32,000 nucleotides of DNA from Roseiflexus castenholzii DSM 13941 (GTDB lineage: Bacteria > Chloroflexota > Chloroflexia > Chloroflexales > Roseiflexaceae). Position 1 is the first letter of the stretch. The number at the start of each line of letters is the position of its first letter. Positions 1-32,000 of this stretch are shown piece by piece. A model generated the notes under the pieces. The model was not told the origin of the DNA and made no database searches. It saw nothing but the letters and a program-made list of their open reading frames with translations. Location: the NCBI RefSeq assembly GCF_000017805.1, contig NC_009767.1, positions 2,702,880-2,734,879 of the forward strand, written 5' to 3'. A program made the position numbers and the translations under genes.

Positions 1-1170
1 GCGACGCTGCGCCAGAAGGATACGGTGGTCAAGACGATGACCAGCGGCGTTTCTTTCCTGATGAAGAAAAATAAGGTCGATGTGATCAATGGCTTTGCCC
101 GTCTCGCCGGGCGCGGGCAGGTCGCCATCAGCACGCCTGAGGGTCAGCATCGCACGGTGACGGCAAAGAATATCATCGTCGCCGTGGGCGCGCGTCCCCG
201 TGAGATCCCGGCAATCGGCGCGGTGTTCGACAATGACCGGATTCTCTCCTCAACCGGTGGGCTGAGTATTCCCAGCGTTCCAAAGTCGCTCCTGGTCGTC
301 GGCGCAGGTGCGATTGGCGTTGAGTTCGCGTCGATGTACCGCTCGTTCGGCGCAGAGGTGACGCTGGTCGAAATGCTGCCGCGCGTCGTGCCGCTCGAAG
401 ATGAGGAGGTCAGCGCCGAACTCGCGCGCGCGCTCAACCGCCGTGGCATTAAAGTCTTCGCCGGTTCAAAACTCAATCATCTCGAAAAGATTGATGGCGG
501 CGTGATTGCGCGCCTGGTCGATGCGCAGGGCGCCGAGCACGCGCTGACCTTCGAGCGCGCACTGGTGGGGGTCGGTATTGTGCCCAATACCGGCGACATC
601 GGGCTGGAAGAGGTGGGCGTCGCTCTGGATCAGCGCGGGTTCATTAAGGTGGATGATTATATGCGCACGAATGTCGAAGGAATCTATGCCATCGGCGATT
701 GCGCTGTTACGACCCCGTGGCTGGCGCACAAGGCATCCGCCGAGGGCATCATCGCTGCTGAAACGATCGCCGGGCATCATACGCAGCCGCTCGACTACGG
801 TAAGATTCCGTCATGCACCTACTGCAACCCGGAGATCGCCAGCGTTGGGTTGACCGAAGCGAAAGCGCGCGAACAGGGATACGACGTGAAGATCGGCAAG
901 TTTGCGTTCACCGGCAACGGCAAGGCGACGATCCTGGGTCAGCGGCAGGGGTTTGTCAAGATCGTCGCCGACAAACAGTACGATGAGGTGCTCGGCGTTC
1001 ATATGATCGGTCCGCGCGTCACCGAACTGATCGCCGAGGGCGGGTTGGCGCTGTCGCACGAAGCGACCGCCGAGTCGATCATGCGCACCGTCCACGCCCA
1101 TCCGACCCTCTACGAAGCGATTGTCGAAGCGGCGCACGCGGCGGCTGAGGGTGCAGCAATCCATATGTAG
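1..1170 (+). CDS. lpdA: dihydrolipoyl (dihydrolipoamide) dehydrogenase, E3 component; 5' end cut by window edge
   Basis: Frame 1 is open from nt 1; the listed ORF 25..1170 only begins at the first in-frame GTG. It has the NAD-binding Rossmann motif LLVVGAGAIGVEF, the FAD motif YAIGDC and the C-terminal interface signature HAHPTLYEA of class-I pyridine-nucleotide disulfide oxidoreductases. The N-terminal redox disulfide lies outside the window. Confidence 0.9.
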   Translation, partial: ATLRQKDTVVKTMTSGVSFLMKKNKVDVINGFARLAGRGQVAISTPEGQHRTVTAKNIIVAVGARPREIPAIGAVFDNDRILSSTGGLSIPSVPKSLLVVGAGAIGVEFASMYRSFGAEVTLVEMLPRVVPLEDEEVSAELARALNRRGIKVFAGSKLNHLEKIDGGVIARLVDAQGAEHALTFERALVGVGIVPNTGDIGLEEVGVALDQRGFIKVDDYMRTNVEGIYAIGDCAVTTPWLAHKASAEGIIAAETIAGHHTQPLDYGKIPSCTYCNPEIASVGLTEAKAREQGYDVKIGKFAFTGNGKATILGQRQGFVKIVADKQYDEVLGVHMIGPRVTELIAEGGLALSHEATAESIMRTVHAHPTLYEAIVEAAHAAAEGAAIHM

Positions 1171-1188
1171 GGCGAGGGGAGATGCGGT

Positions 1189-1554
1189 ATGCCGATCATG
1201 ATCAACCTGACATCCGCCGAACACGGTGGCACGTCACGCTCATGCGGCACGCACAGCGATTGTGGCATTGATTGTGATTGCGGGTGCCCGTACACCGGCA
1301 TGGAAGAAAAGGGCAGAGTCGAGTTAATCGCCGATGTTGAGCGCCGCTATCCGAACGAATGGCTGGTCTTCGTCATTCCTCCCAGCGAAGACGACTTCGC
1401 CCCCGAACATGGGATGCTGGTGGCACACAGCACCGATGATGCCGAGGTGTTCGAGGCGATCACCCGCATCACGCATAACCAGGTGGTGCATGTATATTTC
1501 AACGGAACGATGGAATCGTACCAGCAATGGATGGATACAGAGATGGCGTCGTAG
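1189..1554 (+). CDS. hypothetical small protein with Cys-rich N-terminus (CGTHSDCGIDCDCGC); C-terminal half resembles DUF5678-type small proteins
   Basis: ATG at 1189 is preceded by GGGGAG about 7 nt upstream. Third codon positions are GC-biased like neighbouring genes. The TAG stop (1552-1554) abuts the first hairpin of the repeat array. The family assignment is from memory of the EW-V-h...hhahs motif pattern only. Confidence 0.5.
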   Translation: MPIMINLTSAEHGGTSRSCGTHSDCGIDCDCGCPYTGMEEKGRVELIADVERRYPNEWLVFVIPPSEDDFAPEHGMLVAHSTDDAEVFEAITRITHNQVVHVYFNGTMESYQQWMDTEMAS

Positions 1555-2513
1555 GGGCGCGCCTCAGGCGCGCCCGGCGGGATGGCGGGATCGCACCCGG
1601 CGGGATGGCGGGATCGCACCCGGCGGGATGGCGGGATCGCACCCGGCGGGATGGCGGGATCGCACCCGGCGGGATGGCGGGATCATACCCGGCGGCGCGC
1701 CCAATGGCGTAATGGCGTAGGGGCGCGCCTCAGGCGCGCCCGGCGGGATGGCGGGATCGCGCCCGGCGGGATGGTGGGATCGCGCCCGGCGGGATGGCGG
1801 GATCATACCCGGCGGCGCGCCCAATGGCGTAATGGCGTAGGGGCGCGCCTCAGGCGCGCCCGGCGGGATGGCGGGATCGCGCCCGGCGGGATGGCGGGAT
1901 CGCGCCCGGCGGGATGGCGGGATCACACCCGGCGGCGCGCCCAATGGCGTAATGGCGTAGGGGCGCGCCTCAGGCGCGCCCGGCGGGATGGCGGGATCAT
2001 ACCCGGCGGCGCGCCCGACGGGATGGCGGGATCGCACCCGACGGGATGGCGGGATCACACCCGGCGGCGCGCCCAATGGCGTAATGGCGTAGGGGCGCGC
2101 CTCAGGCGCGCCCGGCGGGATGGCGGGATCGCGCCCGACGGGATGGCGGGATCGCGCCCGGCGGGATGGCGGGATCACACCCGGCGGCGCGCCCGGCGGG
2201 ATGGCGGGATCACGCCCGGCGGCGCGCCCAACGGGATGGCGGGATCACGCCCGGCGGCGCGCCCAACGGGATGGCGGGATCACGTCCGGCGGCGCGCCCG
2301 ATGGGATGGCGGGGTCACGCCCGGCGGCGCGCCCGATGGGATGGCGGGGTCACGCCCGGCGGCGCGCCCGATGGGATGGCGGGATCACGCCCGGCGGCGC
2401 GCCCGGCGGGATGGCGGGATCGCGCCCGGCGGGATGGCGGGATCGCGCCCGACGGGATGGCGGGATCACACCCGGCGGCGCGCCCGGCGGGATGGCGGGA
2501 TCGCGCCCGGCGT
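1555..2513. repeat. Large G-rich tandem repeat array (23-bp and 35-bp units, nested in 120-166-bp higher-order units that each carry a 21-nt GC palindrome)
   Basis: The basic unit is CCCGGCGGGATGGCGGGATCGCA at 23-bp period (e.g. 1573, 1596, 1619). The 35-bp variant with inserted GGCGCGCCC runs about 2190-2400. There are roughly 25-30 units in total. Five copies of GGGCGCGCCT-C-AGGCGCGCCC lie at 1555, 1721, 1841, 1961 and 2093. Blocks 1717-1836 and 1837-1956 are nearly identical. The array fills the whole gap between the stop of 1189..1554 (+) and the stop of the SDR gene (2514, -). Confidence 0.95.
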
Positions 2514-3149
2514 TCACAAATCCAGATTCCCCCTGTGCCCTTCAGTGTGCGCGCGCAGCACGGCAGCGGCGACATCGGCGGGTGTGTGCGCACCCTTCGG
2601 CAGACGGAACGGCGCCTTGCGCCACAGCGGCGTGTCCACCGCGCCAACCCGCACATTGGTGATGCGCCGGTCGCGCACCTCTTTCCCAAGCACCGTCACA
2701 TAGGCGTCGAGAGCCGCCTTGGAAGCGGCATATGCCCCTAGTTTCGGCAACATAATCCGATCGACATACGCACCGATAAACACCAGATGCCCGCCCGCCG
2801 GAACCAAAGCCAGCGAGTGAGTCACCGCCAGATGCGCGCCGGTGACGTTTGCACTCAGGATGCGATCCCATTCGGCGGGAGTCGTGTCTGCCAGCGGCTT
2901 GCCGAGCATATCGCCGGCTGCGTAGACCCAGAGATGCACCACGCCATCCGACTGTTGTGCTGCCCACAGCGCCGCTGCCGCCATATCCGCGTCGCGCGCC
3001 AGGTCGGCGCTGTAGACTTCGGCTGCTGTGCCGCTCAACGCCGTTGCATCGCGCGCAATGCCCAGCACGCGCCAACCATTCTTGCTCAGAATCTCAATTA
3101 GCGCGCGACCGATCCCGCCGGCCGCGCCCCAGATCAGTGCGGTTTGCAT
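2514..3149 (-). CDS. short-chain dehydrogenase/reductase (SDR) family oxidoreductase
   Basis: Start is re-set to the ATG at 3149 (MQTALIWGAAGGIGRAL), preceded by GGAGGA. It has the glycine-rich cofactor motif GAAGGIG and the catalytic YAASKAAL (YxxxK). The longer listed ORF to 3242 has no SD and a non-SDR N-terminal extension. Confidence 0.85.
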   Translation of the reverse strand: MQTALIWGAAGGIGRALIEILSKNGWRVLGIARDATALSGTAAEVYSADLARDADMAAAALWAAQQSDGVVHLWVYAAGDMLGKPLADTTPAEWDRILSANVTGAHLAVTHSLALVPAGGHLVFIGAYVDRIMLPKLGAYAASKAALDAYVTVLGKEVRDRRITNVRVGAVDTPLWRKAPFRLPKGAHTPADVAAAVLRAHTEGHRGNLDL

Positions 3150-3339
3150 AGGTTTCCTCCGTGTCCTCTGCTGTGTGTACGTTGCCATCAAGGACATGGA
3201 TGGAGGTCGAGTCACGCAGTTCCCGGTTTCGCTCAGGAACATAGTGCGCGCGCGCGGATCGTGACGGATGCGTGCGGAAAGGACTCAGGAGTGGTCAGTT
3301 TTCGGTTCTCAGTTCCTGGTTCTCGGTTCACAGTTCTCC

Positions 3340-5760
3340 TCACTGCGCTTCCTTCTCATTACCCTTCCCTCCTTCGCGCAGACGTTCCGCAAAGGCGCGC
3401 AGCCGCGTCATCACCCGGCCATTGACGCTGTCCGGCGGGTATTCGCCATCTGCGCCGCGTTCGCCGGCCGGCACGCCGGTCAGCAGGGCAATGCCTTCAT
3501 CGACGGTGGCTGCTGTCCAGATGTGGAACCGTCCCTCACGCACTGCTTCCACCACGTCGCTGCGCAGCATCAGATTCTGCACATTCGCTCGAGGAATGAG
3601 CACCCCCTGTTCACCCGTTAGACCGCGTAACCGGCAGATATCGAAAAACCCTTCGATTTTCTGGTTGACCCCACCGACCGCCTGGATCTCACCACGCTGA
3701 TTGACCGACCCGGTAACGGCGATACTCTGGCGCAACGGCAGTTCAGCAAGCGCCGAGAGCAGCGCGAACAACTCTGCTGCCGAAGCACTGTCCCCCTCAA
3801 CCCCTTCATAACTCTGCTCGAAGACCAACCGCGCTGAGAGGGTCAGCGGACGTTCCTGCCCGTACCGTTCCGCAAGGTGTCCGCTGAGAATGAGCACTCC
3901 CTTGCTGTGGATTGGTCCTCCCAGTTTTACCTCGCGTTCGATGTCGAGAATGGCGCCGCGCCCTGGTCCGACGCTGACGCTGATACGGCTTGGTCTGCCA
4001 AACATATAATCCCCCAGGCTCAGCACCGACAACCCATTGATCTGACCGATCTTTGCGCCTTCTGTATCGATCAGGATAATCCCGCGGTCGATCAATTCCT
4101 GGATGCGCGCCTGGATCATGTTCGAGCGATAGACCTTTTCATCGAGCGCGCGAAGCACATGCCGCCCCAGAATAGCATTGCACTGCTCCTGGATTGCCCA
4201 ATAGTTCGCCTCGCGCACCACATCGGTCAGCGCGCCGAAGTGCGTCGAAAGGCGCTCCTGGTCATCGGCGAGGCGGAGCGAGTGTTCCAGCAGGCGCGCC
4301 GCTGCTTCCTCGGTGATCGGCAGGAGTTTTTCGCGCTCGCAGAAGCGTCGAAACAGATGCAACGACCCGCGCAGGTTCTCGTCATTCAGCGGCATACTGA
4401 TGTCGAAATCGGCTTTAACCTTGAAAAGGGTCGAAAACTCATCGTCGTAAGCGGCAAGGAGATAGTATGGCGGCGGCGGTCCGACGAGCACAACCTTGAG
4501 TTCAAGCGGGATTGGTTGCGGACGGAGACTCTTGACGGTTGTCAGCCCCAGGCGGTCAGCCAGTTCTTCGATCTGAATGTCGCGCGTGCGTAGAGCGCGT
4601 TTAAGCCCGTCCCAACTGAAATAATCGCGGAGCAGGTCTTCGGCTTCAATGACGAGGAACCCGCCATTGGCGCGGTGCAGGCTGCCGGGCTTGATCATCA
4701 GGAAGTCGGTATAGAGTGCGCCGAAGTGCGTTTCCTTCTCGATACGCCCAAACAGATTGGGATAAGTCGGATTGTACTCAACCACCACCGGCGCACCCTG
4801 CTGACGGCTGTTGTCGATCAGGACATTCACCTGGTACTTACGGAACGGCAATTCTCTGAGCCACGGGATCGACGCCAGATCGACCTGCGCTTCACCGGAA
4901 GGTTGCTGCTGTCCGCCTGAGCGAAAGGGGTCAGGATTTTCCTGGATATCTTTCTGCATCGCTTCGAGAAAGGCGACGACATCGGGCAGGTCGGCGTACT
5001 GTTCCTGAAGATCGTCGATCAGTCCGCCGACGATGTACTCGACGACCTGGCGGTCGATTTCTTCCATGCGCTGACGCGCAATCCGTTCCGCTGCGCGCAC
5101 CTGTTTCAACACGTTCTTGAGTTCTTCCTGCAACATTGCGCGATGGCGCAGCAACTCCTCGCGCTGGTCGAGGGTCATTGCCTGGAATGCCGCGTCACTG
5201 AGCGGTTCACCGTTGCGAATTGGGATGATCATGATGCCGACAGGACCGGCCTGTAGCACGAATCCCTGTTGCGCGGCGCGTTCGCTGATCTGGCTGAGCA
5301 AGGCTTCACGATGGGAATTGAGTTCGTGCAATACCTCGTCGCGCCGCATTGCATACTCATCACTCTCGAATGCGCGCGGCAGCTCGGCGCGCAGATGCGC
5401 AATCATCTGATGGACATCCTGCTGCAAGCGTCGTCCGCGTCCAGGAGGAAGGCGCAGCGCCTTCGGTTGATACGGATCATCGAAATCATTGACATAACAC
5501 CAGTCTGACGGCGTTGGACGACGCTGTGCAAGTTCTTCGATAAACGCCTGAACAGCGGTCATCTTGCCGATGCCGGGCGGGCCGGCGGCATAGATGTTGA
5601 AGCCGCCGTCCACCATATTGAGACCGAAGCGCAGTGCGGCGACCGCGCGCTGCTGACCAATGATGCCGCCGTCTCCTGGCGGCTCTTCGGTGGTAGGAAA
5701 GACCATCTGCCCAGGATCGAAGGTGCGGCGCAACTGTTCGGGAGGAAGTTCTGCGGCCAT
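3340..5760 (-). CDS. Lon-like ATP-dependent protease (AAA_32-type N-terminal module + Lon_C/S16 proteolytic domain)
   Basis: Motifs are IIGQQRAVAALRFGL, Walker A GPPGIGKMT, DWCYVNDFDDPYQPKALRLPPG (typical of AAA_32 Lon-like proteins) and the Walker-B-like GGFLVIEAEDLL. The C-terminal part EGDSASAAELFALLSAL ... GGVNQKIEGF carries the Ser-Lys dyad of LonB/LonC-type proteases. The ATG at 5760 has GAGGA upstream. Confidence 0.85.
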   Translation of the reverse strand: MAAELPPEQLRRTFDPGQMVFPTTEEPPGDGGIIGQQRAVAALRFGLNMVDGGFNIYAAGPPGIGKMTAVQAFIEELAQRRPTPSDWCYVNDFDDPYQPKALRLPPGRGRRLQQDVHQMIAHLRAELPRAFESDEYAMRRDEVLHELNSHREALLSQISERAAQQGFVLQAGPVGIMIIPIRNGEPLSDAAFQAMTLDQREELLRHRAMLQEELKNVLKQVRAAERIARQRMEEIDRQVVEYIVGGLIDDLQEQYADLPDVVAFLEAMQKDIQENPDPFRSGGQQQPSGEAQVDLASIPWLRELPFRKYQVNVLIDNSRQQGAPVVVEYNPTYPNLFGRIEKETHFGALYTDFLMIKPGSLHRANGGFLVIEAEDLLRDYFSWDGLKRALRTRDIQIEELADRLGLTTVKSLRPQPIPLELKVVLVGPPPPYYLLAAYDDEFSTLFKVKADFDISMPLNDENLRGSLHLFRRFCEREKLLPITEEAAARLLEHSLRLADDQERLSTHFGALTDVVREANYWAIQEQCNAILGRHVLRALDEKVYRSNMIQARIQELIDRGIILIDTEGAKIGQINGLSVLSLGDYMFGRPSRISVSVGPGRGAILDIEREVKLGGPIHSKGVLILSGHLAERYGQERPLTLSARLVFEQSYEGVEGDSASAAELFALLSALAELPLRQSIAVTGSVNQRGEIQAVGGVNQKIEGFFDICRLRGLTGEQGVLIPRANVQNLMLRSDVVEAVREGRFHIWTAATVDEGIALLTGVPAGERGADGEYPPDSVNGRVMTRLRAFAERLREGGKGNEKEAQ

Positions 5761-5814
5761 CGGAGCATCCTCATCTCACGTGCTGGCAGGCGCCAGCAAC
5801 CGGGAACCATTGTA

Positions 5815-6765
5815 CTACGATCCCCGGCGCTCAAGCGCGACCAGCGATAAAAACTCATAGCCGACCTGCGCTGCCAGTTGCGCCGTAATCTGTCCGTGAT
5901 CGAGGGCAGGGAGCACTTCTACCACGTCGCCGCCAACCCAATCCACGCCGGTGCAGGCGCGCAGGTATGCCAGCCCCTGGAAACTGGTCGGTCCGCCAAC
6001 TTCCGGCGTGCCGGTTCCTGGCGCATATGCGGGGTCGAAGAAATCGATGTCGAACGACAGAAATGCCGGGGAGCCGCTCACGCGCGCGCGCACCAGGTCG
6101 CCGATTTCCTGCGGTGAGCGACGGAGGAGTTCGGTGGTCGTCAGCACGGTAAACCCCATATCACGCGCCATTTGCAGGTCCTCACGCCCGTAGAGCGGAC
6201 CACGCATACCGAGCTGAACCGAGCGTTCGGGGAGGATCAATCCCTCCTCGACAGCGCGACGGAATGGCGTGCCGTGCGTATACTTTTGTCCACCATAGTA
6301 ACTATCCCACAGGTCGCCGTGCGAGTCGAATTGCACGAGCGCCAGCGGACCGTGCACCGCTGCTAGCGCGCGGAGTTCCGGCAGCGCCACGCTATGATCG
6401 CCACCCAGGCAGAGAGGCACAACCCTGGCTTCTGCCAGCGGGCGCAGCGTCGTGGTGATGGCGGCGTGACTTTCCTGGATAAAACCAGGAACAACCGGCG
6501 CATCGCCATAATCGATGCATGAGAGCGTTGTGAACACATGGACATCGAGTTCCGGGTTGTAGGGGCGCAGTAGCACCGAAGCGCTGCGAATCGCCTCTGG
6601 TCCAAAGCGTGCGCCAACCTTGAACGTCGCGCCGGTATCGAACGGCAACCCAACAACGGCAACGTCCACATCCTCGGTCGTCTGAATGCAGGGCAGGCGC
6701 GCAAAGGTGCGGACGCCGACAAAACGTGGCGAGGCAAGCGAGTCGGCAGGTTGATAGCGAGGCAT
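5815..6765 (-). CDS. speB: agmatinase / ureohydrolase (arginase) family enzyme
   Basis: Mn-binding motifs of the arginase fold are present: LGGDHSV, FDSHGDLWD, SFDIDFFDPAYAPGTGTPEVGG. The ATG at 6765 (MPRYQP) has GGAG 7 nt upstream. The ATG at 6783 is an alternative start. Substrate (agmatine versus another guanidino compound) cannot be fixed from sequence alone. Confidence 0.8.
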   Translation of the reverse strand: MPRYQPADSLASPRFVGVRTFARLPCIQTTEDVDVAVVGLPFDTGATFKVGARFGPEAIRSASVLLRPYNPELDVHVFTTLSCIDYGDAPVVPGFIQESHAAITTTLRPLAEARVVPLCLGGDHSVALPELRALAAVHGPLALVQFDSHGDLWDSYYGGQKYTHGTPFRRAVEEGLILPERSVQLGMRGPLYGREDLQMARDMGFTVLTTTELLRRSPQEIGDLVRARVSGSPAFLSFDIDFFDPAYAPGTGTPEVGGPTSFQGLAYLRACTGVDWVGGDVVEVLPALDHGQITAQLAAQVGYEFLSLVALERRGS

Positions 6766-6912
6766 CGTGTACTCCTGGAGCATAATGATCGACGTTCAGG
6801 CAGAAGAAGTATAGCGCGGTTTGAGGCGAAATTGGCGGCAGCAGGCGAGGGATTGATGAGATGCGCTGAGTTCTGTCCCATGACGCCTGAACCCTCGCAT
6901 CCCGCCGTCTTC

Positions 6913-6941
6913 TTGACAGGCGGGTGATCCATTCCGATAAT
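6913..6941 (+). promoter_or_regulatory. sigma-70-like promoter, TTGACA-17 nt-GATAAT
   Basis: TTGACA lies at 6913-6918, followed by an exactly 17-nt spacer and GATAAT at 6936-6941. This is about 70 nt upstream of the 7010 ORF, in the divergent gap with the agmatinase gene. Confidence 0.4.
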
Positions 6942-7009
6942 GGTAAGCAGTACCACCCTTCCCTGTTGATGAATGTTCATCATACTGACCGTATCGGTGG
7001 CATGCACCC

Positions 7010-7567
7010 ATGCATCTGCATCGCCAATCTTCTGGAAGCGTGCGCATTGCGTTTGCAATCGTCATCGTCGTGCCGCTCCTCTGCATGGGCGGCGCAGCGA
7101 TTGCTGTTATGGCCCCCAACAACGCGCCTGAACGAGAAATCGCCGACGCCGAGGCGCGCTGGCGGAGGCGCGGGTTTTCGCACTATGTCATGATTTTGGA
7201 AGAACTCCATTGCATGGTCGAGATTGAGGTCGCCGGCGGGCGCGTGGCGCGGGTGACGCCGCTTGAGCGCTGTACGCGCGACGGGCGCACCGTCGAAGAC
7301 CTCTTCGCCCTGGCGCGGCGCGATGGTGATACTGGCATGCGTTGCATTGCTCTTGGGTGCGCCTGCGACGACCGGTTATCGGTCGAGAGCGTCTTTCATC
7401 CCTTTTATGGATATCCGACCTCTATCTATGTGCGGATCGAGGCGCAGCCAAACTGGCGACATCCCGATGCCTGGCGTTACGCCCTCGTCCACGGTCGTCT
7501 TCCTGCCTGCAATCTGATGACGGGTGACAAACTGATCCGCGTCGTCAGTTTACGATCGCTTCCTTGA
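7010..7567 (+). CDS. hypothetical protein with N-terminal transmembrane/signal anchor and several Cys (possibly DUF6174-like)
   Basis: It has the N-terminal hydrophobic segment IAFAIVIVVPLLCMGGAAIAV, a consensus promoter upstream and neighbour-like codon bias. I can name no diagnostic catalytic motif. Confidence 0.5.
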   Translation: MHLHRQSSGSVRIAFAIVIVVPLLCMGGAAIAVMAPNNAPEREIADAEARWRRRGFSHYVMILEELHCMVEIEVAGGRVARVTPLERCTRDGRTVEDLFALARRDGDTGMRCIALGCACDDRLSVESVFHPFYGYPTSIYVRIEAQPNWRHPDAWRYALVHGRLPACNLMTGDKLIRVVSLRSLP

Positions 7568-7582
7568 ACATTATAAATGTTC
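7566..7582. promoter_or_regulatory. 17-bp perfect palindrome GAACATT-ATA-AATGTTC (candidate operator or weak stem-loop)
   Basis: It overlaps the stop codon of 7010..7567 and lies about 40 bp upstream of the -35 box of the ABC operon promoter. No T-tract follows, so it is not a classical terminator. Confidence 0.3.
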
Positions 7583-7620
7583 GTGGTGCAAGGGGCAGTG
7601 CCGACCTTCCGTTTCCCCGG

Positions 7621-7649
7621 TTGACAAATGCAAAACAAACTTGTAGAAT
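7621..7649 (+). promoter_or_regulatory. sigma-70-like promoter, TTGACA-17 nt-TAGAAT, for the family-5 ABC operon
   Basis: TTGACA lies at 7621-7626, followed by a 17-nt spacer and TAGAAT at 7644-7649. This predicts a ~150-nt leader that contains two AAGGAGGTG elements (about 7704 and 7797). Only the second precedes a usable start. Confidence 0.55.
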
Positions 7650-7809
7650 GACGCCTAACTCCAAAAACCCCCAGCAATTTATCAAACGCAGATTCCTGAC
7701 ACAAAGGAGGTGATCATCCGACTGAGTGATCGTCGCTATCGGACCACATACTACAAGCGTTGCTCAAACAGATGCCCGACACCATTCGACACGCTACAAG
7801 GAGGTGCCT

Positions 7810-10011
7810 GTGTCCAAGTCACGCATCCTGAGTCGTCGCAGATTTCTGACACTTTCAGCCATGACCGCTGCCAGCGCCGCGATTGCTGCTTGCGGCGGCG
7901 GGCAACCCGCGCAAGCGCCAACTACGGCGCCGGCGCCAACGGCAGCGCCAACCACGGCGCAAGCGCCAACCGTCGCTATTCCGCCAACTACGCCGCCGCA
8001 GGCGACCGCTGTTCCCCAGACGGTCAGCAAGTATAAGGAGGCGCCAGAACTGGCAAAGCTGGTTGCCGAAGGCAAATTGCCGCCCGTTGACGAGCGACTG
8101 CCGAAAAACCCGTATGTCGTACCGCACAAGTGGCTCACCGTCGGCAAGTATGGCGGAACGATCAACTTTACCAACTCTTGGGGACCCGACGGTATGGCGA
8201 CGATTGTGCAGGAGAGTCAGTATGGTCACTCAATCCTGCGCTGGCTCGATGATGGCCTGAAGATCGGTCCGGGTCTTGCCGAGAGTTGGGAAGCGAACGC
8301 CGATGCCAGCGAGTGGACGTTCAAGTTCCGCGAAGGGCTGAAATGGTCGGATGGGCATCCCTGGACAGTTGATGACATTCTCTACTGGTGGGAGTACATG
8401 GTCGGCGGCAACGGCAAGGAGAAGGAGTTCCCCGAAGGGCTGAAACCGATCGAGCCGCCGCCGGACGAAGGGCGCTCCGGTACGGGAACGCTGGCGACGC
8501 TGATCAAAGTCGATGACTATACGCTGACGATGAAGTTCGACGCCCCCGCACCGCTGACGGCGGATCGTCTGGCGATGTGGGTGAATGCCGGCATTGGGCC
8601 GCGCTGGATGGCGCCGCGTCACCATATGGAGCAGTTTAACCCCGTCCTCAATCCCGATAAGTACAAAGACTGGGATGAGCACACCAAGCGCATTCGCTTC
8701 GTCACCAACCCCGACTGCCCGACGATGACCGGTTGGAAGTGTGAGAGTTTCGAGGAGGGTGTGCGCGGTGTCTATACGCGCAATCCGTACTACTGGTGCG
8801 TGGACGCTGAGGGGAATCAGTTGCCCTATATCGACCGCATTATCTCGACCACCTTCCAGAACAGCGAGGTCGAAAAACTGAACGTGATCCAGGGCAAGAG
8901 CGACTTTACCCATCACTGGGTGCTCAGCCTCGATGATGTGCCCAACCTGCGCCAGAATGCCGATGCTGGCGGGTATGAGGTGCGCTTCTGGGAGAGCGGG
9001 TCGGGTTCGGGCACGTCGTTCTTCTTCAGTTACGACTACAACGATCCAAAGTGGCGCGAACTGATCCGCAACCCGAAGTTCCGTCAGGCGTTGTCGCTGG
9101 CGTTCAACCGCGCCGAATTGCAGAAGACGCAATACTTCGGCACCGGTGAGTTGACGACCGGCACCTTCAGCCCGAAAGCGATCGAGTACAATATCGACGA
9201 GAAAGGCAATCCGGATCGGGCCAATGCACGCTACCGCGAATGGCGCGATAGTTATGTGGCGTTCGATCAGGAGCGGGCGAAGGCGTTGCTCGACGAAATT
9301 GGCGTCAAAGTTGGCGCTGACGGGTTCCGCACCTTCCCGGACGGCTCGCCGCTCGATATTCAGGTGATCGTCGCATCGAACACGAGTAAGAACACTATCG
9401 CTCAAAACGAGCAGATGATCCGCGACTGGGGGCAGATCGGCATCAAGGCGACGCTTACTCCGGTGCCGCCGCAGGGTCGCCGCGATGACTGGTTCGCGGG
9501 TAAGTTGATGTCGAATGCCGATTGGGGTATTGGCGACGGACCGAACCATCTGGTCTACCCGCAGTGGTTGGTGCCAATCGAACCGGAACGCTGGGCGCCC
9601 CTCCACGGTCAGGGGTATCAGTTGCGCGGCACTGCCAGTGAAAAAGAGGAACTGGACAAAGATCCCTGGCAGCGCGCGCCGGCTCGTATTGTGCCGTCCG
9701 ACAAGGACTTCGATCCGGTTATTGCCAAACTGCATGAAATCTACGACAAGACGAAGGTCGAGCCGGAGTTTCTCAAGCGCACCCAGATGGTCTGGGAAAT
9801 GATGAAGATCCATGTCGAGAACGGACCGTTCGTACAGGGGTCGGTCGCCAACTTCGACCGCGTGTTCATCGTGAAGAAGGGGTTGATGAACGTGCCGAAG
9901 AAGGAAGACCTGGCGCTTGGCGGATTTACCGATCCCTGGATCCATCCCACGCCGGCGGTCTATGACCCTGAAGCCTGGTATTGGGATGATCCGTCAAAGC
10001 ATACAAGTTGA
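7810..10011 (+). CDS. ABC transporter substrate-binding lipoprotein, family 5 (peptide/nickel/oligosaccharide type), Tat-signal
   Basis: GTG at 7810 sits 5 nt after AAGGAGG. It has the twin-arginine motif SRRRFLTL, the lipobox IAAC-GGG and a Pro/Thr/Ala linker (APTTAPAPTAAPTTAQAPT...). The family-5 SBP body (about 730 aa) is larger than typical DppA/OppA. Confidence 0.85.
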   Translation: MSKSRILSRRRFLTLSAMTAASAAIAACGGGQPAQAPTTAPAPTAAPTTAQAPTVAIPPTTPPQATAVPQTVSKYKEAPELAKLVAEGKLPPVDERLPKNPYVVPHKWLTVGKYGGTINFTNSWGPDGMATIVQESQYGHSILRWLDDGLKIGPGLAESWEANADASEWTFKFREGLKWSDGHPWTVDDILYWWEYMVGGNGKEKEFPEGLKPIEPPPDEGRSGTGTLATLIKVDDYTLTMKFDAPAPLTADRLAMWVNAGIGPRWMAPRHHMEQFNPVLNPDKYKDWDEHTKRIRFVTNPDCPTMTGWKCESFEEGVRGVYTRNPYYWCVDAEGNQLPYIDRIISTTFQNSEVEKLNVIQGKSDFTHHWVLSLDDVPNLRQNADAGGYEVRFWESGSGSGTSFFFSYDYNDPKWRELIRNPKFRQALSLAFNRAELQKTQYFGTGELTTGTFSPKAIEYNIDEKGNPDRANARYREWRDSYVAFDQERAKALLDEIGVKVGADGFRTFPDGSPLDIQVIVASNTSKNTIAQNEQMIRDWGQIGIKATLTPVPPQGRRDDWFAGKLMSNADWGIGDGPNHLVYPQWLVPIEPERWAPLHGQGYQLRGTASEKEELDKDPWQRAPARIVPSDKDFDPVIAKLHEIYDKTKVEPEFLKRTQMVWEMMKIHVENGPFVQGSVANFDRVFIVKKGLMNVPKKEDLALGGFTDPWIHPTPAVYDPEAWYWDDPSKHTS

Positions 10012-10086
10012 GGGCAGGGACCGGTCTCAGACCGGACCATCGGGCAGGGACCGGTCTCAGACCGATCCCTCCTGAGACCGGTCTGT
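10012..10086. repeat. intercistronic palindromic repeat cluster (two 23-bp direct repeats plus a 12-bp-stem hairpin)
   Basis: GGGCAGGGACCGGTCTCAGACCG occurs at 10012-10034 and 10042-10064, each containing CCGGTCT-C-AGACCGG. In addition, 10049-10060 (GACCGGTCTCAG) pairs with 10072-10083 (CTGAGACCGGTC) across an 11-nt loop. No T-tract follows. The cluster sits between the SBP and permease genes. Confidence 0.7.
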
Positions 10087-10105
10087 ACCTGAAGGTTCAA
10101 CGACC

Positions 10106-11092
10106 ATGACCACATTCCTGGCTCGGCGCATTGTTTATATGATTATCACCATGATCCTGGCGTCGTTCATCGGGTTCTTCCTCATTGAACTGCCGCCTGG
10201 TTCGATTGTGGACATCAAGATCGATCAGTTGCGCGCGCAGGGCGGTAATGTGCCCCAGGATCAGATTGAAGCGCTCAAGCGACGCTACGGCGTCGATGAT
10301 CCGTTGCACATCAAGTACTGGAAGTGGGTTTCACGCACATTGCAGGGCGACTTCGGCACATCGTTCGAGACTGATACGCCGGTGGCCGGCATCATCGCGC
10401 AGCGCCTGCCTATCACGTTCGCGCTGACGTTTGGAACGGCGCTGTTCGCATGGCTTATTTCGATCCCGCTTGGTGTGTACCTCGCAACAAACCGTGGCAG
10501 TATACCGGATTATATCATCACGTTCGTGCAGTTTCTCGGCATCGCCATTCCCAACTTTGCGCTGGCGCTTATTCTGATGGTCTTCGCTGCGCTTGTGCTG
10601 CGGCAGGACGTTGGGCTTGGGTTTTTCTCGCCGCAGTATATCGGCGCGCCATGGAGTTTCGCCAAGTTTCTCAATCTGTTGAGCAATCTGTGGATCCCGG
10701 TGGTAGTGCTTGGCGCGTCTGCGACTGCCGGTTTGACGCGCGTGATGCGCGCCAACCTGCTGGATGTGCTGAATGCCCAGTATATTCAAACAGCCCGCGC
10801 CAAAGGGTTGCAGGAGAATGCCGTTATCTGGAAGCATGCAGTGCGCAATGCGGTTCACCCACTGGTGATGAGCATCGGGTATCTGTTGCCCGCGATTGTG
10901 GTTGGTGATGCGTTAGCGGGGGTTATCCTCAACCTGCCGACGCTTGGCGCGCTCTACCTGCGCGCGCTTCAGGCGACCGATATGTATCTCGGCATCACGA
11001 TTCTGATGATGCAATGTATGATGCTGTTGCTGGGGAACCTGATTGCCGATCTGTTGCTGGCATGGGTCGATCCGCGGGTGCGGTTGGAGTGA
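10106..11092 (+). CDS. ABC transporter permease, DppB/OppB type
   Basis: Polytopic membrane protein with the EAA-loop region YIQTARAKGLQENAVIWKHAVRNA typical of DppB/OppB-family permeases. Confidence 0.9.
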   Translation: MTTFLARRIVYMIITMILASFIGFFLIELPPGSIVDIKIDQLRAQGGNVPQDQIEALKRRYGVDDPLHIKYWKWVSRTLQGDFGTSFETDTPVAGIIAQRLPITFALTFGTALFAWLISIPLGVYLATNRGSIPDYIITFVQFLGIAIPNFALALILMVFAALVLRQDVGLGFFSPQYIGAPWSFAKFLNLLSNLWIPVVVLGASATAGLTRVMRANLLDVLNAQYIQTARAKGLQENAVIWKHAVRNAVHPLVMSIGYLLPAIVVGDALAGVILNLPTLGALYLRALQATDMYLGITILMMQCMMLLLGNLIADLLLAWVDPRVRLE

Positions 11093-11111
11093 CTGAGCGA
11101 GGCGAACACGC

Positions 11112-12242
11112 ATGGCAACGGTTGCAAAAGAAGCACAATCTCAGACTGGTCGCCCCCGAACGTTCGACGATGTCGGGCAATTGTCGCAATACCAGTTGAT
11201 CTGGCGGCGCTACAAGAAGAACCGCCTCTCGGTTGTTGGCGCAATTGCATTGATCATCATGTATGCGATGGCATTGTTTGCCGATGTGATTGCACCGTAT
11301 GACCCGAATGAGATTGATGCAAATCACCAGTACGCCCAACCTTCGACAATTGTCTGGGCGAATGGTGGGCTGGCGCTTCAGGGGATGCGGCAGGTTGTCG
11401 ACTCGGTCAACTTTCAGATCATTTATGAACCCGATCCCGATGTGACGTATCCGATCCGGCTGTTTGTGCGCGGCAGTCCGTATATCATGTGGGGTTTTAT
11501 CCCGCTCGACATCCATTTGTTTGGCGTCGATGCACCGCCTGAAGCGAACGCCAAAATCTTTCTCTGGGGCGCCGACCGTCAGGGGCGCGATTTGTTTTCT
11601 CGCGTGCTCAAAGGCGCTCAGATATCGCTCACGATCGGCTTCTTTGGCGTGATGATCAGTATGGTGATCGGCTCGATTGTCGGAACGGCGTCGGGGTACT
11701 TCGGTGGTTGGATCGATAATGTCATTCAGCGGGTCATCGAGTTGATCCAGACATTCCCCTTTATCTCGCTGTTTATTGCCATTGCGGCGGCGCTGCCGAT
11801 TACCATGCCGGTCGTGCAGCGGTATATGTTGATCACGATGATTCTGGCGTTGATCACATGGACGGGTTTTTCGCGCGAGGTGCGCGGCAAGGTGCTGAGT
11901 TATCGCAACGCCGATTACACGGCGGCGGCGATTGCGGCTGGCGCGTCACACTGGCGGGTCATTACGACCCACATGATCCCGAATGCAATGAGCCATATCA
12001 TCGTTGTGGCTTCGTTCGCGGTGCCGGGCGCGATTGCTGCCGAAACCGCGCTCAGTTTCCTCAACCTGGGTATGCTGCCGCCAGCCGTGAGTTGGGGCGT
12101 GTTGTTGCAGGATGCACAGCAGATCAAGTCGGTGACCCTCTATCCGTGGCTGTTGATCCCACTGGGCGCCATTGTGCTGGCGTCGTTGTGTCTGTACCTG
12201 CTGGGCGACGGTTTGCGCGATGCGGTCGATCCGTATGCGTAG
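11112..12242 (+). CDS. ABC transporter permease, DppC/OppC type, with N-terminal extension
   Basis: The EAA-loop region YTAAAIAAGASHWRVITTHMIPNAMSH and multiple TM segments are present. It lies 19 nt after the preceding permease gene. Confidence 0.9.
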   Translation: MATVAKEAQSQTGRPRTFDDVGQLSQYQLIWRRYKKNRLSVVGAIALIIMYAMALFADVIAPYDPNEIDANHQYAQPSTIVWANGGLALQGMRQVVDSVNFQIIYEPDPDVTYPIRLFVRGSPYIMWGFIPLDIHLFGVDAPPEANAKIFLWGADRQGRDLFSRVLKGAQISLTIGFFGVMISMVIGSIVGTASGYFGGWIDNVIQRVIELIQTFPFISLFIAIAAALPITMPVVQRYMLITMILALITWTGFSREVRGKVLSYRNADYTAAAIAAGASHWRVITTHMIPNAMSHIIVVASFAVPGAIAAETALSFLNLGMLPPAVSWGVLLQDAQQIKSVTLYPWLLIPLGAIVLASLCLYLLGDGLRDAVDPYA

Positions 12243-12311
12243 GCATGCAGGTTGTATGGTATCATTGCCGCTGGCTCATCCGTCACACAGACAGGTATCT
12301 TGAGGCGTCAC

Positions 12312-13307
12312 ATGCGAACCTTTCCTCTTCTGCGCCCGGCGACCGGATTGCTCGCGCTGGCGATCCTGGTGGCGTTCGTTACGCCTGTCGCCGCTGCGCC
12401 ACCCCGCGCTCCCGCCGCCTTCGAGCGCGGCACAATCACCCGGCGACCTTACGTGGTTATGATCGATAACCATCCGAACGCCTACCCGCAGACCGGTCTC
12501 GATAAGGCGGCGGTTGTCTTCGAGGCGCTTGCCGAGGCGGGTATCACCCGGTTCATGGCAGTGTACGTTCCTGGCGTGTCGCCCGATGTTCCGGCGATTG
12601 GTCCGGTGCGCAGCGCGCGGCTGTACTTCGTGCGCTGGGCAATGGGGATGCGCGGAATGTACATCCACGCTGGCGGCGCGCCCGATGCACTCCGGCGCGC
12701 GCGTGAAGCGCAGGAGATCATCGATGTCGATGCGCTGATGCGCTCCGGCGGCGCCTACTTCAGCCGCGTGCGCGCGCGCAAGGCGCCACATAATCTCTAC
12801 ACCAGCACGGCGCGTCTCGATCAGGCGGCGGCACGCTTTGGCAACGCCGAGATCAACGATCCTGACCTCGGTTTCCCGATCAAAGCCGAAGCGCCGCCGG
12901 AGCAGCGCCCGGCAGCGCAGGAGATCGGTTACTACTTTATGTACCGCCAGGACAGCGTCGGCTGGACGTATGACCCCGCCGGCAATGCGTACCTGCGCCT
13001 GCGCCGCGGCAAACCGGCGGTCGACGCCGCCACCGGGCAGCAACTGCGCGCCAGCAATATTGTCGTCATCGAAGTTCAGGAACGCCCCATCCCTGGCGAC
13101 CCCAAGGGACGCATCCAGCAGGATGTCGTTGGCAGCGGTCCGGGATTCTTGTTCCAGGACGGCCTGGCGCGCGAAATTACCTGGCGCAAGGAGTCGGAAG
13201 CGGCGCCGTTGCGCTTCTACCTCGCCGATGGCAGCGAAGCCGCGATGAACCCTGGGCAGGTGTGGATTGCGGCAGTGCCGAAGTTGAGCAACCTGACAGT
13301 GAAGTAG
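12312..13307 (+). CDS. DUF3048 domain-containing secreted protein (YerB-like)
   Basis: Start is set at the ATG at 12312 (MRTFPLLRPATGLLALAILVAF signal peptide), with GAGG 5 nt upstream. The DUF3048 hallmark RRPYVVMIDNHPNAYPQTGLDKAAVVFEALAEAGITRFMAVY is recognised from memory. Confidence 0.7.
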   Translation: MRTFPLLRPATGLLALAILVAFVTPVAAAPPRAPAAFERGTITRRPYVVMIDNHPNAYPQTGLDKAAVVFEALAEAGITRFMAVYVPGVSPDVPAIGPVRSARLYFVRWAMGMRGMYIHAGGAPDALRRAREAQEIIDVDALMRSGGAYFSRVRARKAPHNLYTSTARLDQAAARFGNAEINDPDLGFPIKAEAPPEQRPAAQEIGYYFMYRQDSVGWTYDPAGNAYLRLRRGKPAVDAATGQQLRASNIVVIEVQERPIPGDPKGRIQQDVVGSGPGFLFQDGLAREITWRKESEAAPLRFYLADGSEAAMNPGQVWIAAVPKLSNLTVK

Positions 13308-13458
13308 TCTCGCACGCATGTCTTTACGCTGTTATGCTGTCGTCTCAGCACCAGCGAGCCACATGTGCGCCGCGAATCAACGGAAGCGCTCCGGGCGCCA
13401 GAGCGCGATAGCTGTCATCCCGCAGATTATCGCCTGCGACCCTGGAAGACGGTTTCTT

Positions 13459-14973
13459 CTACGTAAGCAGATGTGCGATCTCCTGGCTGATGTCATCGTA
13501 GCCACGCACCGGAGCATTGTTTTCGCCGTTATTGCAGATTTCACCCACAATGCGGAAATTACGAAAGACCAGAATGCGTCGTGCCAATGCAGTGATCTCC
13601 GGCAGGTCCGAGGAGATGAGAATGATCGATTTACCTTCGTGCGCTGCCAGTCGCCAAATTAACCGATGAATATACTCTTTTGCGCCAATATCAACCCCAA
13701 TCGTCGGCTCGTCGATTATCAGGATGTTACACTGTGCCGCCAGCCATTTGGCGATGCTTACTTTTTGTTGGTTGCCGCCACTCAGAAGGCTCACGGATTG
13801 ATCGGGATCGAGCGCGTGAATATCCAGATTCTGCATGAACTCACGCGCGATAGCGGTTTCGGCTGCCGGTCGAATGGAACCGAGACGATCGCGCAGATTG
13901 TGCCAGATAGTTATCGCAATGTTCGTCTTGATCGATGCACTGAGGATGAGTCCTTGCTCCTTGCGGTTTTCAGAGATATACCCCATGCGATATGTGAACA
14001 GGCTGTCGGCCATCGTGCGGATACGGGCTGGTTTACCGTGGATCAGCACATGGCCGCTATCCATCCGCTGCTCACCAATCAGAATGTGCGCCAGTTCGGT
14101 GCGTCCAGAACCGACCATTCCGTAGAAGCCAAGAATTTCGCCGCGCCGCAGCGTAAAACTGATGTTGTGAAAGCGTCCTCGCTGGCAGATATTGCGCGCT
14201 TCCAGCACCACGTCAGTGGCATTGACCGGCAGCGGCGTTAATTCGAGCGCACGGACATCACGTCCGATCATCATGTGAATAATTTGCCCCCTGGTCAGCC
14301 CCGTCGCCGGTTGGGTCCCGATAAGCACACCGTCGCGCAGGACGGAGACCGTGTCGGCGATGGCGAGGACTTCTTCCAGTTTGTGGGATACAAAGATCAC
14401 GATGACCCCATTGTTCTTCAGACGACGAAGCAGTGTCAGCAGGTTGTCAGATTCGTGCGGTGTCAGGGTTGATGTTGGTTCGTCCATGATCAAGACACGT
14501 GCATTGGCGGAAAGTGCACGTGCGATCATTATCAGTTGCTTGTGCGCAACGCTAAGATCGGCGACCGTCTGCGTTACCGGGATGGTGAGGTTGACCATCT
14601 GCGCATACTCGGCAGCATCCCGCTTCAGGCGCGTCCAGTCGATGTGTCCACGCCGCTGGTAGCGGTCAAGTTTGTCGAGCATAATATTTTCCGCCACCGT
14701 GCTTCTGGGAATGACCTGAATTTCCTGGCTTACCAGATTGATATGATGGACCAGCGCATCCTTAGAGGAACGCAGATGCAGCGTCATTCCGTCGAGGATG
14801 ATCTTGCCTGAATCTGGCGAGTAAATGCCCCCGATGATTTTGATGAGCGTGCTTTTGCCAGCGCCGTTTTCTCCGACGAGCGCGTGAATCTTGCCGGGCG
14901 CAAAGTCGATAGAAACATCGGACAGCGCCCGGACGCCAGGGAATGTTTTGGTGATCCGATGAACTTGTAGCAT
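13459..14973 (-). CDS. sugar ABC transporter ATP-binding protein, fused double ATPase (RbsA/MglA/XylG-like, CUT2 family)
   Basis: There are two ABC cassettes. The first has Walker A GENGAGKST, the signature-like motif LSVAHKQL and Walker B LIMDEPT. The second has the signature LSGGNQQK and Walker B ILIIDEPT. Start is placed at the ATG at 14973 (MLQVHRITKTFPGVRAL). The listed ORF start at 15012 is a TTG. Confidence 0.9.
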   Translation of the reverse strand: MLQVHRITKTFPGVRALSDVSIDFAPGKIHALVGENGAGKSTLIKIIGGIYSPDSGKIILDGMTLHLRSSKDALVHHINLVSQEIQVIPRSTVAENIMLDKLDRYQRRGHIDWTRLKRDAAEYAQMVNLTIPVTQTVADLSVAHKQLIMIARALSANARVLIMDEPTSTLTPHESDNLLTLLRRLKNNGVIVIFVSHKLEEVLAIADTVSVLRDGVLIGTQPATGLTRGQIIHMMIGRDVRALELTPLPVNATDVVLEARNICQRGRFHNISFTLRRGEILGFYGMVGSGRTELAHILIGEQRMDSGHVLIHGKPARIRTMADSLFTYRMGYISENRKEQGLILSASIKTNIAITIWHNLRDRLGSIRPAAETAIAREFMQNLDIHALDPDQSVSLLSGGNQQKVSIAKWLAAQCNILIIDEPTIGVDIGAKEYIHRLIWRLAAHEGKSIILISSDLPEITALARRILVFRNFRIVGEICNNGENNAPVRGYDDISQEIAHLLT

Positions 14974-15036
14974 TGCAGCGATGAGGCTCGTCAGCCTTTT
15001 AGAATGTCGCAATGTTCCTGGAAGGTTGGGGCATGG

Positions 15037-16131
15037 CTAGCGTTCGAGATACTTATCGAGCATTTCGGACTTGATCTGTTCGGTGACCTTAAGAATATCT
15101 TGCTGGTAGGTGTCGAGATTCTCCTTTGTGACGAAGATAAAGCCGGCGTTGACGAAGTATGCATCCGCTTTCGGCTTGTAGCCTTCCGATAAATACTTGA
15201 GCAGGAGCAGGCTCAGGTATCCGTGACCGAATGGATTCTGAACAATAGTGCCGTCCATCACACCGTCAGCGATCGCCTTCATGACCGCTTCGTCAGTATC
15301 GATGCCAACGGCGTGAATCTGACGTTGACCTCCCCTGGCCCGGTATTCGGTCAAGACCTGCGCGATAGCCACACTGGGCGTATAGCCGGTGGCGATGATT
15401 CCATCAACCCGATCAACATTGGCTGACAGGGCATCGCTTATTTTTTGCACCGCCGTTTCAATGCTGGTCATGCCCGCCACCTCTTGAATGATGGTCACAT
15501 CGGGATAACGGGCGACCACCTCTTCGATTCCTTGTTTGCGCAGTGCTGTATTAGGGTCTTCGAGCACTTCCAGCACATTGATGATGTTGCCTTTGCCTCC
15601 CATTGCTTTGATCAACTCTTCCGTCGCCTGCATGGCAGCCGCCTTGACATCGGTCGCCACTGCAAACGAGGCAGTGGTTGGCTGTGCCGTCGATGTGCCG
15701 AAGTTGATAATGTGCGCGCCTGCTGTTGTCAACTCTTCATAGAGTCCGTTGGCGCCGCTGGCATCGGCTGGATAGACGGCGAAAGCATTGAATCCCTGCG
15801 CTGCCAGCGCTTCTATGCGCTGGTTCTGGCTCCCCTGGGTCCAGTCGGGCCCGATCTGTTGTTCGACCTTAATGCCGGTGTCGGCTTCGAAGGCTGTTAC
15901 GCCTTTGCGTACTTCTTCAAAGTAGGGGTGTGGCGCCGGCGCATACCAGACCGGCTTGAACGCGCCGGTTGTCGGCGGGACAACAGTAGGAGGCGCTCCC
16001 GTTGCTTCTGTTTGGATGCTGGCAGGTGTGGGAGCGGTTGCTGCTGGATCTCCACATGCCGCCAGGATGAACGCTAACGCCATCAGTCCTGTGATGTGCC
16101 TTGACAACGTGTTCCTGCATTGTTTCGTCAT
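15037..16131 (-). CDS. sugar ABC transporter substrate-binding lipoprotein (periplasmic-binding-protein type I, RbsB-like)
   Basis: It has the lipobox LAACGD and AAGGAGG 6 nt upstream of the ATG at 16131. The fold is the type-I PBP (NFGTS, GIIATGYTPS, GIDTDEA). Confidence 0.85.
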   Translation of the reverse strand: MTKQCRNTLSRHITGLMALAFILAACGDPAATAPTPASIQTEATGAPPTVVPPTTGAFKPVWYAPAPHPYFEEVRKGVTAFEADTGIKVEQQIGPDWTQGSQNQRIEALAAQGFNAFAVYPADASGANGLYEELTTAGAHIINFGTSTAQPTTASFAVATDVKAAAMQATEELIKAMGGKGNIINVLEVLEDPNTALRKQGIEEVVARYPDVTIIQEVAGMTSIETAVQKISDALSANVDRVDGIIATGYTPSVAIAQVLTEYRARGGQRQIHAVGIDTDEAVMKAIADGVMDGTIVQNPFGHGYLSLLLLKYLSEGYKPKADAYFVNAGFIFVTKENLDTYQQDILKVTEQIKSEMLDKYLER

Positions 16132-16207
16132 CTCGATCCTCCTTGATACGATGGTGTGATATATGAGCCACTGTTGCCATTGAACAGCCAGCGCGGGCGT
16201 CTATGAT

Positions 16208-17230
16208 TCAAGGGGAACGATTGGTATGTTTGTTTAATGCCTGGCGAATGCTTTCGATAGAGACGGCCAGCAAAACAATGAGACCCAGGAATGTTTGCTC
16301 AAAATACACATTGACGTTGAGCATGATCAGCCCGTTTCTGATCAATGTGAGCAAAAGCGCGCTGGCCAGAATGCCGAGGGCGGAGAAAGCGCCGCCATTG
16401 AGAGCTGTACCTCCGATAATAGCGACCGCGAACGAGATAATGAGCCAGTCTGCGCCGGTTGAAGGCTGCGCCGATCCCATTCGTGAAACCCATAGCAGAC
16501 CGGCTATAGCAGCAAACAGCCCGGAGAGGGTATGGCTGAGAAAGATTACACGGTCGGTGCGAATACCGGATAAACGTGCCGCCTCTGGGTTGCCGCCGGT
16601 AGCCAGGAGGTGGCGTCCCACGATACGGAACTTGAAGACATATTCCATGACCATCAGTACAACAAGGGCCAGGAGGAGCAGGTAGGGAATGCCGATAAAA
16701 TCGCCACGTCCCAGGATGGTGAACTCTTTAGGAATGTTTGAGTAAGGGAAGCCCTGCGAGATGCCTTGAATCAGTCCGGTGAAAATAAACAGGCTGGCCA
16801 GCGTTACCACAAAGGAATTCAGCCGCATCTTAACAACAATGAAACCATTGAACATCCCGCAGAGCATGCCGGTCAGCAGTGCCAGAGAAACGCCGACCCA
16901 CGGCGACCAACCCATGGTATCCATGCACCAGCCGGCGACCACCACGGTCAGCCCGCCAATGGCGCCGAGTGACAGATTCATGCCGCCAGCAACAATGACG
17001 ATTGCCTGCCCCAAAGCGATAAAGACAAACAATGCCGCCGTGCGTGAGATGTTGAAGAGATTGAAGGAGGTTAGAAAACTGGGATTGCTCAGGGAAAAAA
17101 GTGCAAACAGGAATAGAACCGCCAGCACGACGCTGGCGTCACTTCGACGGAAGGCGCTGAACACGCTGCTGCCGACGCTATTCCACGCACCACGTCGCTG
17201 CGCTTTCGAGTCTGCCTGGCTGTTGGACAT
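16208..17230 (-). CDS. sugar ABC transporter permease (RbsC/XylH-like, CUT2 family)
   Basis: About 10 hydrophobic segments and a typical BPD_transp_2 family layout. GGGAG lies upstream of the ATG at 17230. Confidence 0.9.
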   Translation of the reverse strand: MSNSQADSKAQRRGAWNSVGSSVFSAFRRSDASVVLAVLFLFALFSLSNPSFLTSFNLFNISRTAALFVFIALGQAIVIVAGGMNLSLGAIGGLTVVVAGWCMDTMGWSPWVGVSLALLTGMLCGMFNGFIVVKMRLNSFVVTLASLFIFTGLIQGISQGFPYSNIPKEFTILGRGDFIGIPYLLLLALVVLMVMEYVFKFRIVGRHLLATGGNPEAARLSGIRTDRVIFLSHTLSGLFAAIAGLLWVSRMGSAQPSTGADWLIISFAVAIIGGTALNGGAFSALGILASALLLTLIRNGLIMLNVNVYFEQTFLGLIVLLAVSIESIRQALNKHTNRSP

Positions 17231-17269
17231 ACTCGTGCTCCCGGTTCCAGAACTTCCGACCGTGTTCTG

Positions 17270-18511
17270 TCAGGTGCAATCGATTAAATCGGCGCTGCTG
17301 CCTGGCTCCTGTGGTGTGCGATAGACGCCATCTTCAACCTGTGCCGGGTAGCGGAAGCGATCGCGCAGGTGCGGGATATACTCAAGAAAGACGGTCTCGT
17401 GTCCCAGCGCAATCCGGTTGAAGAGTGTCAGGTGCTGATGAATTTGTCCCATATCCCCGACGTGTGGCGCTACCGGCAGGTTGAAGCGCCTGGCGAGCAG
17501 ACTCACCGTGATGAACTCGCTAACCCCGCCGACGCGCGTGCAGTCTGCTTGAATGAAATGAGCAGCATTGGCCTGCATATAGTTTTTGAAGACCACTCGA
17601 TTGGGAAGGTGTTCGCCGACTGCCAGCCGAAGCGGCGCAATTGATCGCGCAAGCGTTTGGTGTCCGATCACATCATCGGGATGGGTCGGCTCCTCGATCC
17701 AGTATGGTTGCATCGATGCAAGTTCCTGACAGGCGTGCAGCGCCATCGGCAACGTCCATTGCTGGTTGGCGTCCAGCATGATGCGCACGTCGCGTCCTAC
17801 CGTCTCGCGGACCAGTAGCGCCCGACGAATATCATGGGCTGGGTCGGGTGAGCCGACCTTCAGTTTCATAGCCGAAAAACCGGCATCCGCAGCACGCCGC
17901 GCATTTTCGATCAGTTGCCGATCATCGTAATGAAACCAGCCGACCGAGGTGTCATAGCCGGGATATCCCTGCGTCAGAATTGCTGCGCGTTCGTTGCGGT
18001 GAGTCATTTCACGATACAGCATATTGATCGCCTCAGACGGGGTGAGGACATCTTCCAGGTAACTCAGGTCAAGAAGCGCCATGATCGCTTCTGGCGTCAA
18101 ATCGAGCAACAGTTTCCAGAGCGGCACGCCGCGCGCTTTAGCCCATAAATCAAAACAGGCATTCGTCAGCGAGGCAAGCGCCAGATGCACAACGCCTTTA
18201 TGGGGACCAAGCCAGCGCATCTGTGGATGATCGGCGATCTGACGAGTGAGACGACCGAAATCGGCCATCAACTCTTCGATCTCGCGTCCCTCCAGCGGCT
18301 GCGCCAGCATGCGGATAGCATCGCAGACCAGTTCGGTGCCGGCGCCAAGCGTGAAGGCCAGCCCCGTGCCGCGCAGGGATGTATTTGTGGCGAGCAGCGT
18401 GACTGCGTAGGCGTACTGCGGGTTGGTATGGATGGCGTCCACTCCCTCGCCCGGCTTTAAGGGAAAGCGAACATCACGGGCATGGACTGCGGTAATGACC
18501 GTTGATCTCAC
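17270..18511 (-). CDS. fucD: enolase-superfamily acid-sugar dehydratase, L-fuconate dehydratase-like
   Basis: Mandelate-racemase-subgroup residues are present: MKLKVG (KxK), MLDANQQW, WIEEP, AVGEH, VAPHVG. The N-terminus xRSTVITAVHARDVRFP ... NPQYAYAVTLL closely resembles the characterised FucD N-terminus as I recall it. Start is re-set to the GTG at 18511, preceded by AGGAGA. The listed start at 18532 is a TTG. Confidence 0.75.
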   Translation of the reverse strand: MRSTVITAVHARDVRFPLKPGEGVDAIHTNPQYAYAVTLLATNTSLRGTGLAFTLGAGTELVCDAIRMLAQPLEGREIEELMADFGRLTRQIADHPQMRWLGPHKGVVHLALASLTNACFDLWAKARGVPLWKLLLDLTPEAIMALLDLSYLEDVLTPSEAINMLYREMTHRNERAAILTQGYPGYDTSVGWFHYDDRQLIENARRAADAGFSAMKLKVGSPDPAHDIRRALLVRETVGRDVRIMLDANQQWTLPMALHACQELASMQPYWIEEPTHPDDVIGHQTLARSIAPLRLAVGEHLPNRVVFKNYMQANAAHFIQADCTRVGGVSEFITVSLLARRFNLPVAPHVGDMGQIHQHLTLFNRIALGHETVFLEYIPHLRDRFRYPAQVEDGVYRTPQEPGSSADLIDCT

Positions 18512-18535
18512 TGTGTCTCCTGAAGGGTTCAATCG

Positions 18536-19318
18536 TTATCCGGCGGCAATGCGCCGATACCCTAGCTCCGCACCACCGCTTACCGGCAGTGCGACTCCTG
18601 TAATAAAGCGGGCGCGTTCCGACAACAGAAACACCGCAGCATCCGCGACCACATCACCGTCCGGGCAGTATCCCAACACATGGATGCCATCAAGGAATTG
18701 TCTGGCAGCGGCAGGATCGGGCTGATCCTGCACCCACTCATGCAGCAACGGTGTCCAGACCGCTGCAGGACAGATCGCGTTCACGCGGATGCCATAGGAT
18801 GCGTAATCGAGCGCCATGGCTTTGGTCAACGCAATCATGGCCCCTTTCGTCGCCACGTATGCCGCGTGGCGTTCCTGACCCAGCACGCCGACCATGCTCG
18901 CAGTGTTCAGAATGCAGCCGCGGCTTGCTTTGAGCGCATCTATACCGTAAAACGTCGTATAGTAGACGCTCTTCAGGTTCGTTGCCATCAGCGCATCCCA
19001 TTGCTCTTCGCTGGTTTCGTGCAGCGGCGCTGATGGCCTGGAAATGGCAGCATTGTTGTGGATAGCGTCAATTTTGCCGTAGTGCGCCAGTGTTTGTTCG
19101 ATTGCTGCGCGAACAGACTCGGACGATGCCACGTCACACTGGATGGCCAGTCCGTTGCCTTGCAAATCACGCTCCAGCGTCGCTTTCGCCAGGTCCAGGT
19201 TGATGTCGGCAATCACAACGCTGCCGCCAGCACGGGCGTAGGCAATGGCGCACGCCCGTCCGATCCCCTGAGCGCCGCCAGTCAAAAAGATAACCTTCTC
19301 TGCAAGTTCACCCATCAT
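18536..19318 (-). CDS. SDR-family oxidoreductase (candidate 2-keto-3-deoxy-sugar-acid or sugar dehydrogenase)
   Basis: It has TGGAQGIGRA, NNAA and the catalytic YVATKGAM. The ATG at 19318 (or 19315) overlaps the stop of the upstream gene (19308-19310), suggesting translational coupling. The substrate assignment is inference from operon context. Confidence 0.85.
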   Translation of the reverse strand: MMGELAEKVIFLTGGAQGIGRACAIAYARAGGSVVIADINLDLAKATLERDLQGNGLAIQCDVASSESVRAAIEQTLAHYGKIDAIHNNAAISRPSAPLHETSEEQWDALMATNLKSVYYTTFYGIDALKASRGCILNTASMVGVLGQERHAAYVATKGAMIALTKAMALDYASYGIRVNAICPAAVWTPLLHEWVQDQPDPAAARQFLDGIHVLGYCPDGDVVADAAVFLLSERARFITGVALPVSGGAELGYRRIAAG

Positions 19319-20456
19319 TGCCTGCCACAATTCTGGTAATCCGGTCTGTCAACCGATGCAAGGCCTCGTCAATTGCTATGGCGCCGACCATCGCCTGCTG
19401 GACAGTTGTCCAGAGCGCCTGCTCAACCAGCGGATACCGCTCAAATTTGGGGGGAATGACCACCCGTTCAATAGCGGCGGCGAGGGTCGCCCAACGCTGG
19501 CGCTCGTGTGGTGTGGCATGCTGCTCGATCCGCTGCATAACGGAATGGCGCACCGGCGTCGAACCCTGTTTCGCCTCCAGCAATTGCTGCTCGGGCGCGG
19601 TGAGGAAGCGCAGTAGCGCGACAGCATCGGTCTGCTCCACCCCGCGGTGGGTCAGAGCAAAAGTATGGCTGCCGCCATACACACGCACCCCCCCGGACGG
19701 TCCGGCAGGATAGAGTGCAAGCGCAAAGCGTTCACGCACTTGCGAGTCGGTGGCGCAATAATCGGCATAATAGCCGGGCCAATCTCCTACCATCGCGGCA
19801 CGTCCAGCGCGGAACCAGAGATGCACCTCATCATAGTGCCAGGTGACAATCTCCGGCGGAACCAGTCCTTCCGCATAACAGGTGCGCAAAAACCCTAGCG
19901 CCCAGCGTCCGCCGTCATTCTCGATATTCGGTGTCAGATCAGGGGAAAACAGCCTGGCATTCGCGCTCTCGACCAGTTCGTAGAACGTGCCAAAGAGTCC
20001 TGACTCTGTGCCGGGAAAGAGAAAGCCATACCATTCAGGCGGATGGTTGACCCTGCGCGCCAGGTCAAGCAGCTCGTCCCACGTGGTGGGCGGTTGGTCA
20101 ATCAGATCGGTGCGATAGTGCAGCAGGCGCACATCGATGTTGCGAGGAATGCCGTAGAGCCGACCATCAATGCGCGCCAATTCGAGGAGTGAAGGCATAA
20201 AGTCGCTCCACTCAGCAGGCGTCAAAAGTTCGTCGAGGGGCGCCAGGAGACGTTGCTGCGATGGGGCGTACTTGGTGTGAGTTGATACCACATGACAGTC
20301 TGCCGCAGCATCTGTCGCCAGGAACGTGTTAAGGGCGGGATGATCGCCGACAAAAGCGACTTCCACCTGAACGCCGCTCTGCTGACTGAACTGATCCAGG
20401 CGAGTATAGAGTGCGTTGTACATTGGTCCGCCAATGAGCGCAACGCGAACGGTCAT
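19308..20456 (-). CDS. solute-binding-protein-fold (family 1-like) protein lacking signal peptide or lipobox
   Basis: It begins directly MTVRVALIGGPMYNALY with no hydrophobic leader. The rest looks like an extracellular SBP family 1 protein (WYGFLFPG, GDWPGYY). Its start overlaps the GntR stop (ATGA, 20453-20456). Confidence 0.6.
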   Translation of the reverse strand: MTVRVALIGGPMYNALYTRLDQFSQQSGVQVEVAFVGDHPALNTFLATDAAADCHVVSTHTKYAPSQQRLLAPLDELLTPAEWSDFMPSLLELARIDGRLYGIPRNIDVRLLHYRTDLIDQPPTTWDELLDLARRVNHPPEWYGFLFPGTESGLFGTFYELVESANARLFSPDLTPNIENDGGRWALGFLRTCYAEGLVPPEIVTWHYDEVHLWFRAGRAAMVGDWPGYYADYCATDSQVRERFALALYPAGPSGGVRVYGGSHTFALTHRGVEQTDAVALLRFLTAPEQQLLEAKQGSTPVRHSVMQRIEQHATPHERQRWATLAAAIERVVIPPKFERYPLVEQALWTTVQQAMVGAIAIDEALHRLTDRITRIVAGNDG

Positions 20457-21175
20457 TGTTCACCTCGTATATTCGCGGAACGCAATGGGTTCGATGACGA
20501 TGCAGAGTTCTCGATCAACCGAAAGATGCGCTCTTCTGTGGCGTGCAGGTGGCGCTCAACAGCGGCGGCAGCGCGGTCGGGCTGCCGGGAGCGCAGCGCC
20601 TGAACGATCGCTGCGTGCTCCTTGCACGTTTGCGTCTGCTCGATTGTGCCAAAGACGCGGTAAAAGCGCCCTAATTCGACATGCACATTGAGCGATCGAT
20701 ACGCATTGAAGAGAAACTCATTGCCGGCAGCGCTGACGATCGTCTCATGAAACTGTTGGTCAAGCTGATTAAACTGACGGTACCCCTGTGACCAGGAACG
20801 AACCTCGATGTGGGCGCTTTCATCAAGAATGCGCTGGAGCAACCGTTCCACTGCGATGAGATCCGCCACCAGCATAGAGGTTGCCGCCAGACGGGCGGCG
20901 TCAATCTCAATCAAGCGACGTGCATGCATCAACTGGGCAATCTGTGTTTTGGTCAGCAGCGCACTAACCCGATACCCCTTGAATGCCTCGAAAGTGACCA
21001 GGCGCTCTGCTGCAAGCCGCGCCAGCGCCTCACGCACCGGTGTCGGACTGACGCTAAGCTCAAGGGCTAATGCATCGATATTTAGCCGTTCGCACGGTGC
21101 ATAAACCTGCTCCATAATGCGGGCTTTGAGGGATTCGTAGACCGTGTCGGCCAGGACAGTTTTGTGATCGGTCAT
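20453..21175 (-). CDS. GntR-family transcriptional regulator, FadR/FCD subfamily
   Basis: It has an N-terminal winged HTH (LALELSVSPTPVREALARLAAERLV) and an all-helical FCD-type C-terminal domain with His residues. It is the first gene of the minus-strand operon. Confidence 0.9.
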   Translation of the reverse strand: MTDHKTVLADTVYESLKARIMEQVYAPCERLNIDALALELSVSPTPVREALARLAAERLVTFEAFKGYRVSALLTKTQIAQLMHARRLIEIDAARLAATSMLVADLIAVERLLQRILDESAHIEVRSWSQGYRQFNQLDQQFHETIVSAAGNEFLFNAYRSLNVHVELGRFYRVFGTIEQTQTCKEHAAIVQALRSRQPDRAAAAVERHLHATEERIFRLIENSASSSNPLRSANIRGEQ

Positions 21176-21194
21176 TGCGTGCGGAGACGATGAT

Positions 21195-21238
21195 AAATCC
21201 TATATGATTAGGGTAACATGCTATAGGATTTTTGTCAA
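21195..21238 (-). promoter_or_regulatory. predicted GntR-operon promoter (TTGACA-17-TACCCT on minus strand) overlapped by a perfect 10-bp inverted repeat (candidate operator)
   Basis: The arms are AAATCCTATA (21195-21204) and TATAGGATTT (21222-21231), with a 17-bp spacer. On the minus strand the -35 box TTGACA is at 21238-21233 and the -10 box TACCCT is at 21215-21210, so the repeat brackets the spacer, the -10 box and the start-site region. Confidence 0.4.
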
Positions 21239-21593
21239 GCGCCGCAAAAATGCGGGTAGGGCTTCTTAGAAGTCTTATCATTGAGATGCGCAATCAGGTA
21301 AAAGCCAATGAAGGCTGAGCAGAAATTGCGCGCCGGGCGTCGGGGATGGAAGGGGAGGGATACTGCCGCAATACTCAGGCCTGCTCCAGCGCTCCCCCGT
21401 GCCATCGACTCAAGGCATGCCAAACGGTGGTCAGTACCGGAATTCGTTCAGCCACTCGCAATCTCAATTGTGGATATGGGAGTGGTGTCTTGTCTCGTTC
21501 ACGCGCCCATTACCACTTCCCTCGCAAGGAACGCTCTCCGTGCATGGCTGCCAAAAGCAACATCGCCCATCGCTCATAGAGGGTCTATAGACA

Positions 21594-21695
21594 TCCTTGC
21601 CTCCCACGTGGATTCGGGCGTCGTTGTGACGCGGGTGTCATCCGCGAGGTCGCTAATGGGGCGATGTCTGTCCTTGCCTCCCACGTGGATACGGG
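21594..21695. repeat. 25-bp direct repeat TCCTTGCCTCCCACGTGGAT(T/A)CGGG, two copies 77 bp apart
   Basis: The copies lie at 21594-21618 and 21671-21695 with 24 of 25 positions identical. Each contains the palindrome CACGTG. They sit in a non-coding region. Confidence 0.6.
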
Positions 21696-21819
21696 ATAGC
21701 CTGGAACGCCTGTAAAACGCTTTGTGGCTGCATCTCCATTACCTTCGCAACAATGATGATGGCTTAATTTGACCCAAAAATTAATTCTTTTAAAAGCTCT
21801 ACCGCTCTTACATAAGGTA

Positions 21820-21848
21820 TTGTCTACCGCTATTTGTTATGATATAAT
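21820..21848 (+). promoter_or_regulatory. extended -10 sigma-70-like promoter, TTGTCT-17-(TGA)TATAAT
   Basis: TTGTCT lies at 21820-21825, followed by a 17-nt spacer ending in TGA and a perfect TATAAT at 21843-21848. It is embedded in the most AT-rich stretch of the window and lies about 310 nt upstream of the SARP-like gene. Confidence 0.45.
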
Positions 21849-22163
21849 CTCAAAAGCGGGCGTATCACTCCATTTTTACTACTGGACCCGTTTCGGTGTA
21901 CGTAGCGCACTGCTTACGTTCCCTCACGCAAGCAGACTGGCACAAGGCAGGTACAGCAGTACATTCTTTGTGCAATTCGTCGCTGATGAACGCTGACCTC
22001 GAATCGTATCATTGCAAGGCGCGCCGGCGCCGCAGCACCTTCCCGCACGTGAGAAGAGGGCTTCGCTGGCGCTTGCGATGATACCGAAGGCGGCGTCTTG
22101 CTGTTCGACGAGCGTATTCCCACGATATGACCGGGATCGAGACAGGTTACGCATCATCTGCTC

Positions 22164-23165
22164 ATGAGACACGACTTGCTTGATCTGTGCCTGCCGCTTT
22201 TGCTCTACGCTGATGAGATGGTTCAGCGTCAGGCGACGCTGATCCTGATGACGACCTTTGGCACCCACGCCTTTACTCTGTTACGTCGTCGTCTTGGCGC
22301 GAGCGACCCGGATGCGTGCCGCGAAGCAACAGAAGCGCTCCGCGTGCTGGAGCGTCATAGCGGGCACCCCGCAGCGTATCGCCCTTTTCGCGGGATTCAC
22401 ATCGAATGTTTGGGCACATTCCATGTCTATGTCGGCAACCAGGAGATTCTGCCGCATCATTGGGCGCAAGCAAACGGGAGTCGCGCCGGTAGTCGCAAAG
22501 TCCAGGCTGTTCTGGCATATCTGGTGCATCGTGGGCGCCACGGCGCCACGTCGGAAGAAATACTGGCAGCCGTGTGGGACTCAACCGGCAGCGCTGGCGC
22601 TCTGGCACGCACCATTACTGCGCTGCGCCGCACGATTGAACAATTTGGCGGTTCAGAACTGGCAGAGCGCGCGCTGGTGTATGCAGACGGGCGCTACATC
22701 CTGAAACCCACGGCGTATACGAGTGATGTCCAGGCATTTGAACAGGCAATCCATGTCGCCGAACAAACGGAAAGTGAGCGCGATCTTGCGACGGCGGCGC
22801 CGATTTATCGTCACGCATGCGCCCTCTACAACGGTAACTATATGGCAATGATCAAGATGGCTGCCGATGACATCGAGGAACGACGGGTCGAGTTACTCAA
22901 TGCGTTCCTTAATGCGATCGAACGTCAGGCAGAACACGAGTATCAGAATGGCAATGATGACCGGTGTCTCGCGCTCTGTCGTCAGGGTCTTCGGTTTGAT
23001 CCTTCCGATAGCGCAATCACGCTCTGGAAACTGCGTTGCCTGGCGCGCCAGAGACGGATCAATGAGGTGAAACGCGAGTACTGGCGCTATCTGCGCTCCC
23101 TTGGCGTTCCACCCGATGCTGAAGACCCGGTCGTGCTTTGGATGAACGCACATTCCTCTCGGTGA
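22164..23165 (+). CDS. SARP/AfsR-DnrI-like transcriptional regulator (OmpR-type winged helix + BTAD domain) with short helical N-terminal extension
   Basis: The segment IHIECLGTFHVYVGNQEI ... RKVQAVLAYLVHRGRHGATSEEILAAVW ... LRRTIE is the wHTH. The segment DVQAFEQAI ... ALYNGNYMA ... RCLALCRQGLRFDPSDSAITLWKLRCLARQRRINEVKREYWRYLRSL is a BTAD/TPR-like helical domain. Confidence 0.75.
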   Translation: MRHDLLDLCLPLLLYADEMVQRQATLILMTTFGTHAFTLLRRRLGASDPDACREATEALRVLERHSGHPAAYRPFRGIHIECLGTFHVYVGNQEILPHHWAQANGSRAGSRKVQAVLAYLVHRGRHGATSEEILAAVWDSTGSAGALARTITALRRTIEQFGGSELAERALVYADGRYILKPTAYTSDVQAFEQAIHVAEQTESERDLATAAPIYRHACALYNGNYMAMIKMAADDIEERRVELLNAFLNAIERQAEHEYQNGNDDRCLALCRQGLRFDPSDSAITLWKLRCLARQRRINEVKREYWRYLRSLGVPPDAEDPVVLWMNAHSSR

Positions 23166-23222
23166 CCGGTGTATCAATGGTGTTGTCGCGCTGCCGATCC
23201 GACATAACTTATGACAAATTAA

Positions 23223-23254
23223 CCGAAAACGATCCGAAAATCGGCGTATATAGT
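23223..23254 (+). promoter_or_regulatory. two CCGAAAA heptamers at 11-bp phasing, 8 bp upstream of a TATAGT -10-like box (candidate SARP-dependent promoter of the secretion cluster)
   Basis: CCGAAAA occurs at 23223-23229 and 23234-23240, and TATAGT at 23249-23254. No -35 consensus is present. This is about 130 nt upstream of the first cluster gene (23383). Confidence 0.35.
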
Positions 23255-23382
23255 TGTATCGGTCTGGCGGCGCATGCCAGTGCGGTGACGAGTGTATCGC
23301 GCCCTGCGGCAATATGCGCAGCGTTCTTTGATAGATACGTTTTATTCTGACGTTCGACTCTCTATTTGAAGAGACCTGCATC

Positions 23383-24084
23383 ATGGAATATGAATTTGAA
23401 GTGTGCTGGGGACCATCTCAGTGCAAAACGGTCGTTCGCGCACCATATCAAACGATTAGTGAAGTTATCGAAACCTTAGTCGTCCAACTGAACCTGCCAC
23501 GTTATGATGCGCGAGAGCAACGTATTGAGTATGGTCTGTATCGGGACCGTGAGGAGAAACGGGAACGCATTCAAGACACGCAAACGCTGGCGCAGGCGCG
23601 GATTCGTGCTGGCCGTGTCTACATTGCTAATGTTACAGCGCCCTGGTGGCAGACCAAGGCGACCGAGACGCCGCCGCAGAAATCTGGCACCGATCGGTTG
23701 CCCCGCCGTAAATTGCCGGTTACGCCGTCGCGATCATACGTCTGTCGGCTTCAACTGGCGCCGAACTGTGTTGTCGTCGTGCAGGGAGATTACCTGGAAC
23801 TGAACCGCAACTATCTGTCGGAAAAACTTCCGTCAGCGATGGTTCTTGCGGAGAAAGCGCGTGTCTTCAGTGGGTACAACTCGCGCTTGATGCATGTCAG
23901 TCGTACCCGCCATTGTGATCTTTTTCGACAGCACGAACAGTGGTACATTCGCGCTCACAAGCCAACCTATGTCAATGGTCAGGTGCTCAATCATGGACAG
24001 ACGTCTGTTATTCAGCCGCCAGGAACGACGATTGTTCTCGGGCAAGGCGGGTGGAGCGTCACCGTTGAACTGATTGAGCAGTAG
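23383..24084 (+). CDS. hypothetical protein: N-terminal ubiquitin-like (YukD/EsaB-like) beta-grasp candidate + C-terminal degenerate FHA-like domain
   Basis: The N-terminal ~90 aa (EFEVCWGPSQCKTVVRAPYQTISEVIETLVVQLNLP ... TLAQARIRAGRVYI) has the alternating pattern of small beta-grasp proteins. A basic/Pro linker follows. The C-terminal part, HVSRTRHCDLFRQHEQWYIRA..TYVNGQVL....IQPPGTTIVLG, follows the FHA consensus (SxxH, NG, final hxhG) with one extra residue in the SxxH motif. Confidence 0.55.
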   Translation: MEYEFEVCWGPSQCKTVVRAPYQTISEVIETLVVQLNLPRYDAREQRIEYGLYRDREEKRERIQDTQTLAQARIRAGRVYIANVTAPWWQTKATETPPQKSGTDRLPRRKLPVTPSRSYVCRLQLAPNCVVVVQGDYLELNRNYLSEKLPSAMVLAEKARVFSGYNSRLMHVSRTRHCDLFRQHEQWYIRAHKPTYVNGQVLNHGQTSVIQPPGTTIVLGQGGWSVTVELIEQ

Positions 24085-24154
24085 CGGCTCTCCCGGTCGC
24101 ATAGCGCCGTGATAGCACATATTGTCATCGCATTACAGAGGAGGTTTCATCACG

Positions 24155-24436
24155 ATGGCGCCGATCAGTCTTGATCCAGAACAGGCACGCTCGACTGCAT
24201 CCACCTTTGATGGATGTAAGGGAACAATTGAGGGTGAATTGAGCCGCATGATGGGTTCGGTGAACGAAGTGCTGGCGACCTGGTCGGGGCAGAGTCGTCA
24301 GCAGTTTGAGGCAGAGTGGGATCAGTGGACGAATCGCCTGCGCAATATGATGGAAGAGTTGCAGGGTCTGGCAAACGGGTTGCGCCGCGAGGCTGACGAG
24401 TTCGAGTCGGTGGACCGGTCGTTTGTAAGCGCTTAA
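24155..24436 (+). CDS. WXG100 family (ESAT-6/EsxA-like) protein, 93 aa
   Basis: Start is set at the ATG at 24155 (MAPISLDPEQ), after GGAGG. It is about 100 aa and predicted all-helical, with a central W-S-G turn (LATWSGQSRQQFEAEW) and the C-terminal tail ADEFESVDRSFVSA. It lies immediately upstream of the FtsK/SpoIIIE ATPase. Confidence 0.85.
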   Translation: MAPISLDPEQARSTASTFDGCKGTIEGELSRMMGSVNEVLATWSGQSRQQFEAEWDQWTNRLRNMMEELQGLANGLRREADEFESVDRSFVSA

Positions 24437-24469
24437 GCGCTCCTTCAAAGGCGCGGAGGTACTACATCC

Positions 24470-27400
24470 GTGAGCGCATCGGAAGGTCTTGTGTCTTCGC
24501 GCCAATCACTTCTTTCTACACGCACTACGCTTTCCAGCAACCACGGACAACCTATGCTGGCGCCTTCTGATATGCGGGCTTCGAAGGATGACACAGGCGG
24601 ACCAGAGACATTTAACCGACCGCCACGCATCCTTCGCATCCTACCGACCGATGAGATCGAAATTCCTGCGCCCCCCGCGCCTCCGCCCCTCGCGCTCTCG
24701 GCGAGTCTCGGCTTTATTCTGATTCCGGCGGTGACCGGCGTGTTTTACCTGATTGCGCTGGTGGCGCGCGGCGGGCAAGGCGGGAGCGTTTGGTTTTCGC
24801 TCCCGATCATCATTATCTCGTTTGTCAGCGTTGGATTTGGCGTCTGGAATTATATCACACAGCGTCGTGTTCAGGAGCGGGCACGTCTTGAGTACGCCAA
24901 TGCCTATGCCGAGACGCTTGCGCAGGTGCGCGCCCATCTGCGACGCCTTGATGACGATCAGCGCCGTGTGCGTGAAGAGAATGATCCTGACCCTGCCGCA
25001 TTAATGGATATTGCTGGCGGACGCGGCGCTGATGCGCTGCCTGAAGCGCGCCTCTGGGAACGCCGCCCACATGATGACGACTTTCTGCGACTCCGCGTCG
25101 GGCGTGGCGATCTTCCCACGAGCATTGCCATTAAGCCGCCGCGCGCCAATCAGTTTCAGTACTCGCCAGAACTGCGGCAGGCGCTCGATCTGGCGCGCGA
25201 GTTCTCCATCGTCCGCAATGTTCCGGTGACCCTGCCGCTGCGCGAGCGTGGATCGATGGGCATTGCCGGTAGTGATGAAAGGGTTATATCGTTCGTTTAT
25301 GCGCTCGTCTGGCAGATCGTGGTGCATCATGCGCCAAATGAGGTTCGACTGGCGGCTTTCTGGAGTATCCGCTTCGATTCCTTCTGGTCATGGCTGCGTT
25401 GGCTTCCGCATACGCGCGCTTTTGATGATGAGTCATATCGTTTGCTGGCGCGCTACGATGGCGATCCTGAGCATTTGATCCAGGTGAGGGAGAGCCTTCA
25501 GCGTGAACTGCGCCAGCGCAGCGAGTATGGCGCCGCCAACCGGCCGCACGTGGTCGTCATCCTCGACAGTTACCCGGATTTTGGCGCCCGTGACGACATG
25601 TTTGGCGACCTGATCGTGCGCGGACGCGATTTGAAATTCAGTGTGTTGTGCCTGGTCAACGACGCGCGGCAGACGCCAGGCGATTGCGACGGTTACATCG
25701 AACTGGCATCACGATCAACATTGGCTTTTGCCGGAGTTGGTGGCGGGTATCAGAAGTTCATTCCCGATACCGTATCGCGCGATGATAGCGACCGTCTGGC
25801 GCGTCGTCTGGCGACCGTCACACAGGTCATGCTAGACGCGCGCCGTGAACTGCCACGTAGTGTGCGTTTCTCGACCATCCTGGGTCTTGGAGAGTTGAAA
25901 AGTTATAAGCCAGACAGTTGGTGGTGCGACCCGGAAAATCCATCTGATAGCTGGCATCCGGCGCCTGTCGGCATGACCGGACCTGATGTGCATCAGGATC
26001 GTTTGCTGATCAACCTCAACGAAGGATTCCATGGCGTGCATGGCATCGTTGCCGGCACGACCGGCTCCGGTAAGAGTGAATTCCTGCTCACCTTCCTGAT
26101 GTCGCTGGCAGTGCTGCATAGCCCGGATCGCCTGAACCTGATGCTGATTGACTTCAAAGGTGGCGCAACGTTCAAGGACCTTGAGAACCTGCCGCACACC
26201 GTCGGCATGGTCACCGATCTCGAAGGATACCAGGCAGAACGCGCCCTGCTGGCGATCAACAGTGAACTTGATCGCCGCAAAAACCGGCTACAACGGGTTG
26301 GCGCCGCAAATATTCGTGAGTATCGCCGCAAGCAGCGCAGCGAACCCTCCCTCGAGCACATTCCGAATCTGATGATCGTGATTGATGAGTTCGATGAGTT
26401 GGTGCGCGATTACCCGGACTTTGTCAATGAGTTGATTCGGGTTGCCAAACAAGGACGTAGCCTTGGTGTCCATCTCTTGTTCGCCACCCAGCAACCATCA
26501 CAGGTCAAGGAAGGATTGCTCCGCAATCTGACGTATTGGATTGCTCTGCGCGTCACCTCCCCGGACGACAGCAAAACGATGGTGTCGATCCCCGATGCGG
26601 CATATCTGACGACCGAAACCCCAGGACGTGGTTACTTCCGGGTCAATAAGCAGGTAGTCGCTTTTCAGTCGGCGCGCGTTACGATTCCTTATCAACCGTT
26701 TGAACAGGGCGAGTCGTATGGCGAAGTTGACATCACCGGTCGACGACGGGTGATCAGCGCCCAAGACCTTGGCATTGAGCGATTTGTCGATAGCGTGGCT
26801 TCGATATGTGACCACTACCATCATGATGCAAATGCACTCCATGCTATGGTGGTAAAGGTGCTTGATCAGTATGAGCAGGCGCTGCAACGCCGTGAACTGC
26901 CACAGCCGGTGTCTGATGATCGTCGGACGTTTCAGTCCATTATTGACAATGCCCTCAGACGTTATCTTGAGGTTTGTCAACACGCCGATGTCAGTCCGAC
27001 TGATGAAGGACGAGCGATCATCCGCACCATGGTGGCGCAGTTGCAGGGAAAACATGAGGTTGATACCGAGTTGGCTCTGATTGCGCAGGCAATGGAACAA
27101 GCGCGCAGTCCGCAGTATGCTGCCAGCAAGTATCGTGTCTGGACGATGCCGCTGCCCGCTGACATTCCACTGGTGACGCTTCTCGACCAGGCGCCGGCGG
27201 ACCATTGGATGAAAGCGCCAGTCGGTCTGCTCGACTATCCAACGCGCGCTGAGCAGCGGCCGTTGGTGCTCGATCTGATAGGCGAACACGGCAATGTGCT
27301 GGTGGTCGGCGCGCCGCGTTCGGGCAAAACAGTGTTGCTGCGCACCCTCATGCTGGCGTTAGCGATTAATCATTCGCCGAAGGACCTCTGGATCTACACC

Positions 27401-29209
27401 ATCGATTCCAACGGACGCGGTTGTGGCATGGCGCTGTCGACGGAGCCTGCCGATGATCCACGCGACCGGGTTCTGCCTCACCTTGCTGACAGGCTGACTC
27501 CCCAGGACAGTGCGCGCATCGAGCGGTTGCTGGTTGAACTCGATGCCGCAATTGAGGATCGTCGGCGGTTGTTCCGGGAATATGGCGCTGATACGCTTCA
27601 CGACTATCGTCAGCGCCACTCGCGCAATCCATCATTGCCGTCGCCGCCGCCGGTCATTCTTGTGGTGATCGACACTATTGCCGATCTGGTCGACGCTCAA
27701 CCTGAATCGACGATCGAGTCGTTCCTCGCCATCATTCGGGAAGCGCGATCATACGGTATCGCATTTGTCGCAACAGCAGGAACGGCAAAGGAAGTCAGTC
27801 GCTGGCAGGGATTGTTTGAGACCCGTATTGTCTTGCGCGTCAGTGATGAGAACGACTCCGATGCTCTGCTTGGCAAAAAGGTCGCTTTTCGCATTCGCGC
27901 CGATCAACCAGGGCGCGCGTTCTTGCGCACGTCCAACGGTCCGGTGGAGTTGCATATTGCGTTTCCGGCGCTGCGCGACACGCAGCAGTACGCGCGCGGC
28001 AGGCAGCCCGATGATATGATGCGGTATACCAATCTCGAGGAGCAGCAACTTGCGCATGCGATCAAGATTGCTGCGCGTCGCTATCGCGCCCTTTCCTCCT
28101 TTTCTCTGCCGCACCCATTGCGTCTACTGCCGGAACGCATCGAACTCAAAGAACTCCTTGACGAGACGACGCCTCCGGCTATTCCCTTTGCGCGCGATAA
28201 TCTTACGCTGCGTCCGGTGCTGCTCGATTTCGATGGCGGTATGAACCATCTGTTGATTGCCGGCGGACCGGATAGCGGCAAATCCGAAGCGTTGCGCGCC
28301 ATCCTCTGTGCGCTGGCGCTGCGCTCGACACCGGATCAAACCCGGTTCGTTCTGGTTGATTATCGTCGCAAAACGCTGGACATTTTCGCTAAATCACCCT
28401 TTGCGGGCGAATACCCTGTCAAAATACCCGATCATCCTGTGCCTGCCCCGACCTCATTTGCGAATGCCAAGGGGGAGCAACGCGCGGTCACACTCGTGAC
28501 GACTGAAGCCGAACTGGCGGGGTTGTGCATGGCGCTGCTCGATGATTTGCAGAAACGGGTGAAGGATGGAGTTGCCGAGCCACGCCTGGTTTTGGTAGTC
28601 AATGACCTCGACTTGATGATTGGTAGGGAGCCGGAGTACCTGGCGTCCCTGGCATCTTATGCTATGCGTGGCAGCGATATCGGATTCCATGTGATCCTGG
28701 CAGCCACCGATTTTTCGTCCTTGCAGAATAATCAATTGGTCAAGGCTATTCGCACAGAACGCTGCGGGCTGTATTTGGGCAAACCGGTTGAGGCGGGAAG
28801 CGATACGCCGAATATTGCCGGAGTTGGCGTCAAGTGGACGAAAACCCTGGCAAAGGCGCAGTTTCCTCCAGGTCGTGGACTGGCGCTGGTGCGCGGACAA
28901 CAGATGCTGGTGCAGGTCGCCCTGGCTACCTCCGATCTGCTCAATACGCTGGTCTGTCCGCCACAAAACGTCGCTGCCGACGACCATTCTGCGATGAGCG
29001 GCACAGCCGACAGCCGCGAGTTTGTTGACGGCGCGGCGATCACCGACCTGTGCGCAGTGCCGGAGTGCATCGACGGCGATCATCCGTTGCGTGGCGAGGT
29101 CGGTCAGTTGCCGGATTTACAGACGGTTACTGCGTTTAGCAATGGCGCCTCTGCTGCCATTCAATCCTCGGACGGCAATCAAGAGTCGGACAACCGGAGG
29201 GAGTTATGA
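24470..29209 (+). CDS. eccC: type VII secretion FtsK/SpoIIIE-family ATPase, EccC/EssC-type (2 TM + degenerate DUF module + three P-loop domains)
   Basis: GTG at 24470 follows GGAGG. It has the conserved N-terminal FNRPPRILRILPTDEIEIPAPP motif and two TM helices (about aa 78-127). A degenerate NTPase-like module (IAGSDERV ... VVVILDSYPDF) follows. D1 has GTTGSGKS (nt 26054-26077) and MIVIDEFDE. D2 has GAPRSGKT and VVIDTIAD. D3 has GGPDSGKS and LVVNDLD. Confidence 0.9.
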   Translation: MSASEGLVSSRQSLLSTRTTLSSNHGQPMLAPSDMRASKDDTGGPETFNRPPRILRILPTDEIEIPAPPAPPPLALSASLGFILIPAVTGVFYLIALVARGGQGGSVWFSLPIIIISFVSVGFGVWNYITQRRVQERARLEYANAYAETLAQVRAHLRRLDDDQRRVREENDPDPAALMDIAGGRGADALPEARLWERRPHDDDFLRLRVGRGDLPTSIAIKPPRANQFQYSPELRQALDLAREFSIVRNVPVTLPLRERGSMGIAGSDERVISFVYALVWQIVVHHAPNEVRLAAFWSIRFDSFWSWLRWLPHTRAFDDESYRLLARYDGDPEHLIQVRESLQRELRQRSEYGAANRPHVVVILDSYPDFGARDDMFGDLIVRGRDLKFSVLCLVNDARQTPGDCDGYIELASRSTLAFAGVGGGYQKFIPDTVSRDDSDRLARRLATVTQVMLDARRELPRSVRFSTILGLGELKSYKPDSWWCDPENPSDSWHPAPVGMTGPDVHQDRLLINLNEGFHGVHGIVAGTTGSGKSEFLLTFLMSLAVLHSPDRLNLMLIDFKGGATFKDLENLPHTVGMVTDLEGYQAERALLAINSELDRRKNRLQRVGAANIREYRRKQRSEPSLEHIPNLMIVIDEFDELVRDYPDFVNELIRVAKQGRSLGVHLLFATQQPSQVKEGLLRNLTYWIALRVTSPDDSKTMVSIPDAAYLTTETPGRGYFRVNKQVVAFQSARVTIPYQPFEQGESYGEVDITGRRRVISAQDLGIERFVDSVASICDHYHHDANALHAMVVKVLDQYEQALQRRELPQPVSDDRRTFQSIIDNALRRYLEVCQHADVSPTDEGRAIIRTMVAQLQGKHEVDTELALIAQAMEQARSPQYAASKYRVWTMPLPADIPLVTLLDQAPADHWMKAPVGLLDYPTRAEQRPLVLDLIGEHGNVLVVGAPRSGKTVLLRTLMLALAINHSPKDLWIYTIDSNGRGCGMALSTEPADDPRDRVLPHLADRLTPQDSARIERLLVELDAAIEDRRRLFREYGADTLHDYRQRHSRNPSLPSPPPVILVVIDTIADLVDAQPESTIESFLAIIREARSYGIAFVATAGTAKEVSRWQGLFETRIVLRVSDENDSDALLGKKVAFRIRADQPGRAFLRTSNGPVELHIAFPALRDTQQYARGRQPDDMMRYTNLEEQQLAHAIKIAARRYRALSSFSLPHPLRLLPERIELKELLDETTPPAIPFARDNLTLRPVLLDFDGGMNHLLIAGGPDSGKSEALRAILCALALRSTPDQTRFVLVDYRRKTLDIFAKSPFAGEYPVKIPDHPVPAPTSFANAKGEQRAVTLVTTEAELAGLCMALLDDLQKRVKDGVAEPRLVLVVNDLDLMIGREPEYLASLASYAMRGSDIGFHVILAATDFSSLQNNQLVKAIRTERCGLYLGKPVEAGSDTPNIAGVGVKWTKTLAKAQFPPGRGLALVRGQQMLVQVALATSDLLNTLVCPPQNVAADDHSAMSGTADSREFVDGAAITDLCAVPECIDGDHPLRGEVGQLPDLQTVTAFSNGASAAIQSSDGNQESDNRREL

Positions 29210-30054
29210 CCGAGTATGAACTGTGGCGCTATCTCGAGCAGTATGCGCAGATGAGCAACGCCTGGTGGTACTCTGTTGCCGTATTACCGGCCACGATCAT
29301 TTCGGCCTGCGCCTATTTCCTGATGTGGCTGGCGCTGCGTCGCACTCGTCAGCTGCCGAAGATGTTTCTCTGGCTCTGCGTCGCCAGCCTGCCGACGATT
29401 CTGGTGGCGCCGTCGTTTTATGTCAGCACCAACCTGACCGATGCGCTGGCGCGCGTCGGGTTCGGCATGCCGGCGAGCGAACAGCAGATCAGCCGCACCG
29501 TTGCCCTTCAGATCGGTGCGTACCTCAGTCAGGTCGCCACACTTGGCATCGTCGGCGCATCACTGGCGTTCGTGACGCTCATCGCCGCCATCCTGGTCGG
29601 CGGGTACGCGCCGCCACAGGTAATCCAGAGCATTCAGTCCATATCACAGAGTTTTTCAAAGGCGATGACACGCGCTTTCGGACCGTCACGTGAAGCGCGG
29701 GTTGCCAACTCAAAATATGGCGTTCTCACGGTTACACGCGGCGGAGCGCAGCAAGGAGCGAAGTTCAGCGTAATCAACAGCGCAATTATTGGCAAAGTTG
29801 AAGCGCACATTGTCGTCACCGATCCGGTCGTGTCGCGTAAGCACGCGCGTCTTGAGGTGAAGAACGATACGGTCTTTCTCGTCGACCTGGGAAGCACCAA
29901 TGGCACGTTCGTCAAGCGCAGTGGACGCGAGTTTGAACTGAACGGCGACCCGTTTGAGTTACGCCATGGCGATTATATCTATCTCGGCGTTCCATCCGAA
30001 CCAGAGTCGGTGGAACTGATCTATGAGCGTTCTCCCGCAGGAGGTCAGTCATGA
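29206..30054 (+). CDS. polytopic membrane protein with C-terminal FHA domain
   Basis: ATGA overlap with the ATPase stop, and GGAGGGAG upstream. It has about four N-terminal hydrophobic helices. The canonical FHA reads SAIIGK....VVTDPVVSRKHARLEVKNDTVFLVDLGSTNGTFV ... GDYIYLG. Confidence 0.85.
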   Translation: MTEYELWRYLEQYAQMSNAWWYSVAVLPATIISACAYFLMWLALRRTRQLPKMFLWLCVASLPTILVAPSFYVSTNLTDALARVGFGMPASEQQISRTVALQIGAYLSQVATLGIVGASLAFVTLIAAILVGGYAPPQVIQSIQSISQSFSKAMTRAFGPSREARVANSKYGVLTVTRGGAQQGAKFSVINSAIIGKVEAHIVVTDPVVSRKHARLEVKNDTVFLVDLGSTNGTFVKRSGREFELNGDPFELRHGDYIYLGVPSEPESVELIYERSPAGGQS

Positions 30055-31277
30055 GGCGTCTGTTTGCGCTCTGTGCCATCCTGGGAATGCTGACGCTGTT
30101 GACGCCATCAGCGTATGCGCAATCTCAGGGGTGTCGCGGGATAGAGGTGCATGCGGCACAGATGGAATTTCCCAACGTCGTGGTCCAGTTTAGCGTCTGT
30201 GACGCGGCGGGCAACCGCATTGCCGGGATTGATCGAAGCGCCATTCGTCTGACCGAAGATGGGCGTCCGGTCGCCGACTTCGATATGGAGTCCATCGTCG
30301 CCGATGCACAAACGCCGGTGCAGAGCGTTGCGCTGAGCAACGGCGGCGCATCCTTTATGCTGACGACCACAGGCGCAAGCATCGGGATTGTATTCGATGC
30401 AACGCAACTGCTCAATGGGAGCGGTGCACAGGCGCGCAACAGCATTGGCGAGGGGCGTGCCGCTATCGAAGCATTCTTGCTGGAGGAAGGCGAACCGCCA
30501 CCGCCGCGCACTCGCTCGCCAGGCAACATAGAGCACATCGGGCTTTTTATCCCCGTCGATCAGCCGGATCAGTCATTGCAGCCAGAGACCCTGCCGGCGT
30601 TTACGCAAGATCGGTATGCTGTGATTAACACACTGCGGCAGAGTCTGCCGATTCGCCAGAAAAAAACCAGCTTGAACGCCGCCATTCAGTCGGCTATCGA
30701 AGCAACGGCGCGTGATGCGCAGCAACGCGGCGCCGAAGCAGCAGTGCTGGTGGTGAGCGATGGCGGCGACGCGCTGACCGGCGACACGTTCACAGCGCTG
30801 ATCGCACAAGCGCAGCAGCGGCGTGTGCGGATTGTTGCGTTTGGTTTTGGAACGGATAAGGCGTTGCAGAGTAATGGCTTCCGCCTGAAACAACTCGCCG
30901 AAGCGACCGGCGGCATCTACCTTGAACGACCCAACGCGCGCGCCGCAGGGGATGCCTTTCTGCGTGTTGCTGAGCCGCGACCTGCTGCACTGTATCGTGT
31001 CCGTTACAGCACGCAGATTATCGATGATGGCAAACCGCACTCGCTGGAGTTGGAAGTGAATGCGCCAGACCGGCTGATCTATCAGTTTCCGCTCACATAT
31101 GCCGGCGCCGATAGCGGCATCCGGTTGACGCCGCTTGGAGATGCGCTTCTGCGACAATATTTTGTGTTTGCTGTGCCGATTGCGCTGTTCCTTTCACTCT
31201 TTCTGACGCTGATCAGCGGTGCGATGTTCTGGTTGAGCACATCTTCTTCCGGTTTGAAAGGAAAGACACAACGCTGA
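30051..31277 (+). CDS. signal-peptide/C-terminal-TM-anchored von Willebrand factor A (vWA)-like protein
   Basis: ATGA overlap with the FHA gene. The N-terminal signal is LFALCAILGMLTLLTPSAYA. vWA-type motifs are AAVLVVSDGGDALTG, RIVAFGFGTD and LKQLAEATGGIYLE. The MIDAS position reads DATQL rather than DxSxS. The C-terminal TM is FVFAVPIALFLSLFLTLISGAMFWL. Confidence 0.65.
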   Translation: MRRLFALCAILGMLTLLTPSAYAQSQGCRGIEVHAAQMEFPNVVVQFSVCDAAGNRIAGIDRSAIRLTEDGRPVADFDMESIVADAQTPVQSVALSNGGASFMLTTTGASIGIVFDATQLLNGSGAQARNSIGEGRAAIEAFLLEEGEPPPPRTRSPGNIEHIGLFIPVDQPDQSLQPETLPAFTQDRYAVINTLRQSLPIRQKKTSLNAAIQSAIEATARDAQQRGAEAAVLVVSDGGDALTGDTFTALIAQAQQRRVRIVAFGFGTDKALQSNGFRLKQLAEATGGIYLERPNARAAGDAFLRVAEPRPAALYRVRYSTQIIDDGKPHSLELEVNAPDRLIYQFPLTYAGADSGIRLTPLGDALLRQYFVFAVPIALFLSLFLTLISGAMFWLSTSSSGLKGKTQR

Positions 31278-31286
31278 GGTGCCATT

Positions 31287-32000
31287 ATGCCTGAACTTCC
31301 GGTTCCGTCGAAACTGGGCAGATTTGAAGTGATAGAACTGATTGGCGTAGGTCTCACCGGCGAGGTGTACCAGGCGCGTGATCGCAACGGTGCTATGGTT
31401 GCACTTAAGGTGCTGGCGCGTTCAAAACAGCGTGATCCGACAGTGTTTGGTTATTTTACCAACGAACAGACGCTCCTGCGGGAAATGACGCATCATCGGC
31501 GCCATCCGCACATTGTTGAGTACGTTGCCGATAATCTCGTCCAGCCGCCCTACTACCTGGCGACGCGGCTGGTCGAAGGAGCGCGCGGGCTGGACGCCAT
31601 CATTGGCGATCGCATGCCGCTGCCGGTAGGCAAAGGCGCCCCGCAACCGGCTGCCTTCGTGGTTCGCGTTATCTCGCAGATTGCCAGCGCGCTTGACTAT
31701 TTGCACAGCGGACATCCAACCTACAGTCCGATTATCCATCGTGATGTCAAACCATCAAACATTCTCATCGACGCGTCTGGCAACGCCGTGCTGATTGATT
31801 TCAGCATTGCGAGCCATCCACATTATGCCCTGATCAACGAAAAGACCCTCGGTACGCCTGGCTATATGGCGCCAGAACAGTACACCGGCGAAGAAGTTCC
31901 GGCATCGGATCAGTTTGCGCTGGCGCTGGTGGCGCTTCACATGCTTACCGGACGTCGTCCGCTGCCGGATAAGGCAACGGCGGCGCTGAGACAGATTGAG
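31287..32000 (+). CDS. Hanks-type Ser/Thr protein kinase, 3' end cut by window edge
   Basis: It is not in the ORF track because there is no stop inside the window. The ATG at 31287 follows GAGG. My translation gives MPELPVPSKLGRFEVIELIGVGLTGEVYQARD..MVALKVL (G-loop and VAIK Lys), HRDVKPSNILID (catalytic loop), DFSIA (DFG variant) and GTPGYMAPE. The frame stays open to nt 32000. Confidence 0.9.
   Translation, partial: MPELPVPSKLGRFEVIELIGVGLTGEVYQARDRNGAMVALKVLARSKQRDPTVFGYFTNEQTLLREMTHHRRHPHIVEYVADNLVQPPYYLATRLVEGARGLDAIIGDRMPLPVGKGAPQPAAFVVRVISQIASALDYLHSGHPTYSPIIHRDVKPSNILIDASGNAVLIDFSIASHPHYALINEKTLGTPGYMAPEQYTGEEVPASDQFALALVALHMLTGRRPLPDKATAALRQIE

Follow-up and report, generated by a model that had tools for sequence, protein, structure and literature searches.

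[quoted passage not shown] They carry kinase, PPM phosphatase, FHA and vWA components, and phospho-regulation has been proposed for them. T7SSc comprises a WXG100 protein, a ubiquitin-like (Ubl) protein, an ATPase lacking an FHA domain, a transmembrane (TM) kinase, a vWA protein, a PPM phosphatase and an EspG-like protein, a list of functions that nearly equals that of the locus analysed here from Roseiflexus castenholzii, a filamentous phototroph of the Chloroflexota. Neither that study nor its supplements name the Chloroflexota, so the Chloroflexia version appears to be undescribed, and our literature search turned up no experiments on a T7SS from any member of that phylum.

The Roseiflexus locus combines an ATPase, a WXG100 protein and a YukD-type Ubl protein, the generic T7SS triad, with helper genes that set it apart from both textbook T7SSs and encode a kinase, a phosphatase, and FHA and vWA proteins. 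We read it, with a probability of roughly 60%, as the core of a WXG100/EccC type VII-like export system, belonging to an undescribed Chloroflexia subtype and gated by threonine phosphorylation. A first-pass annotation had recognised a type VII-like locus outside the Actinobacteria and Firmicutes, which the profile matches and the Chloroflexota affiliation bear out, and had called it a third architecture, a description overtaken by T7SSc to T7SSj.

Organization of the cluster

Six co-directional genes lie on the + strand of the window, the 32,000-nucleotide stretch of DNA that was analysed; direct reading reproduced the gene positions of the first-pass annotation together with its two ATGA overlaps. 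The overlap at 29206-29209 joins the gene for the EccC-type ATPase to that for a TM-FHA protein, and the overlap at 30051-30054 joins the TM-FHA and vWA genes. By this arrangement, the TM-FHA gene is predicted to be translationally coupled to the ATPase gene. Upstream of the six genes, positions 22164..23165 (+) encode a 333-aa BTAD/SARP-type transcriptional regulator (PF03704, E=2.5e-9; a weak Trans_reg_C match; AfsR-like in NCBIfam). Homologues occupy the equivalent upstream position in seven related loci (L003, L007, L095 and L097-L100), and the protein is likely the regulator of the cluster.

The cluster extends beyond the end of the window, where its downstream genes were read in a strain 99.7% identical. 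These encode a PP2C-TM-PASTA phosphatase 3' of the kinase, a 470-aa YukD-type Ubl membrane protein with one TM segment and an ectodomain, WXG100-fused proteins, one of them a CHAP peptidoglycan hydrolase, and possibly an EspG-like chaperone, as suggested by a sub-threshold match (E=8e-5) in one homologue. With these genes and the upstream regulator, the locus is larger than the minimal system first proposed.

The WXG100/EccC core

The WXG100 gene (24155-24436, +) encodes 93 aa counted from its ATG, within a mechanical ORF that begins at TTG, 24122. As first proposed, this EsxA-like protein, the single WXG100 protein among the six, fits WXG100 profiles (PF06013, E=3.7e-21; TIGR03930, 84.5 bits, cut-off 44.85). 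It bears a WSG motif, the W-x-G pattern is kept in homologues, and its nearest solved structure is Bacillus anthracis EsxB (4j7j, E=5e-11).

The adjacent gene (24470-29209, +) encodes an EccC-type ATPase of 1579 aa counted from GTG. Its start is uncertain because gene callers on identical contigs choose ATG 24554, giving 1551 aa, and because homologues are conserved only from residue 48 onwards; the alignment with YukB starts at YukB residue 225, corresponding to residue 47 of the query. Roughly 70 cytoplasmic residues without an FHA domain precede two TM segments (residues 73-129, from hydropathy). Three FtsK_SpoIIIE stretches follow from the profile search, and Walker A motifs lie at 529-536, 947-954 and 1265-1272 in three P-loop domains, with Walker residues invariant across homologues. 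Related PDB entries include T. curvata EccC (4nh0, E=2e-88), YukB and EccC5. The protein scores above the EccCa model (511 bits, cut-off 509) and the EccCb model (364 bits, cut-off 347) and below the cut-off of the firmicute EssC model (595 bits against 778).

The cluster encodes two Ubl proteins. The first gene, g1 (23383-24084, +; 233 aa), gives weak sequence matches to FHA (E=1e-3) and YukD (E=0.045) in Pfam. Its proposed Ubl+FHA composition is borne out by the AlphaFold2 model (pLDDT 76.5), in which a beta-grasp ubiquitin-like domain (1-85) and an FHA sandwich (117-233) are separated by a variable Pro-rich linker. Foldseek pairs the model with ubiquitin/SUMO (TMt 0.7-0.8), with EccD of ESX-5 (7b9f_X) and with the FHA domain of APLF (TMt 0.65). 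At its N-terminus, g1 shares 37% identity over 67 aa (E=1e-9) with the YukD domain of the 470-aa protein. As modelled, g1 is a cytoplasmic protein in which a YukD-type ubiquitin-like domain is joined to a divergent FHA domain. The latter may not bind phosphothreonine because the canonical Arg and Asn are absent. The g1 family is small (63 clusters in a set of 1.84 billion representatives); its named members are Chloroflexia.

The 470-aa protein matches YukD (E=2.3e-5), and some members of its family are labelled 'EsaB/YukD family protein' by NCBI. EccD5 chains are its top Foldseek matches, covering the Ubl domain and first TM segment; its N-terminus is thus EccD-like, although it has one TM segment where EccD has 11. 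These two proteins qualify the initial view that nothing at the locus resembles EccD. The remainder of that view holds: no member of the EccB, EccE, MycP, EssA, EssB or EsaA families was found within ~10 kb on either side, in R. castenholzii or its relatives.

The ATPase and kinase have also been considered as a DNA-handling or anti-phage system, either MADS-like (mad6/mad8) or a conjugative TraB-type translocase. At domain level, PADLOC matches the first FtsK domain to mad8 (E=1e-55) and the kinase to mad6 and PD-T4-6, and NCBIfam gives weak HerA and TraB matches. However, the PADLOC matches are to generic FtsK and Pkinase domains, and g1, the WXG100 protein, TM-FHA, vWA and the Ubl-TM protein have none. 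No methyltransferase or other MADS gene lies nearby, and a search for a plasmid match found none. With EccCa and EccCb equivalog-domain models exceeding their curated cut-offs, and a WXG100 gene and WXG100-fused cargo flanking the ATPase, we regard this explanation as highly improbable.

Membrane-anchored signalling proteins

Sequence comparison identifies a conserved membrane-anchored signalling set flanking the ATPase: a polytopic FHA protein, an outward-facing vWA protein, a tail-anchored kinase and the PP2C-TM-PASTA phosphatase. The TM-FHA protein (29206-30054, +; 282 aa) matches FHA (E=5e-16) and Yop-YscD_cpl (E=3e-10). Its FHA domain is as first annotated; the four TM segments assigned to it, at residues 22-140, are plausible rather than proven, since hydropathy gives three hydrophobic segments, the last of which could accommodate a hairpin at ~35 residues in length. 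The canonical FHA domain (180-261) is predicted to be cytoplasmic. Alignment of homologues shows the G[K/R], SR(K/R/Q)H and S-x-NGT motifs mostly kept, so that this membrane FHA domain retains most of the residues predicted to bind phosphothreonine.

The vWA protein (30051-31277, +; 408 aa) matches VWA (E=1.4e-5), VWA_3 (E=5.5e-6) and TIGR03436 (E=2.5e-10). [quoted passage not shown]

The Hanks-type Ser/Thr kinase (Pkinase, E=2.6e-31) begins at 31287 (+) and is cut by the window end (>32000). Its full 345 aa were read in the identical contig L001, where a C-terminal TM anchor spans 314-345. Conserved kinase motifs are the VALK lysine, HRDVKP, D(F/L)S and GTPxYMxPE; kinase and PP2C phosphatase, as identified from sequence, both retain their catalytic motifs. 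An extracellular SH3_3 domain is present in relatives. A kinase-FtsK fusion protein also exists (P0068).

Conservation and distribution

The proposal that the ATPase has FHA, vWA and kinase genes as its partners is upheld by gene neighbourhoods, in which the association is conserved. Synteny is kept in relatives whose ATPases are 74% (L003), 47% (L092), 42% (L005, Candidatus Chloroploca, and the P0026 locus) and 36% (L007) identical, and a reverse search from TM-FHA gave 11 informative metagenome loci, 10 of which have a co-directional ATPase gene upstream. Conserved over many independent contigs, the six-gene arrangement is more than chance.

Ubl-FHA and vWA profiles had no match in ~74 non-Chloroflexi EccC loci, nearly all actinobacterial, save one unclassified bin, and none in six other Chloroflexi loci; among comparison EccC loci, TM-FHA had a single weak profile match (L042). 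As far as these sequences sample it, the subtype is restricted to the class Chloroflexia.

In one distant locus (L106), TM-FHA, vWA, kinase and PP2C adjoin tilS-hpt-ftsH, and EccC is absent within 10 kb. The four genes can thus occur as a module without the ATPase, and their role may be regulatory, or even independent of it, instead of structural. Such genes could constitute a self-contained signalling module of the envelope or cell wall, merely beside WXG100/EccC, that controls growth or wall synthesis in the manner of the actinobacterial FhaB/PstP/PknB cluster. The best NCBIfam match of TM-FHA, FhaB/FipA (E=2e-11, under cut-off), and the PASTA and SH3b domains, which are cell-wall sensors, fit such a module. 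Against it stand the upstream EccC in nearly all informative loci, its translational coupling to TM-FHA, and the persistence of the module in the cluster despite effector and chaperone genes that separate it from EccC in some loci. Moreover, in an unrelated bin (L049), a vWA protein fused to a cytoplasmic FHA domain (SP-vWA-TM-FHA) sits beside an EccC-like gene, and the same protein classes occur in other T7SS subtypes (PMC11217815). We consider an autonomous module unlikely.

Cargo and proposed mechanism

The C-termini of the WXG100-fused cargos vary between strains and genera (CHAP, lipase-like and glycine-zipper), and the exported effectors are probably cell-wall-active and membrane-active. 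A genuine export system could instead serve a developmental or cooperative role, in cell-cell signalling along the filament or remodelling of the producer's own wall, by analogy with the Esx proteins that take part in the development of Streptomyces. Roseiflexus grows as a multicellular filament, a CHAP cargo could target the wall of the cell that makes it, PASTA and SH3b sensors would report the status of that wall, and no immunity gene adjoining the cargo genes was identified with confidence. Yet multiple variable WXG100-fused cargos follow the pattern of polymorphic toxins, and a polymorphic-toxin survey lists T7SS-linked toxins in Chloroflexi (PMC3482391). A developmental role therefore seems to us quite unlikely.

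In the phosphorylation-gated export system that we favour, an EccC hexamer would form the motor and channel, with a WXG100 dimer as its co-substrate or activator, and both Ubl proteins may dock on EccC, as do YukD and the EccD Ubl domain. The PASTA, SH3b and vWA ectodomains would sense envelope cues, to which the kinase/phosphatase pair would respond by setting a phosphothreonine mark. No phospho-acceptor site was found; the g1 linker holds a candidate Thr, but it lacks conservation. The FHA proteins would read the mark and thereby switch on assembly or activity, making the switch a functional analogue of the Pseudomonas H1 type VI PpkA/PppA/Fha1 pathway, in which the vWA domain of PpkA is extracellular (PMC3224232). 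For Roseiflexus, the cargo of such a system would be WXG100-tagged enzymes and toxins directed against neighbouring cells in microbial mats.

A type VII-like secretion locus in Roseiflexus castenholzii

An ORF list of the window reproduces the six co-directional, plus-strand genes described in the first-pass annotation, at the same coordinates: a ubiquitin-like (Ubl) plus FHA protein, g1 (23383-24084, 233 aa); a WXG100 protein (24155-24436, 93 aa); an ATPase (24470-29209, 1579 aa counted from a GTG); a membrane FHA protein, TM-FHA (29206-30054, 282 aa); a vWA protein (30051-31277, 408 aa); and a kinase (345 aa at full length) that starts at 31287 and is truncated by the window end. Both ATGA stop/start overlaps, at 29206 and 30051, are confirmed by direct reading of the sequence. 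Gene calls on identical contigs start the ATPase at ATG 24554 (1551 aa), and conservation in the homologue alignment starts at residue 48.

The 93-aa protein is a WXG100 protein as proposed, matching PF06013 (E=3.7e-21) and scoring 84.5 bits on TIGR03930 against a cut-off of 44.85. The W-x-G motif is kept among its homologues, its relatives in the PDB are EsxB/EsxA, and the closest solved structure is EsxB of B. anthracis. Two adjacent WXG100 genes lie ahead of EccC in loci L096 and L098-L100 (e.g., L099:4725-5338), where R. castenholzii has one; TM-FHA is ~78% identical between R. castenholzii and these relatives.

The ATPase was predicted to be a triple ATPase of the EccC/EssC type, and a profile search finds three FtsK_SpoIIIE stretches in it. 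It passes the EccCa (511 bits, cut-off 509) and EccCb (364 bits, cut-off 347) models and falls below the cut-off of the firmicute EssC equivalog (595 bits vs 778). Hydropathy places two transmembrane (TM) helices at residues 73-129, with only ~70 residues ahead of TM1; the profile search gave no match to an FHA domain on the ATPase, and its alignment with YukB begins at YukB residue 225, corresponding to query residue 47. The Walker A lysines are invariant in all three ATPase domains, and the Walker B Asp-Glu pair is present in domain 1 only.

The generic constituents of a type VII secretion system (T7SS) are all found at the locus: a WXG100 helical-hairpin protein encoded beside the ATPase, a membrane FtsK/SpoIIIE ATPase in which TM helices at the N-terminus precede three P-loop domains, and a YukD/EsaB-type Ubl component, represented by the g1 beta-grasp and its homology to the YukD domain of a 470-aa downstream protein. 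Alongside this triad stand an active-looking kinase/phosphatase pair and two FHA proteins. ATPase-dependent export of the WXG100 protein by the cluster is predicted.

Extent and surroundings of the cluster

The region past the kinase was read from L001, a contig identical to the window, and from L088, a 99.7% identical strain. It encodes a PP2C phosphatase in which a TM helix is combined with an extracellular PASTA domain and a long low-complexity tail. The 470-aa protein begins with a YukD domain, followed by one TM helix and, beyond a linker rich in Pro, Ala and Thr, by a beta-rich ectodomain that is conserved. Two proteins contain WXG100 domains: one of 288 aa (WXG100-CHAP) and one of 399 aa whose C-terminus is glycine-zipper-like. 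Also encoded is a 278-aa protein with a weak EspG family match (E=8e-5), seen in its Chloroploca counterpart. Upstream, profile matches identify a BTAD/SARP regulator at 22164-23165, inside the window. Because these genes follow the kinase and the regulator precedes g1, the cluster is not minimal, as it had been called.

Several other features of the region were recorded. The gap between a divergent GntR gene and the BTAD regulator (21176-22163) spans ~1 kb with neither a convincing ORF nor an Rfam match; the site that most resembles a promoter in this region lies inside it (21820-21848; 10/12 matches, extended TG). A GC-rich tandem-repeat array of ~950 bp (1569-2512) is built of 23- and 35-bp units such as CGCGCCCGGCGGGATGGCGGGAT; its local GC reaches 73%, and long ORFs lacking any Pfam match overlap it on each strand. 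No Rfam family was matched in the window, and the terminator scan did not rise above shuffled expectation. Origin of the cluster from a mobile element or plasmid was considered and rejected: there is no plasmid match, there are no tRNAs, and no compositional break occurs across the locus. In L003, a 169-aa chimera-like ORF (L003:22101-22610) has the N-terminus of a WXG100 cargo protein and the C-terminus of an EspG-like protein, which suggests deletion or recombination between cargo cassettes.

Two fused ubiquitin-like proteins

Sequence matches of g1 are weak (FHA, E=1e-3; YukD, E=0.045). Its AlphaFold2 model, based on an alignment of 11 homologues (pLDDT 76.5), has a beta-grasp (residues 1-85) joined through a disordered linker to a beta-sandwich (117-233), and a Foldseek search of the PDB retrieves ubiquitin/SUMO (TM-score 0.7-0.8), the ESX-5 EccD subunit, and FHA domains such as that of APLF (TM-score 0.65). 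The earlier "Ubl + FHA-like" description is therefore correct. The FHA domain may be incapable of phosphothreonine binding, since the alignment of binding residues shows that it retains SR..H only. The g1 family is very small (63 clusters among 1.84 billion representatives), and nearly all its members are 210-250 aa long; those with a name belong to Roseiflexus, Chloroflexus islandicus and Herpetosiphonaceae. As a candidate phospho-acceptor, Thr103 of the g1 linker was examined. Its surroundings (T-D-R-L) agree with the FHA pT+3 rule, and it is invariant in close relatives; the candidate was dropped because the residue is not conserved through the 39-member family.

The 470-aa protein matches PF08817 (YukD, E=2.3e-5) slightly below the gathering score, and some members of its family carry the NCBI label 'EsaB/YukD family protein'. 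Its YukD domain and the Ubl of g1 share 37% identity across 67 residues (E=1e-9), and on this alignment we regard the two as paralogues. The AlphaFold2 model is confident in both folded parts (pLDDT >90 in the Ubl, ~90 in the ectodomain), and its top Foldseek matches are EccD5 chains, covering the Ubl and the first helix. Identification of the protein as EccD was nevertheless rejected: it has one TM helix, against eleven in EccD, and a beta-rich ectodomain, so that only its N-terminus is EccD-like.

A putative membrane-associated phospho-signaling module

The FHA domain of TM-FHA is well supported (E=5e-16 in the profile search) and retains G(K/R), SRxH and S-x-NGT. Of the earlier description as a 4-TM FHA protein, the FHA part holds and four helices are plausible: there are three hydrophobic segments, the last of ~35 residues and thus hairpin-sized; with four TM helices, the FHA domain would be cytoplasmic. 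The proposed membrane-anchored vWA protein is likewise supported, by a VWA profile match (E ~1e-5) and a C-terminal TM helix in the hydropathy plot. A signal peptide (AYA|Q), this C-terminal TM helix and a short basic tail predict that the vWA domain should face outward. Its MIDAS motif is imperfect (D-x-S/T-x-L/A).

The gene at 31287 encodes a Hanks kinase (Pkinase, E=2.6e-31), in agreement with the original reading, and hydropathy indicates that it is tail-anchored through a C-terminal TM helix. It retains the VALK lysine, HRDVKP, D(F/L)S and GTPxYMxPE, and the phosphatase retains ADGVGG, NVGDS, SDGL and DNI. A PASTA domain on a phosphatase instead of a kinase is unusual. The PP2C-TM-PASTA gene, equivalent to the stretch just beyond the window end, lies at L088:13350-15302 and L089:10646-12283; the encoded protein has a tail of Gly/Ser/Thr-rich repeats and differs in length between near-identical strains (545 aa vs 650 aa). 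Together with SH3b domains found in relatives, vWA and PASTA make three kinds of predicted outward-facing domain at the cluster.

The four-gene module of TM-FHA, vWA, kinase and PP2C is separable from EccC, because L106 carries it (L106:9995-15027) beside tilS, hpt, an IS605-family TnpB gene, ftsH and yebC, and no EccC or WXG100 gene was found there within 10 kb. An unclassified metagenome bin, L049, encodes a 2936-aa EccC-like ORF (L049:7406-20949); after it come an FHA protein and two SP-vWA-TM-FHA fusions, and before it WXG100 genes and an EspG-like gene. In the fusions, a vWA domain that faces outward is tied to an FHA reader that faces inward. P0068, a 1682-aa fusion of a protein kinase domain with an FtsK/EccC-like ATPase, is a further hint that kinase and ATPase are coupled.

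Conservation in Chloroflexia

Gene-order conservation, which had been proposed as a check on the annotation, is evident: the order g1, WXG100, EccC, TM-FHA, vWA, kinase, PP2C is found again in five other lineages, with ATPase identities of 74% (L003), 47% (L092), 42% (both Candidatus Chloroploca, L005, and the P0026 locus) and 36% (L007). In some relatives, EspG-like genes and genes for WXG100-fused cargo are inserted after EccC. With TM-FHA as seed, a metagenome scan returned 13 loci, and EccC lies upstream on the same strand in 10 of the 11 with enough flank. The WXG100/EccC locus is real and conserved, and its domains were correctly read.

A genome-contig scan with the single ATPase sequence as query found nothing. 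The alignment-based repeat used very general motifs and recovered nearly only actinobacterial EccC loci, along with six distant Chloroflexi loci; these served as negative controls and had no part in the synteny analysis. The Ubl-FHA and vWA profiles matched none of ~74 non-Chloroflexi EccC loci (nearly all actinobacterial) except one unclassified bin, and none of the six other Chloroflexi loci (mostly Anaerolineae-type). The TM-FHA profile gave one weak match in the control loci (L042). One Anaerolineae locus combines EccC with FHA and kinase genes and has no vWA gene.

Relationship to described secretion systems

Pairs of WXG100 and FtsK genes outside the two classic phyla had been said to appear in surveys, and Chloroflexi cases are indeed reported (PMC3935865, PMC4010439, PMC10765036). 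Our literature search turned up neither experiments on a Chloroflexota T7SS nor a paper pairing Roseiflexus with WXG100.

T7SSa (ESX) is defined by EccB, an 11-TM EccD, EccE and MycP, a set that the cluster lacks: no match to the EccB, EccD, EccE or MycP Pfam families occurs within ~10 kb in the window, L001, L003, L005, L007, L088 or L092. By its sequence and the order of its domains the Roseiflexus ATPase resembles EccC, the Ubl-then-TM arrangement of the 470-aa protein resembles the N-terminus of EccD5 (the sole EccD-like feature), and an EspG-like chaperone is possible. In contrast to T7SSa with its WXG100 pair, R. castenholzii has a single WXG100 gene (some relatives have two), and its cluster contains the FHA/vWA/kinase/phosphatase module.

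T7SSb (Ess/Yuk) and the cluster both have one WXG100 protein, presumably a homodimer, a Ubl of the YukD type, and FHA domains associated with the machine; in both, the enzyme or toxin cargo carries N-terminal targeting domains in the WXG/LXG style. The characteristic T7SSb complement of two FHA domains at the ATPase N-terminus, EssA, the EssB pseudokinase and EsaA is lacking, with no EssA, EssB or EsaA family matched in the cluster flanks; the Roseiflexus FHA domains are carried on separate proteins rather than on the ATPase. EssB of T7SSb is a pseudokinase (PMC11217815), whereas the Roseiflexus kinase has its catalytic motifs. The first-pass statement that no canonical membrane component is present thus holds for EccB, EccE, MycP, EssA, EssB and EsaA in the ~10-kb flanks, but not for the YukD/EccD Ubl, which is present in two copies.

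The closest described system is T7SSc (TscA-TscG) of Bacillota, reported by Garrett, Higginson and Palmer in 2024 (PMC11217815). Its parts are a TM kinase and a PPM phosphatase, WXG100, vWA and EspG-like proteins, a Ubl, and an ATPase that lacks FHA domains and lies nearer to EccC than to EssC (PMC11217815). This functional parts list is near-identical to that of Roseiflexus, matched at the level of domain content only. At that same level, the cluster has an FHA-less ATPase, a single WXG100 protein, a TM kinase with an intact active site and a PPM phosphatase. Its ATPase is likewise nearer to EccC (EccCa and EccCb pass, EssC fails) with an FHA-less N-terminus, and the nearest solved relative of its WXG100 protein comes from B. 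anthracis, a T7SSc organism (PMC11217815). The proposal of a third architecture is accordingly not borne out: T7SSc combines nearly the same functions (PMC11217815), and nothing categorically new is seen.

Differences from T7SSc lie in topology and fusion state. TscB is a free-standing small Ubl, and TscE (vWA) and TscF (phosphatase) are cytoplasmic (PMC11217815); none of these three forms is found in the Roseiflexus cluster. There, the Ubl is always fused, to FHA (g1) or to a TM helix and ectodomain (470 aa), the vWA domain is predicted to be extracytoplasmic, and the phosphatase is membrane-anchored with PASTA. The cluster also has an additional polytopic FHA protein, and it belongs to Chloroflexota rather than Bacillota. 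No Bacillota protein appears among the best 120 ATPase relatives, and the parts of PMC11217815 and its supplements that were searched do not mention Chloroflexota. As far as predicted domains and topologies tell, membership of T7SSa or T7SSb fails on the defining accessory genes, and membership of T7SSc on topology and fusion state.

The kinase, vWA, phosphatase and FHA domains also recall the threonine phosphorylation pathway of the P. aeruginosa H1 type VI system (T6SS), which consists of PpkA (with an extracellular vWA domain), PppA and Fha1 (PMC3224232). In both cases the secretion locus encodes a Hanks kinase and a PP2C phosphatase, together with a vWA domain outside the cytoplasm and an FHA reader. 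The machines themselves are unrelated: all four domain types are present in Roseiflexus, but not on a T6SS core (TssA-M, Hcp, VgrG), and no T6SS family was matched in the window or flanks. Moreover, the PpkA vWA is fused to the kinase, whereas that of Roseiflexus is on a separate anchored protein and that of L049 is fused to FHA. The resemblance to PpkA/PppA/Fha1 is a likeness of logic and not of family.

An anti-phage defence role (MADS and similar systems) was also considered and rejected. PADLOC returned generic matches only, to FtsK-domain (mad8, SspH, HerA) and kinase (mad6, PD-T4-6) components; no system was represented by its full complement, and five of eight cluster proteins had no match.

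The most fitting place for the cluster is within the lately widened T7SS family, as a variant that appears not to have been described before and that is, as far as sampled, restricted to Chloroflexia. A bolder reading is a structurally distinct T7SS, whose membrane core would consist of EccC, the 4-TM FHA protein and the bitopic YukD-TM-ectodomain protein instead of EccB/D/E or EssA/B/EsaA, whose assembly would be phosphothreonine-dependent and whose Ubl-TM protein would be an evolutionary relative or precursor of EccD. In such a system two FHA proteins would read the mark set by kinase and phosphatase, and this pair would sense the cell wall through vWA, PASTA and SH3b ectodomains. We consider this rather improbable; if true, the Ubl-plus-one-TM protein would connect the actinobacterial and T7SSc-like lineages.

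Proposed mechanism and implications

On the reading that we favour, EccC would serve as motor and channel with the WXG100 dimer as its co-substrate, and the Ubl proteins would dock onto EccC. The kinase/phosphatase pair may turn an envelope signal into a phosphothreonine mark that the FHA proteins would read, thereby switching assembly or activity. The PpkA/PppA/Fha1 logic of the H1 T6SS offers a model, by analogy, for how the module could gate secretion. Phospho-regulation has been proposed by Garrett et al. for several new T7SS subtypes (PMC11217815). The cargo fused to WXG100 is variable (CHAP, lipase-like, glycine-zipper), which points to antagonism between bacteria or to remodelling of the wall; toxins of Chloroflexi linked to T7SSs already feature in a survey (PMC3482391).

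According to a proposal of the 2024 subtype survey, threonine phosphorylation acts as a switch for some T7SSs, as it does for some type VI systems (PMC11217815). This phospho-switch becomes directly testable at a locus where the ATPase is tightly paired with two FHA proteins, outward sensors, a kinase and a phosphatase, and R. castenholzii is cultivable. The CHAP and glycine-zipper proteins, both WXG100-tagged, hint at warfare in contact zones, or at wall remodelling, in hot-spring mats. Knowledge of T7SSs rests nearly wholly on Actinomycetota and Bacillota, and Chloroflexota are generally held to have a single membrane. The cluster introduces no new principle and broadens the lately recognised diversity of T7SSs; as a conserved, complete-looking T7SS from a third phylum, it provides an outgroup for separating universal parts (EccC, WXG100 and the YukD-type Ubl) from lineage-specific ones.
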